64,000 bases of DNA from Verrucomicrobiota bacterium. Its GTDB lineage: Bacteria; Verrucomicrobiota; Verrucomicrobiia; Opitutales; Coraliomargaritaceae. A program made the position numbers and the translations under genes. This document shows positions 1 through 64,000 of the stretch, piece by piece. The notes below the pieces were generated by a model that worked only from the letters and a program-made list of their open reading frames with translations, made no database searches and was not told where the DNA came from. Numbering within the stretch: position 1 is the stretch's first letter; every line of letters begins with the position of its first letter. The stretch spans positions 160,001-224,000 of the forward strand of contig JBCBZJ010000002.1 of NCBI GenBank assembly GCA_039815375.1, read 5' to 3'.

Positions 1-1
1 G

Positions 2-112
2 CAGGTCGGAATCGATCCGGAATCACGCGATGTCACCCGCGCAGATAAATTAAGGGAAGAATTCAGCACACTTCCGGCTCTTGATTTTGACAAGGTCCCT
101 GATCTGTCATAA
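2..112 (+). CDS. mcsB: 3' end of upstream gene, probably protein-arginine kinase McsB (partial)
   Basis: Frame reads QVGIDPESRDVTRADKLREEF...DLS*; RDxxRA resembles the McsB C-terminus, and mcsB-clpC adjacency is typical. Only 36 codons visible. Confidence 0.55.
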   Translation, partial: QVGIDPESRDVTRADKLREEFSTLPALDFDKVPDLS

Positions 113-133
113 ATACTGCTATAGCTTTTTGAT

Positions 134-2620
134 ATGGAACCCATGAACAATTTTACTCCACGGGCACAGCAAGTGTTGGCGCTCGCAAGGAAGGAGGCGG
201 ATCGCTTCCATCATAACTACGTGGGCACCGAGCATCTTCTGCTCGGCCTCATCAATCTGGGCCAGGGTGTGGCTGTCAATGTTCTTCAAAAAATGGGGCT
301 CGACCTCCAGACGGTTCGATCCGCGGTTGAGAAGCAGGTCGGCACGGGTCCTGAAAGTAAGCCATCCGGCAATATTCCCTATACTCCTCGTGTAAAAAAG
401 GTTTTGGCTCTTGCCGGTAAGGAAGCGAAAGCACTGAACCACTCCTATGTTGGGACAGAGCATATTCTTCTTGGTTTACTTCGCGAAGGTGAAGGTGTCG
501 CCGCTCGTGTTCTCAAGTCGCTCGATGTTGATATTGAACGTTGCCGTAATGAGATTTTGGCAGAGCTCGATCCGAATTTTTCCGGTGAACCTGAAGAAGC
601 TGCTGCAGGTGGCAAACAAGGTGCCACGCCGGAAGACAAGAAAGACAGCAAAACACCGGCACTCAAAGCCTTTGGTCGCGACCTGACTGAACTTGCCAAA
701 AAGGGTGATCTCGACCCTGTCGTTGGTCGTAAAAACGAAATTCGCCGTGTCGTTCAGATTCTGTGCCGCCGGACAAAGAACAACCCCGTCTTAATCGGTG
801 AGGCTGGCGTCGGCAAAACAGCAATTGTAGAAGGCCTCGCGCAAGAGATTGCCTCCGGTATCGTCCCAGAAATCCTGATGGATAAGAAGGTCATCACGCT
901 CGACCTCGCCTTAATGGTCGCTGGCACGAAATACCGTGGCCAGTTTGAAGAGCGGATAAAAGCGGTGATGGACGAGATTCGCCGGGCCAAGAATGTGATA
1001 ATTTTTATCGATGAGCTTCACACTATAGTGGGTGCAGGTGCGGCCGAAGGTGCGATGGATGCCTCAAATATTTTCAAGCCTGCGCTGAGTCGTGGCGAGC
1101 TTCAGTGCATTGGTGCTACCACGCTGGCGGAATATCGTAAGTATATTGAGAAGGACAGCGCGCTCGACCGTCGATTCCAGTCGGTCAAGGTAGATGCGCC
1201 TTCGATTGAAGACACGATCCAAATTCTCAAAGGTATCCGCGGAAAATACGAAGACCATCACAAGTGCACGTTCAGCGACGAGGCTCTCGAGTCTGCCGCG
1301 AAGCTTTCCGAGCGCTACATCACGGCCCGTTTTCTTCCGGATAAAGCGATCGACATTTTGGATGAGGCTGGCGCCCGTGCCCGTATCGAGTCGCTCAAGC
1401 AACCCCCTGAAATTGAAGAAATGACTTCCGTCATTGACGAGGTTTGTTCCAAGAAGGAAGAAGCGATTGCCGGTCAGCACTTCGAGGAGGCTGCCAAGTT
1501 CCGTGATGAAGAAAAGCAGCTTCGCAAGAAGCAGGCTGACATTATCGATGAGTGGAAGAAGTCACGCGAGGAGAACAAAATCAACGTCGATGAGGAGGAG
1601 ATGCTTCAAGTGGTGGCTGATTGGACTGGGATTCCGCTTTCACGGATGGAGCAAAAAGAGAGCAAGAAGCTACTCAATCTTGAATCTGAGCTTCAACGTG
1701 AAGTGATTGGACAAAACATGGCTACAGAAGTCATTTCCAAGGCACTTCGTCGTTCACGTGCGGATTTGAAAGATCCCAAGCGTCCGATTGGTTCGTTTAT
1801 GTTTCTCGGACCAACTGGCGTGGGTAAAACACTGCTGGCCAAGGTTCTGGCAGAGGAGATGTTCGGTGATAAGGACGCCATCATCCAGATCGACATGTCT
1901 GAATATATGGAAAAGTTTGCAGTGTCCCGTCTCGTTGGTTCGCCTCCTGGCTATGTTGGCTACGAAGAGGGCGGGCAGCTAACCGAGGCAGTCCGACGCA
2001 AACCATATTCCGTGGTGCTTTTTGACGAAATTGAGAAAGCCCATCCGGACGTTGTCCAACTTCTCCTTCAGGTGCTCGAAGAAGGCCGCTTGACTGATAG
2101 CCTTGGTCGAAAAGTTGATTTCCGGAACACAATCCTGATCATGACTTCCAACGTCGGTGCTGACATTTTGCAGCGAAATACCTCAATGGGCTTTGGCATA
2201 GAGAGCACCGCTGAAAATGAATACGAGAAGATCCGGGAAAAAATCCTTGATGAGACCAAGCGGGTCTTCAAGCCGGAGTTTCTTAACCGTCTGAATGACC
2301 TTGTTATCTTCAAGTCGCTAGGCAAAGAAGACATGCAGGCGATTGTCGAGCTTGAGCTCCGAAACGTTGCTGAACGTTTGAAAGAGCGTGAACTTGAGTT
2401 CGAATTCACTCAGGAGGCCAAGAACTTTCTCATAGAGAAGGGCTACGACGAGAAGTATGGTGCCCGCCCACTTCGTCGTGCGGTTGAAAAATACCTCGAA
2501 GACTCACTTGCTGAGGCGATTCTCTCTGCAGAGATTAAACACGGTGAGCTAATCCGTGTTACGGTTGAGGAGGATGAAAAATCGCTGCGCTTCGAACAGG
2601 ATCAACCTGTCGCTTCCTAG
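134..2620 (+). CDS. clpC: ATP-dependent Clp protease ATP-binding subunit ClpC
   Basis: Clp N repeats ([10 protein letters not shown] and [10 protein letters not shown]), Walker A GEAGVGKT and [11 protein letters not shown]-like coiled coil, MGF ClpP-binding loop, YGARPLRR. Confidence 0.96.
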
Positions 2621-2646
2621 ATTATTTTGAATTGGTTTTAGATAAG

Positions 2647-2682
2647 TATCCGGTTTTGCTCTAGCAGAACCGGATATTTTTT
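2647..2682 (+). terminator. Intrinsic terminator after clpC
   Basis: TATCCGGTTTTGC-TCTA-GCAGAACCGGATA hairpin followed by a T run. Confidence 0.75.
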
Positions 2683-2688
2683 GCCTCT

Positions 2689-3480
2689 ATGACCAGCGAA
2701 TCAAAGATACATCCTACCGCACTGATTGATCCCTCTGCTTCGATTGCTCAGGATGTTGAAGTCGGTCCCTATGCGTTGATTGAGGCAGAAGTTTCGATTG
2801 CTTCTGGCTGTCGTATTGCGGCGCATGCGATCGTTCGGGATCATTCGATACTGGGCCAGGATGTGCAGATCGACAGCTTTGCAGTGATCGGTGGTTTGCC
2901 TCAGGACCTGTCTTTTGATCCTTCAATAGAATCCTACGTGGAAGTTGGCAAAGGAACAGTAATTCGCGAAGGGGTAACCGTGCATCGATCAACTCGTTCA
3001 GGTGGTAAGACCGTGATTGGAGAAGGCTGCTTGCTAATGGCAAATTCACATGCGGCTCATGACTGCCAGGTTGGTGATGGTGTAATCATGGCCAACAACG
3101 TTATGTTGGCAGGTCATGTTCATATCGGTAGCGGCTCCTTCCTTGGAGGTGGCTGTGGCATCCACCAAAATGTAACGATTGGCGAGCTTGTGATGGTGGC
3201 AGGAAACGCTTCGGTGACTTATGATGTGCCATCTTTTGTGATGGTGGCCGAGCGTAGTATTGTAATGGGTCTCAATTTGATCGGTCTCAAACGAAAACTC
3301 TCCCGCGAGGCGATTTCTGATCTGCGAGCCTGTTACAAAGCAGTCTACCTACAGGTCGGAAATCCCGCGAAACTCGCCGAAGCAATAGATGCGGTGACTG
3401 CCGAAGGAGAGAGATTTCTTGCCTGCTTTAACGAAGCGCGCCGAGGTCAGTTTTCGCGCTCAAGGGTCCAAATTGGCTAG
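2689..3480 (+). CDS. lpxA: UDP-N-acetylglucosamine O-acyltransferase
   Basis: IHPTALI start, hexapeptide repeats, GGLPQDL, IREGVTVHR, HAAHDC, GIHQ, GLNLIGLKR. Confidence 0.92.
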   Translation: MTSESKIHPTALIDPSASIAQDVEVGPYALIEAEVSIASGCRIAAHAIVRDHSILGQDVQIDSFAVIGGLPQDLSFDPSIESYVEVGKGTVIREGVTVHRSTRSGGKTVIGEGCLLMANSHAAHDCQVGDGVIMANNVMLAGHVHIGSGSFLGGGCGIHQNVTIGELVMVAGNASVTYDVPSFVMVAERSIVMGLNLIGLKRKLSREAISDLRACYKAVYLQVGNPAKLAEAIDAVTAEGERFLACFNEARRGQFSRSRVQIG

Positions 3481-3489
3481 GTTCTAAGT

Positions 3490-4470
3490 TTAGCAAGCTG
3501 TATTTCGCTTAACGTTAAAAGACCAGACGTTGTGCCGACCATAGGGTTTGATGTGGGCAACATATTCTTCCTTCTTAATATTAAGGGGGATGTTTGGGAC
3601 TGCTCGATCAACGTAGACACGGTCACCGGGGCACGCGCTGCAAAGGCGACTCGCAATGTTGATAGGGCGGCCGATGTAGTCGTTGCCGATTTCTAGATGG
3701 CTGGCTAAACCGAAGCAAATTCCGGCACCAATCTCTTCCGGCGCTCCATGAGTGAAATGCGGACTATCCTTGACCATTTTCCATTTGTTGTGGAGGTCGA
3801 GAGCGGATTGTAGTGCTACATTTACTGCCAGCTCCCGATCGGGCGGGCTAGTCTCCCAAATTGCAAGCACGCCGTCTCCGAGGAACTTTGTCATATCAGG
3901 CGGAAAGCGTTGCAGGGATTTAATCGCCATATTGTAGAAGGCCGACATCAGCCCACAGGTGTAGGGCGATTCGATCTCCGGCTTTTCGCAGAAGAGACTG
4001 AAGCCGCGAATATCGATCACCAGCGCGAGTAATTCGCAAGGTTTACCGAATTCAACTTCGGGTTCGCTGCTCTCGATAAAGGGATAAGCAGTGAAGATCT
4101 CTTCCTCGAATTGATAGTAACTCGATTTACTGACCGAGTCGCTGTAGAAGTTCAATCCCTGCAGATATCGATCATAAGATACAGGGCGATATTGCAGTTC
4201 TGAGATTCCGTATCCTTTGCTATTTTGTGCACGGCTGGTATGGAAGCGGGCAGAGAATTTGCGCACTTTTTCTTCTTTGCCTTCCAGCTTTTTGATCACT
4301 TTCGATACCTCCGGCTCGTCCAGCACAAGGAAGTTTTCAAAGCCATCTACCGTAAAGAAAACGTGTCGATACTCCGGATGCACGGTTTGGAAACGACTAC
4401 AAATATCCCAGAATTCGGTGAAACCGAGGCCGAGGATGGGATACTGGCGACGTATAATGGTCGAAGACAT
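3490..4470 (-). CDS. Class III adenylate cyclase domain protein with unknown N-terminal domain
   Basis: VIDIRGFS, KFLGDGVLAIW and DYIGRPINIASRL motifs. Confidence 0.85.
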   Translation of the reverse strand: MSSTIIRRQYPILGLGFTEFWDICSRFQTVHPEYRHVFFTVDGFENFLVLDEPEVSKVIKKLEGKEEKVRKFSARFHTSRAQNSKGYGISELQYRPVSYDRYLQGLNFYSDSVSKSSYYQFEEEIFTAYPFIESSEPEVEFGKPCELLALVIDIRGFSLFCEKPEIESPYTCGLMSAFYNMAIKSLQRFPPDMTKFLGDGVLAIWETSPPDRELAVNVALQSALDLHNKWKMVKDSPHFTHGAPEEIGAGICFGLASHLEIGNDYIGRPINIASRLCSACPGDRVYVDRAVPNIPLNIKKEEYVAHIKPYGRHNVWSFNVKRNTAC

Positions 4471-4475
4471 ATGAG

Positions 4476-5387
4476 CTAACTTTTTGGCAGAAAAAAGCCG
4501 CGTTGCTTTTGGCTAATCGATAGGTCGACTTTTTCCATGACCTGAAGCATGTCCTCCCAGACCTGACGTTTTGTTTTGAGCGTGTTGTTTCGCAAAAGGT
4601 AGGAGGGATGAAAAGTGATCATCAGGGGGATGCCCTCGAATTCGTTCCAGGTGCCGCGAGCAGAGCCCATCCTGCGATTCGGATCCGGTCCCAGAAATCC
4701 GGTCACGGCCGTATTCCCAAGGGCGACGATAACCTTTGGCTTCACGATCTCGATCTGCGCCTTGACGTAGGGTAGACAGAAATTCATCTCCTCGATAGTC
4801 GGTGGACGATTGCCGTAGGGCTTATCGTGTTCGGGGCGCCATTTCAGTATATTCGCAATGTAGACCTTCTCGCGTTGCAGGCCCATCGCCTGGATGATCC
4901 TGGTGAGGAGTTGACCTGCTTTGCCGACAAAAGGCTCTCCCAGGATTTCTTCGTCCGCGCCCGGAGCTTCGCCGCAAAAGAGGATGTCGGCTTCAGTGCT
5001 GCCTACGCCGAAAACAACTTTGCCGTTTTGGCTGAGGTGGTCCGTGCAGATCGGGCAGCTTTCGACCCGCTCTTTTAGCCATGCCAATTGAGTGGCTGCA
5101 TCTCCTTTTGGCAGATCGAATGTTGCTGGTGTATCGGGTATAGGCTTGATTCCGCTAGGGTCTGGCGCTGGTTTTACTGAGGTTTTCTTTTCAGTGGCCT
5201 CTGTCTCTTTGACCAGCTCCTTGAGGTCGGCTATTGGCGTAGTTCTTGAATCCTGCTTGTTTTCAGGGTTTGCAGCCGATGGTAGCTTGAGTAGCTCCAG
5301 TGTATTCTCGTCAACGAAGACTCGATCCACGCCTTCCTTTTGCAAACGATTCAACTCTTCGTGTATCGCTTTTAACCCGGTAGACAT
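4476..5387 (-). CDS. Uracil-DNA glycosylase family 4
   Basis: [32 protein letters not shown]. Confidence 0.92.
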
Positions 5388-5465
5388 TACAACAGCTTTG
5401 ACTATACCGCTTATGTCGTCCAGCTACTTTTCTAATCTATTGTAAAATTCCGACCTTGATCAGGC

Positions 5466-6344
5466 CTAGTTCTCACCGCGTGGGTCCAGTGCATCGCGTA
5501 ATCCGTCGCCAATAAAATTAAGTGCGAAGATTGTCAGAGAAAAGAAAATCGCCGGGAAGATGAGTTGCCATGGATAGACATCGATTTTCAGGGATCCGGA
5601 ATGAATCAGGGTTCCCCAGGAGCTCATTGGCGGTTGCACGCCCAATCCGAGGAAACTGATGATCGATTCGAGTAGGATGACGGAAGGTATGGTCAGCGTC
5701 GTGTAAACAATAACAGGTCCGATCAGGTTGGGCAGGATGTGTCGCATTAGAATGCGACTTTTGGGAACACCATTTACGCGGGCTGCATCGACAAAATGTA
5801 AGTTACGTAAGGCCCTTGTTTGGCCGCGAACAATACGTGCCATCGTCAACCACTCGACCGCTCCGATAGCTAGAAAGATAAGCAGTATGCTGCGCCCCAT
5901 CAAAACAGTGAGCAGAATGACGATAATGGTGAAGGGGAGCGCATAGAGTGTGTCGACAAACCGCATCATGATCCCCTCGGTTCGTCCACCTGTGTAGCCT
6001 GCTAACATTCCGTAGGTTACTCCAATGAACAAGGCAACAGCCGTGGCCGCAAATCCGACACCGATGGAAATACGCCCCCCTATCAGAGTGCGGACCAACA
6101 CATCGCGGCCTAGGTCGTCCGTTCCAAACCAATGCGCGGTATTTGGCGCTTGCGCACCATATTCAAGGTTTGTCGTTTCGTAGGAGTGTGGTATGATGAT
6201 AGGTCCGACGAGGCAGGCTAATGTGATGAGGATAAAGAGAACTCCACCGATTCTTGCCATCTGGTTCCGGCATAGGCGTTCCCAGGCGTCACGCCCAAGT
6301 GAACGTGCTTCTGAGGAAAGGGTTTCTCGGCGGTTCCTGGTCAT
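5466..6344 (-). CDS. oppC: Oligopeptide ABC transporter permease
   Basis: HWFGTDDLGRD, EAA-like loop FVDAARVNG, HILPN, GDGLRDALDPR. Confidence 0.9.
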   Translation of the reverse strand: MTRNRRETLSSEARSLGRDAWERLCRNQMARIGGVLFILITLACLVGPIIIPHSYETTNLEYGAQAPNTAHWFGTDDLGRDVLVRTLIGGRISIGVGFAATAVALFIGVTYGMLAGYTGGRTEGIMMRFVDTLYALPFTIIVILLTVLMGRSILLIFLAIGAVEWLTMARIVRGQTRALRNLHFVDAARVNGVPKSRILMRHILPNLIGPVIVYTTLTIPSVILLESIISFLGLGVQPPMSSWGTLIHSGSLKIDVYPWQLIFPAIFFSLTIFALNFIGDGLRDALDPRGEN

Positions 6345-6428
6345 TTAGTGGAGTTGGGTGTGCCCACTGAGCTCGCTGCTATATTGCTGCGCTGCGATGT
6401 CGGTGAAAAATCCTGTTCTTCTTTCTTC

Positions 6429-7346
6429 TTAGTCATGGCGTGTGCGTGGGTTCATCCACATTTGGATGAGATCGACCAGTAGATTGAAGAGAATAATAAG
6501 GACTGCGTAGAAGAGCACAGTTCCCATCACGAGAGTGTAGTCCCGATTGAAGGCCGAATTAACGAAGAACATGCCAAGGCCCGGGATGAAGAAAATGGTC
6601 TCTACGATAAAAGAACCGCTGATCAATCCCGCTACAGCGGGGCCGAGGTAGGCAACTACCGGATAGAGCGCGCTGCGCAGTCCATGACGCATAACAACGA
6701 ATCTCTCCTTCAGGCCCTTTGCGCGAGCTGTGCGTATATAGTCGTGCTGAATCGTATCCAGCATTCCACTACGTGTGAGTCGCGCGATGTAAGCACCGTA
6801 AAAGAGACCAAGAGTAAGCGCGGGGAGGAAGCGATCACTTGCAACCGACCAACCTAGTGGATTGAACCAACCAAGTCCCGAACTGAATACCAGCAGCAGC
6901 AATGGACCTAGGACGAATGTTGGCAAACAGATGCCGATCATGGCAGTGCCCATCAATGCGGTTTCCGAGGCTTTCCCGTGATAGATTGCCGCGAGAACGC
7001 CAATCGGAATGCCAAGGCTGAGGGCAATGATCAGGGCGAGTCCACCCAATTCCAAAGAGACCGGGAAGCTCTGGCCGATAATTTCTTCGACCTCCCATCC
7101 GGTGTATTTGTATGAGGGGCCGAATTCTCCCCGCAGTGTGTTGCCTAGAAAATTAAAATACTGCTGATAAATCGGCAAGTCCAAGCCGTAATGCGCTTCA
7201 ATCTGTGCTTTTACTTCAGGTGGAACCGGCTTTTCGTCGTCAAACGGTCCTCCGGGTGCCGTGCGCAGGAGTAGAAATGTCAGTGTTGCAATCAGCCATA
7301 GTGTGGGAATGGCTTGAAGTAGACGTCTGACGAAGTGGCTAAGCAT
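6429..7346 (-). CDS. oppB: Oligopeptide ABC transporter permease
   Basis: APGGPF, DYIRTARAKGL, IPGLG, NRDY. Confidence 0.92.
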   Translation of the reverse strand: MLSHFVRRLLQAIPTLWLIATLTFLLLRTAPGGPFDDEKPVPPEVKAQIEAHYGLDLPIYQQYFNFLGNTLRGEFGPSYKYTGWEVEEIIGQSFPVSLELGGLALIIALSLGIPIGVLAAIYHGKASETALMGTAMIGICLPTFVLGPLLLLVFSSGLGWFNPLGWSVASDRFLPALTLGLFYGAYIARLTRSGMLDTIQHDYIRTARAKGLKERFVVMRHGLRSALYPVVAYLGPAVAGLISGSFIVETIFFIPGLGMFFVNSAFNRDYTLVMGTVLFYAVLIILFNLLVDLIQMWMNPRTRHD

Positions 7347-7352
7347 TTTATC

Positions 7353-8966
7353 TCATTCGGACCTCAAGCGGACCGATTGGTAAAGATGGTAGTCGAGGAT
7401 ATTTGCATGCCAGCCTTCCACGCTTGGATCAATGAGCAAGCTGGTGACATAGAAGTAAATCGGCATGACCGGCATTTCCTCGAGCAGGAGTGCCTCGGCC
7501 CGTTGGAAAATCTCGAAACGCGCTTCGTTGCCTGTCGCCAGCGTTGCAGCTTCGACGAGCTGGTCGAAATCCTCGTTGCTCCAGTTGGTGTGATTATTCC
7601 CGTTGTCCGTCTCGCCAAGACTGAGGAAGGTGTTTGGGTCGTCGTAGTCGCCGAACCATGCTGCGCGGAGGATATCAAAGTTTCCTGCTTCACGGGTAGA
7701 AAGGTAGGCCTTCCATTCCTGATTATAGAGGGTAACATTGATACCCAATTCTTCTTTCCACATCTGTTGGATAGCGACTGCGATACTACGGTGGGCATCG
7801 CTCGTATTGTAGAGAATTTCAAAAGTGGGGAAACTCTCGCCACCAGGATAACCGGCTTCGGCCAGAAGCTGTCGAGCGAGCTCGGGGTCGTAGATGAGTC
7901 GGGCTTCGGCATTGTAGCTGCCTCCTGTATTTGGTGGTGTAAAGTGATAGGCTGGCTTTTGTCCCGCCTTTAGCACGTGTTCGGTAATCGCTTCGCGATC
8001 AATGGAGTAGGCGAGTGCTTTGCGAACCCGCGGATCGTTGAGTGGCTCCCGGGACGTATTGAACATGTAGTAGTAAACGCCGAGCGCCGTATCGAAGCGC
8101 ATGCGTTCCGGCATGTTATCCTGATACCAATTGACTCGATGGGGTAGGACGGTCGAGGTGAGATGAAGATGCCCGGCACGGAAAGCCCGTTCTTCAGCAT
8201 GGACCTGGATGGGTAAAAAGTGAACACCGTTGAGCCAGACGGAATCCGGGTCTCGAAAGAAGGGGTTTCGATCTGCGTAGATGGAGCTGTTAATGCGCCA
8301 TTCTTCGAGCTTGAAGGGCCCGTTTCCAACGAAGTTTTTTGGTTTGGTCCATTCCGAGATTCGAGCAGTCATGCCGCCGTGTTTCTCAATGGTCGGTGGG
8401 TGCACCGGCCACCAAGTGTAATGTGTCAGAAGGCTGAGGAAATAGGGAGTTGGCTGTGCCAACTCAATCACCAGTGTGCGTTCGTCAGGGGAGGAGACAC
8501 CCACCTCGGAGAAATCACTCAATTCTCCTTTGTGGAAGCGGTCGGCATTCTTCATGTCGTAGAGCATGTAGGCATAGGGCGCGCCAAGAGCGGGTGAAAG
8601 AATACGCTCAAAGGAGTAGATGAAATCTTGAGGAGTGACGGGATCGCCATTAGACCAACGTGCATTCGGGTCGAAGTTGAAGGTGTAGAAACACCCATCT
8701 TCAGAGATGCTCCAGCTCTTCGCCACGGCTGGAATGACCTCCATGGTCTCGGTGTTGAAGGTCGCGAGACCTTCATAGAGAGCGAGTGTGACATGAAGTT
8801 CGGTTAGACCGGTGATTAGGTGCGGATCCAGCCCGGCGGGTTCTGTGCCGATACCAAAGTAGAGTTCGCGGGCTTCGTTACCGCGCTCGACGTTGGTTTT
8901 CCGTGGTTCACAGCCGCAAAGCGCACAAAGCGCTAGTAGAAGGGCAGCGAGACGGCATGATGACAT
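7353..8966 (-). CDS. oppA: Oligopeptide ABC transporter substrate-binding lipoprotein
   Basis: Lipobox-like LCGC, LDP, ARWSNGDPVT, GNGPFKL, VRKAL; SBP family 5. Confidence 0.9.
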   Translation of the reverse strand: MSSCRLAALLLALCALCGCEPRKTNVERGNEARELYFGIGTEPAGLDPHLITGLTELHVTLALYEGLATFNTETMEVIPAVAKSWSISEDGCFYTFNFDPNARWSNGDPVTPQDFIYSFERILSPALGAPYAYMLYDMKNADRFHKGELSDFSEVGVSSPDERTLVIELAQPTPYFLSLLTHYTWWPVHPPTIEKHGGMTARISEWTKPKNFVGNGPFKLEEWRINSSIYADRNPFFRDPDSVWLNGVHFLPIQVHAEERAFRAGHLHLTSTVLPHRVNWYQDNMPERMRFDTALGVYYYMFNTSREPLNDPRVRKALAYSIDREAITEHVLKAGQKPAYHFTPPNTGGSYNAEARLIYDPELARQLLAEAGYPGGESFPTFEILYNTSDAHRSIAVAIQQMWKEELGINVTLYNQEWKAYLSTREAGNFDILRAAWFGDYDDPNTFLSLGETDNGNNHTNWSNEDFDQLVEAATLATGNEARFEIFQRAEALLLEEMPVMPIYFYVTSLLIDPSVEGWHANILDYHLYQSVRLRSE

Positions 8967-9032
8967 AGGCCTTAGTCAAGCTGACTTAGGAAAGTCATCA
9001 AGTGGTAATATCTGTGTTTTTGAGGATAACCT

Positions 9033-10496
9033 TTACAGCAACGGCACCAGCAGATGCACGAGGTCCTGACTCAATCTTGAGGGTATGAAGGCTGCATCGC
9101 ACATGGCTTCTTGGTAAGTGATACAATCCTTCTCGAGCGCTTGCGCCCACTGGGTTAACATTTGAACATCAGTTGCCGTGTAGTGGGCCAGGGCGATCTC
9201 GAAGTTCACGAATAGGGAACGTATGTCGATATTGGCTGAGCCCATTAGGGCGACAAGGTCATCAGCGAGGATGAGCTTCGCATGCATCATGCGAGGTTTG
9301 TAAAAAAGAATTTCGACTCCAGCGGCATCAAGCTGTTTCAGGGTGCGGTGACGTGCAATATCGGCGAGCCTTTGGTTGGAGTGCAGAGGCAAAATAACCC
9401 GGACCTGTCGTCCAGTGTGTGCTTTGACAATCAGTGACTGCAAAATGACTTCATCCGGAATGAAATAGGGTGTGATGATCGTTAGAGACTGCTTGAATTC
9501 CTGTATAATACGGACCAGCTGTTCCCAAAGTGGGTCGTTAGGAATATCAGGTCCGCTGTTAATGACTTCTATTGTGCTGTTGCCTGCCTCCTCCGGGACG
9601 TATTGCAGAAGCTCGCGATATTGCGCAGGCTTCTCCTCAGCGGCAAAGGCCCAGTCTGCGATAAAGGTGCGCGTCAGCTCGGCGACCGCCGGGCCTTGAG
9701 TGACGACGCTGAAGTCGGTGAATCGATCCGGGTCCGGCCAGTTGCCCAAGAAACGATTGTCTAGATTTTGCCCGCCTGTGATGGCACGAAAATTATCGAA
9801 AATAGCGATTTTGCGATGATTGCGCAAATTGGAGGAAGTCTGTGTCTGCAGCGGCAGCACGGGCATAAACATGGCGACCTCGCCACCGGCTTTTCGTATT
9901 TTGTGACGAGCGAGACGTGTGCAGTTCCAGCTGCCAAGAGAGTCGAGCAAGAGTTTTACGGTTACGCCTTCGCTTGAGCGTTTTGATAAAAGATCGGTGA
10001 CGGCTTTTCCACTTCGATCATTTCCCAGTATATACGTAGCGATGTGGATGGTATGTTCGGCAGCTTCGATTTCTCTGCAAAGCCTTTCAAATGTGGCCTT
10101 ACCGTCAGGAAGAAGTTCACAATAGTTGCCCTTACTGCAGCTTTGCTCCATCTCAGGAGCAAGGACGTAGGGCGAGGGCGTCATCTCTATCTTTTCGGGG
10201 TCTGAAAGCGCACGAGCATGTCGATTGACCTTCGATTTGATACGGGCCATTTTACGACTCTTCCGTCCTCCGAATATGAAGTAGAGCGGCACTCCGACGA
10301 AGGGAAGGAACAGTACGAGCAGCAGCCAGGCGAAAGTATTGCTCGGACTGCGCTTTTCGGCGGAGACACGGCGTATGATCAGTGCGGCACAGACGAGTCC
10401 AAGGATTACTGACAGATTGGTTAGGAGAAAAAGGAGTCCGCTACCGAGTAGATTGATCAGTGATCCGAAAAGGTTAACTTCCAGCCATTTCCACAT
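9033..10496 (-). CDS. cls: Cardiolipin synthase (PLD family)
   Basis: N-terminal TM helices and two HKD motifs (NHRKIAIFD, MHAKLILAD). Confidence 0.88.
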   Translation of the reverse strand: MWKWLEVNLFGSLINLLGSGLLFLLTNLSVILGLVCAALIIRRVSAEKRSPSNTFAWLLLVLFLPFVGVPLYFIFGGRKSRKMARIKSKVNRHARALSDPEKIEMTPSPYVLAPEMEQSCSKGNYCELLPDGKATFERLCREIEAAEHTIHIATYILGNDRSGKAVTDLLSKRSSEGVTVKLLLDSLGSWNCTRLARHKIRKAGGEVAMFMPVLPLQTQTSSNLRNHRKIAIFDNFRAITGGQNLDNRFLGNWPDPDRFTDFSVVTQGPAVAELTRTFIADWAFAAEEKPAQYRELLQYVPEEAGNSTIEVINSGPDIPNDPLWEQLVRIIQEFKQSLTIITPYFIPDEVILQSLIVKAHTGRQVRVILPLHSNQRLADIARHRTLKQLDAAGVEILFYKPRMMHAKLILADDLVALMGSANIDIRSLFVNFEIALAHYTATDVQMLTQWAQALEKDCITYQEAMCDAAFIPSRLSQDLVHLLVPLL

Positions 10497-10619
10497 GTCT
10501 AATGTTCTATAAGGAAGTTAAAGCATTCATTCTTTCAGGCCAATACTTTTTGAAAAGGTTAATCCGAGGTTGTCGTAGAGCCGCAAATTTGCTCGGGTTG
10601 TGTTTACATCAATTTTCTT

Positions 10620-11399
10620 ATGACAGAACCATCCGAACCCGATCGCGGTCAGCCGCAACAGCAACAGGTCAATCTGCAACAAATTGCCCAGCAGTTTATG
10701 GCTGGACTGCAGCGTCACTTCGACATGTTGGCATTTAACTTGGCGTCACGTGAGAGCGTTCAAGAGGAGGCCTACATTAAATACGCTCAGGCACCTAAGA
10801 TTATGCCGGCAGCTCCGCGACATCAGAACTTTGAGCAAATGCAGGCCTATGCTCGTGACCTGCTTGTCCGTCAGATTATCGGTGACTGTATGAATCTCGC
10901 TGTCACCGGCATGAATAATGCCCATTTTTTCCTCGCGCTGGTGAAATCTACCCAGGCAAATACTCAAGTTTCACCACAAGCACAGCAGGAAGCGCAGAAG
11001 CTGCAGCAAGCCTTTGTCCCCGCACAGCTTGATGAGAAATTCAATAAGTTGGAAAAGGGTTATGGTATCATGTGTGAGCTGGAGGACAGTATCGTGTCTC
11101 TGGGATTTTGCATTCAGGCATTGATGCAACATGGCGGTGTGGTGAAGGAGCCTCAAGTTGACGAAAATGGTGAGCTCGTTATTGAGCTAAAAACTTTGAA
11201 AGTGCTTAGTCGGGGAGCAGAGGAAGGTCAGATTAAGGGTAAACTCGTCGATCAGCGAAAGGTCTTTCAAGAAGGCGAAGTTATTACATTCAGCGATTTG
11301 GAGCTTCAACAGATTCTCGTCACCATTGCCTCTTTCGCCGATGCGCTCTTCAAGTCTGTATCTATCTATACGAAATCGGTAAAAGACGGGACAGATTAG
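10620..11399 (+). CDS. Hypothetical protein
   Basis: 259-aa Gln-rich ORF with ATG start, 8 bp upstream of the next gene. Confidence 0.75.
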   Translation: MTEPSEPDRGQPQQQQVNLQQIAQQFMAGLQRHFDMLAFNLASRESVQEEAYIKYAQAPKIMPAAPRHQNFEQMQAYARDLLVRQIIGDCMNLAVTGMNNAHFFLALVKSTQANTQVSPQAQQEAQKLQQAFVPAQLDEKFNKLEKGYGIMCELEDSIVSLGFCIQALMQHGGVVKEPQVDENGELVIELKTLKVLSRGAEEGQIKGKLVDQRKVFQEGEVITFSDLELQQILVTIASFADALFKSVSIYTKSVKDGTD

Positions 11400-11407
11400 G
11401 CTGGGCA

Positions 11408-12205
11408 ATGAAAGCGCACAGATTGCGTCTAATGACGTTGAATATAGCGCATGGGCGGGGGCTTTCACCTTATCAGGGCTTTCATAGCGCAAAGGGTATC
11501 GAGCGTAATCTGATGCGCATTGCCTTTTTGTTGAAGCAAGTCGAAGCAGACGTTGTTTCAATGCAGGAAGTCGATGAGGATTCGCACTGGAACAAGCGCA
11601 TTCACCTGCTCGATTTTTTGAAGGAGCAAACGGATTATGCGGAAAGCTATCTTGGTGTGCACAATAAGCGTGGCGGACGTTTGCCACTGGCCTACGGAAA
11701 CGGCCTCTTGACGAGATTTCCTATTCGACATGCTGAGCATGTCGCCTTCGGTCAGGCCTCGCTTGGTGAGAAAGGTTTCATGTGTGCTGAGCTTGAAACC
11801 GAGCATGGCATTCTGCCTGTCGTAAACCTTCACCTGGACTTCCGTTCGAGGCAGCGTCGTATCGAGCAGATCGAGTGTCTAATCGAATTTTTGGAAAAAA
11901 AGCAGTTTACGGCTGATCACACGCCACACCTCTCGCCTGTAATTTGTGGTGATTTCAATGCTCGTCAGGGAAAACCTTCCGATGCGGTTCGTCACTTCTT
12001 TAGCTACTTAAAAGATGTTTGCGAATACCAGCTTTACCCAAGTAGTAAGCGAGGCACTTTCCCTTCGATTATGCCGACACACGGGCTGGATTTCTTTTTT
12101 GTTCCGCCGGTGTATCAGGTCAAGCGGTGCGAGGTGCTTCGTTCCTACGTCAGCGATCATCGACCCGTTGTGATCGAACTTTTTTTAGGAAGTGCTTCGT
12201 CCTGA
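11408..12205 (+). CDS. Endonuclease/exonuclease/phosphatase family protein
   Basis: MTLNI, MQEVD, NLHL, GDFN and SDHRPV motifs. Confidence 0.9.
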   Translation: MKAHRLRLMTLNIAHGRGLSPYQGFHSAKGIERNLMRIAFLLKQVEADVVSMQEVDEDSHWNKRIHLLDFLKEQTDYAESYLGVHNKRGGRLPLAYGNGLLTRFPIRHAEHVAFGQASLGEKGFMCAELETEHGILPVVNLHLDFRSRQRRIEQIECLIEFLEKKQFTADHTPHLSPVICGDFNARQGKPSDAVRHFFSYLKDVCEYQLYPSSKRGTFPSIMPTHGLDFFFVPPVYQVKRCEVLRSYVSDHRPVVIELFLGSASS

Positions 12206-12228
12206 TAATAGGTCAGCAAGAAATAGCT

Positions 12229-12765
12229 CTATTCCTGAGCTAGAATAATATCTGCAGGGTCTACTTCGACACTGATTTCACGTCCCAGGATTTCGAGTAG
12301 GAGTTGAATCCGCTGCCCTGATGGGAGCTGGGCCATGACTTTGCCGTTCAAACCTTTCAGCGAGCCTGAGATGCATTCGACTGCGGCACCTGGTTCAATG
12401 CTTGGGTCGGGAGCTTCGATCACACCTTTGGGCAGGCTACTCTTGAGCTCTGCAATAACGGAGTCCGGCACGATGCGGCGTTCTCCGTGTTCCACAATTC
12501 GGGTTACACCCTGACTATGCATGACCTGCCGATTTTGTTCTGCGAAGTCGAACTTTGCGAATATGTAGCCTGGAAATAGTGCTTCGACGAAGCGCTTCTT
12601 TCCTGCGCGTGTTTTTTTTATCTGACTGATACGCGGACAGAGAACCTCAACTTTTTCGATCTGGGCCAATATGGACGCGGCGATATGCTCTCGTTTTGTT
12701 TGAGTGCGGAGGCAATACCAATACAGGCCGGACCTAGGTTTTTCGATATTGGTATTCTCGGTCAT
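12229..12765 (-). CDS. NusG-family transcription antiterminator (RfaH/UpxY-like paralog)
   Basis: WYCLRTQTKRE and ALFPGYIF (NGN domain), plus KOW-like VECISGSLKGLNG. Confidence 0.85.
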   Translation of the reverse strand: MTENTNIEKPRSGLYWYCLRTQTKREHIAASILAQIEKVEVLCPRISQIKKTRAGKKRFVEALFPGYIFAKFDFAEQNRQVMHSQGVTRIVEHGERRIVPDSVIAELKSSLPKGVIEAPDPSIEPGAAVECISGSLKGLNGKVMAQLPSGQRIQLLLEILGREISVEVDPADIILAQE

Positions 12766-12848
12766 TGAGTTAATTTGAAGGCTAGTTCGGCAGCATCTGC
12801 TTTCAATCGCAAAGATGCGATCCTGACTCTCTATCTTTTGTTAACTTA

Positions 12849-13015
12849 AACTCCGGTGCAGTTTAAAGCCGCTGTCGCTCAAACGGTGACAGAAAATCAG
12901 GCTCAAGGACTGGAACTACTGGGTCATTCCCCTATGGCAGCCCAGCTGTAACATCTGTATGCTGGATCGAACGGATGCGACTCAGGCGAACGACGCACTC
13001 AATTTTACGGGAGTA
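12849..13015. ncRNA. Candidate structured non-coding RNA (6S-sized) or structured leader
   Basis: ORF-free gap with end pairing ACTCC/GGAGT and three internal stems (see findings). Confidence 0.35.
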
Positions 13016-13022
13016 ACTTGAT

Positions 13023-14741
13023 TTAAAGAGCGTTTCCCGACTTGTCATCGTCCGGTTCTACAATGTTGGACTTTTCTTCTTCTTCTTTAACCGTCTCTTC
13101 TAGTGCAACCGAATTCTCGGGCTCTGTAGGATGGGAAGCTTCTGCAACCACAGGCGGGCGATCAGCTTCTGGAATCTCTTTCTTTTTCGGCTCTGGTAAT
13201 GGTGCTGGCGCAAAGAGTCGTCCATCTCCATACTCTGTTACATAGCCTTCCGTGATCAGCCAGCGCAAGTCCAGCATGAGTTGATTGAGTTTTTTCTGTT
13301 CTGCTTCGGTTAGCTCAACGGTTGGGGTTGCCTGAGTCGAAGCTTCAGCCGATGTGTTTGGTATCTTATCTGGAGCGTCTTCTACAGTTCCGCCGGTATC
13401 TGTTTCAACGGTTTTTGCTGCCGCCGATGCGGCAGCATCCTTCATCTTAAGTTCCTCGGGCTTTTGCTTCTCGGTGTCGACACCGATGTATTCCGTGGGC
13501 AATTTAGAAGCTGGAATTTCCGGGTGCTTTTCAATGTATTCAATCAAATCTCGTATCGAATCTGTGAATACAGTTTTGCTGTCGCGGAATCTGCGCTTTA
13601 CGGCGCAGACATAAGAGACACCTTTGGCACCTTTTTTGTAGACGGCAAATTTATGGCGACGTAAACGCCCCCGGATATTGTTGGCCGAGTCGAGTGGGAA
13701 GTGTTTCTGCTGCTCAATGTAGCTTTCAACCGAACGGCGTAAATTGCCCCGGGGCATACGCTCGATGTCGCGCCCGGCAAAACGGATGCTTTCACCTGAA
13801 CCCACGACTTTGTCCTTGCGATGCATAATTAGGAAATGTCTCGCTGATTCGAGAGTTTCGAAGGACACCGGCTCGCCCTCCTGGCGGTCCTTTACCGTGT
13901 AGCGAGCACCTTTTTTCATGCTTTCCAACCAAGCATCAATATCCTCTTGTTCTTTAGTGCTTTCAATCTTGGATTGAAAGCGTTCGAACGACATGCCGCT
14001 TATCCTTGAGTTGTAATGCTGCTGTAGGAACTCCTGATATCGGTGGTAATTTGGAGGGCCGAGAAGTGCTCCAGTTATGGTGCAACGGTTGACCATCTGG
14101 AAGTTGCCGGAGGGTGCTTCGACCTCGGTTTCTTCTATATCGAAAAACAGGTCGAGGCATTCATTGACGACATAACTGATTGCCTGTTCCTCGCTTTCGA
14201 AAGGGAGATGGCCCGGCACGGAGAAGCAAAGCGTAGACTTGGAGTCAGATGCTTCTCTACTTTTTACTTTCGGAGAGACGACGACTACGTAGCGCTCCGG
14301 CTTTTCCAGAAGTAGGTGGGCAATCTCGAAAAGCTGGTAGGTGCGCGCGCTTGCGCGAAGACGTTTCACGAGAGCGTCAAATGCCTCATCTTGCGGGTAT
14401 AAGTCTACTTTTACAGTTGGCTCGAATATTGGTCGGGTGGGCCTTTGTCGGTTATGATCGCGCTTATCGTGACTACGCCGCTCATACCCACTTCCAGATC
14501 GAGGAGCACTGTTATCGCGTTGTGGTCTGCCCTGAGAACGTCGATCCCGGGAACCTTGCGGAGGGCCGGAACGTCTACCTTTTACTTTCTTACCTCCGCT
14601 ATCGTGAAAGCGTTTTGAATCGGGCGATTTTGAGGTTTTACCATCGGCCCAGTCTGGTCCGAAGTTGAGATCGGAGAGTGAGTTTAGGTCCAGTGAACCT
14701 CCGGTTGCGTCGGGCGCAGGGTCTGCTGTTTTTTCAGCCAT
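13023..14741 (-). CDS. Hypothetical protein with disordered termini
   Basis: 572-aa ORF: Arg/Gly-rich N-terminus, globular core, acidic C-terminus; no family recognised. Confidence 0.8.
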   Translation of the reverse strand: MAEKTADPAPDATGGSLDLNSLSDLNFGPDWADGKTSKSPDSKRFHDSGGKKVKGRRSGPPQGSRDRRSQGRPQRDNSAPRSGSGYERRSHDKRDHNRQRPTRPIFEPTVKVDLYPQDEAFDALVKRLRASARTYQLFEIAHLLLEKPERYVVVVSPKVKSREASDSKSTLCFSVPGHLPFESEEQAISYVVNECLDLFFDIEETEVEAPSGNFQMVNRCTITGALLGPPNYHRYQEFLQQHYNSRISGMSFERFQSKIESTKEQEDIDAWLESMKKGARYTVKDRQEGEPVSFETLESARHFLIMHRKDKVVGSGESIRFAGRDIERMPRGNLRRSVESYIEQQKHFPLDSANNIRGRLRRHKFAVYKKGAKGVSYVCAVKRRFRDSKTVFTDSIRDLIEYIEKHPEIPASKLPTEYIGVDTEKQKPEELKMKDAAASAAAKTVETDTGGTVEDAPDKIPNTSAEASTQATPTVELTEAEQKKLNQLMLDLRWLITEGYVTEYGDGRLFAPAPLPEPKKKEIPEADRPPVVAEASHPTEPENSVALEETVKEEEEKSNIVEPDDDKSGNAL

Positions 14742-14939
14742 TGTTGTTTGTAAAACGCATCCGTTCCCGGATACGTGGATTTAGATTAGCGAGAATTAGA
14801 TCAGTAGGGGAAAATAAACGCTCTGACAAGCATACGCACTGCCTTTTTTGATCGCATCACAAAATTTCCAATATTTGTGTTGAATTCATAACATAGCTCT
14901 CTATCACCTTCGTCCTTCTGTGAATTTCACATCTTCAAC

Positions 14940-15057
<118 letters not shown>

Positions 15058-15190
15058 TGTTTGAGCAGGGTCTTCGACTGCGCTGCTCTGGTTCTGGGAG
15101 ATGCCGTTCTGAAAACTGCTACAATGCCACTTGCGCGTGCAGTTGATTGCTTCATTCTACCCCAATATGTCCGGTGTTTCTGAATCAATC

Positions 15191-16807
15191 ATGCAGAAAA
15201 GATTTGGTTGGCTTGTCGCTTTACTCCTCCTTCTTGCCAGCTGTGTTCTTGCTTTTCAGGATTTCCGCCTCCTCGCGCTTTGGCCGAGTCTGGTCGCACT
15301 TCTTGTTGTTTTCAGCCTACGCAGCGCAGCTGCAGGTCTTTTTGTAGGAGCTCTTGCTGGTGGGATCTTACTTTCGGAAGGTGCATTTTCAAAGATTCCC
15401 TCAATTCTTTGGTTGGATCAGTTCTGGCCTATCTTTCAGTCAGAGTGGAAGCTAAGTGCGATTGTTTTTACGCTTATTCTAGGCGGTTTTGTCGCATTGA
15501 TTGAAGCGGGTGGTGGGCTTCAAGCATTGCTCAAGATAATAATCGGGACGAGTCAAGCGTCAGCCAAGCGTATGCAGTTAGCGGTCAGTGGATTTGGCCT
15601 GATGGTTTTTTTCGATGGTTTAGCCAACACAATGCTCGTTGGTCGCCTTTTGCGAACCGCTGCAGATCGTGCTGGTGTTTCCCGGGTGAAGCTTGCTTAT
15701 CTGGCGGATGCTACAGGCTCTGCGGTTGCCTGCTTGGCGTTCATCTCAACTTGGATTGCTTTTCAATTGTCGATGATTCGGGAAGGCTTTGCCATGGCTG
15801 GAGAAGAGGTGAATGCCTACAGCTTGTTTTTTCAGTCTCTACCGACTAACTTCTACTGCTGGTTTGCGCTCGTTATGGTCTTTGTTAGTGCCACTCGAGG
15901 GTTTAATCCTGGGCCAATGAAAAGGTTTGAAGAGAAAGCACGCCTGTCTGTTTCAACCCAATTAACTGAAGAAAGTGACGAATCATCCAGCCACTGGGTG
16001 ATGGCAATCGCCCCCATCGCAGTGTTGGTTTTTTCGATTCCTATTTGTAGTTACATGATCGGTGCAGAAAAATTGCTACCCTTCAATTTGCAGAAATTTG
16101 CTGAAGCCTATTCGATCGCTGAGAAGCATGTGCCAAAGATATTGGTTCTATCTAGCTTGATCGCCAGTATTACTGCAGCTGCGGCACTTCTTATTCGGTA
16201 TCGTTCAGTCAACGAGATATCGCAACGAAGGCGGATTGGTAGAACTTTCCTTTCCGGTGTGCGAGATTTAAGCGGGCCAGTTTGCATACTATTGGCGGCT
16301 TGGATGCTTGGTAGCGCAATCAGTCAACTTGGAGCCGCTCAGTATCTCAGCGAAATACTTGAGGGGAATCTGCCGCGCGCGCTTCTACCACTCGCAATCT
16401 TTATCACGGGCGCATTGATTTCTTTTTCAACAGGCACCTCTTGGGGAACAATGGGTGTGCTTATGCCGCTTGCTATTCCTGTGATTTTTGCTCTTACGAA
16501 TGAGACGGAAACAGTGCTTCGCCAGGATATGGTCATCGCGGCGATCGGTGCGGTTTTCAGTGGTGCGGTTTTTGGAGATCACTGTAGTCCCTTTAGTGAC
16601 ACGACGATCGTAGCATCGGTAGCTGCCGGTGTTGAACCGCTTGATCACGTGCGCACGCAAATGCCGTTTGCCCTGATCACTGCCGGGGTCGCCGCTATCT
16701 TTGGATTCGTTCCTCTGGGCTTTGGCTTATCCCCTTTCGTTTCCTTATTGTTAGGGCTTACGCTTCTACTTTTACTTCCAAGCTTTACCCGCAGATGGAC
16801 CAGCTAA
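15191..16807 (+). CDS. NhaC-family Na+/H+ antiporter / transporter
   Basis: Polytopic membrane protein with SFSTGTSWGTMG and GAVFGDHCSPFSDTTI. Start uncertain (15131, 15167 or 15191). Confidence 0.85.
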   Translation: MQKRFGWLVALLLLLASCVLAFQDFRLLALWPSLVALLVVFSLRSAAAGLFVGALAGGILLSEGAFSKIPSILWLDQFWPIFQSEWKLSAIVFTLILGGFVALIEAGGGLQALLKIIIGTSQASAKRMQLAVSGFGLMVFFDGLANTMLVGRLLRTAADRAGVSRVKLAYLADATGSAVACLAFISTWIAFQLSMIREGFAMAGEEVNAYSLFFQSLPTNFYCWFALVMVFVSATRGFNPGPMKRFEEKARLSVSTQLTEESDESSSHWVMAIAPIAVLVFSIPICSYMIGAEKLLPFNLQKFAEAYSIAEKHVPKILVLSSLIASITAAAALLIRYRSVNEISQRRRIGRTFLSGVRDLSGPVCILLAAWMLGSAISQLGAAQYLSEILEGNLPRALLPLAIFITGALISFSTGTSWGTMGVLMPLAIPVIFALTNETETVLRQDMVIAAIGAVFSGAVFGDHCSPFSDTTIVASVAAGVEPLDHVRTQMPFALITAGVAAIFGFVPLGFGLSPFVSLLLGLTLLLLLPSFTRRWTS

Positions 16808-17625
16808 TACCTATAGAGGACTGTTTTGAGGATGTTTTGGGTAAGGCGATAAATGGATTGAGCCTGTCTCCTAAAATCCTTGCTAAGAGACTCTGCACAT
16901 CAGAGGAGTCCATCCTCTCTCTTCTTCGCGGTGAACGTAATGATCTGCTCATGAAGACTCTGGCCAAAGAGCTTTTTCTGGATTTCGAGTCTTTGGTTGT
17001 ATTGGCGAATTGTCCGGCTGCGTCGGATGTTGGATTGCCGCAGGAAGTGACACTTCACAACACCCCATATCCTATTCCGGGTTACGAAGCGATGACGGTA
17101 AACAGTTACTCGATCTCTCCTCCGGGTGCGGCGTGCCATATCTTGATTGATGCTGGAGTGAGTCCCAGCGAATTGTCTGATGAAATTGCAGTTTCAGGCA
17201 TTAGAGCAGATGCGCTTTTGCTGACACACACGCATCATGACCATGTAAAGTATTTTGATGCATTATCGCCAATGTTTGCCCATACCTATGCGCCGGAGCT
17301 TGAGCCTTACAGGGCGGCTACACCGGTTTCTGAAAAGGATTCCATCGAGATTGGCGGAGGTTGGTCTTTGCAAGCCTTGCTGACTGCCGGACATTCACCC
17401 GGCGGCACGACTTACCTGTTGAGAGGAGCCCCGCAACTTGTGGCGTTCGTCGGGGATGCAATCTTTTCTTATTCTATCGGTAAAGCTCATGCGGCCTACG
17501 AAGCGGCACTGTCAGCTATTCGGGGGAAAATACTCAGCTTGCCTGACAATACCATTATCTGTCCGGGTCATGGCCCCCTGACAACTGTCGCTTTTGAGAA
17601 GGCAAATAACCCTTTCTTTGCCTAA
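16795..17625 (+). CDS. MBL-fold metallo-hydrolase with N-terminal helical extension
   Basis: THTHHDH, GHSPGG, FVGDAIF, PGHG, EKANNPF. Confidence 0.88.
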   Translation: MDQLIPIEDCFEDVLGKAINGLSLSPKILAKRLCTSEESILSLLRGERNDLLMKTLAKELFLDFESLVVLANCPAASDVGLPQEVTLHNTPYPIPGYEAMTVNSYSISPPGAACHILIDAGVSPSELSDEIAVSGIRADALLLTHTHHDHVKYFDALSPMFAHTYAPELEPYRAATPVSEKDSIEIGGGWSLQALLTAGHSPGGTTYLLRGAPQLVAFVGDAIFSYSIGKAHAAYEAALSAIRGKILSLPDNTIICPGHGPLTTVAFEKANNPFFA

Positions 17626-17684
17626 ACGGGTAATCGCCAAGTGACACGGATTGACAGTTTGGCTCAATCTGTGATCTTTCTGTT

Positions 17685-18251
17685 ATGAGCATCAACGAGG
17701 AGCTAACTCTAGTTCGTGATACCCCAGCTACAATCATACCTGCCGGCGATAATCTCGTGCTTGAGGCGGGCACTCGCGCAACGATTTCGCAGGCGCTCGG
17801 TGGCACAGTGACCATTCGCACAAATTCAGGCCTCTACAGAATCGATGGAAAAGACTGGGATGCTTTGGGAGAAGCGGTTCAGGCTGACCTCAAGGCTTCA
17901 GCAAAAGATCGTGATCGAGCCGTTTCCGATGCGCCTTTTAGTGAGGAACTCGTCTGGGAGGCGATGAAGAACTGCTTCGATCCGGAGATTCCAGTCAATA
18001 TTGTCGATCTCGGACTGATTTATGACCTTCAAGTTGTTGAGCCAGATGCGGAGGGTATGCACGCGATATATGTGAAGATGACGCTCACGGCTCAGGGTTG
18101 TGGGATGGGTCCGGTTATTGCAGACGATGCAAAACAGCAAATCGAAGCATTGCCGACCGTCTCAGGTGCGCAGGTAGATATCGTCTGGGACCCGCCCTGG
18201 ACTCCTCATATGATTTCAGAGGAAGGCCGCCAAAAGCTTGGCCTCGAATAA
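17685..18251 (+). CDS. sufT: Fe-S cluster assembly protein SufT-like (DUF59)
   Basis: DPEIPVNIVDLGLIY, MTLTAQGCGMG, WDPPW; N-terminal ISQALGG extension. Confidence 0.85.
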   Translation: MSINEELTLVRDTPATIIPAGDNLVLEAGTRATISQALGGTVTIRTNSGLYRIDGKDWDALGEAVQADLKASAKDRDRAVSDAPFSEELVWEAMKNCFDPEIPVNIVDLGLIYDLQVVEPDAEGMHAIYVKMTLTAQGCGMGPVIADDAKQQIEALPTVSGAQVDIVWDPPWTPHMISEEGRQKLGLE

Positions 18252-18534
18252 CTTTGCCTCTGGAAAATACGCTAAGGTTAGGGATTCTTGGTGATCGAAT
18301 TCATTTAGTTCGGACTTACTTCTTCGATTAAAATTTTATCTCGATCCGGACTGTTCATCGGGGGTAAGAGCAACCTAGCTTGGCTGCCTTACGTTGGTGG
18401 CTTTAGTGTGTGATGCAGATATGCCGGGGAGCTGTTTATTCGAGCGGATCGACTGCTCGATCACGGTAATCTTCTCAAAGGCAATTTTGTGAAGATAGGT
18501 AATCGATACCTTTACATTTTATGGCTGTAACGTG

Positions 18535-20451
18535 CTATTCCTTGATCTCGGCTTCGGTCGAGGGGAAGTCCATCAAGCCTTGAAGGCGCTGCATGACTCG
18601 CTCAAGAATAGATTCGGCGTTGAGACCAACTTGCTCACGCAGCACGTTTACCGAGCTGCCGTGCTCTACAAACTCATCCGGCCAGCCAACCCGTTCGACT
18701 GGACACGCGACTGCGCCGGCAGAAAGGGCCTCGAGAATTGCTGTTCCGAAACCTCCGGTTTCGACATGATCCTCTAAGGTAACGATAAGATGGTGCTTTC
18801 TCGCGGCATGGGCCAACGCATCAGTGTCCAAAGGCTTTGCAAATCGTGCGTTTACGACGCCAGCGCTGATCCCATGTTCGCTTAAACGAGCGGCCAGTTT
18901 TTCGGCATCGGCAACCATCGTTCCAATTGCCCAGATATCAACATGCTGTCCGGTCTGGAGGCGTTTCGATTTTCCGATATCTATCTTTTCGGGGAAGTGC
19001 TTCATGGGAGCACCTGCAGCATTGCCTCTTGGGTAACGAATAAAGGCAGGACCCTTATAATCGAGACCCGTTGCCATCATATCAGCCAGTTCGTCTTCAT
19101 TTGAAGGTGCCATGATGACGACTCCTGGAACACAGCGTAGATAAGAGATATCGAAAAGACCGTGATGAGTGGCTCCATCATTTGGCGAGAGTCCAGCTCG
19201 GTCCATACAGAAAAGAACTGGTAGCTTCTGTAGCGCAACGTCATGGATGATCTGGTCGTAGGCGCGCTGAAGGAAGGTCGAGTAGATGGCGCAGACTGGA
19301 TGAAACCCGGAAGTCGCCATACCTGCAGCAAACAGCACTGCATGCTCTTCCGCGATACCTACATCGAAGAATCGCTCAGGGAGTTCTTTCTCCAGAATGT
19401 TTAAGCCGGTTCCTGATGGCATTGCCGCAGTGATACCGACGACGTTCTTATCATCCCTTGCCAGTTTAACCAGCGTCTGACCCATAACATCCTGGTATTT
19501 TGGCGGTGTGCCCGCAGGCAGAGGAGCACCCTTACCAGTCTCAACATCGAATGGACTTGCTCCATGGAAGCGTTCAGGATTTTCAATTGCGACGTCGTAT
19601 CCTTTGCCCTTTGTCGTGAGCACATGCAAAAGCACAGGCTGCTCCGCATTCTTGGCAAATTCAAGGTAGTGTTCTATCTGTTCAAAATCGTGTCCATCAA
19701 TGGGTCCGATATAGCGCACGTTAAACTTCTCGAACAATGAAGAAGAGACAAAGAAGTCTTTTGTTTCTTTTTTCCATTTATTACCGAAGTTGATCAAAGA
19801 GCTTCCGCCTGGAACCTTGTGCAGGAGCTGTTCCAGATCGTCGTTGAGCCGATTATAGACGGGATTTGTAATCAACTCATTGAAATAGCGGGGGAGTGCA
19901 CCGACATTTTTTGCGATCGACCATTTGTTATCGTTGAGGATTATAACAAGGCGTTTGGTGGTGCTCGCAACATTGTTGAGTGCTTCCATCGTGATGCCGC
20001 AGGTAAAGGCGGCATCTCCACAAAGTGCGACGACGTTTTCATCGCTGCCACGTTTGTCACGTGCCGAAGCCATGCCCAGAGCGGCTGAGAGCGCAGTGCC
20101 GGCATGTCCGGCGCCAAAAGCATCGTGGTCACTCTCTGAGCGCGAAAGAAATCCACTCAGACCACCGGTTTGGCGGATTATATCAAATTCCTCACCATTA
20201 CGACCAGTTAAAAGCTTATGGACATAGCCTTGGTGCGCGACATCAAAGACAAATTTGTCCTTGGGCGTATCAAAAACACGATGCAGGCCGATCGTGAGTT
20301 CAACCACACCGAGATTCGGCCCAATGTGTCCGCCGTTCTTCGATGTCGTTGCAATAATGCGCTCGCGGATCTCTTTTGCCAGCTCAGGTAGCTGCCGTGC
20401 ATCCAACCGACTGACATCACTCGGCGAGTTGATCTGTTCCAATAATGACAT
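18535..20451 (-). CDS. dxs: 1-deoxy-D-xylulose-5-phosphate synthase
   Basis: GGHIGPNLG, DVAHQGYVHK, GDAA...NDN TPP motif, IAEEHA, YSTFLQRAYDQ, DRAG. Confidence 0.96.
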   Translation of the reverse strand: MSLLEQINSPSDVSRLDARQLPELAKEIRERIIATTSKNGGHIGPNLGVVELTIGLHRVFDTPKDKFVFDVAHQGYVHKLLTGRNGEEFDIIRQTGGLSGFLSRSESDHDAFGAGHAGTALSAALGMASARDKRGSDENVVALCGDAAFTCGITMEALNNVASTTKRLVIILNDNKWSIAKNVGALPRYFNELITNPVYNRLNDDLEQLLHKVPGGSSLINFGNKWKKETKDFFVSSSLFEKFNVRYIGPIDGHDFEQIEHYLEFAKNAEQPVLLHVLTTKGKGYDVAIENPERFHGASPFDVETGKGAPLPAGTPPKYQDVMGQTLVKLARDDKNVVGITAAMPSGTGLNILEKELPERFFDVGIAEEHAVLFAAGMATSGFHPVCAIYSTFLQRAYDQIIHDVALQKLPVLFCMDRAGLSPNDGATHHGLFDISYLRCVPGVVIMAPSNEDELADMMATGLDYKGPAFIRYPRGNAAGAPMKHFPEKIDIGKSKRLQTGQHVDIWAIGTMVADAEKLAARLSEHGISAGVVNARFAKPLDTDALAHAARKHHLIVTLEDHVETGGFGTAILEALSAGAVACPVERVGWPDEFVEHGSSVNVLREQVGLNAESILERVMQRLQGLMDFPSTEAEIKE

Positions 20452-20484
20452 TTCCGAGCCGTTTATTGAGTTTGGTTAGGCTTC

Positions 20485-20718
<234 letters not shown>

Positions 20719-20736
20719 ATTGATGTAGTCGGTCAG

Positions 20737-21939
20737 TTACAGTAGAGGCGTCATCCGAACCTGTGTGGGCGACTCAAAGGCATTCTGAATGACATCCAGA
20801 TCAATGTTCTTTGTGATCAAATCCTTAATGATCGGAATCTTGTCATCGTCATCAGGTTGGGTTTTGACCGTCATATTATTAACCAGCGACGCGACCTGGT
20901 AGCTCTCATCACTGCAAATCACAACCGGAATTCGGGTCTTAGCCAGCATTTCCATTAACTTTGGATGCGGCAGGACGTTTCGAGTTAGAATGATACTGGA
21001 AATGATCTTATCGTCCGCAACACTCTCTGCTGCAATTGCCGCAAGGATGATATCTTCGCGGTCGCCGGGGGTAATAATGAGGGTGCCTCGCTGCAGGTAA
21101 TCGACGAGCCCTTTTGCTGCCATAGCCCCAATGATGACCTTGTTTATACGCTCTGTCTTACCGTGTTCGTAGCCGTTGAGCCAACGCCCATCCACAACCT
21201 CGACGATTTGGTTGAGGTTAGGACGGGTTAATTGATGCTCTACCGGAATACAACCGAGTAGAGCGATGCCCATCCGGTTCAATGCTTTACGGCAGTTCTC
21301 TTCGATGAGTTCTCTCTTTTCAGGTAGCACTTTATTGATGATTGCACCAATAACCTCGACACCAGCCGCTTCAAACAGGGCTTTATTCAGGGCAATTTCG
21401 TCGATCGGGCGACCAATACCGCCTTTAGCAACGATGATGACTTTGGCGTCCAGACGCTTTGCAACATCCGCGTTGGAAAGTTCGAAGACAGAGCCGACTC
21501 CGGCGTGTCCGGTGCCTTCAATAATAATGTAATCCTTTTCAAATGCAGCACGGTCGAAGGCCCGGCACATGGTGTCGATCAGCTCGGCGTGTTTGCTGCC
21601 TGGGGATTCGAGGTATTCCCGTGTGAAGTTAGCATGTACGGCGATGGGGCTCATCGCTCGAATCGGCACTTCAACATTAAAAATCCTGTTCAGCAGGACC
21701 GAGTCTTCATCTATCTGATGGCCTTCGATGTCCACAAAGCGCTGCCCGACAGGTTTGATGAAACCGACCCGATCCGTAATGCCCCGCAGGGCTGCGAAAA
21801 GTGCCAGGCTGGTGGTCGTTTTACCGTCATTCATACGGGTTGCAGCGATGAAGATGCGTTTGGTCGTCTCGTTACGGGGTGCCGTCAACATTTCGTTGTC
21901 GTTCGGTTCGGAGAAGAGCTTTTCTTTCGATGCAGCCAT
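20737..21939 (-). CDS. BioD-like P-loop + DRTGG protein (stand-alone N-terminal module of long Pta)
   Basis: DGKTT, GFIKPVG, IIEGTGH, ITPGDREDI. Confidence 0.82.
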   Translation of the reverse strand: MAASKEKLFSEPNDNEMLTAPRNETTKRIFIAATRMNDGKTTTSLALFAALRGITDRVGFIKPVGQRFVDIEGHQIDEDSVLLNRIFNVEVPIRAMSPIAVHANFTREYLESPGSKHAELIDTMCRAFDRAAFEKDYIIIEGTGHAGVGSVFELSNADVAKRLDAKVIIVAKGGIGRPIDEIALNKALFEAAGVEVIGAIINKVLPEKRELIEENCRKALNRMGIALLGCIPVEHQLTRPNLNQIVEVVDGRWLNGYEHGKTERINKVIIGAMAAKGLVDYLQRGTLIITPGDREDIILAAIAAESVADDKIISSIILTRNVLPHPKLMEMLAKTRIPVVICSDESYQVASLVNNMTVKTQPDDDDKIPIIKDLITKNIDLDVIQNAFESPTQVRMTPLL

Positions 21940-21962
21940 TATTTGGAATATATCGTTAAAGA

Positions 21963-23033
21963 TTAATCAATCTTAGTGACATCTTCGTTCAGGTCATCCT
22001 GATCAGTCGGATAGAGTAGTCGGTGATTTATTGCCTGCGAGGCAACCATCACGGCAGTGCCAAATATATCGCTTGCGGTTGCACCACGGCTGATCTCAGC
22101 AGCTGGCTTGGTCAGACCTGTCAAGATGGGACCATAGTTGCGCACACGTGTCAGCACATCGACTAGTTTCGATGCGATGTTGGCAGCATGCAGATCCGGA
22201 AAAATCAGGACATTGGCCTTTCCTGAGACCGGCCCCTCGATCTTCTTAATCTGGGCGATTGAACTGTCGAGGGCGGCATCGACCTGCAGCTCGCCATCAA
22301 TCTCCATCGGAATGCCTAGGTCGATTGCTTTCTTGCGAGCCAGCTCGGTGGCGGCTTTCATTTTCGAGACGGTCGAATTCTTACTCGTCACGCTTTTGCT
22401 GGTATAGCTTAGCAGTGCGACACGGGGAATAGTGTTGGTCAAATGGTAGCTGATTCCTGCCGTAGTGACTGCGATGTCTCGCAATTGCTCGCTGGTTGGC
22501 TCAGGGACCACTGCGCAGTCAGCAAGGAAAAGTTCACGGTCTTTTCCGGTATCCGGATCTTCGAGATCGAAGATATTCAACGAAGACACCGTCGAGACAT
22601 CATCCTGCCGAGGAATAATCTGGAGTAGTGGCCGTAAAGCGCTGGAAGCGGTACTCGTCGCGCCAGAGACAATGGCATCGGCCTGAGCAGTGGCCAGCAT
22701 GAGCGTTGCGAAGTAGTTGGAGTTTTCAAGATACGCTTCAATTTCCCTGTCCTTGAGATTCTTGAAGCGGCGTAGGCCCTGGAACTTGGTCAGAAAACTC
22801 TCCCATTCATCACTTCGGCGAGGCTCAACAATCCGAATGCGCTCAAGGCTGATGTCGAGTCGTTCCGCATTGGACTTAATTTTTGCCCGATCACCGACAA
22901 GAATGGGGACGCCGAGCTCACGTGTGGCGAATTTACGAGCGGCCTGCAAGATGCGCGGGTCTCCGCCCTCTGGGAAGACGACACGCTTTGGATGGCGCTT
23001 TAGACGCTCTGCTAGTTTAGCAATCAGTGGCAT
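21963..23033 (-). CDS. pta: Phosphate acetyltransferase (catalytic PTA_PTB domain only)
   Basis: VVFPEG, ADCAV.P.P, DGELQVDAA, ANVLIFPDL, GPILTGL, ISRG....DI. Confidence 0.82.
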   Translation of the reverse strand: MPLIAKLAERLKRHPKRVVFPEGGDPRILQAARKFATRELGVPILVGDRAKIKSNAERLDISLERIRIVEPRRSDEWESFLTKFQGLRRFKNLKDREIEAYLENSNYFATLMLATAQADAIVSGATSTASSALRPLLQIIPRQDDVSTVSSLNIFDLEDPDTGKDRELFLADCAVVPEPTSEQLRDIAVTTAGISYHLTNTIPRVALLSYTSKSVTSKNSTVSKMKAATELARKKAIDLGIPMEIDGELQVDAALDSSIAQIKKIEGPVSGKANVLIFPDLHAANIASKLVDVLTRVRNYGPILTGLTKPAAEISRGATASDIFGTAVMVASQAINHRLLYPTDQDDLNEDVTKID

Positions 23034-23176
23034 GGTTGAAGTGGTTTGGGGTAATAAGTGTGGTTAATAAATCTACGATAAGGGTATTCATTACGAAGAC
23101 CCGAGATTAAGAGCAGAAAATATACAATTGCCAAAGTTTTTTCCGAGGTAGTTTTTAGGTCTCTCCACCTCGATTT

Positions 23177-24730
23177 ATGCTAAAAAACTACCGCAATATC
23201 GCTGTTGTCAGTCTTTCGACCGTAGGTTCACGTCTACTCGGGCTTGTTCGGGACATCATGATATTTGCTGCCTTAGGAGCCAGCCTCTGGAATTCGGCTT
23301 TCATTCTAGCGTTTACACTGCCGAATTTGTTCAGACGTTTGCTTGGCGAAGGCGCCCTGACTTCGGCGGTTGTCCCGGTTTTTTCAGATGTCGTGGAGCG
23401 TCGGGGGCCTGCCGCAGCATTTGAGTTCTTCAATCAGATTTTGCTTCGAGTCGCCGTACTTCTCTTTGGCACGGTAGTCGCGAGTTTTGCTCTACTAGCC
23501 TGCCTCAACATCTTTGGATTTTTGCCTGGGCGATGGAGCCTCGGGGCAGACCTTTCGGTTTGGTTGTTGCCCTATACGATCTTCATTTGCCTTGCTGCGA
23601 TCATTTCTGCCGGGCTCAATGTGTTGGGTCGTTTTGCAGTTCCGGCCTGCACCCCCGCATTGCTCAATCTGGCGATGATCGCGGCTCTGGCTGCTGGATG
23701 GTTTTTGGAGGCTTCGCAAGCGCGTATTGTTTATCTGTTGTGCGGAGGTGTGCTAGTTGGCGGGGTCTTGCAGCTCGCGCTACCAGCTTGGGATTTGTTT
23801 CGGCAGGGTTGGCGTCCGAAGCTTTCTATCGAGGCCTCTGATGATCTTGAATCGGTCTGGGATCTTTTTCTTCCCGGTCTCATGGGCGCAGCCATCCTGC
23901 AAATCAATATCTTAGTTTCACGTTTGTTAGCCTACGGTTTGGAAGAGTCAGCTGTCTCGGTGTTATACTTGGCAAGTCGTCTGATGGAGCTGCCTCTGGG
24001 AGTATTCACCATAGCTATCGTCACAGTCTTCTTTCCGCTTCTTGCCAAAGCTGTATCCAATAAAGACAAGGCTGATTTTGCCGCTTCATTTTCGAGAGGT
24101 ATGCGTATGGTGCTCGCCCTGTCGCTGCCTGCTGGTGTGGGCCTTGCGGTGCTTGGTGGACCTATTCTTGGACTACTTTTTCAGTGGGGTGCTTTTGAGG
24201 CCGCCGATGTTGACGCAACCATAACCCTGCTTGCCATATATGGTTTTGGTCTGCCTTTTTATTCTGCAGCCACCTTCGCGACCCGTGGTTTGCACGCCCG
24301 TAAGGATATGTTCACACCGATGCGGGTTGCAGCAGTCTGTCTTATCACAAATGTACTGTTCGGAATCACCTTAATGCAATTTATGGGTGCTACCGGTCTG
24401 GCATTAGCGAATGTATTGGCTGCAATTGTTCAGTCTGCCATGCTCTGGAATGCTCTGGCCAGTTCCGTTCCATCGATACGGCTGAAGTCTCTGGGCCAAT
24501 CTATTCTGAAGATTTTGATAGCTGCCTTGGGAATGGGGATTTTCTGTTGGTTCGGGATATGGCTGATTCCTGAGTTTGTGCCTCTGTCGGGCAAGGCTCT
24601 GGATTTATCGTTAGTGCTCCTCGGTGTGCCTCTTGGTGCCGGTCTCTATTTCGGTCTTCTTGGGCTAATGCGTTTTGAGGAGCTTGGTGAATTGAAGTCA
24701 GTCTTTAAGCGAAAATCATCTGAACTTTAG
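23177..24730 (+). CDS. murJ: Lipid II flippase
   Basis: SRLLGLVRD, LPNLFRRLLGEGAL, RLMELPLGVF. Confidence 0.93.
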   Translation: MLKNYRNIAVVSLSTVGSRLLGLVRDIMIFAALGASLWNSAFILAFTLPNLFRRLLGEGALTSAVVPVFSDVVERRGPAAAFEFFNQILLRVAVLLFGTVVASFALLACLNIFGFLPGRWSLGADLSVWLLPYTIFICLAAIISAGLNVLGRFAVPACTPALLNLAMIAALAAGWFLEASQARIVYLLCGGVLVGGVLQLALPAWDLFRQGWRPKLSIEASDDLESVWDLFLPGLMGAAILQINILVSRLLAYGLEESAVSVLYLASRLMELPLGVFTIAIVTVFFPLLAKAVSNKDKADFAASFSRGMRMVLALSLPAGVGLAVLGGPILGLLFQWGAFEAADVDATITLLAIYGFGLPFYSAATFATRGLHARKDMFTPMRVAAVCLITNVLFGITLMQFMGATGLALANVLAAIVQSAMLWNALASSVPSIRLKSLGQSILKILIAALGMGIFCWFGIWLIPEFVPLSGKALDLSLVLLGVPLGAGLYFGLLGLMRFEELGELKSVFKRKSSEL

Positions 24731-24995
24731 TCACGGTTTAAGCTGAATAGCCAAGAGTCTATTAGATTATTTGCAGGCTATGTTCTTCAGAAATGTTTTT
24801 GTATTATACATTTCTGACATCTTTCGCTGAGTCATTCCTATTGCTTCCAGCTTTCGGTCCCGAGCTTTATGATGATCTCCATCGTCCAGCCGGGTCGACA
24901 TGAAGTCGTTGAGTGTCGTATCAAATTGCCGATTGCTAGCGATGAAAGAGTATTAAAACGAACCCTCGCGATTGTCTGTTCAAAGCCTTAAGCGA

Positions 24996-25580
24996 CTAAT
25001 TGCTGTGCTTCATGGCTTCCATGAAATGCTTCCGGCACATTGCGACGTAACGTTCATTGCCGCCTATATCGACCTGTTCACCCTTGTTGATCGGATTTCC
25101 TTCGGCATCGGTCCGGAGATTCATGGTCGCTTTGCGCCCGCAATGGCAAATGGTCTTTAACTCGATCAAGTTGTCGGCCCAGCCGAGCAGAGCAGCGCTT
25201 CCCTCAAACAGTTTGCCTTGAAAGTCAGTCCGGATGCCATAGCAGAGCACGGGCACACTCAGGGAATCGGCCACCAGACAAAGCTGCTGAACTTGCTTGG
25301 TAGTAAGGAACTGGGCCTCATCGACTAGAACACAGCTGAGTTCCTGCGCGGCATGGAGCCCCTCAATAAGCTGTAACAGATCTGTTTTTGAAGCAAAGAC
25401 GTGAGCATCCGCCGATAGCCCAATACGCGAAGCAATTTTACCGTAACCATCGCGTTGGTCGATTTCCGGAGTCAGAAGTAACGTATGCATGCCGCGCTCA
25501 CGGTAATTGTGGCTCGACTGAAGTAAGCCCGTGCTTTTTCCCGCGTTCATTGCGGAGTAGTAGAAATAGACTTTTGCCAT
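24996..25580 (-). CDS. tdk: Thymidine kinase
   Basis: [29 protein letters not shown]...CRKH. Confidence 0.95.
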
Positions 25581-25677
25581 TTAACGATGTTGAGGCTGGG
25601 GAGGTTTGCCAGCACGGCAATCACGGATTCTATTTCGTGTGGTTGACATATGGGCTTTATCCAGAGTTTGTCCAGAT

Positions 25678-26034
25678 ATGGCACGTAATATTCTAGGAAG
25701 TAATTTGATCGCCTGTAGCAAGGATCCACTCACCGGTTTTTTTAGAACCGGTACCTGCGATACATGTGCCGAGGATGGTGGCCAGCACACGGTTTGTGCC
25801 CAGATGACGGATGCCTTCCTCGAATTCAGTAAAGCGCGGGGTAACGATCTCGTCACGCCGATACCAGAATACAGTTTTCCGGGTCTCAAAGCCGGCGACT
25901 TCTGGTGCCTGTGCCGGAGCCGCTGGGAGGAAGCTCACGCCGCGGGCGTGGCTCCTAGAATACGCCTTGAAGCCACGCATGCTTCAGTTCTCGAGTATAT
26001 TGATCTGGATATCTTAAGAAGCTACGCGGTTTAG
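25678..26034 (+). CDS. DUF2237 family protein
   Basis: ARNILG..L..CS.DP.TGFFR.G.C, GNDL.TP, WCLC..RW; ATG at 25678. Confidence 0.88.
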   Translation: MARNILGSNLIACSKDPLTGFFRTGTCDTCAEDGGQHTVCAQMTDAFLEFSKARGNDLVTPIPEYSFPGLKAGDFWCLCRSRWEEAHAAGVAPRIRLEATHASVLEYIDLDILRSYAV

Positions 26035-26090
26035 GTTCTTTTTTGCCGTTCCACTTGATCATTCCGCGGAATCGTTTCCATTGATTAACT

Positions 26091-26549
26091 ATGGCAAGTG
26101 CATCCCAGAAACTCGTCGAAAAACTTCGCGAAGCAGCAGTCAACCTCGAGAGTGGGGCGGATTATAATTGGGGCAACGCAACCAAATGCAACTGCGCGCA
26201 CCTCGTTCAGTGCCTTGCTCCTGATGGATCAAAAGATTCGCTGAAGGCGATCCGAAATACGATGCTGGATGAATGGTCTGAATATGCGAATGACTACTGT
26301 CCGCAAAGTGGTGCACCCACAGATCAACTTCTCGGCACACTTTACGACTACGGAATGACTCATGAAGACATCCATCAATTGGAGTATCTCTCAAATCGAG
26401 ACGTTTTATCTGCGTTGCCTGGAGGATTTCGCTACCTTCAACATGGAAACCGGCGCGATGTCGCGCTCTACATGCGCACCTGGGCAGCTCTTCTCGAGCA
26501 GAAGCTCTTGCTTCGACGTCCGTCAAAGCTCGATCTTTCCACTGTTTAA
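26091..26549 (+). CDS. Hypothetical protein with CNCxH motif
   Basis: 152-aa ORF with ATG start, containing YNWG...CNCAHL and CPQSG. Confidence 0.75.
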   Translation: MASASQKLVEKLREAAVNLESGADYNWGNATKCNCAHLVQCLAPDGSKDSLKAIRNTMLDEWSEYANDYCPQSGAPTDQLLGTLYDYGMTHEDIHQLEYLSNRDVLSALPGGFRYLQHGNRRDVALYMRTWAALLEQKLLLRRPSKLDLSTV

Positions 26550-26769
26550 TCCGAGCGATGCAAAAGGGCTTTTCGACCCTTACATTGGTTAGGATCAGTA
26601 TTTTTGTATCAGGCTCGTTTCTAAAACATCGCATCAAAGATGTGCCCATCAAAGTAGTGTTCGCAAATTCCTTAAGCGACTAAAGCACCATGCTGGCAGT
26701 TGCATGTATCTACAAGCTCCCTCGAACTTTAGTTGCCACGCCCTATAGTCCGGTTTTAACCAGCCAGAT

Positions 26770-27219
26770 TTAGAGCTTTTCGGCAGCTTCAAGCCGAACT
26801 CCGACCATGTTGTAGTCGGCATGTGTCCCCACCTCGAAATCTGCATCAAGTGGCGGATTTAGCATTCTTCCCTCAATCACTACAGGAAGTCTACGGGATT
26901 TGTAGCCCTCGGCGCTGAGCTCGGCAGTGTAGAGACCTGAAGGCAGTAGCTCGGGTCCGATAGGGACAAGATTACGGCCTGTTTTTAGATTTCCAAACTC
27001 GTAAATGGTTTCCCTGGAATCATCGATGAAACGAATGGTCGCTCCAGGGCCGCCTTTCGGGTATCGAGTAAAGGCCATACTCATTTCATCACTGTAACGA
27101 ATGCCGACGTGCAGGACGCCTGGATTTTTTTCGGTGGTTTCAGGACCAATGACAATAAAGAGTCCGCCAACTATTCCAGTCAGAGAGATAAGAATAAAGA
27201 CGATGTATTTGCCTTTCAA
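26770..27219 (-). CDS. Hypothetical membrane-anchored or exported protein
   Basis: N-terminal hydrophobic helix and beta-rich body; TTG start. Confidence 0.65.
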   Translation of the reverse strand: MKGKYIVFILISLTGIVGGLFIVIGPETTEKNPGVLHVGIRYSDEMSMAFTRYPKGGPGATIRFIDDSRETIYEFGNLKTGRNLVPIGPELLPSGLYTAELSAEGYKSRRLPVVIEGRMLNPPLDADFEVGTHADYNMVGVRLEAAEKL

Positions 27220-27249
27220 TAGATTAGGATTGTTAGTTGTTTAGACAGG

Positions 27250-27330
27250 ATCGTTTTCGAAATCGTTGTCGTAATCGAAAACAAAGGTTTAGGTTACGAA
27301 ACCGATTTCAATGAGGATTTCGATAGCGAT
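27250..27330 (+). repeat. Hexamer-periodic imperfect inverted repeat overlapping the ATPase RBS and start
   Basis: 27250-27277 pairs with 27303-27330 (21 WC + 3 GU of 28 positions). Confidence 0.6.
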
Positions 27331-29329
27331 GAGCGATTTATTAGAAAAAACGCATCCTGATAATTCTTCCAAAAAGATTGTTTGCAGGATAGAAGATACC
27401 GACTGCGATGACTTGGACTTGAAGCTTTCAAGGCTTTGGCTACGCATTGCGATTGCTGGAGTCTTTGCCGGCCAGGGTATGGTGTTTTCGCTGGCCTTGA
27501 ACATGACACCGCCACCGTTTGGCAGTATGCCCTATTGGATTTTACACGGTGGGCTGATTTTTTCTTCTCTCGTAGTGATGGCGTTTCTCGGCGGGCCGCT
27601 CTTCGCTTCGACCTGGGGAATGCTGCGCTCGCGACGTCTGTCCATCGAGGGATTGTTCACGCTAAGTCTGGTTGGTGCCTTTGTCGGCTCGCTTGCGGGA
27701 TCATTAACGGGTGAGGGTGATGTCTTTTATGAAATCGTCTCCATTGTGATCGCAATTTACACTTTTGGGCGAATGCTGGGTGAACGTTCGCAGGCCAGAT
27801 TAATGGCTGAGAGTGAGGAACTTAGGGAGCGTTTTGATCAGGTTCAACGCGTGGATGGCGATACTGGTCCGAAGATCGTTCCCTTATCCGAAGTCGACGT
27901 GGGTGATTTGGTTCGTGTCGATCCAGGTGGTCCAATTGCAGTGGACGGTATTGTGCGCGAAGGCGTGGGCTATGTAAAGGAGACTGCCTTGACGGGTGAG
28001 CCGCTTCCGGTTGTTCGGAGTGTGGGTGATCGGGTTAGGGCTGGCACCTTTTCTGAGGACGGTAGCTTTCTTGTTGAAGTGGAGGCAGGCGCTGGAGCGA
28101 GAGAGTTGGACCAAATTCTCAATATTGTTCAATCGACCGACGGCGAACCGTCCGAGCTTCAACTCCAGGCGAATCGCCTGATACAGTATTTTCTGCCTCT
28201 TGTCGCTGCAGTTGCCATCCTGTCCGCATTATTATGGGCAGCTTTCGGCACCTGGATGGAGGCAGTTTTCAATAGTATGGCTGTTCTCCTTGTGGCCTGT
28301 CCCTGCGCCCTGGGTCTAGCTACGCCGGTTGCTATCTGGCAAGGGCTCTACCGAATGGCACAGAAGGGCCTGATCAGCCGGGATGGGGCCTTCGTTGATG
28401 CGATGGCAGATGTGCAAACCGTGTATTTTGATAAAACCGGCACACTGAGCGAGAGAGAGATGCGAGTTGTTGAAACTCTTGTCAGTGACCTTTGGCAGGA
28501 GCGGAGGACCGGGCTCATGCGCGCAGTGAGCAGCCTCGAATCCCGTTCAAGTCACCCCATTGCGCAGACCCTGATAAAGGAGCTCGGTGTCGATGAATCT
28601 GATTTCCCGATTGTTCGGGATTGGCGTTTGATTCCCGCTAAGGGTGTTGCAGGCAAGATCGAGCTCGAAGGCAGTGAGGTTGAGTTGAGGGTTGGTGAGA
28701 TTGTTGATCCGGAGTCTTGCAGTCGTGCGGTAGAACTGGAAACCCGACTTCGTTTTCGAGAGGGTAAGCGTGTCTATGTTTCGATAGATACTGAACTCGC
28801 GGCTATATTTGTTCTTCAAGAGCGACCTCGCGCCGGCCTTGAGATCGCATTAGAAGAATTGAAGGCTCTGGGGGTTCAAGCGCAGGTGTTGACCGGAGAT
28901 CCAAATCCCAATTTGCAGCTACCAGCGCATGTTCATCTTCAGGCTGGACTGTCTGCAGCGGACAAAGCGAAGATTATTGAATTAGCTGCGGAGCGTGGAG
29001 AGAATCCCTGTTTTGTTGGAGATGGGATTAATGATGTCATCGCCATGTCCGCTGCAAATACCTCGATATCAATGGAAAGCGGAACTGGGCTCGCCAACTC
29101 TGCAGGTGTTGCGCAGCTCCGTTACGACCGGGTGCAGGCGATTCCAGAGGCCATTGCACTGGCGCGCCGTATTCGGGCGCGGTTGCGCGGAAACCTCTTT
29201 TACGCGGCCAGCTATAATTTTATTGGCATGTCGCTGGCGGCGTTCGGTCTCCTCCATCCTGTGGCAGCAGCTTCCATTATGCTAATTTCCAGCTTCTTTG
29301 TTACATTTCGGGCTCTTCGGCTCAACTGA
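27329..29329 (+). CDS. P1B-type (Cu) ATPase, CcoI/FixI-like
   Basis: TGE, CPC, DKTGT, SHP, GDGIND, YN and MxxSS; no N-terminal HMA domain; upstream of the cbb3 cluster. Confidence 0.88.
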   Translation: MSDLLEKTHPDNSSKKIVCRIEDTDCDDLDLKLSRLWLRIAIAGVFAGQGMVFSLALNMTPPPFGSMPYWILHGGLIFSSLVVMAFLGGPLFASTWGMLRSRRLSIEGLFTLSLVGAFVGSLAGSLTGEGDVFYEIVSIVIAIYTFGRMLGERSQARLMAESEELRERFDQVQRVDGDTGPKIVPLSEVDVGDLVRVDPGGPIAVDGIVREGVGYVKETALTGEPLPVVRSVGDRVRAGTFSEDGSFLVEVEAGAGARELDQILNIVQSTDGEPSELQLQANRLIQYFLPLVAAVAILSALLWAAFGTWMEAVFNSMAVLLVACPCALGLATPVAIWQGLYRMAQKGLISRDGAFVDAMADVQTVYFDKTGTLSEREMRVVETLVSDLWQERRTGLMRAVSSLESRSSHPIAQTLIKELGVDESDFPIVRDWRLIPAKGVAGKIELEGSEVELRVGEIVDPESCSRAVELETRLRFREGKRVYVSIDTELAAIFVLQERPRAGLEIALEELKALGVQAQVLTGDPNPNLQLPAHVHLQAGLSAADKAKIIELAAERGENPCFVGDGINDVIAMSAANTSISMESGTGLANSAGVAQLRYDRVQAIPEAIALARRIRARLRGNLFYAASYNFIGMSLAAFGLLHPVAAASIMLISSFFVTFRALRLN

Positions 29330-29624
29330 CTCTTTCTATTTCTGATAAAATAGCACTGCTAATAGCTATAATGCCATTAGCTTATTTTCGACCAGACGTG
29401 TTTAACCGGATTTTTGTTTTCTGAGGGTTCCTTGCGAAGGCCCCGCCGCCGCTCAAAGGCCTATTTTAAGGGACTTTGAAGCTCAGTGAGTTTTTGGCCC
29501 GATTAAAGCTCTCTTAGAAAAACACCTAAACTGTTACTAATAGGGGCGTTCACTTTTTATCTTAAGCTTAAAAAACGGTTGCCATGCCAAATTGCCCCTC
29601 TTTTTTGTTAATCGCTTATAACCG

Positions 29625-29816
29625 ATGGACGACGGAAAAACTACTACACGAAAAGGCTTTTTAAAAAGAGCCGGATTGGCGTTTGGGAGCGCATTTGCAC
29701 TCTCATCGACCTCTAGCGCGGCTTCACGTTCAGTGAAGAAACCGGTTCAGGAGCTATCATCCGACCCGTATGCTCGAGTGCGAGCGGCTAGGGGAACAGT
29801 AGAACGTAAGGTTTAG
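29625..29816 (+). CDS. Small protein with Tat-like signal, first gene before actA
   Basis: TRKGFLK followed by a hydrophobic Ala/Ser stretch; ends 44 bp before actA. Confidence 0.6.
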   Translation: MDDGKTTTRKGFLKRAGLAFGSAFALSSTSSAASRSVKKPVQELSSDPYARVRAARGTVERKV

Positions 29817-29860
29817 GCCTTTCCGTGAAGATTCAGCGGCCAGCATTTTAAGAGAAAGCC

Positions 29861-30514
29861 ATGGCGAACGTATTTCCGAAGTGGGTCAACACTGTCCCAA
29901 TAAAAGTAGTTATTGCTGTTGTTCTAATTATAACGGCAGTGGTGATCGGCGTGACCTATTATTTCACCCCGAAGTATACCCGTGTGGGCTATGCCCCGAC
30001 TCAGCCTGTCGCTTTCAGCCATGCGCTTCACTCCGGTCAGCTCGAGATAGACTGTCGTTACTGTCATACTTTTGTTGACCGTTCGGAGCACTCGAATGTT
30101 CCAGGCTCTAATGTTTGCATGAGCTGTCACAGTATGGTGCGCAAAGACGATCCGCAACTTGCGGTTATACGTGACAGCTATGATTCCGGCGAGCCCGTTC
30201 CCTGGGTTCGGATTCATAAGACCCCTGACTACGTTTACTTTAATCACTCTGTCCACGTGAATCGTGGCATTAGCTGTGTCGAATGCCACGGCGAGATCCA
30301 GAAAATGGAAGTCGTTCACCATGCAGAACCGCTCTCTATGGGCTTCTGCCTGGAATGCCACCGCAACCCAGAACAATACATCCGGCCCGTCGAAGAGGTT
30401 TACAATCTTGATTGGGAGCGCCCGACCGATCCGGAGTCCCTCGCCGAGCTTCACAGCTTTGTGCATGACTGGAAGATCAACCCGCCGCAGAGCTGCTCCG
30501 GTTGCCACCGCTAA
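29861..30514 (+). CDS. actA: Alternative complex III pentaheme cytochrome c
   Basis: One TM helix and five CxxCH motifs (CRYCH, CMSCH, CVECH, CLECH, CSGCH). Confidence 0.92.
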
Positions 30515-30531
30515 TTACTGCCTTTCTGAAA

Positions 30532-33500
30532 ATGAACGAATCCGAACTATCTGGACCACATTACTGGAAGAGCCTCGACGACCTAGCCGAGACGCCTGCC
30601 TTCCACGAATGGGTTGAGCGTGAATTCCCTGCTGGAGCCTCCGAAATGGAGGGTGTTAATCGACGCCAATTCATGAAGGTAATGGCCGCATCCTTCGGTC
30701 TCGCTGGACTCGGTATGGCCGGCTGCCGTCGCCCCGAGCAAACCATCCTTCCATACTCTCAGCAGCCGGAGAACCTTATCCCCGGTGTTCCTGTTTATTA
30801 CACGACGTCGATGCCCCGTGCTCAGGGCAATATGCCCGTTATCGCGGAAACGCACATGGGCCGTCCGACCAAGGTCGAAGGTAACCCAAGCTATAAGCCC
30901 TATAACGGAGCCACCGACGTTTATACTCAGGCCAGCATTCTCGATCTTTATGATCCGGATCGTGCGACGAAGAGCCGCAAAAGAGGTGCCGTAGTTTCCG
31001 ATATTGCAGTGCGTGACATGCTCGCCGAACTGAGTGCTACTCATGCAGTTGATGGTGGGGAGGGCCTCCTCTTTCTGGCAGAGCCGAGCACTTCCCCAAG
31101 TCGGGCCAGACTGGCCGCTTCAATCAAGGCCAAGTTGCCGAAAGCAACCTGGACTGAATATGCGCCTCTGTCCTATGCCGCTCCGGAAAAGGCAGCTGAA
31201 AAAGTCTTTGGTAAGCCGCTCCGCAGCATGCCGAAGTTTGAGAAGGCCAAGCGCGTGCTATCGATTGATTCTGACTTCCTTCACTCTGGACCAGCTTCAC
31301 TCCAATACGCTCGTGGTTTCGCGAAGACCCGCCGGGTCGAAAATTCTGAAGAGGCGACTAAGATGAACCGCCTTTATTCAGTCGAGAGCGGTATGACCTC
31401 GACTGGTGCGATGGGCGACCATCGTCTTCGTCTTTCAAGTAGTCAGATGGGTGCCTTTACCGCTAAAATTGCACTTGCGCTGGGTATCGCATTACCTTCA
31501 AAGGCACAAAGCGCTGCGGATTCGCTCAGCGTTGATTCCAAGTGGATCGAAGAGTGTGCAGCTGACTTGAAGGAGTATGCCGGCAAAGCACTTGTCATTG
31601 CCGGCGAGCACCTGCCTGAGTCCGTGCACGCCTTAGTCATTGCGATTAATGCAGAACTTAAGGCTCCGATTGATTATCTGGAGGTCCCCGCCGCTGCAGC
31701 TGGAATCGACGTTGCAGCTGCGCGTCTCCAAGAGGGTGTAAAAACACTCGTTGTGCTTGGTGGGAACCCGGTTTATGATGCTCCGGCTGACCTTGGTTTC
31801 AAAGCCTTAATGAACAAGGCCGATGAGAGCATCCATCTGAGCTACAGTTACAATGAGACCTCAGCCGAGGCAGATACTCTGATCGCTCAATCGCACTACC
31901 TCGAAAGTTGGGGCGACGGTCGCACCTATGACGGCACACTTGTTCCGGTCCAACCCATGATTGAGCCGCTTTTCCCCGCGTTTTGTGAGCTCGAAGTGCT
32001 CGCGCGGATCGCAGACGAGGAAGTTATGGACCCCTATGCTATCGCGAACGCGACCTTCCTTGCTGAAGGTGGGGTAGATTATAACAAGTTCCTCAGCGAC
32101 GGCCTGCTCCCGAACTCGGGATACGTTAAGGGCTCGAACCAAGTGAATGCTTCGGCGGTCGCATCTGCGCTGGTTATCGATGAGCTCAATGCTTTCCAAC
32201 TGAGTTCTGATTCGCTCGAGGTCCGCTTTGAGCCGAGCTCACACGGCTACGATGGCCGTTATGCCAATAACGGATGGATGATGGAAGCGCCCGACAGCAT
32301 GACAAAGCTGACTTGGGACAATGCCATTTTGATCAGTCCGCGTTTAGCTAAAGAACTCCAAAAAGAGCAGGGCGTGCAGATTTTCCCCGGCCTTTCCCTC
32401 ATGAGTAATTCGGAGAGCGCCCTCGGTGGTTTCTTCGAAGCAGCGAAGGGTCAGCAACAAACCAATAAGGCTCAGTTCAAGCGTGGTAAGGAAGAGGCAG
32501 TTGTCGCCGAGCTTACACTGGATGGTCGCACCATTAAGGCGCCGATCCACGTTGTGCCGGGTATGGCAAACTACACTATTATTCTTCCTCTCGGCCTTGG
32601 TCGCACGGAAGTAGGCCGCGTCGGTAAGGGTGTTGGATTCGATGCTTATAAGCTTCGCACGTCTACAGGCATGGCTTGCGCGCTCGGTGCTGCGCTCAAG
32701 CTGACTAAAGAAACATATCGCCTCGCCAATACTCAGGAGCACTGGTCGATGGAAGGTCGTGCCATTGTTCGTGAAGCCACCGCGAAATATTACAAGGAGC
32801 ACTCGGACTTTGCCAACAAGATGGGTGTTGAGTCACACGCGCCGCCAAATTACGGCAAAGACGAGAAGAAGTCCGAAGCCTACAAAGCTCTGGAAACGCC
32901 TCGCGGCGGTTCGTCCTACGAGCATCCGGACCATAAGGGTGCTCCGCCTAATGTGAACATTTGGAAGGGCCACGAGGATAAGTTTCCGCACACCCAGCAG
33001 TGGGGTATGGCCATTGATATGAACACCTGCACCGGCTGCACAGCCTGTGTGGTTGCCTGCCAAAGTGAAAATAACATTCCGATCGTCGGTAAGGATCAGG
33101 TCCTCCGCGGTCGTGAAATGCACTGGATGCGTATGGACCGCTATTTCTCCGCCGAGAAAGCGGAACCGAGCGAGATTCCGGAGGATGTTCAAGTCTCCTT
33201 CATGGGGGTTTCCTGCATGCACTGTGAAAATGCACCTTGCGAAAGCGTCTGCCCGGTTAATGCAACCGTTCACGATCGCCAGGGCCTTAATACGATGGCC
33301 TATAATCGCTGCGTCGGCACACGTTACTGTGCCAACAACTGCCCCTACAAGGTTCGTCGCTTCAACTTCTTCGATTGGAACAAGCGTCAGCCCGGTGACT
33401 TTTACAAGGGCCCATTCGGCAAGGTCGACGAACCCGAACTCGAAAAGATGCGGGCCAATCCAAACGTTACCGTTCGTATGCGTGGTGTCATGGAGAAGTG

Positions 33501-33921
33501 CACCTATTGCACACAGCGTATCGAGGCTGCTAAGATCGATCAAAAGTCCAAGGCTGGTGCGTCCGCCGACATCCATGTTCCGGATGGCAAGATCAAGACG
33601 GCCTGTCAGCAGGTTTGCCCGACCGATGCGATTACCTTTGGTGACGTAGCGGATCCGAACTCTGAGGTGTCAAAGATGAAAGCCAGCGACCGAAATTACT
33701 CTGTTCTCGGCTACCTCAACGTCCGTCCGCGGACGACTTACCTTGCCCGTCTTCGCAACCCGAACCCGAAGATGCCGGACACCTACAAGAAGCCGTTCGC
33801 CTATGCTCAATATAAGGCGCGTTACGGCAGCCAGTCCAAGGCGACTGATAAATATGCGGATCCGAAACACGATGAACATGGCCATAAGGACCATGCTCAC
33901 CATGAGGACCACGCTCACTAA
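30532..33921 (+). CDS. actB: Alternative complex III molybdopterin-oxidoreductase-like/Fe-S subunit
   Basis: YWKSL..L, Tat motif [18 protein letters not shown]-terminal Fe-S motifs [41 protein letters not shown]...CQQVCP. Confidence 0.92.
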
Positions 33922-33953
33922 ACCGACGAACGCACACACATTTACCTAACGAC

Positions 33954-35464
<1,511 letters not shown>

Positions 35465-35465
<1 letters not shown>

Positions 35466-35995
35466 TGTCTAACTTACACAGCATCATAGCGAGCTTTCCG
35501 GATACACCAAGCTTCTTCCATGCCGCAGAGGAGGTCAGAGATGCCGGTTACAAGAAATGGGACACCTATTCGTCCTTCCCGGTTCACGGCATGCCGGCGG
35601 CACAAGGCCAGCCTCGCTCCAAAGTTCCGATTTTTACTTTCTTCGGAGGCCTGACCGGGTTTACGCTCGGCACCCTTATCGTTTGGTTCATGGGCTCTTA
35701 CGACTACCCGCTCATCGTTGGTGGTAAACCTTTCTTTAGCCCGGTTTTTCCCTTTCCGGTGATGTACGAGCTAACCATTCTGCTCTCGGCATTCGGCACA
35801 CTCGGGGGTATGTTCATCATGAACTTGCTTCCGCAGCACCATCACCCGCTTTTTGAGAGTGATACCTTTCTCGAAACTGCCGGGGACCGCCTTATCATTG
35901 CGATCGAGTCAAGAGACCCGAAATTTGATCCTGTTGCCACGCGCCAATTCCTCGAAGAGATTGGTGGAACTGATATTGAGGAGGTCTCTGCGTAG
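35465..35995 (+). CDS. actD: Alternative complex III subunit D (DUF3341)
   Basis: [20 protein letters not shown]. Confidence 0.9.
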
Positions 35996-36004
35996 ATAAA
36001 GATC

Positions 36005-36658
36005 ATGCGAATTTTCCTCATTATATATGTATTTTTGATTGCTGCGGTTGTTTCGATCTTCGGTTTCCGCGGTCAGCTCAGCGAGAAAACACCGATCGAG
36101 ATTTTTCCTGATATGGACCGTCAGGCCAGGTACAAGCCTCAGGGAGAAAACGGCTTTTTCTCAGATGGTCGCAATGACCGTCCAGTCCCTATCAATACAG
36201 TGGCCCGCGGTAATTACCTGAACTATGAGCAGGTTTTCTCGGAAGACTTCGAGGATACAATGCTCGGAGATTCGGCTTTTGTCTTTGGCAAGAATTCCGA
36301 TGGTTCTTTTGTTCAGAAACTTCCGATTGATGTCGACAATGCCTTCATGTTAAAAGGTAAGGAGAAGTATGAGATCTTCTGCACCTCCTGTCATGGTTCG
36401 GCTGGCGACGGTAACGGGGTAACCAAACCTTATGGGGTTCTCGCGACATCCTATCACGATGATCGCCTCCGTAATGAAACAGACGGATACATTTACGACG
36501 TGATCGCAAACGGCAAGGGCCAGATGTATGGCCTAAAAGACCGTTTGTCACCGGAAGAGCGCTGGGCCATTGTTCTCTACGTCCGTGCACTGCAACGCTC
36601 ACAGAACGCTACTGCGGATGATGTTCCTGCAGGTCAACGTGCGGAATTAGGAATTTAA
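36005..36658 (+). CDS. actE: Alternative complex III monoheme cytochrome c
   Basis: PDMDRQ, TVARG, CTSCH, RWAIVLYVRALQ. Confidence 0.9.
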   Translation: MRIFLIIYVFLIAAVVSIFGFRGQLSEKTPIEIFPDMDRQARYKPQGENGFFSDGRNDRPVPINTVARGNYLNYEQVFSEDFEDTMLGDSAFVFGKNSDGSFVQKLPIDVDNAFMLKGKEKYEIFCTSCHGSAGDGNGVTKPYGVLATSYHDDRLRNETDGYIYDVIANGKGQMYGLKDRLSPEERWAIVLYVRALQRSQNATADDVPAGQRAELGI

Positions 36659-36663
36659 CGGTC

Positions 36664-37935
36664 ATGAGTTCGGATAACACACAAACAAAAGGCAAAGACC
36701 CCTCAAGCATCGCTTTGGTGCTGGGTATCATTGGCCTCATCGTTGCCGGGTTCGGCTTTTACCAAGGTTGGGAAGGTCACGATGCGCGGCCTCTTATGAG
36801 CTGGCTTATAGGTATTGCATTCTGGTTGATGATTGGGGTTGGCATGCTTTTTCTGACACAAATCTGGTATGTTTTCCACGCCCGGTGGCCAGTTGTGGTG
36901 CGCCGCCAATGCGAGCACTATTTCTCCGTTTTCCCGTGGCTCTTCCTGCTTTTCATTCCACTGCTTGCAGTTCCTTTTTTCCACGAAAATCCGGGGCTCC
37001 TCTGGAAGTGGATGAACGGCGTCAACGAGCTGCCGGGCCATGGCACAGTGGGTGAAGATCCCCTCTATCAGTGGAAATCGCCATATCTGAACATCGGATT
37101 TTTTGTGATCCGCGCCATTTTCGTCTTTGGTGCCTTCACCGCAATCTCTGCATTGCTACGCAAATGGTCCTTCGACACCGATAAGACCGGTGACATTAAC
37201 AACACGCACAATGCGCGTCGATTCTCGTCTGCGGGCCTCTTCATTTGTGCGGTTGCGGCTACAGTTGGTGCGATTGATTGGCTTAAGTCTTTGGAATACC
37301 ACTGGTTCTCTACCATGTATGGAGTTTGGTTCTTCGCTGCATCGATGCGTGCAGCTCTTGCCTTCCTTATTATCTTATGCGTGATTCTTGCTACAAAGGG
37401 CTACCTTAAGGGCATTTTTAATCAGGCACACCGCTACGATATCGGCTGTATGATGTTGGCCTTTACCGTTTTCTGGGCCTACATCAGTTTCTCCCAATAT
37501 TTTATCATCTACAATGCCAACATACCTGAAGAAACCTTCTGGTATAACATTCGTGAGAAGAACTACGACGGTAGCCTTAACTCCTGGTGGTGGGTTAGTA
37601 TGGGGCTGGTTTTCGGGCAGTTCCTTTTCCCGTTCCTGCTGCTCTTGTGGTATAAGACCAAAGTTGTGATTTGGCGCAGTATTTTCGTCTCATGCTGGAT
37701 TTTGACCTTTACCGTCCTCGACCTCTACTGGAACATACTACCGGGCAAGCTCGTTGTTCCGGATCACGGGGAAGGTTATCTTATCCGCCAATTCTCGATC
37801 AGCATTTATGATATTTCTGCCCTTGTGGGTGTTGGTGGTATCTGCATCTGGGTGATGCTTCGCAGTATGAAAAAAACCGAACCGATCCCGATTCGTGATC
37901 CGAACATCTTGAAATCCATAAACTACGCCGAGTAA
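36664..37935 (+). CDS. actF: Alternative complex III membrane subunit F
   Basis: SLEYHWFSTMYG, FWAYISFSQYFIIYNANIPEET. Confidence 0.9.
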   Translation: MSSDNTQTKGKDPSSIALVLGIIGLIVAGFGFYQGWEGHDARPLMSWLIGIAFWLMIGVGMLFLTQIWYVFHARWPVVVRRQCEHYFSVFPWLFLLFIPLLAVPFFHENPGLLWKWMNGVNELPGHGTVGEDPLYQWKSPYLNIGFFVIRAIFVFGAFTAISALLRKWSFDTDKTGDINNTHNARRFSSAGLFICAVAATVGAIDWLKSLEYHWFSTMYGVWFFAASMRAALAFLIILCVILATKGYLKGIFNQAHRYDIGCMMLAFTVFWAYISFSQYFIIYNANIPEETFWYNIREKNYDGSLNSWWWVSMGLVFGQFLFPFLLLLWYKTKVVIWRSIFVSCWILTFTVLDLYWNILPGKLVVPDHGEGYLIRQFSISIYDISALVGVGGICIWVMLRSMKKTEPIPIRDPNILKSINYAE

Positions 37936-37942
37936 TTTCATC

Positions 37943-38218
37943 ATGTCAGATTCAGCTACTCAAAATACTCCCTGGCTCACTCTCTTTGGCAGCCTTGGTG
38001 CGATTCTTATTTTCGTCCTGATTATTTATTTGGCATACCTGCCGAATCGTCCCGAGCCTATCAACGTAGCGGTAGCCGAAGCGCGTCAGGCTAAGGCAGA
38101 TGAGGCCCGTGCCGCTGGCCTTGCTAAGATTTCCGGCTATGCCGTTTCCTCCACCGGGTCTATTCAAGTTCCTATCGAAGACGCAATGGAGCTGGTTGTT
38201 GAGGAATACAAAGACTAA
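37943..38218 (+). CDS. Small single-TM protein, ActG-like
   Basis: One TM helix and C-terminal QVPIEDAMELVV; lies directly after actF. Confidence 0.65.
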   Translation: MSDSATQNTPWLTLFGSLGAILIFVLIIYLAYLPNRPEPINVAVAEARQAKADEARAAGLAKISGYAVSSTGSIQVPIEDAMELVVEEYKD

Positions 38219-38337
38219 TCACGTAATACCTTTAGGTATCCACTAAGGAAGAAAACTCGACTAATAGCTTTGTTTAAGCGGACTTATCACCTTTCAGGGT
38301 TTTAGCGTTTTATCCTATTTCTGATTTATCATCCTGA

Positions 38338-38562
38338 ATGGACGTTTACGATTATAAAGAATTACTACCAATCATATTGCTTGGAATAGCTTTCTTTTCG
38401 GTTTCTATCACGATGTTGTATTGGTCAGCGAAAAAAGGCCAACTACGAGAGTTTGACGAGCAAGCAAAGACCATTTTTACAGACGAGGAGCCGGAAGGGG
38501 AACTTACTGATTCTTTTCCTGCATCGAAGTCATCAACTCGTAAATCGTCTCGAAAATCTTAA
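38338..38562 (+). CDS. ccoS: cbb3 oxidase maturation protein CcoS-like
   Basis: TM helix followed by WSAKKGQ; stop overlaps the ccoN start. Confidence 0.7.
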   Translation: MDVYDYKELLPIILLGIAFFSVSITMLYWSAKKGQLREFDEQAKTIFTDEEPEGELTDSFPASKSSTRKSSRKS

Positions 38563-40040
38563 TGAGCCAAGAGCCTTCAATTTTATCACCATCATCCAAT
38601 CCGTATTCGTCGGACAGCGCGGCTGTTCGTGCGGAGCTCAGTCAGATTGATGTTTCGATTCGCTCGGCGGCTTTGTTTTTCGTGGTCTCGGCAATTGGCT
38701 GGCTGATGATTGGGACGGTGTTTGCTTTGATCACGGCATTTAAAGCACACCAGCCGGACTTTCTTGGCGCTTACGAGTTTCTCACTTTCGGACGGGTGCG
38801 GTCTGCTCATTTGAACGCGATGGCTCTTGGCTGGGGGAACAACGTTATTTATGCGGTTGGTCTTTGGATTATGGCTCGCCTTTGTCGTGCACCGGTCGAA
38901 CACAAAGGTCTTCTTTTTATCGCTGGAGCTTTCTGGAACATAGGGCTAACTATCGGTGTTATCGGGATTCTTCGTGGTGATATCACTTCGGTCGAATGGC
39001 TTGAGATTCCGCAATACGCTACACCAATGCTAGCGATTTCCTACGCTTTGATTGGGGTTTGGGGCATCATTGCTTTCCGTTTCCGTAAGGGGGATCACGT
39101 GTATGTTTCCCAATGGTATATTCTTGCTGCACTTTTCTGGTTTCCTTGGCTCTACGTTATCGCACAAGCCATGATCATTTGGTTCCCGGCGCGGGGCGTT
39201 GTGCAATCGCTGACAAATTGGTGGTTCGCCCATAACGTGCTAGGCCTCTGGCTTACCCCAATGGCACTGGCGACCGCATATTATCTGATCCCAAAGGTTT
39301 TAGGTCGGCCGATTTATTCCTACTACCTGTCAGTTCTCGGATTCTGGGCCCTTGCTATCTTTTACAATTGGGCCGGTGTGCACCACTTGATCGGAGGCCC
39401 AATTCCGGTTTGGCTGATTTCTGCCGGGATCGTCGGCTCGGTTATGATGGTGATCCCCGTCATTGTCGTTGGCCTCAACCACCACATGACGGTGGTTGGC
39501 TTCCATAAAGAAGTCTGGCGAAGCCCGACACTTCGCTTTACCCTTTTTGGAGCGATCTCTTACACTTTGGTTAGCCTCATAGGTTCTTCGATGGCGCTTC
39601 GCTCGGTCAATGAGGTCACCCACTTTACCCACTTCACCGTGGGGCATGCGCATCATGGTGTCTATGCATTCTTCACTATGATCATGTTCGGTGGCGTTTA
39701 TTACATGATGCCTCGGTTGCTTAAACGAGAGTGGCCTTCGGCTGGCCTGATACGTCTGCATTTCTGGGGTTCTGCTATCGGTATAACGATCATGGTGGTT
39801 GCACTTCAGGCGGGTGGATGGATTCAGGGGCTCGAAATGAATAATCCTGAAATCCCATTCCTTGAAACTGTCAAAAATACGGTTCCTTGGCTCAAGGCGC
39901 GTTCGATTTCCGGAATTTTCCTGACTGTTGGTCATATCGCCTTTGGCGTGAACTTCTTCTGGATGTTGTTTGCGGCCGGTGCGGTTCGTGCAAAGGAAGG
40001 TCCGACATTGTTGAGTGAGGAGGGCAGTGCGGCACAATGA
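38562..40040 (+). CDS. ccoN: cbb3-type cytochrome c oxidase subunit I
   Basis: [31 protein letters not shown]: all heme/CuB histidines and the helix VII Tyr are present. Confidence 0.92.
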
Positions 40041-40714
40041 GAAATCTGCCATTACTTTTCTGCGGCATCTTTTTTGCCCTCGCATTCTCCTATACCGGTC
40101 TGATCGTTACCGGAAATATTCAGATTGGTTCACTTGAGCCCATCACGGAGACGCTAGTTCCTTCGGATGATGATCCTACAGTTATGGTCATGCCGGAGGG
40201 TGAACCTGTTTTCCCGCAAAAGGCCTCAGGCGTTGCTCAGCAAGGCAAGCAGGTTTACATCGAAATGGGCTGCATGTATTGCCATAGTCAGCAGGTTCGG
40301 CGTGAAACCTTCGGTGCTGATTTCGTCCGCGGTTGGGGTCCCCGCCAAACCGTCGAACGAGATTATATCCTGCAAGACCGCGTTCTTCTTGGCACGATGC
40401 GCACAGGACCGGACCTTGCTCACCTTGGTGGGCGTTATGCGGGTGACGCGGGCCGTGAGTGGAATCACCTTCACCTCTACAACCCACAAATTGTCTCCGA
40501 GGGCTCGACCATGCCGCCATTTGCTTTCCTATACAAAACGCAGGAGATCGCTAACGAACCCTCGAAAAATGCTCTTAATTTTCCTCCCGGCTCGGAGTAT
40601 GCGCCTGAGCCCGGCTATGAAGTCGTCCCTACCCGCCGGGCAGAGGCTTTGGTTGAATATCTTCTTAGTCTAAAAATCGACTACAGTCTGCCAGAGGCTC
40701 CTATTATAGAATAA
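40037..40714 (+). CDS. ccoO: cbb3-type cytochrome c oxidase subunit II
   Basis: [23 protein letters not shown] overlap with ccoN. Confidence 0.9.
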
Positions 40715-41487
40715 TGAGCGACGAAGAAACAAAGCAGCCCAATTCGCAAAGCCGTGAGTCGCTTGAAATGGCGGCCATGCAGGACGAGCAGATGCAGGAC
40801 GTCCACTCGCAGCTTATGCGTGAGAAGGAGGAACCGCAGGAAGGATTCAATCCTGTCCCTATCTTTCTCCTGTTTATTTTTGCTGCGCTCTGCTTCTGGG
40901 GCGGGGTTTACCTGGTGCACTACGGTGGCGACTTCAGGGCCGATGTATTCGATCCGAATTTTGATCCGGCTGCTTCCGCAGCACCTCGACCGGAAATCGG
41001 GCTCTTCGAACGTGGCGCCAAGATTTACCGTGCGCAGTGCATTGCCTGTCACCAAGAAGATGGCAATGGTGTTCCAGGAGTCTATCCTCCGCTTGTGGCT
41101 TCCGATTGGGTGACTGGTCACTCCGAAGTTCTTGCGCGCATTTTGATTAACGGGCTGAACGGTCCGATTGTCGTCAAAGACAATACCTATAACGGTAACA
41201 TGCCTGCCTTCGGTCCTGGGGGGCTCAATCTTCGGCCGAAGGATCTTGCAGGTGTGATGACTTACATCCGACAGGAGTGGGGGAATTCTGCTCCTGACAT
41301 GACCGAGGACATGGTTGTCGCCTACCTGGATACCTACGCCAGCCGTAGCACCCCTTGGCAGGCACCGGACCTTAGACTTGATCTGAGCGCAGATCCGGCA
41401 AGCGCTTCAGCGCCAGCTGAGGACGCTGCCGAAGCTGTTATCGAGGAAGAAGTCGAAGCCATTGAAGAAGAGAAAGAACCTTCTTAG
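40714..41487 (+). CDS. Membrane-anchored monoheme cytochrome c (in the CcoP position)
   Basis: TM helix, a single CIACH, YPPL, MPAF; acidic tail. Confidence 0.8.
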
Positions 41488-41542
41488 CGACTTTTCGAAA
41501 TTCAGCTTCCCATCATCGATTGCCTGATCCATCTTTGCTGCG

Positions 41543-44041
41543 ATGTTAGCTGAGGCTGGAGTAAGTGCTTGGGCGCGATTTAACGAGGAAGCAGACGAGT
41601 ATTCACCCCTCGTTGATGTTCTCGGCAATGCCTCAGCGCGTGACCTGAAAGAGAGACAGAAGCGGCTCAATCGCGCAGTCGACGAGCTGGGTGTGCAGTT
41701 TTCTGAAACTGGCCGTAGATCGGCTGCGAACCCCTGGCGCCTGGATCTCTTTCCCCAGATGTTTCTACCCGATGTCTGGCGACGGATCGAGGCTGGTGTA
41801 GTGCAGCGTGCTTTGGCTTTCAACGCCTACGCAACCGACATTTTCGGTCCACAGGAAATCCTTAGACAACGGGTTATCCCACATGGTATCGCTCTCCGCG
41901 ACCCTGCCTTTCTAAGGCCTTTGAGCGGGATCGAGGTTCCGAATGGGGAGTATTCACAATTCGGTGCTTTTGACCTGGTTGAGACGGAACCCGGGAATTG
42001 GAAAGTTGTCGAGCACCACATGGGCACTCCTTTCGGTCTCGCACATGTTCTTCAAAATCGCCGCATTCTGTCTGAAGTTTACCCTGAGCTCTATGAGCAG
42101 GTCGACGCCGCGCCAGTAGCCGGATTCAGCACTTTCTTACTCGAAATGCTGCGTGCGCAATCGGACAAGATCAATCCGCATGTGCTTTTGCTGACTGCAG
42201 GTTTGCCTGGCCAAGCTTACTTTGAAGAGGCACTTCTTGCCCGTCATATGGGTATATCCATTGCACAACCCGGCGATCTTATTGTTCGAGACAGTCGGGT
42301 CTTTCTTCGAACTATTCGAGGGCTAGAGCCGGTTGACGTGATTTACCGCCGCATTGAAAGCTCGGGAATCGACCCGATCGCGGTGCCCTCGGCCACAGGC
42401 TATGGGGTTCCCGGATTGATTAACGTCTGGCGAAAAGGTAACGTTTCCATCGTTAATGCACCAGGTGTAGGTGTGGCGGATAACCGTGCGCTGCTTCGTT
42501 ACGACGATCACATTATCACCTATTACCTCAAGCAAAGTCCTATCCTCCAGTCCGTCGATACCTATAATCTCGCGGATCTCGATCAGCGAAACTATGTTGC
42601 AGACCGAGAAGATCTACTGCTCAAACCGGTGCAAGACCACGATATCGTTTGGCAACTTTGCGGAGGGAAGCGTCCGACCGCTGCGACAGCGTCTCTTAAT
42701 CGTATTGCGCATAAACATCCCGATTATTTTGTAGCCCAACGAATCCCGGAATCCCGTCCTCTGCCCAGATACCACGAGGGTCAGTTTGAGGATGGCGCTA
42801 TCTTCCTTCGAGTATACTATATTCTCGGAAAAGAGCCAATTGTCCTTCATGGAGGTCTGGCCCGCCACCGTTCGAGTCGCCATCGAACTAGTCGCTTAAC
42901 ACTCGTTACGGATGGCCTTAAGGATGTCATTGTTCCGGATTCAGTTGTCGATAAGTCAGAACCGAAACGAAGTCCCGCCCGCATCGGGGACCGCTTCTCT
43001 ATCGGCAGCCGCGTTGCAGAATCACTCTATTGGGCCGGTCGCTATCTCGAACGAGCGGAGAATACCGCGCGTCAGTTTGAAACGCTTGAGCGGCTGCGTT
43101 GGGATCAGATGGCAAGCTCTGAGCAGCGAGCCTACTGGCCGCTCTTGCAAGCGGTTGCCGCTGCCACGGGGCAAACCGACGTAGCCAAAAAGAAAAGGCC
43201 GCCAAGTGATACGCTGCCTCTTTCAAGAAGCTTGCTCATCGACCCAAAGGAGGGGGCTTCGGTTCGGACATGTATCGAGATGGCGCGCAACGGCCTTGAG
43301 TCGGTTCGAGAGGTTATCAGCCCGGAGTGCCGCGAGGTGCTTGAAGAAATCAGCCTTTATCTGAAGTCGGCTTCATCAGTGCGAATGAGCCGGAACCGTC
43401 TTAGGGAGCTATGCCAGCGGGTTGTCAGTGAGGTAGCACGTTTTGGCGGGACAGCCGAGCGCACCATGCCTCATGATGATGCATGGCAGTTCTATCGAAT
43501 GGGCTGCTTCTTCGAGCGGGCGATGGGGATTTTGCTGCTCCTTGAAGTGGCATTGCCACGGATCGTTGAGAATTATCGTGACATGGACGAAGAAAGTGCG
43601 GAGCTCACCGCTCTCTTGCGTCTCCTCGGTTCGCTCGACGCATATCGCCGGACTTACCGTTCGCGTGCCTACATTGACCGTATCGTTGAGCTGGTCTTTA
43701 CCGGCAACTCTATCCCCAGCTCGGTTTCCTTCTGTCTGCGAAACCTGCACTATGCTGCGAGCACACTTTCCATTTCCGGCGAACGCAAACTCGGCCAAAG
43801 TCTCCTTCAACGGATTAACCACCTGATTGAGAATCTGGAGACGATTTCTTTTATCAATGAACGTCGTATTGACTACCTTGATCCCAAGCTGGATAAAGAC
43901 CCTCCAGGGTCTCGGGAACTGCAGTCCGAACTGAACCAGTGGACTCTACATCTGGAAGCGATACACGATAAAATCGAAGATGTATTTTTCAGCCATCAAG
44001 CCGCTTTCGCCCGGTCCCCCGTGCTCTTCGATATTGGTTAA
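41543..44041 (+). CDS. Circularly permuted type 2 ATP-grasp fused to alpha-E domain (DUF404/DUF403)
   Basis: VDVIYRRI, GVPGL, NAPGVGVADN; alpha-E signature SRVAESLYWAGRYLERAENTAR. Confidence 0.88.
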   Translation: MLAEAGVSAWARFNEEADEYSPLVDVLGNASARDLKERQKRLNRAVDELGVQFSETGRRSAANPWRLDLFPQMFLPDVWRRIEAGVVQRALAFNAYATDIFGPQEILRQRVIPHGIALRDPAFLRPLSGIEVPNGEYSQFGAFDLVETEPGNWKVVEHHMGTPFGLAHVLQNRRILSEVYPELYEQVDAAPVAGFSTFLLEMLRAQSDKINPHVLLLTAGLPGQAYFEEALLARHMGISIAQPGDLIVRDSRVFLRTIRGLEPVDVIYRRIESSGIDPIAVPSATGYGVPGLINVWRKGNVSIVNAPGVGVADNRALLRYDDHIITYYLKQSPILQSVDTYNLADLDQRNYVADREDLLLKPVQDHDIVWQLCGGKRPTAATASLNRIAHKHPDYFVAQRIPESRPLPRYHEGQFEDGAIFLRVYYILGKEPIVLHGGLARHRSSRHRTSRLTLVTDGLKDVIVPDSVVDKSEPKRSPARIGDRFSIGSRVAESLYWAGRYLERAENTARQFETLERLRWDQMASSEQRAYWPLLQAVAAATGQTDVAKKKRPPSDTLPLSRSLLIDPKEGASVRTCIEMARNGLESVREVISPECREVLEEISLYLKSASSVRMSRNRLRELCQRVVSEVARFGGTAERTMPHDDAWQFYRMGCFFERAMGILLLLEVALPRIVENYRDMDEESAELTALLRLLGSLDAYRRTYRSRAYIDRIVELVFTGNSIPSSVSFCLRNLHYAASTLSISGERKLGQSLLQRINHLIENLETISFINERRIDYLDPKLDKDPPGSRELQSELNQWTLHLEAIHDKIEDVFFSHQAAFARSPVLFDIG

Positions 44042-44069
44042 ATGGCCCTTCTCTTGCTTCTGAATTTCA

Positions 44070-44942
44070 ATGCACTTTATTGTCTCCCATACGACTGAAT
44101 ACGTTTACGAAGGTGCTGCCTCTGAGTCTTTTGCGGAGTTGCGTGTCTGGCCTCAGACTAATGGCGCGCAGACTGTGCTGAATCGTTCCCTCCATATTGA
44201 GCCTGAAAGTAAGGTGGATCATTACATCGACTACTTCGGCAATAACGTAGAGTTTTTCTCTATCCCTCGCCGTCACGGGGAGCTAACAGTTCGAGCTGAG
44301 GCTGAAGTGGAGACCTTTGATGTCCACCCGCCTGAGGCGGTCCTCGAGACTGCGATCGGGGAGGCGCGTCAAATTTACAACAGCACTCTGTATCAGGTTT
44401 TCGAATACCTTCAGCCGACTCGTTTGGTTCCGATTGATCAACACGGACGCATTCGCAAACGTTTCTTCCGGCAGGCTGCGACGGTGCGCGAGGCGTTGCT
44501 CGGGCTCAACGAGTGGATCTACAAGAGCTTTGAATACAAATCAGGTGTGACCGATATCTCGACATCGATTGCGGATGTGGTGAAACATCGGCGTGGCGTT
44601 TGTCAGGACTTTGCCAACCTGATGCTAGCCATCCTGCGCAGTAACGGCATGCCGGCCCGCTATGTCAGCGGCTATATCGAGGCGTTCGATCCGGAGTCTG
44701 GAGAGGCTTTGACCGGTGCGGCTGCCAGCCATGCTTGGGTAGAGGTTTACCTACCAGGTGGAATCTGGTGGGGCCTTGATCCCACAAACAATCAAACTGC
44801 CGGCGAGCGACACATCGTGGTTGCAGTTGGGCGTGATTATAACGATGTCGCTCCGATGCGGGGCACTTACAAGGGAGCCAATGACCAGAAACTTAAGGTA
44901 ATGGTTTCTCTCGAACGAAGAAAAATTGCCGACGCGATATGA
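44070..44942 (+). CDS. Transglutaminase-like protein
   Basis: N-terminal H.T.Y.Y, DYFGN, catalytic GVCQDFA / HAWVE / DPTN, GRDY.DV.P.RG. Confidence 0.9.
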   Translation: MHFIVSHTTEYVYEGAASESFAELRVWPQTNGAQTVLNRSLHIEPESKVDHYIDYFGNNVEFFSIPRRHGELTVRAEAEVETFDVHPPEAVLETAIGEARQIYNSTLYQVFEYLQPTRLVPIDQHGRIRKRFFRQAATVREALLGLNEWIYKSFEYKSGVTDISTSIADVVKHRRGVCQDFANLMLAILRSNGMPARYVSGYIEAFDPESGEALTGAAASHAWVEVYLPGGIWWGLDPTNNQTAGERHIVVAVGRDYNDVAPMRGTYKGANDQKLKVMVSLERRKIADAI

Positions 44943-45832
44943 AAATAGCGATCCATCACATCACACAACATGACTACGAGAATGAGGTTAGTTTCGGGAA
45001 CCACTCGCTCTACCTACGCCCCCTGGACAGTCATCGCAGACGGGTGCATGAGTTTTCAGTAGAGACCAAACCAGAGTCGATTCAGCGCTGGGTGCGCGAT
45101 GTCTATGGCAATATTGTCCTCGTTTGTGATTTTGGGCTCAAAACCTCGCGGACACTTCGCTTTGACACCAAAATGATCGTTGAGGTGGAGGATGACAATC
45201 CCTACGACTTCATCCTTGAGCCCCACGCAGTGGCCTATCCCTTCACCTACACCGAGCTGGAGCAACAATCCCTACAGCCTTTCTTCGGAGGCGCGGCCAA
45301 GCCTGGCGAACTCCGCGTCTTGGATTGGTTCTACTCCGCCGTCGAGGAGCCATTACAACACTCAAGCGTGGTTAAGTTCCTCTCGGATCTGAATGAAGCT
45401 ATCCGACGGGATATTGCCTACGTTACACGGCATGAGGAGGGGATTCAGGATCCTGATACGACTTTGCAGGACTGCAGAGGCTCCTGCCGTGATATGGCAG
45501 TGCTTTTGATGTCGGCCGCTCGACAGCTTGGGTTGGCTGCGCGCTTTGTCAGTGGCTACCTCTACGACCCACCGGTTGATTCAGGCGGTGAACACGCCTT
45601 TAACCGGGCAGTCGGATCAATGCACGCCTGGGTTGAAGTCTATCTTCCTGGAGCAGGCTGGAAGGGCTTTGATCCAACCAATGGAATTCTTGCGAATAGC
45701 TATTTTCTGCCGTCGGCCGTATCGCACGATCCACTTTTCGTGAATCCGATTCAGGGCCAGTATTTTTCCGAGACCCCGAGTGCCTCTAAACTCTCGGTCG
45801 AACTTTCGCTTGAGGAGGTGAAGGTTGGCTAA
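44939..45832 (+). CDS. Transglutaminase-like protein (type usually fused to DUF2126)
   Basis: GSCRD, ARFVSGYL, HAWVEVYLPGAGW.GFDPT. Confidence 0.9.
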   Translation: MKIAIHHITQHDYENEVSFGNHSLYLRPLDSHRRRVHEFSVETKPESIQRWVRDVYGNIVLVCDFGLKTSRTLRFDTKMIVEVEDDNPYDFILEPHAVAYPFTYTELEQQSLQPFFGGAAKPGELRVLDWFYSAVEEPLQHSSVVKFLSDLNEAIRRDIAYVTRHEEGIQDPDTTLQDCRGSCRDMAVLLMSAARQLGLAARFVSGYLYDPPVDSGGEHAFNRAVGSMHAWVEVYLPGAGWKGFDPTNGILANSYFLPSAVSHDPLFVNPIQGQYFSETPSASKLSVELSLEEVKVG

Positions 45833-47936
45833 ATCACCCGAGAAACTTGCAGAGAAGATCGATAGCTGGTTCAAATCAGAGGATATCGAGCTTACCATGG
45901 GAGGCGAGCCGACCTTTGTGCCTGCTGTTCCTGAAGCTGCCGAATGGAATACGGCGGCGATGGGCGATGAGAAGCTTGGCTATGCCCGTCGTATGGCCAG
46001 CGAGTTGCTCAGTGACGTTTACCCGGGTGCTCTTGCTATGCAGGTTTTTGGCAAATGGTATCCGGGCGAGCCGCTTCCACGTTGGAATATTCTTACCATG
46101 CAGAAGCGGGATGGTGCTCCATTGTGGCCAACACCGTCACGACTCCTACTCGACGATATTACGGGTGGGAATACGAAGGATATTGCCACAGATTTCATGG
46201 ATCGCCTGGCGCGCAAATTGAAGCTCAAGCGTTTCGTGCTCGAAGCAGTGGAACAGAATGAGAAAAAAACGCATTCTGGATGGGTGCTTCCTTTGAAGTC
46301 TACCTCCCGCAAGTGGGCTTCGGCGAAATGGCCTTTCACCAATAGGCGTCCAATCCAACTTTTCTCGGGCGAGAGCCCGATCGGCTTACGCTTGCCCCTC
46401 GACCAGTTGCCAAAGGGCTGCCTTCGGACGGCTTTGACCGTCGAAGTGCGGCATGGTGCGCTAGAGATTTTCATTCCACCGCTGGCTTGGGAGACTTTTG
46501 AGGCCCTTATCGGATTGATCCGCGAATTGGTTGAAGTTCTCGATCTAAAAGACCTCGTTTTTTGCGGATACGGGCCGGAGGAAAGCGGCGATGCGCTCAT
46601 TAGACTAGGTCTGGCGGCGGACCCCGGTGTGCTAGAAGTCAACCTGCCGCCCTGCGCAAGTTGGGAGGAATACGACCTTGTGCTCAAACAATGCGAGTAT
46701 GCCGCTTCAGCGGTGAAGTTGCAGTTTACCAAGTTTCAGCTCAACGGTATCGTCTATGGCACAGGCGGCGGATCTCATCTGACTTTTGGCGGTCCGGATT
46801 TGGAAAGTAATCCGTTCTTACAGGATCCTGGCCGTATCACTTCGCTACTTCGCTACTGGCAGCATCACCCTGCCTTGTCTTACCTCTTTTCCGGAGCATA
46901 TGTAGGACCCGGTAGTCAGGCCCCTCGTGTCGACGAGGGACCAATGCACGGGCTTTACGAGCTTGAGGTTGCTTGCGAAGGGATTGAAAAGTCGAATCCT
47001 GCGCCGAGCGGCGAATATATAGATCAGTTTCTTAAGAACCTGATGACTGATTCCTCCGGTAACACCCATCGGGCCGAGGTCTGTTTTGACAAGTTTCACA
47101 ATTATGCCACGTCCAACGGTCGCCTTGGTATTGTCGAAATGCGTGCCTTCGAAACCTTTCAGGATGCAGAAACCATGTCGCGCATCGCACTCTTCGTTCG
47201 CGCAGTCCTTGCCAGGCTTTTCAAGGCTCCTTTCTGCGATCCGCTGCTTCGTTTTGGTCCCAAGCTACATGATCGCTATTTCCTGCCCGCCTTCCTTTGG
47301 AAAGACTTCAAGGTGATGTGCAAGGATTTGAAGGCACACGGCTTTGCCTTCGATCCTAAATGGCTGCACCACGCCTTTGAGTTCCGCTTCCCCAAGCTTG
47401 GCAGGATGGAGTTGAAAGGTGGCGTAATTGAGCTGAGACAGGCCTTTGAGAGTTGGCCACTCATGGCCGAAGAGAGTCAGGAAAGCACGACGATCCGGGT
47501 AGTGGACAATTCCAGCGATCGCATACAGCTCACACTCTCGGACCAGGAACTACTCAATAAGGGCACCCTCCTGGTCAACGGGATCGAAGTGCCCTTTAAG
47601 AAAGTTAGCGGGCAGATGATTTGTGGCATTCGCTACAAATCTGCCAGTGCCTATCCTGCCTTGCATCCGCACGTGCCCATCCAGTCGCCACTTTTACTGG
47701 AATGGGTCGAGAAGAAGTCAGGTAAGACCAGGCAGGCGATGCACTACCACTATTGGAATCCGCGTGGAGACATCTACAAAGGTCGACCAAAGACCGAAAG
47801 GGACGCTGCCAAGCGCCGGAATGAGCGCTGGCAAACCGCAGATGGGCTTATCGGTAGAAAACCTGAGATCCAAAAGGCGAAACTCGCGCCCGAGTACAGC
47901 TATACTTTGGATCTGAGAAGGCAGCTCAGTGTTTAG
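45825..47936 (+). CDS. DUF2126 putative amidoligase
   Basis: LTMGGEPTFV, GKWYPGEPLPRW, DPGVLEVN, GTGGGSH, SQAPRVDE, GNTHRAE, TLDLRR. Confidence 0.88.
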   Translation: MAKSPEKLAEKIDSWFKSEDIELTMGGEPTFVPAVPEAAEWNTAAMGDEKLGYARRMASELLSDVYPGALAMQVFGKWYPGEPLPRWNILTMQKRDGAPLWPTPSRLLLDDITGGNTKDIATDFMDRLARKLKLKRFVLEAVEQNEKKTHSGWVLPLKSTSRKWASAKWPFTNRRPIQLFSGESPIGLRLPLDQLPKGCLRTALTVEVRHGALEIFIPPLAWETFEALIGLIRELVEVLDLKDLVFCGYGPEESGDALIRLGLAADPGVLEVNLPPCASWEEYDLVLKQCEYAASAVKLQFTKFQLNGIVYGTGGGSHLTFGGPDLESNPFLQDPGRITSLLRYWQHHPALSYLFSGAYVGPGSQAPRVDEGPMHGLYELEVACEGIEKSNPAPSGEYIDQFLKNLMTDSSGNTHRAEVCFDKFHNYATSNGRLGIVEMRAFETFQDAETMSRIALFVRAVLARLFKAPFCDPLLRFGPKLHDRYFLPAFLWKDFKVMCKDLKAHGFAFDPKWLHHAFEFRFPKLGRMELKGGVIELRQAFESWPLMAEESQESTTIRVVDNSSDRIQLTLSDQELLNKGTLLVNGIEVPFKKVSGQMICGIRYKSASAYPALHPHVPIQSPLLLEWVEKKSGKTRQAMHYHYWNPRGDIYKGRPKTERDAAKRRNERWQTADGLIGRKPEIQKAKLAPEYSYTLDLRRQLSV

Positions 47937-48199
47937 AGAGGAGTTGATGACTCGAGTCGTCACTCTACGTCGGTTCTAATCGCAACGATTCTGAATATCC
48001 CGAATAGTCCTGAAAATGTTCAATGCGCAATACTGTATAAACTATGGGCGTTGGGCATTGTGGCTTCTGATCACACAACCATGTCTTCGCAGTAAGATAG
48101 AGAGTTTACGATATTTGCTGTGAGCATGCGTGATCTCCTCCGCCTGCTTAGCATTGAATAGAAGGCAGGCGTGGAAGAGGGAGGGGTTCAGAGTAAATA

Positions 48200-48229
48200 A
48201 AAACGCCGCAGTTTTAGCTGCGGCGTTTT
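48200..48229. terminator. Bidirectional intrinsic terminator
   Basis: AAAACGCCGCAG-TTTTAG-CTGCGGCGTTTT between convergent transcription units. Confidence 0.8.
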
Positions 48230-48265
48230 GAAAGAGGAATGTTTGATAAGGAAAGCTATAGGATC

Positions 48266-48403
48266 TCAAAAGCCCGGGGCTCCACGCTCCCAATCGGCAG
48301 GACGACTCCAAGGCACTGCTGTATCATCAGGCGTAGCGTTGAAACAGCCAGCGAGTCCGAGTGTGCTTGTGCAAATTGCCAGGACGATGAGAAGTCTTAT
48401 CAT
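48266..48403 (-). CDS. 45-aa small lipoprotein (not in the ORF track)
   Basis: MIRLLIVLAICTSTLGLAGC-FNATPDDTAVPWSRPADWERGAPGF; canonical LAGC lipobox; lies between the upstream gene and the terminator. Confidence 0.72.
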   Translation of the reverse strand: MIRLLIVLAICTSTLGLAGCFNATPDDTAVPWSRPADWERGAPGF

Positions 48404-48420
48404 GCTTTTATGGAATCTAG

Positions 48421-49263
48421 TTATCGTAGAAGTTTAACGCTATCTCCAGCTGCGAGACCACTGCTGAGGACACCGGGAAGAATGTTGGCGATTGCCAGAG
48501 TTTCTGTCACCGTCGAAATCTGGACCTTCCCGACAGCCTGAAGATCTTGAACCAACGTGATGGTCTGTCCTGGGGCAAGACCCAGCTCGGGTCGGCTATC
48601 GAGCACAAGAAGACCGCTCGATGAGCTGACATTTTGAATAGTTGTGGCGGGGCCAACACTGACGGGAGAGATGGTTCCACCAGCTGTTGGGTCAAGGCTT
48701 AGGCTAACTCCACTGCCTGCGACGGGTGCAACGGTTGCTGGGCCGGATGCAGCGAGGGCGGTGTTTTTCGGGAGTGCTTTGGCCTCTTCAAGATCTGCCT
48801 CCAATTCTTCATTGGCTTCGGATAGCTCAGCAATGCGTTCGTTAAGCTGATTGATTTCTGCTTCTCGGCTGGCAGAGGCCAGTTTTTGTTCGGTGTCGAG
48901 TAGGTCGGCCCGAAGGCGGCGTGTGGTATCTTCGAGTTCTTCGATGCTACCACGTGCCTGCGTCATATCCTGCTGGGCCTTGGTCAGCTCCTGACGAGAG
49001 GTATAAAGCTCTGCGCGGACACCTTCGAGGTTTCGTTTGGTCTCAGCAGCCTTGTTACGTTCGGTGTTCAGGTTGGCTTCCAACTCACCAATCTTTCCAT
49101 TAGCGGTGGTTAGCTCGGCTCTACTTGTGTCGGCCGCTTCCTGTGCGTCGTTGAGTTGCGCGTCCAACTCCGCAAGCTTACCTTTGCTCACGAAGAAAAT
49201 TACGGCAGCCGCGACTGCTGCCGCGATCGCGAAGACGCGAAGGATTAGGGATAGGTATTTCAT
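48421..49263 (-). CDS. Membrane-anchored coiled-coil protein
   Basis: N-terminal TM helix, long heptad-rich helix, small C-terminal beta domain. Confidence 0.8.
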   Translation of the reverse strand: MKYLSLILRVFAIAAAVAAAVIFFVSKGKLAELDAQLNDAQEAADTSRAELTTANGKIGELEANLNTERNKAAETKRNLEGVRAELYTSRQELTKAQQDMTQARGSIEELEDTTRRLRADLLDTEQKLASASREAEINQLNERIAELSEANEELEADLEEAKALPKNTALAASGPATVAPVAGSGVSLSLDPTAGGTISPVSVGPATTIQNVSSSSGLLVLDSRPELGLAPGQTITLVQDLQAVGKVQISTVTETLAIANILPGVLSSGLAAGDSVKLLR

Positions 49264-49284
49264 GGTAGTTGGGATTTGTTCGAG

Positions 49285-50859
49285 TTATACAGTGTAAAAT
49301 AGACTATCGGTGATGGGTGATTTGCTTTCCATGGCGATGCCACGGTCGTTTGCAGCCAGATGGGTGAGTAACTTGAATATGAGTTCGGCTGCCGAATCTT
49401 GATTTAAGTTTTGTGCAATCGTAACAGTAGTCAATCGTTCTCCGGGCCTTTCGGCGAGAGTTTTTACAATGGCTCTTTCGAGCTCTAGCACGCCTGCGGC
49501 AGCTTTTTTGCCAGCCTCGACACCGGGTTGATGATAGGCGTTTATATTGACCAATGTGGCGTAAAAACCGACCGCACGTTCAAAGAGTGCGATGAGTTGG
49601 CCGACAGCTTCGGGAGTAACCTCGTCGATTGTGATAGTGATCGACTGACGGCCATTTTCATAGAGTGCATCGCGAGTGCCAAGATAGAAGCCTTGGAGGA
49701 AGTCGCCGGCGGTGATGCCTTCTTCGACTTCGATGGATGCGCCGGCGCGGTCTTTGAGCACTTCAATGAAAGTGACGAAGAAATTGTGCACGCCTTCACG
49801 GAGCTGCTGCACGTAAGCGTGCTGGTCAGTCGAGCCCTTGTTACCATAAACGGCGATACCCTGATTGACAATGGCACCGGCGAGGTCGAATTCCTTGCCG
49901 AGCGACTCCATGACGAGTTGTTGAAGGTATTTTGAAAAGAGCATGAGCCGGTCTTTGTAAGGTAACACGACCATGTCTTTCGCACCTTTGCCGTCGGTCG
50001 CAAAATGCCACATCAGTGCGAGCAGGGCGGCGGGGTTTTGTGCAGTCTCGTTACTGCGGGTTGCGGCGTCCATGGCAGCGGCACCGGCGAGCATCCGGTC
50101 AATGTCGAGGCCTTGAAGTGCTGCAGGGAGTAGGCCGACTGCGGCGAGTTCTGAGGTGCGTCCGCCAACCCAGTCCCACATGGGGAGGCGGGCAAGCCAG
50201 CCTTCGGATACAGCGACGCCATCAAGCTTGGAACCTTCTCCGGTGATGGCGATTGCGTGCTTTGCAAATTCGAGGCCAGCGGCACTGTAGGCGGCTTGAG
50301 CCTCAAGCATTCCGTTGCGGGTTTCGGGAGTGCCGCCGGATTTTGAAATGACAACGGAGAGCGTTGCGCCGAGCTGTCCTTCGAGAGCTTCGAGGGTGCG
50401 GTCAATGCCGTCCGGGTCAGTATTGTCGAAGAAAAAGAGCTTCATCTTGTCGCCCTTTTGGCTTCCCAGGGCGTCGGCCACAAACTGTGGTCCAAGAGCG
50501 GAGCCGCCGATGCCGACGACAAGGCAGTTTTTGAATGGGCCATTTGCGCCGGCGAGCTCTCCGGCGTGAACATCGGCAGCGATTTGCCTGATATCGGCGA
50601 GGCAGGTTTCGATCGCACTGGTAAGTTCCGGCTGCGGTGCAAGTGCTGCATTTCGTAGCCAGTAGTGGCCAACCATTCGGTTTTCGTCCGGATTGGCGAT
50701 GGCACCGGCCTCGAGCTCAGTCATCGCAGTGAACGCGGCCTGCATTTTTGGCTCCATTTCGGCAAGGAATTCGTCGCCGAAATCGATGCGGCTGATATCG
50801 AGTGCGAAATCGAGCTCAGGCAGTGAAAGGTAATGCTTCGTGAATTTTTCCCAGGACAT
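49285..50859 (-). CDS. pgi: Glucose-6-phosphate isomerase
   Basis: [43 protein letters not shown]. Confidence 0.95.
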
Positions 50860-50891
50860 AATTATTTAATATAAAAGTGGAGGTTTGAAAT

Positions 50892-52607
50892 TTAAAGATT
50901 CTTGTCGGTGACGGCACCATCGGAAGCGGTGGCAACGAGAGCGGCGTATTTACCGAGCACGCCGCGTGTTTCTCCGGGGCCCTTCGGCTCAAAAGCCGCC
51001 ATGCGGGACTCGTATTCGTCGTCGTCGATCAGAACATTCATGCTGTTCTTCACTGCGTCGATTTCGATCATGTCGCCACTCTTTACGATCCCGATCGGCC
51101 CCCCCTTGGCAGCCTCGGGTGTAATATGCCCCACATCAAATCCATGACTGCCACCGGAGAAGCGTCCGTCAGTAATCAGAGCAACCTCTTTGATCAGCCC
51201 GCGGCCAGCAACTGCACTGGTTGGCGAAAGCATTTCACGCATTCCGGGTCCACCGACAGGGCCTTCGTTGCGAATGACGACGACGTCGCCGGAAACGACA
51301 TCGCCACGAAGGATCGCGATCAGAGCTTCTTCTTCGCCCTCGTAGACTTTGGCCGTGCCTTTGAAGTAAAGACCTTCCTTGCCGGTGATTTTACCGACTG
51401 CGCCACCAGGGGCTAGATTACCGCGAAGGATACGAAGGTGGGTGCTGCTTTTAATCGGGTCGTCCCATGGGCGGATAACGTCTTGTTCATCCGGGAAGCT
51501 TGCATAAGGCTGCACGTTTTTCAGAGATTCGGCCAGCGTCTCACCCGTTACGGTGAGTGCGTCGCCATGGAGGAGTCCGCGGTCGAGCAGCATCTTCATC
51601 ATTGGGCGAATACCGCCGATGCGGATGAGGTGGTTCATACTGTATTTGCCAAAGGGTTTGAGGTCGCCCATGACGGGCACACGTTCACCGAGTTCGGCAA
51701 AGTCATCAATGGTCAGTGGCACGTCGCAGGAATGCGCGATGGCAAGCAAGTGAAGCACGAGATTGGTTGAGCCGCCTAGCGCAACGCAGGTCGTGATGGC
51801 ATTTTCAAAGGCCTCGCGAGTCATGATATCGCGCGGAGTGATGCCTTTCTCGAGCATCGTGACGACCGCTTTGCCAGCCATCTCGCAGTCCTTGCGTTTG
51901 GACTCACTGACGGCGGCTTGGGCCGAACTGCCGGGTAGACTCATTCCGAGGGCCTCGATCGCGCTGGCCAGGGTGTTAGCGGTATACATGCCGCCGCAGG
52001 AGCCTGCACCGGGAATGGCATATTTCTCGACCTCCTTGAGTTCCTCATCGGTAAGCTCGCCCTTCGCGTGTTTGCCAACGGCTTCGAAGACCGAGACAAT
52101 ATCCATCGGGTTGCACTGCTCCTCCTCGTCTTTTGGGAGGAAGCCTGGAAGGATGGTGCCACCATAGACGAAAACCGCCGGGCGATTGAGGCGGGCGATT
52201 GCGATCATGCAGCCAGGCATATTTTTATCACAGCCACCGATGGCCACGAGACCATCAAAGCCTTCTGCCGCGACCGTGGTTTCGATGGAGTCGGCGATCA
52301 CGTCACGCGAAACGAGACTGTAGCGCATACCCTTTGTGCCCATGCTGATACCGTCGGAAACGGTGATGGTGCTGAAGTTGACTGCCTTGCCGCCTGCCTT
52401 ATTAATCCCGTTTGTAGCGTGTTTGGCGAGGTCGCCGAGGTGCATGTTGCAGGGAGTCAGGTCGCTGGGGGAACCGACTACGGAGATCTGTGGTTTTTGA
52501 AAGTCGACATCTTCAAAGCCGACAGCGCGCAACATCGAGCGGGCAGGCGCGCGGTCATGGCCATCGACGACGACGGAGGAGTGGGGACGTTTGTTTCGTT
52601 CAGCCAT
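50892..52607 (-). CDS. ilvD: Dihydroxy-acid dehydratase
   Basis: TPCNMH, SDGISMG, GCDKN.PG, CGGMYTAN, GGSTN, TDGRFSGG. Confidence 0.96.
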   Translation of the reverse strand: MAERNKRPHSSVVVDGHDRAPARSMLRAVGFEDVDFQKPQISVVGSPSDLTPCNMHLGDLAKHATNGINKAGGKAVNFSTITVSDGISMGTKGMRYSLVSRDVIADSIETTVAAEGFDGLVAIGGCDKNMPGCMIAIARLNRPAVFVYGGTILPGFLPKDEEEQCNPMDIVSVFEAVGKHAKGELTDEELKEVEKYAIPGAGSCGGMYTANTLASAIEALGMSLPGSSAQAAVSESKRKDCEMAGKAVVTMLEKGITPRDIMTREAFENAITTCVALGGSTNLVLHLLAIAHSCDVPLTIDDFAELGERVPVMGDLKPFGKYSMNHLIRIGGIRPMMKMLLDRGLLHGDALTVTGETLAESLKNVQPYASFPDEQDVIRPWDDPIKSSTHLRILRGNLAPGGAVGKITGKEGLYFKGTAKVYEGEEEALIAILRGDVVSGDVVVIRNEGPVGGPGMREMLSPTSAVAGRGLIKEVALITDGRFSGGSHGFDVGHITPEAAKGGPIGIVKSGDMIEIDAVKNSMNVLIDDDEYESRMAAFEPKGPGETRGVLGKYAALVATASDGAVTDKNL

Positions 52608-52741
52608 TATCTTTGTCTTTAATTCGTTGGTCCGGGTCTTTCTCGTTGCAGAAAAACCGGGAATTCAATCAATAGCGGATATCTCGACAACTCCCTTTTT
52701 GCTCTACAAGGCCGATATTAGCTATTTCAGTAACGCGTTAT

Positions 52742-53533
52742 ATGGATTTTGACCTGAAAAAGACTCTCGAAGCACTTCTTCTCTCCACCGCTGAACCAAT
52801 TACAATGAAACAATTGGTAAAGCTTTTTACACGTTTCCACGAGGAGGCAACTGCGGCTGCAGAGGAAGCAAAAGAGTCCACGGAAGAAGATGCGAATGAA
52901 GTTGAGTTGCCGAATCTGGTCACGCAGGCGCAGATTCTTGAGATTGTTACCGCTTTAATGGATGCGGCAGAGGTTGAAGACAAGGCCTACCGCATTATTG
53001 AGGGACCGAACGGTTACCAGATCGTAACTGCACCGCAGTTTGCAGAGTTTGTTCGGCTGCTTCGAGGAGAGCCGCGTCCAATGAAGTTGAGTCCCGCTGC
53101 TCTTGAAACCATGTCGATCGTCGCTTACCGTCAACCGGTGACACGAGCCGAAATGGAAGCGATCAGAGGTGTCTCGGTGGATAGTGCACTGAACAAACTG
53201 CTTGAGCTTGAGCTGGTCCATGTAACGGGTCGCGCGGAACTTCCCGGCCGCCCGATTCAGTATGGCACTACGGATAAGTTTCTCGAGTTCACCGGTATTA
53301 AGGAGCTCGACGAGTTACCCGCATCCGATGTGTTGACCAACCATCAGATCGACGAATGGATGCGGCGCAGCGATGAGCCTGTGGAAGAGATTTCTGATGA
53401 AGATGTCGGTCTGGCAAGAGAGCCTAACCCGGATGAACTGCCGTTGGATCAAGCTTTTGCCGAAATCGACTGGCAGGCTGAAAATGCTGAGAGTGATGCG
53501 GCTGATCAGGTTGCTGAAGTTGACGAAAAGTAG
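52742..53533 (+). CDS. scpB: SMC-Scp complex subunit ScpB
   Basis: LEALL, LSPAALETMSIVAYRQPVTRAEMEAIRGV, GRP..YGTT..FL. Confidence 0.92.
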   Translation: MDFDLKKTLEALLLSTAEPITMKQLVKLFTRFHEEATAAAEEAKESTEEDANEVELPNLVTQAQILEIVTALMDAAEVEDKAYRIIEGPNGYQIVTAPQFAEFVRLLRGEPRPMKLSPAALETMSIVAYRQPVTRAEMEAIRGVSVDSALNKLLELELVHVTGRAELPGRPIQYGTTDKFLEFTGIKELDELPASDVLTNHQIDEWMRRSDEPVEEISDEDVGLAREPNPDELPLDQAFAEIDWQAENAESDAADQVAEVDEK

Positions 53534-53539
53534 GACCTT

Positions 53540-54835
53540 ATGGCCGAAAATATTAACTTACAGCTCCAGCAACACCGCGATGCCATCGACTCGATCGATA
53601 ATCAGGTTGTTGATCTCCTGAATCAACGCGTCCAGCAGGATGGCGGCCGCAGCGAGGAAGAGGTTCTCGAGAAAGTTGCCCGGATGAACAATGGGCCACT
53701 TTCTGATGAGAGCCTCCAAGCAATCTATACCTCGTTGATGGTTGCAGGTATGGCGTTGACAGCAGAAGCCCGAGACCCGGATGAAGTGGATCAATCAGAT
53801 CTGAAGATTATCAGTTTGCTCAGCCAGCGGGTGAAGGAGGCAGGTGCTATTGGGAAGATTAAACATGCCAACGGTGCAGATTACTACGATCCAACGCGCG
53901 AGGCCATTGTCATGGCTAAGGTCAAGGGGTTGAATACGGGTCCGATCAGCGACGCGACGATCCAGTCCGTTTATCGTGAGGTTATTTCCGGGTCTATTTC
54001 TTTGGAGAAGAAACTTGTAATCGGCTACCTCGGACCCGAAGCGACCTACACACATCAGGCTGCTATCCGAAATTTCGGTGTGAGTCTGGATTATCGTGCA
54101 ATCAAAACGATACCAGATGTTTTTGCTGAGGTTGAGAGTGGTAAAGCGGATTATGGTGTCATTCCGATTGAAAACTCTACAGAAGGAGCCGTTTTCCACT
54201 CTATGGATATGCTGGTCGAGTCCGAGCTGCATATTTGTTCCCAGGTCTATTTGCCGATTGAGCATTGTTTGATTTCGCATTCGCCACTCGATGCAATCAA
54301 GGAGGTCTGCTCCAAGGATCAGGCGATCGGTCAATGCCGCGATTGGCTGCATGCAAATCTTTCAGATGTCGCCAGCAGGGACGTGGTCAGCACTGCCGAA
54401 GCCGTTCGATTGGCGAGCAAAGATCCCTCGCTCGCGGCGATCGCTAGTTCACTTTCCGCGCAGTATTATGGCGTGCCTATCGTTGAACGGGGGATTCAGG
54501 ATCGAAATGACAACGTCACGCGCTTTCTTGTGATTGGCAAAACGCGGGCGAAACCCCTTTGTCAGGGGCTTGATAAAACGAGCTTGGTAATCTCTCTTAA
54601 GGACCAACCAGGTGCGCTGGAGAAAACGCTCCGTCCATTCGCTTCTCGCAGTCTAAACCTAAGTAAAATCGAGTCACGGCCGAGCCGGAAGAAGGCCTGG
54701 GACTATCTCTTTTTCATCGATTTTATCGGGCACTATGAAGACGCTGTGGTGCAGGATGCGTTGAAGGAGCTCCGTGAGCACTGCGAGTTCGTCAAATGGC
54801 TGGGTAGCTATCCGAATTTGCCGCGCGGCGACTAG
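53540..54835 (+). CDS. pheA: Chorismate mutase / prephenate dehydratase with tandem AroQ module
   Basis: Two AroQ-like repeats; YLGP..TY, PIENSTEG, NVTRF; ACT domain IESRP. Confidence 0.92.
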   Translation: MAENINLQLQQHRDAIDSIDNQVVDLLNQRVQQDGGRSEEEVLEKVARMNNGPLSDESLQAIYTSLMVAGMALTAEARDPDEVDQSDLKIISLLSQRVKEAGAIGKIKHANGADYYDPTREAIVMAKVKGLNTGPISDATIQSVYREVISGSISLEKKLVIGYLGPEATYTHQAAIRNFGVSLDYRAIKTIPDVFAEVESGKADYGVIPIENSTEGAVFHSMDMLVESELHICSQVYLPIEHCLISHSPLDAIKEVCSKDQAIGQCRDWLHANLSDVASRDVVSTAEAVRLASKDPSLAAIASSLSAQYYGVPIVERGIQDRNDNVTRFLVIGKTRAKPLCQGLDKTSLVISLKDQPGALEKTLRPFASRSLNLSKIESRPSRKKAWDYLFFIDFIGHYEDAVVQDALKELREHCEFVKWLGSYPNLPRGD

Positions 54836-54876
54836 CCTGAGAGTTGATTTCTCAAAATCGTTCGGACGAATTGATT

Positions 54877-55947
54877 CTAAGCGGCTGGGGTGGGGGCTCT
54901 TGAATCCTGACGATCCAGCTCCCTGTTCATCAGTTGGTGGAATCCCTTAGGATAAAAAGCAAGCAGACTGAGCAGAGGGTAACCGAGCGGCAGACGGTAG
55001 CTATCCCGATGTGAACGTAGATAGATATATTCATTGCCTGCATTCAAATGGTGGTCTGCATGGCGCTGCACCATAAAGGTTTGGTAGTTGGAAAAACGGT
55101 GGTAGGAGTCCCACGAGTGATGCGCGGCGACTTTCTCGCTTTCTTCCCGCTTGAGCCCATAATGTTCAAGGTAGAAGGCCGCCTCACTAAAAAGAACCGA
55201 GAAAAGCGCTATCGCGGTATAAAGTAGAAGGCCGGGGATCCCTCCGAGAGAGAATGCGATGCCAAGCATAAGCACTGGGATGCCGAAGTAACTCAGATAA
55301 GGATTCTTCAAGCTGAACCGTTGGATTTGATGCTTCCGAATCCGTTCGTCGACAATGCGGCAGCTTTCCGCATATGACTTAGGATACGACTCGACGAGAT
55401 ATTTCCAGTAAGACGCATCGCGTGACGGAGCGTGGTTGTCCTTTTCGGTTGCGACGTGGGCATGATGGTTGCGGATATGAGCAATTGGGAAGTGCCAATA
55501 GCCGAAGGCATTAAAAGCAAATTGCCCGAAGGCGACTTTGGTTTTCTGTTTGCGATGAATGAGCTCATGGCCAGCAGCAGCAAGGACGCCGCCAGCACAG
55601 GCAAAGGATACAATCGCAACTGTAGTCTCCCACCAGTTCAAAGTGTCAAGAACTGCGATCAGCCACAGCAGGCAGACGAAGAAGAAAACTACATAGGTTA
55701 GGGTGGAGTAGGATAGAACTTCCTGAAGCTTGGGATGAACCTTCTCCTGCTTGATCGTCAGCATATGTTCCCCGACGAAATGATCGAGCGCTGGAACAAC
55801 AATGAACATCATCAGAGTCGGTAGGAGCATCCAGTAGGATCCGCCGATCAGCCCCAGGGCCGCGAGAGCTAGAATGAATTGCGGGAAGAGTCCCCGGATA
55901 AGGGCTTCGCGGTTCTGTAGATCGAATAACTTGATGGTTTCAGGCAT
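54877..55947 (-). CDS. AlkB/XylM-like membrane diiron monooxygenase/desaturase
   Basis: HELIH, HIRNHH, YLEHYGL, QRHADHH, LP.GYP. Confidence 0.85.
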   Translation of the reverse strand: MPETIKLFDLQNREALIRGLFPQFILALAALGLIGGSYWMLLPTLMMFIVVPALDHFVGEHMLTIKQEKVHPKLQEVLSYSTLTYVVFFFVCLLWLIAVLDTLNWWETTVAIVSFACAGGVLAAAGHELIHRKQKTKVAFGQFAFNAFGYWHFPIAHIRNHHAHVATEKDNHAPSRDASYWKYLVESYPKSYAESCRIVDERIRKHQIQRFSLKNPYLSYFGIPVLMLGIAFSLGGIPGLLLYTAIALFSVLFSEAAFYLEHYGLKREESEKVAAHHSWDSYHRFSNYQTFMVQRHADHHLNAGNEYIYLRSHRDSYRLPLGYPLLSLLAFYPKGFHQLMNRELDRQDSRAPTPAA

Positions 55948-55957
55948 TTTCCGTTCG

Positions 55958-57145
55958 CTAGAAACGATATCCTAAAGAGAGCGAAAAGGCGGTGCTATCA
56001 AGGTCGTAGTCTCCGTTTACGGTAGGAAAGTTATTGCCTGATACACGACGGGGGTCAGCAACGGCTTGCTGGAAAGTCAACATCCAGAAAAAATGTTCCA
56101 GGTCCTGTCCCACGCCTATCGAAAAAAAGTGGCGATCTTCGTCTGGGACAATCGGTAGGAAGTCGTCATCAGGAATCGCGTTTTCGACGAAGGTGTAACC
56201 TGCGCTTAGATGCCAACCATTCTCGAAGAAGCGGGTGGCGCCGAACTCCCAAATGTATGCAGAGATCCAATTCAATTGATAAGAGGCAGCGGGCACGCCA
56301 TCAATCGTCAGCTCATTGACCCGGTCCCAGTTGGTCCAGTCCAGGTTGAATTCGAAGTTCCACTTCTCGTTTGGCTTATAGGCGTATCCGGCAACAATTG
56401 ATTCTGGAAAAATAAGATCGACTTGTGCATCCACTGGGAAGCCCATTGTGAGCAAGCCCTGCGCAGTGCCTTCATATGTAAGTTCCGTTTTGGCCTGATA
56501 GTTGAGACCAAAGCTATGCTGTTCGCTTGGCCTCCAAAGGACAGAAACCGTGTAGCCGAAAGTCTGGTCGTCGCCTTCATACTCCAGTGCGTTGGTAAGA
56601 AGCTCGACATCGCTGTCGTCGAAACTGACGCCAATACCGACTGAAAGCGAGTTATTGATCTGCCAGGAAAGGGTGGGCTGGTATTTGACGTAGGCCAGTT
56701 GTCCTTCGTAAGGAACTGCAACCCCCAATAATCCGGATGCAAAAGATGCATCGCTGCCCCAATCCGTGCCAAGTGCGAAGGGAGCATATGCGCCAAAGCC
56801 CACGGCTATCGGCAAATCTTCGAAGTTGTGTGCAATGTAAAGGCTCGGGATGGGTTGAAACGCATCGTCTATGTCGTCGCTTGCGCCGAAGTCTCCTTCA
56901 TATTCAAACGTCGCTGAGATAGCGAGTAAGTTAGCACGAAATTCCGTGCCTTCAATCTGGATGAGACCGGCGGCGTTGTAGAAAATCGCTGATGCGTTGT
57001 CAGCCGTGGCGGTAAATGCGTTCCCGCGTGCAGTAGCGAACGCGTCGAGATAGGCAAAGCGAGTGGCGGCCGCTTGTAACCCGTAAGGAGGGATCGTGAC
57101 GAAAAGAAGGCTTAGGGCTATGAGGCTTGTACGTAGTGAAATCAT
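55958..57145 (-). CDS. FadL/OmpP1/TodX-family outer-membrane channel for hydrophobic compounds
   Basis: Signal peptide, ARGNAFTATADNASAIFYNAAGL, terminal LGYRF; ATG at 57145 overlaps the upstream stop (ATGA). Confidence 0.87.
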   Translation of the reverse strand: MISLRTSLIALSLLFVTIPPYGLQAAATRFAYLDAFATARGNAFTATADNASAIFYNAAGLIQIEGTEFRANLLAISATFEYEGDFGASDDIDDAFQPIPSLYIAHNFEDLPIAVGFGAYAPFALGTDWGSDASFASGLLGVAVPYEGQLAYVKYQPTLSWQINNSLSVGIGVSFDDSDVELLTNALEYEGDDQTFGYTVSVLWRPSEQHSFGLNYQAKTELTYEGTAQGLLTMGFPVDAQVDLIFPESIVAGYAYKPNEKWNFEFNLDWTNWDRVNELTIDGVPAASYQLNWISAYIWEFGATRFFENGWHLSAGYTFVENAIPDDDFLPIVPDEDRHFFSIGVGQDLEHFFWMLTFQQAVADPRRVSGNNFPTVNGDYDLDSTAFSLSLGYRF

Positions 57146-59172
57146 CTGGTCGAAGGAATCAAAAGTGAAGGGAGTTCGATTTCGACATCCCATTCGTGTT
57201 TATCGTCTCTCGGATAGAGCCGAAGGTAACCTCCATGCTCGGATACGATCTTATTTGCAACGGAAAGGCCCAGCCCTACGCCAGTATAGCGTGTTGTGAA
57301 GAATGGCTCGGCGGCTTGTTCGATTACTGTAGAGCTAAGACCCGAACCGCCGTCTCGTAGTTTAATACGTAGAATACCTTCCTCATCTTCTGTGAGAACA
57401 ACCTTGATCTCCTGCTTGTCGGGTGCGGCTTGCATTGAGTTGATAAACAGCTCTTCGATGGCGTAAGTCAGTGCCTCACTATTACCCTTTAGCTGCGAGC
57501 TTCTCGACTGATTGTCGAAAGTGAGCTGCGCACTGGAATTGCCAAGTTGACTACGAGCCCGGTCAAATGCGTCTTCTACAAGTTGCGCAAGCGCAAGTTC
57601 ATTACTTCCGGCCAGCGAGGACTGAGCCATGTAGAGCATCTGCTCGCTGAAACGTTTGATGCGGGCAGTCTCCTTGATGATAGAGTTTTTAAGAGAGGCC
57701 TGGAAGTTTGGTTGATCGATTTTTTTGTCGATTAACTGAGCATGGGTTGAGAGCGGGACCAACGAGTTGCGAATCTCGTGGGCAAAGCGTTCCGCGATTA
57801 AGCTGATAAGTTTTTCCTTTGTGCTATCGACTGCGCTTTGCTTGTTGGCCTCGATCTTTGTGAAATCCTCGACGATGACCATCGTCGGTCGCGGAAGGAG
57901 GACGAGCTCGCCCTTCTGGGTGAAAGGGAATATTGAAACACGGAAGATACCGTCACCTTCCGGACCATCTATTTCGAAGGGCTCGGGCAGTTCACCTTTC
58001 TCCACTGCGCGGTGTATCGGACTGGCAAGCTTATGTGGGAGTTCGGCAAAGTCGACCTGTCTCTTAGTATCCGAATTTTCGATACGCAAGAAACGTCGAG
58101 CGGCATCGTTGGTATAGAGGATCTGAAGGTCTTCACCGCAGACAAGCGCCCCACTTGACATAGAGTGCAGGACATTTTCGATTAGTTGACCATGCTGTGC
58201 GAGCTCGCTGTGCAGACGGCTGTTACGAATCGCGAGTCCAAGTTCTTCCATTAGAACGTAAAGTAGCTCAAGCTCGTCATCAATGAAGCTTCGCCCCGTC
58301 ACCGGTCCGTTGAGGACTGCGATTCCAATCGAGCCTTCACGATCGCTGATCGGAATAGCGATATCACAGCCTAGAATTGCAAATTCCTTCTCGGTATTTC
58401 CGGCTGACACGCTGAACGGCGGTGCAGTTTGCCTCTGTCTATGAAGAATACGCGGCCGTTCGCTGAGCTCTTTGCCAATTCCCACATCTCGGCTCAGTTG
58501 AAAACAATCAATCAAATCTGTGGGCAGTCCGAGTGAGGCAATGCATTCGAGATGATTCGTTGTGCTTTTCCGGACGACACTTTGCTTAGCTGAGCTTTCG
58601 AGAAAGATACCGATTCGACTGAAGCTGATGTGATCTCGAAGCTTGAGAATGAAGTGTTGAGTGAATGCTTTGTAGTCCAGGCTGAAGCTAAGGATGTGCG
58701 ACAGATCCCGAAGGGTTCGGAGTGTTGAGGCAGTATCGGCTGTAGTCTTGACTATTGGATATTTTGAACCTTCCGGTGGTTTGGATAGATGGCTCTCCTC
58801 GGCGACCGGGTCTTTTTGTAGAAGGCGTTTCAAGGTCCGAACCGGCACAGGCTCGGCGAAGTAAAGATCGGCACCTTCATCAAAGGCGGTGGTTTCACTG
58901 GCAAGGCTGTATTCCGGCACGAGAACAATGGTAAAAACATCTTCCCGTGTTTCGCGAATATCGCGAAGATGGCGCTGCATGATTTTCTCACCGCTTTCGG
59001 CGTAGATGATTATCATGTCAAAGGCACCTCGCTTGATTGCAGATTGCGCTTCATTCGGGGAGCGGCGGATTACGATTCTTTGCTCCGGAGCCGAAAAGGC
59101 TTCCCGCAGATTCAGCGGGATAGAGGCTTCGTTTCTAATGAATAGAAAATGACTCACGTGATCTTTTAACAA
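57142..59172 (-). CDS. Soluble histidine kinase: pseudo-receiver, GAF, PAS-like, HisKA, HATPase
   Basis: H-box AHEIRN, N-box FINSMQA, DGGSG, PFFTT, GVGLGL; REC-like N-terminus (AFDEGADLYFAEPV); no TM segments. Confidence 0.85.
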   Translation of the reverse strand: MLKDHVSHFLFIRNEASIPLNLREAFSAPEQRIVIRRSPNEAQSAIKRGAFDMIIIYAESGEKIMQRHLRDIRETREDVFTIVLVPEYSLASETTAFDEGADLYFAEPVPVRTLKRLLQKDPVAEESHLSKPPEGSKYPIVKTTADTASTLRTLRDLSHILSFSLDYKAFTQHFILKLRDHISFSRIGIFLESSAKQSVVRKSTTNHLECIASLGLPTDLIDCFQLSRDVGIGKELSERPRILHRQRQTAPPFSVSAGNTEKEFAILGCDIAIPISDREGSIGIAVLNGPVTGRSFIDDELELLYVLMEELGLAIRNSRLHSELAQHGQLIENVLHSMSSGALVCGEDLQILYTNDAARRFLRIENSDTKRQVDFAELPHKLASPIHRAVEKGELPEPFEIDGPEGDGIFRVSIFPFTQKGELVLLPRPTMVIVEDFTKIEANKQSAVDSTKEKLISLIAERFAHEIRNSLVPLSTHAQLIDKKIDQPNFQASLKNSIIKETARIKRFSEQMLYMAQSSLAGSNELALAQLVEDAFDRARSQLGNSSAQLTFDNQSRSSQLKGNSEALTYAIEELFINSMQAAPDKQEIKVVLTEDEEGILRIKLRDGGSGLSSTVIEQAAEPFFTTRYTGVGLGLSVANKIVSEHGGYLRLYPRDDKHEWDVEIELPSLLIPSTR

Positions 59173-59226
59173 TATGTTCAGCTTTTTTTTAGGATTGCAA
59201 AGCTGTTTTTCTCGAAGGTTCCCTGT

Positions 59227-61002
59227 ATGCGACGGACAATGGGTTTAATGGGGATTTATGCGACGATTTATGGCCTGAGAGCTTCACCAATAATAAACGT
59301 TGCCAGCCTGATCCGATTCCAACAAAAAAAATCGGCATTGGATAAACTTAAGGCATCTTCCACACCAGATGTGACCAGTCAACGCGTTACCTTTGAGGGT
59401 CCACACGGCATGCAGATCGTCGCCTACATTGACGAAGGGCCTAAGGAAGATTGGAACGGTAAGTTCATTCTACTGGCCCCTCGCTATGGTGAGTCGAAGA
59501 AGAACAACCTCCAATTGAGCTACGTTCTTGCTTCGAATCACTTCAAAGTGATGCGCTTTGACCATACCAATCACATAGGTGAAAGCGACGGCACGATGGA
59601 GTGGTTTACCATTCATGGTGCTGCCGAGGATATCATTGCCTGTGCCAATCATCTTGACATGTACTATGAGCCTAAGGAGATCGCTTTAGTCTCGTTGAGT
59701 CTGTCGTGCCGGAGTGGTTTGAGGGCCTGTGCGCGCGGTTGCCCAATTTCCCGTTTTGTCAGTGTGGTGGGGATGGTCGATTTGGGAAAGACCCTGAACG
59801 CAATCTATGACCGCGACATGTTGAAGGCCTACTCGGAAGAGAAATGGGAGAGAGTTGATATTCTGGGATTTGATATCAATGGCGCAAATTTCTACGACAG
59901 TCTATTCCGGGAGAATTTGCAGGATCTTTCCGGAGCAATTGAAGATGCCAAAAAGACGAGTGTGCCACTGCTTCACCTTCACGCAGAGAATGATAAATGG
60001 GTGGATAGCAATGACGTCGAGGAGCTGATATCTCATTGTCCAAAGGGCCAACTCGAATTTGTTTCCGGTGTAGCACATGAGATAAACGAGAATCGTGATG
60101 CGTTTGCCAATGTCATTGCGCGGATCATTGCCTTTTGTGCTGGAGTTGAGAGTGGGCCGGTTCGCCAACCTGAAAAGCGGTGTCTGATGAAGCAGAACAA
60201 GGCTGAGCGTGAGGCTCTTCAGAAGATGTTTTCTTTCAATCAATCGGAGGCGGAATTCTGGGGTGATTATCTAAGCAAATTTGGAATTATTGAAGAGGCA
60301 GAATTCTACGTTGAGTATTTTAAGAACATGTCGGAACTGCTTGGCGCGGTAAGGCCGGGAGATACAGTACTGGATGCAGGCTGTGGTAACGGTTTCTTTG
60401 GTCTTAGCCTTTTGCATAGTGCAGCAAATCAAATAGCACCGGGCGGTCCAATTTACTATTGTGCCTTGGATCTTTCTCATGATGGGCTGGCCACGTCCTA
60501 TCGTCGTCATGTTAGCGAATATTCCCGATTGATGCAGATGAGTTTGCGGGCTTCGGGAATCGGAATGACCTATTCAAGGGTTAATCTTGACGGGAGTGAG
60601 CAAGAAGAGGACTACCAGTTGCATTGTCGTGATGGAAGCTTTTCAAAAATCTGCAGCAGTCTGGTCGTTTCCTATCTTAAAGACCCGAGCTGGTTGTTCC
60701 GCGAGATCTTTCGACTGCTTAAACCCGGAGGTGTTGCAATTGTATCCAGTATGAAACCGGGATGCGACATGACAGTTCTTTACCATGAATCGATCACGCA
60801 GAAACACACCTCTAATCGGGAATCGGGAGGACGCGCGCTGCTCAGTGCAGCGGGAAAGATTAAATTGAAGAAGGACTCGGGTATTTATCATTTTTTTAGT
60901 AGAGCTGATCTGCAGAGAGCCGCATTTGATGCGGGATTCACGGATATTTCTGCGCATAGGAGTTTCGGCAATCAAGCGAATGTTGTCCGCCTAGTTAAGT
61001 GA
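59227..61002 (+). CDS. LuxD-like acyl-ACP thioesterase fused to class I SAM methyltransferase
   Basis: HIGESDG, SLSLSCR, VGMVDL..TL, TSVPL....ENDKWV and HEINEN align by eye with LuxD; VLDAGCGNG and RLLKPGG mark the methyltransferase. True start may be downstream (59338 or 59371). Confidence 0.82.
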   Translation: MRRTMGLMGIYATIYGLRASPIINVASLIRFQQKKSALDKLKASSTPDVTSQRVTFEGPHGMQIVAYIDEGPKEDWNGKFILLAPRYGESKKNNLQLSYVLASNHFKVMRFDHTNHIGESDGTMEWFTIHGAAEDIIACANHLDMYYEPKEIALVSLSLSCRSGLRACARGCPISRFVSVVGMVDLGKTLNAIYDRDMLKAYSEEKWERVDILGFDINGANFYDSLFRENLQDLSGAIEDAKKTSVPLLHLHAENDKWVDSNDVEELISHCPKGQLEFVSGVAHEINENRDAFANVIARIIAFCAGVESGPVRQPEKRCLMKQNKAEREALQKMFSFNQSEAEFWGDYLSKFGIIEEAEFYVEYFKNMSELLGAVRPGDTVLDAGCGNGFFGLSLLHSAANQIAPGGPIYYCALDLSHDGLATSYRRHVSEYSRLMQMSLRASGIGMTYSRVNLDGSEQEEDYQLHCRDGSFSKICSSLVVSYLKDPSWLFREIFRLLKPGGVAIVSSMKPGCDMTVLYHESITQKHTSNRESGGRALLSAAGKIKLKKDSGIYHFFSRADLQRAAFDAGFTDISAHRSFGNQANVVRLVK

Positions 61003-63125
61003 ATACTTATTTAACTATATCCTCATTAGTTAATACATTTTCAGGGCTACTTTTACTAAGTCTCCTATTTTCTTCGCGTGGAATCGACCGAGTAAAGTCG
61101 CGTTTCATACTGCTCACAATCAGTGTAATCGGCTGGTCTTTTTCTTATTTCCTCTGGCGTATTTCGGACTCCGCCACACTTGCGCTTTTATATTGTCAAT
61201 TTCTCACAGTCTTCTCGATCTTTTCGCCGATTACCTTCCTTGATTTTTGCTTGGAGCTCGTCGGCTTGCGTCGGCGGATGCCAGTCTTTCTTGGATATCT
61301 GCTTTGCCTGGTGGTCGCTCTTATGGTCGCAGCCGGATATGTCGTTGAAGGTGTCGAATCTAAATACGGACATGTATTTTGGCCTGTGGCCGGTGAACTG
61401 TTTTACGTCTACATCATCTGCTTTGTACTTACGGTCGCTTTAAGTTGCGCCGTTTTGTTTTACGGCACGAAAAAGCACATTGGGCGACGTGCTTCAGACT
61501 GCACTTTTGTATTCTGCACCGGGTTGATTGGTTTTCTTGGAGCAGCGACCAATTTTCCACTTTGGGTCGATATCCCAATGCAGCCCTTCGGTAATATCCT
61601 CGTTGCTGTCTATCTCGTGACGATCGGACACGGATTATACAGTCAGCGGATTTCCGGTATCAGCACCGATGTGTATAAAGCCTTCGTTGGTATTTTTTTG
61701 AACGCTTCAGCGACCTTGTTCTATCTGATCCTGGTGGCGCTCTACCGCACCTTGATTGAAGAACCGATGGCAAGTGACGAATTTTGGTTCCATGGGGTCT
61801 TTGCGTTTTCTGCCAGTGCCTTAGTCTTTTGGGGTGTCCCGAAATTGAAAGTTCTAAGCGAGCATATTGTGGAAGGGGTGTTTCGTCGGGAGATCAATAC
61901 TGCCCTTGCAGAGCTGCAGGCCCTCCCAACCGAGCTTTCGGAGCTTGGCGAGATTGATGCAATTGCTCAGGTCACCGCCGACACAATAAAGTCTTCACTC
62001 GGTGTCTCCGGTGTAGCCGTGTATCATAATGACGAATTTTCCAGCGAGTTTCGCTGTATCTATTCGAGTGGATCCTTCTCCAGAGATGTAAATGGCTACA
62101 AGATTTTAACCACGAATCCAGTTGTCGAGAGATTGAGTCTAAGGCCGGAGTGCCTTGTTCTGAATCACGTCGCTGATGACTATCGAGAAGCTTTTTATAA
62201 GGCACTCGTTTTGCTAAAGAACGACCTTGGGCTGACAGTTGTGGTGCCTATTTTCGCGAGCCATCAAATTTATGGCCTCATCTTTTTGGGTGGGACAGAT
62301 CAGCCACGCCCATGGTCGGAGGAGGAAATTGCTACGCTTTTTAACATTGCCGCACAGATAGGATTAAACATGCGAGCTCGTGACTTTGAGCGACGTTCCA
62401 GTGAGATTGATAAGCTGGTCGCTCTGGGCACGATGGCTGCAGGACTCTCTCATGAGATTCGTAATCCATTGGTATCGATACAGACCTTTGCATCTCTGCT
62501 CAAGAAAGGGAAAAGTGTTGAAAAGCTTCCGGACGATTTTCGCGAAGTCTTGGTGCGTGATGTGAAGCGAATCGAGAGTATCGTTGATGGCGTAGCCTCA
62601 TACTCCAAAAACCAAAAAGGGCGAAAAGCACCGATTGATATACGCGAAGTAGTCGAATCCAGTTTAAGGATTTACGAACAAGCTGCTGATGCTCAAGGGA
62701 TTGAATGGAAGCTGACGTTACCCCGAGAGGGTGAGGCCATCGTTATGGCGAATTTTGATCAGATGGTGCAGGTGTTCAATAATCTGATTGAAAATGCGAT
62801 TCAGGCGCTCGCTGTTCGCGCAAAAGGTGAAATTGAGATTGATTTAGGGTTACGAAATCTCAGTAAACAGGGCTCTCGACGATGGGTTGAAATTTCTATC
62901 GCGGACAATGGTGACGGGGTTCCTGATTCGATTATCGACCGCATTTTTGATCCCTTCATGACGTCGAAGGATACGGGTAGCCGTGACGAAAAGCAGGGCA
63001 TGGGTCTTGGGTTGGCCATTTCGAAACGGATTATCGAGAACCATGATGGGGCAATCTCCGTATCAAATTTTCCTGGTGGCGGTGCAAAATTTGTTGTCTC
63101 GCTGAGGCTTTTTGATTCGAAGTAG
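60999..63125 (+). CDS. Multi-TM sensor histidine kinase with GAF domain
   Basis: Many hydrophobic segments in the N-terminal ~280 aa, GAF, H-box GLSHEIRNPL, NLIENAIQA, DNGDG, FDPFMTSK, GMGLGL; GTGA overlap with the upstream gene. Confidence 0.9.
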   Translation: MNTYLTISSLVNTFSGLLLLSLLFSSRGIDRVKSRFILLTISVIGWSFSYFLWRISDSATLALLYCQFLTVFSIFSPITFLDFCLELVGLRRRMPVFLGYLLCLVVALMVAAGYVVEGVESKYGHVFWPVAGELFYVYIICFVLTVALSCAVLFYGTKKHIGRRASDCTFVFCTGLIGFLGAATNFPLWVDIPMQPFGNILVAVYLVTIGHGLYSQRISGISTDVYKAFVGIFLNASATLFYLILVALYRTLIEEPMASDEFWFHGVFAFSASALVFWGVPKLKVLSEHIVEGVFRREINTALAELQALPTELSELGEIDAIAQVTADTIKSSLGVSGVAVYHNDEFSSEFRCIYSSGSFSRDVNGYKILTTNPVVERLSLRPECLVLNHVADDYREAFYKALVLLKNDLGLTVVVPIFASHQIYGLIFLGGTDQPRPWSEEEIATLFNIAAQIGLNMRARDFERRSSEIDKLVALGTMAAGLSHEIRNPLVSIQTFASLLKKGKSVEKLPDDFREVLVRDVKRIESIVDGVASYSKNQKGRKAPIDIREVVESSLRIYEQAADAQGIEWKLTLPREGEAIVMANFDQMVQVFNNLIENAIQALAVRAKGEIEIDLGLRNLSKQGSRRWVEISIADNGDGVPDSIIDRIFDPFMTSKDTGSRDEKQGMGLGLAISKRIIENHDGAISVSNFPGGGAKFVVSLRLFDSK

Positions 63126-63130
63126 GTCTG

Positions 63131-64000
63131 ATGTCGGAATTGCCTGAAATCGGAACGGACAATCAGAGTGTAGAACCTGCAGCATTGGCGGGTCATTATC
63201 TGAGGGTTTTTGCGAGTGCAGTTGCTTCGATGTCAGATTTTGAAGGATTTATCGATGCATTGAATGGTCTGGTTCGGGACGATACTTTCTTTCTCGGCAC
63301 TGCGGAACTCTCGAATGCCTTCGCTGATGGTGACGAAAAGTTTCCAGACTTTGAGACTCTGGACAGTTCTGAGACAGTTGTCGCGGTTGCAGGTGATGCG
63401 GGAAATTTGGGATACCTTAAATATTCCGGTCGACAGGACAAACAACCCTTTGGAGCAGAAGATATGCACCTCATGGGTTCGATTGCCGGTTTTATCTCAG
63501 CTCTTATTTCACAAGCGCATGAATTCAGGCAAAAGAGTAAAGCTGACAGGGTACTTCAATTTCTGATCAACCAGTTGCCGTTAGGAGTGATTTGCTTTGA
63601 TTCTAAGGGAGATGTTTTAGTCCAGAGTAATTCTGCAGCGAATCTCGTAGGTGATGCGGGAGCTGCGATTCTTGCGGAGTTGATCAGTTCGGAAAAGACT
63701 TTCGTCAAGGATCGTGCGAGACTCCACTTTGAGGCCGGAGGAAAATTGGTTTATGCAGAGGGTCGTCGATTGCAGGTCGAAGAGGGCCTGAAGGTCGTTG
63801 CCTTTTTGCTCTATGATATGTCGGCTTCGCGCGAGAAGTTGTTAGTTGATCTAGAACGTGAAGCTTACCGAAGCGAGGCTCGCGGCACGTTTCTCACGCT
63901 CGCTCTCCTTGAGATGGACGACGAAGCAGGCAAGGTGTATCGCACACTCCGCTCTGCCGCCAAAAGCCTTCAGATTGATGTGAGCAAAATACAACCGGTA
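63131..64000 (+). CDS. GAF-like/PAS-like signalling protein, possible degenerate GGDEF domain (partial)
   Basis: Open from ATG 63131 to the window end: PFGAEDMHLMGSIA (GAF end), LINQLPLGVICFD (PAS start), LEREAYRSEARGTFLTLALLEMD (GGDEF-like start). Confidence 0.7.
   Translation, partial: MSELPEIGTDNQSVEPAALAGHYLRVFASAVASMSDFEGFIDALNGLVRDDTFFLGTAELSNAFADGDEKFPDFETLDSSETVVAVAGDAGNLGYLKYSGRQDKQPFGAEDMHLMGSIAGFISALISQAHEFRQKSKADRVLQFLINQLPLGVICFDSKGDVLVQSNSAANLVGDAGAAILAELISSEKTFVKDRARLHFEAGGKLVYAEGRRLQVEEGLKVVAFLLYDMSASREKLLVDLEREAYRSEARGTFLTLALLEMDDEAGKVYRTLRSAAKSLQIDVSKIQPV

Follow-up and report, generated by a model that had tools for sequence, protein, structure and literature searches.

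The window, that is, the whole stretch of 64,000 nucleotides of a Verrucomicrobiota genome that was analysed, carries towards its right-hand end a gene cassette of two divergent arms, in which one gene encodes a LuxD-like hydrolase and a class I SAM-dependent methyltransferase (MT) in a single polypeptide. The features of the locus are listed below.

54877..55947, minus strand: AlkB-like alkane monooxygenase/desaturase, 10 bp behind fadL
55958..57193, minus strand: FadL/OmpP1-family outer-membrane transporter
57142..59172, minus strand: divHK, divergent soluble kinase with the domains REC-like-GAF-PAS-HisKA-HATPase, 676 aa open frame
59173..59337, no strand: short intergenic gap in the sequence, separating the two divergent cassette arms
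59338..61002, plus strand: LuxD-like hydrolase/class I SAM methyltransferase fusion, 554 aa, candidate signal synthase
59374..60150, plus strand: LuxD-like alpha/beta hydrolase domain of the fusion, triad Ser 59698, Asp 59992, His 60076
60235..60999, plus strand: class I SAM-dependent MT domain of the fusion, motif I VLDAGCGNG at 60367-60393
60999..63125, plus strand: 7TM-GAF-histidine kinase, 708 aa, candidate signal receptor, 7TM domain about 60999-61673
63131..64000, plus strand: 5' part of the gene for p477, GAF-PAS-(unassigned)-REC, 477 aa, ending at C37:224564
C37:224621-225748, beyond the window and after p477: REC-HisKA-HATPase kinase, 375 aa

The open reading frame of the fusion, 59227-61002 (+), counts 591 codons and reaches upstream to 59227. 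Its first 37 codons are probably untranslated, since the database gene call (P0002) places a TTG start at 59338, giving 554 aa, and the homologues begin near the same TTG. The start of the 7TM kinase gene overlaps the stop of the enzyme gene. On the other arm, the AlkB-like gene (E 3e-34 against solved AlkB) is a local add-on; it was rejected as part of the cassette core, being absent from the clusters of the 79 related loci described below and unmatched by the same query in five kin, and its product could alter or break down a lipid signal. Among the surrounding genes, a prephenate dehydratase of 431 aa at 53540-54835 (+) has an apparently doubled chorismate mutase-like N-terminus, and past the window end (G000:C37:225848-244945) panD is followed by a CobN-type chelatase and an apparent cobalamin uptake/synthesis cluster, which is unrelated to the cassette.

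The sequence-only reading of this gene had claimed a LuxD-type N-terminal domain with an intact triad and had named as checks a search of the LuxD family versus generic hydrolases and a comparison of a structure model with LuxD. Both bear it out: the domain matches Pfam Acyl_transf_2 (PF02273) with E 7e-24 and 85 bits at a cut-off of 20.3, reaches a probability of 99.5% against the LuxD profile, and has as its best solved sequence relative the LuxD of Vibrio harveyi (1THT, E 4e-19; runner-up 3e-5). In the structure model of the fusion (pLDDT 85.6, pTM 0.84), 1THT ranks first for the hydrolase domain both in Foldseek and in VIA-align (Z 29.6, rmsd 3.0, 278 aligned; next structure Z 27.3), the fold lying about 2 Z units nearer LuxD than small-molecule esterases in the latter comparison. 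A codon check found the earlier positions exact (Ser158 at 59698, Asp256 at 59992, His284 at 60076, VLDAGCGNG from 60367), and the three residues align with 114, 211 and 241 of 1THT, of which Asp211 and His241 are what we take to be the other LuxD catalytic residues. Ser114 is described in the available part of the source as the acylated residue of LuxD, which itself gives free acid as its product (PMC6279958). On these sequence scores the N-domain is nevertheless a LuxD relative and not a LuxD orthologue, because it obtains 83 bits with the NCBIfam LuxD equivalog model vs a cut-off of 420 and shares 24% identity with plasmid-borne LuxD (about 22-30% with LuxD overall). The absence of luxA, B, C and E, originally claimed for the window, extends to the genome, which is 99.9% complete and has a single PF02273 gene: the luxE and luciferase families give 0 matches in it and luxC two matches only, both below the cut-off, whereby a remnant of a lux operon is ruled out. 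The AHL synthase family likewise gave no match, but as it matched in no control either, this negative carries no weight.

The C-terminal domain proved in domain and fold searches to be the class I methyltransferase that had been read there, with the DxGxG motif, the acidic residue after strand 2 and the seven-strand fold all present. To judge from its sequence, it is a separate subfamily with only generic class I matches. In the MT-profile search, the E-value drops off from 1e-51 to 1e-24 across three rows, and the strong matches resemble pieces of the fusion on short contigs; no PhcB-named protein is among the 120 matches listed. The BioC model gives 30 bits (cut-off 185), the fatty-acid O-methyltransferase model Mtf2 matches weakly in 6 of 38 members, far under its cut-off, and the top PDB sequence match of the profile is LahSB, a peptide methyltransferase (E 2.5e-12). 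The fold search leaves class I folds with substrates of many kinds tied at Z 19-20.

The fusion belongs to a sizeable family. A total of 137 homologous proteins matched; of the 120 matches listed, those with a name all come from Verrucomicrobiota, mostly Opitutia. Cultured carriers among the named matches include Coraliomargarita sinensis, C. parva, Lentimonas and Thalassobacterium maritimum. With a profile, 544 representatives were obtained at E <= 1e-30; chance or artefact is ruled out by these hundreds of full-length homologues. Atlas clusters with both domains come most often from Verrucomicrobiota, Omnitrophota and Nitrospirota. All 119 scorable close homologues conserve the triad together with the D-G-G motif of the methyltransferase, and the triad is kept by 100 of 127 representatives and by 19 of the 36 that exceed 900 aa. 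N-terminal additions among 28 hand-chosen long representatives are PilZ (18), REC (4), PAS (4) and polyketide cyclase/START (2), the last being of a lipid-binding type. Several long PilZ/REC-type homologues have no Ser-Asp-His triad (P0247, P0248, P0251, P0258, P0262, P0267) and are possibly pseudo-enzyme regulators. Within the family of the window's genome, the system occurs in 8 of 10 genomes of at least 3 Mb and in 1 of 18 smaller ones, these genomes being kin and not independent. A metagenome scan with one distant protein as query gave no match, and the broad family alignment yielded no motif fit for scanning. Plasmid searches with the enzyme and the 7TM domain returned LuxD, generic methyltransferases and three Ca. 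Manganitrophus records only; the two Ca. Manganitrophus loci examined have no fusion annotated next to a kinase.

The most consistent feature of the locus is the coupling of the enzyme to the 7TM kinase. From 101 relatives found in the genome collection 79 loci were kept, and in these together with our own locus, a set biased by search patterns taken from Opitutia, the kinase lies directly downstream of the enzyme in 79 of 80, the one miss being a contig edge. The other cassette genes are present less often (divHK in 67, p477 in 64, the REC-kinase in 59 and FadL in 58), many of the absences being contig ends. A metagenome motif scan gave 103 stretches, 80 of them with flanks, which after removal of 9 truncated ones and 11 with less than 400 bp downstream left 60 distant loci, on contigs without taxonomy. 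The matching 7TM subfamily lies downstream in 55 of these, at most 300 bp away in 46, and the remaining 5 have no 7TM gene inside 2.5 kb; several distant loci carry REC proteins, sigma-54 activators or a divergent FadL. In a phylum survey of 301 genomes, the enzyme was found in 12, with an adjacent 7TM in 12/12 (E <= 1.3e-62). Two further strong 7TM copies in that survey have no enzyme beside them (L189:about 8000-10088 and L190:6875-9760), and G213 has no match to the fusion gene anywhere; such solo receptors may be eavesdropping 'solos'. As to the receptors themselves, the 7TM profile has no solved structural relative; the 7TM kinases of L105, L126, L132 and L147 are about 970-1000 aa long, and L105 and L147 have a tandem pair of 7TM domains. 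The Opitutia cassette lacks a DNA-binding regulator, and the surroundings of the enzyme show no conserved genes of lipid catabolism or storage.

The enzyme and the 7TM domain also share a history that the kinase core and the rest of the cassette do not follow. Over the 46 loci with a complete set of parts, the tree distances of hydrolase, MT and 7TM domain agree at rho 0.87-0.91 (partial MT-7TM 0.82). For the 7TM domain, the value is lower with its own kinase core (0.69), with p477 (0.58), with FadL (0.48) and with divHK (0.47), whereas the correlations within the group of kinase core, p477, divHK and FadL lie at 0.80-0.90. Part of the agreement between enzyme and 7TM arises because adjacent DNA is linked, yet divHK, which is equally adjacent to the enzyme, scores 0.61 and does not track it. 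In AU tests on 30 of the 46 loci, with clades chosen post hoc after the trees had been viewed, the trees of kinase core, divHK, FadL and p477 contain a 9-row family-level clade that the 7TM domain (p 2e-5), the hydrolase (0.007) and the MT domain (0.014) reject, and a 16-row clade shared by enzyme and 7TM is rejected in all three of the further parts tested. Most simply, this would mean that lineages have exchanged enzyme and sensor domain as one matched unit, whose right-hand break falls within the kinase gene.

For p477, complex modelling supports a predicted interaction with the methyltransferase domain. The model of the enzyme with p477 scores 0.71 (best control 0.00), on a scale whose mark is reached by 116 of 157 solved pairs and by 2 of 215 mismatched pairs, with a contact agreement of 97% and a partner pLDDT of at least 76. 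In the predicted docking, a strand of the p477 GAF domain lies on the MT edge strand, the MT surface being formed by the helix after strand 2 and by strand 3. That the enzyme is fused to REC and PAS domains in other lineages is in keeping with a regulatory role. The protein accompanies enzyme and 7TM kinase in split cassettes, in which L201, L203 and L206 hold enzyme-7TM-p477 and L200, L202 and L204 hold degenerate ketosynthase-divHK-(FadL)-REC-kinase; it was absent from the 4 ketosynthase-type genomes searched, a control genome being positive. A degenerate GGDEF in its middle part was dropped as a resemblance by eye to which profile comparison gave no support.

Elsewhere, the place of the fusion is taken by other enzymes. 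Among 351 Opitutales genomes 19 have the enzyme, 24 divHK and 18 both. In three of the 6 divHK-only genomes (G099, G313, G437), an ICMT-family methyltransferase and a FabF-like ketosynthase stand directly before the 7TM kinase, in the synthase slot, as given here.

L191:6407-8262: ICMT-family methyltransferase and FabF-like ketosynthase
L195:5146-6968: ICMT-family methyltransferase and FabF-like ketosynthase
L197:4612-6545: ICMT-family methyltransferase and FabF-like ketosynthase

Of the others, G463 has a ketosynthase and a 7TM kinase cut by the end of the contig, G045 pairs a ketosynthase-like gene with a membrane kinase to which the 7TM profile gives no score, and G338 has nothing in the synthase slot. 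The four 7TM domains of the ketosynthase-type genomes, from two families, form a clade apart from the enzyme-bearing loci (support 96/92, or 100/100 when one solo is included). The Cys-His-His of the ketosynthase is kept in G099 and G313, and Cys is changed to Ser in G437; fusion-bearing genomes have a leftover ketosynthase without the Cys and/or the first His in 4 of 4 aligned. The pair of ICMT-type methyltransferase and ketosynthase is a candidate for a second type of lipid-signal synthase. A candidate third type, a non-canonical ketosynthase before a 7TM-GAF kinase, comes from 14 weaker 7TM matches fetched from other Verrucomicrobiota families (L209-L222): a ketosynthase-like gene is directly upstream in all 14, a divergent FadL in 10 (3 cut by contig ends) and a divergent REC-kinase in 11, and, counting the Cys and last-His columns only, the Cys is kept in 14/14 and the last His replaced, mostly by Asn, in 12/14. 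L218 and L219 have a class I methyltransferase after the REC-kinase. Because ketosynthases fill the synthase slot elsewhere, the cassette chassis is one that has been repeatedly loaded with acyl-chain enzymes. An ester product is not implied thereby, because ICMT-type enzymes beside ketosynthases O-methylate, in the available part of the source, alkylpyrones and resorcinols rather than carboxylates (PMC9827899).

In the model favoured here, to which we assign a probability of roughly 0.5, the fusion and the 7TM kinase make and sense a diffusible fatty-acid methyl ester signal. Ser158 would accept from acyl-ACP a long acyl chain, which may be of the 3-hydroxy or 3-oxo kind, and free the acid, as homology to LuxD and the triad suggest, following which the fused methyltransferase would esterify the carboxylate to a neutral, membrane-permeant ester. 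The ester would then exit the cell and enter neighbours via the FadL porin of the cassette. There, the 7TM domain, whose coupling to and co-evolution with the enzyme are observed, would bind the ester and shift the activity of the kinase, with a putative phosphorelay through REC-kinase proteins whose domains are observed and include no DNA-binding domain. According to the structure model, the GAF-PAS-REC protein p477 would dock on the methyltransferase and feed back on signal output. The response would presumably be density dependent, and exchange of the enzyme and sensor block between lineages would give rise to differing signal dialects. The parts of this model are not equally firm: that the enzyme is a signal synthase seems rather probable, and that its product is a fatty-acid methyl ester has about an even chance. 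The earlier reading stands as regards the LuxD type, the triad and the absent lux partners, and its proposed path from acyl-ACP over the fatty acid to the methyl ester is still the likeliest chemistry; as to the role, a signal synthase is likelier than bulk production of methyl esters, because the gene is locked to a 7TM kinase in a FadL/two-component cassette.

The evidence for coupling of enzyme and 7TM holds equally for a signal synthase with a non-ester product, in which the hydrolase would act as an acyltransferase or cyclase and the methyltransferase would O-methylate a pyrone, enol, phenol or acylated alcohol or amine. This alternative, unlikely but deserving serious consideration, draws on the replacement modules, in which a ketosynthase occurs alone or together with an ICMT-type enzyme, such pairs being described in the part of the source drawn upon as making O-methylated alkylpyrones or resorcinols (PMC9827899), and on the polyketide cyclase/START domains fused in some homologues. 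The fusion itself, however, has no condensing domain, the standard Opitutia cassette has no ketosynthase, and LuxD frees the acid in the available account of it (PMC6279958). A quite unlikely reading dispenses with an autoinducer altogether and has the cassette sense or process external or membrane lipids, which FadL would import and the enzyme turn over as esterase and methylase while the kinases report their level; the conservation of FadL (58/80), the AlkB-like oxygenase added behind it here and a hydrolase fold near esterases are in line with this, but it explains poorly both the swap of an enzyme and sensor block with a break inside the kinase gene and the replacement of the enzyme by biosynthetic ketosynthases.

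With methyltransferase and serine hydrolase joined in a single polypeptide beside a receptor, a predicted contact to p477, and the peptide methyltransferase LahSB (E 2.5e-12) as best PDB match of the MT profile, one may also think of a writer and eraser of protein methylation similar to CheR and CheB, by which p477 or the kinase next to it would be adapted. The domain search, however, matched neither CheR nor CheB in the fusion, the p477 contact as we read the model is at the edge strand rather than the substrate pocket, and FadL, the START domains and the ketosynthase replacements indicate lipid, so that we hold this to be highly improbable. Hardly credible is a plain metabolic enzyme forming methyl esters whose regulators merely control its expression: its domain logic is enough to lead from acyl-ACP to the ester, but the Opitutia cassette lacks conserved lipid catabolic or storage genes and a DNA-binding regulator, and its sensor domain has evolved together with the enzyme.

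A broader proposal, for which we would put the odds slightly below even, is that Verrucomicrobiota and further phyla with few cultured members share a widespread family of systems for lipid quorum sensing, with one chassis (FadL, 7TM-GAF kinase, REC-kinases) and at least three unrelated synthase modules (the LuxD-like hydrolase-methyltransferase; the ICMT-type methyltransferase with ketosynthase; the ketosynthase alone), synthase and sensor being swapped as a dialect cassette. A search of the literature outside subscription journals and supplements found no description of the fusion or the cassette, and the available parts of two PilZ surveys do not mention them; lipid quorum sensing is known, and synthase, receptor subfamily and modular chassis are likely undescribed. 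To our knowledge, signalling by fatty-acid methyl esters has been characterised solely in Ralstonia and relatives. If the proposed model is true, a separately built ester signalling would exist in marine, soil and groundwater bacteria, for which we found no described signalling system, with synthase, receptor, porin and feedback partner all named. It would provide the first ligand class for the orphan HisKA_7TM subfamily, a likely non-luminescent origin of the LuxD fold, a dialect-type exchange of cassettes for a lipid signal and, as a by-product, a one-chain enzyme leading from acyl-ACP to the ester.

Compared with known systems, the enzyme resembles LuxD (PDB 1THT, PF02273) in its fold, the order of its motifs and the positions of Ser, Asp and His, and differs from it in carrying a methyltransferase, in scoring below the equivalog cut-off and in belonging to a genome without luxCEAB. 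In the agr and comQXP systems, the signal-making genes co-vary with the 5' sensor part of the receptor while the kinase core tracks the host. The likeness to these pherotype cassettes is one of evolutionary pattern only, namely the co-variation of signal genes and sensor part, as they use peptide signals in Gram-positive bacteria.

Among lipid signals, the DSF system (RpfF-RpfC-RpfG) is described, in the available parts of the sources, as using an acyl-ACP thioesterase activity to free a fatty-acid signal that a multi-pass membrane kinase senses, with a REC domain of the sensor binding and controlling the synthase and with matched RpfF/RpfC variants (PMC7912708, PMC4504480). A fatty-acid signal released by thioesterase action (here putative), a membrane kinase, binding of the synthase by a REC-bearing protein (here predicted) and matched variants are the features in common, whereas RpfF is of the enoyl hydratase type, the DSF signal is an unmethylated cis-2 acid and an HD-GYP protein serves as output. 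The present cassette has none of these, the domain search having found neither a crotonase-type RpfF nor an HD-GYP protein in the cluster. In the Ralstonia solanacearum complex, the Phc system (phcB-phcS-phcR-phcQ) uses PhcB to turn fatty acids into 3-OH PAME/MAME by methylation, and PhcQ influences signal output, as far as the available text of these papers describes it (PMC7912708, PMC8578825, PMC6989110). There, too, a methyltransferase gene is followed by a membrane sensor kinase, and the cluster includes a REC-kinase and REC proteins without DNA-binding domains; here, in contrast, the methyltransferase shares its chain with a LuxD-like hydrolase, 7TM and GAF domains make up the sensing part of the receptor, and FadL and a second soluble kinase belong to the cassette. 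No PhcA-type LysR lies in the cassette. By analogy, the cassette would work most like phcBSRQ as portrayed in the accessible portions of the literature (PMC7912708, PMC8578825, PMC6989110, PMC13532016, PMC11960443, PMC9102662), and partly like RpfF/RpfC.
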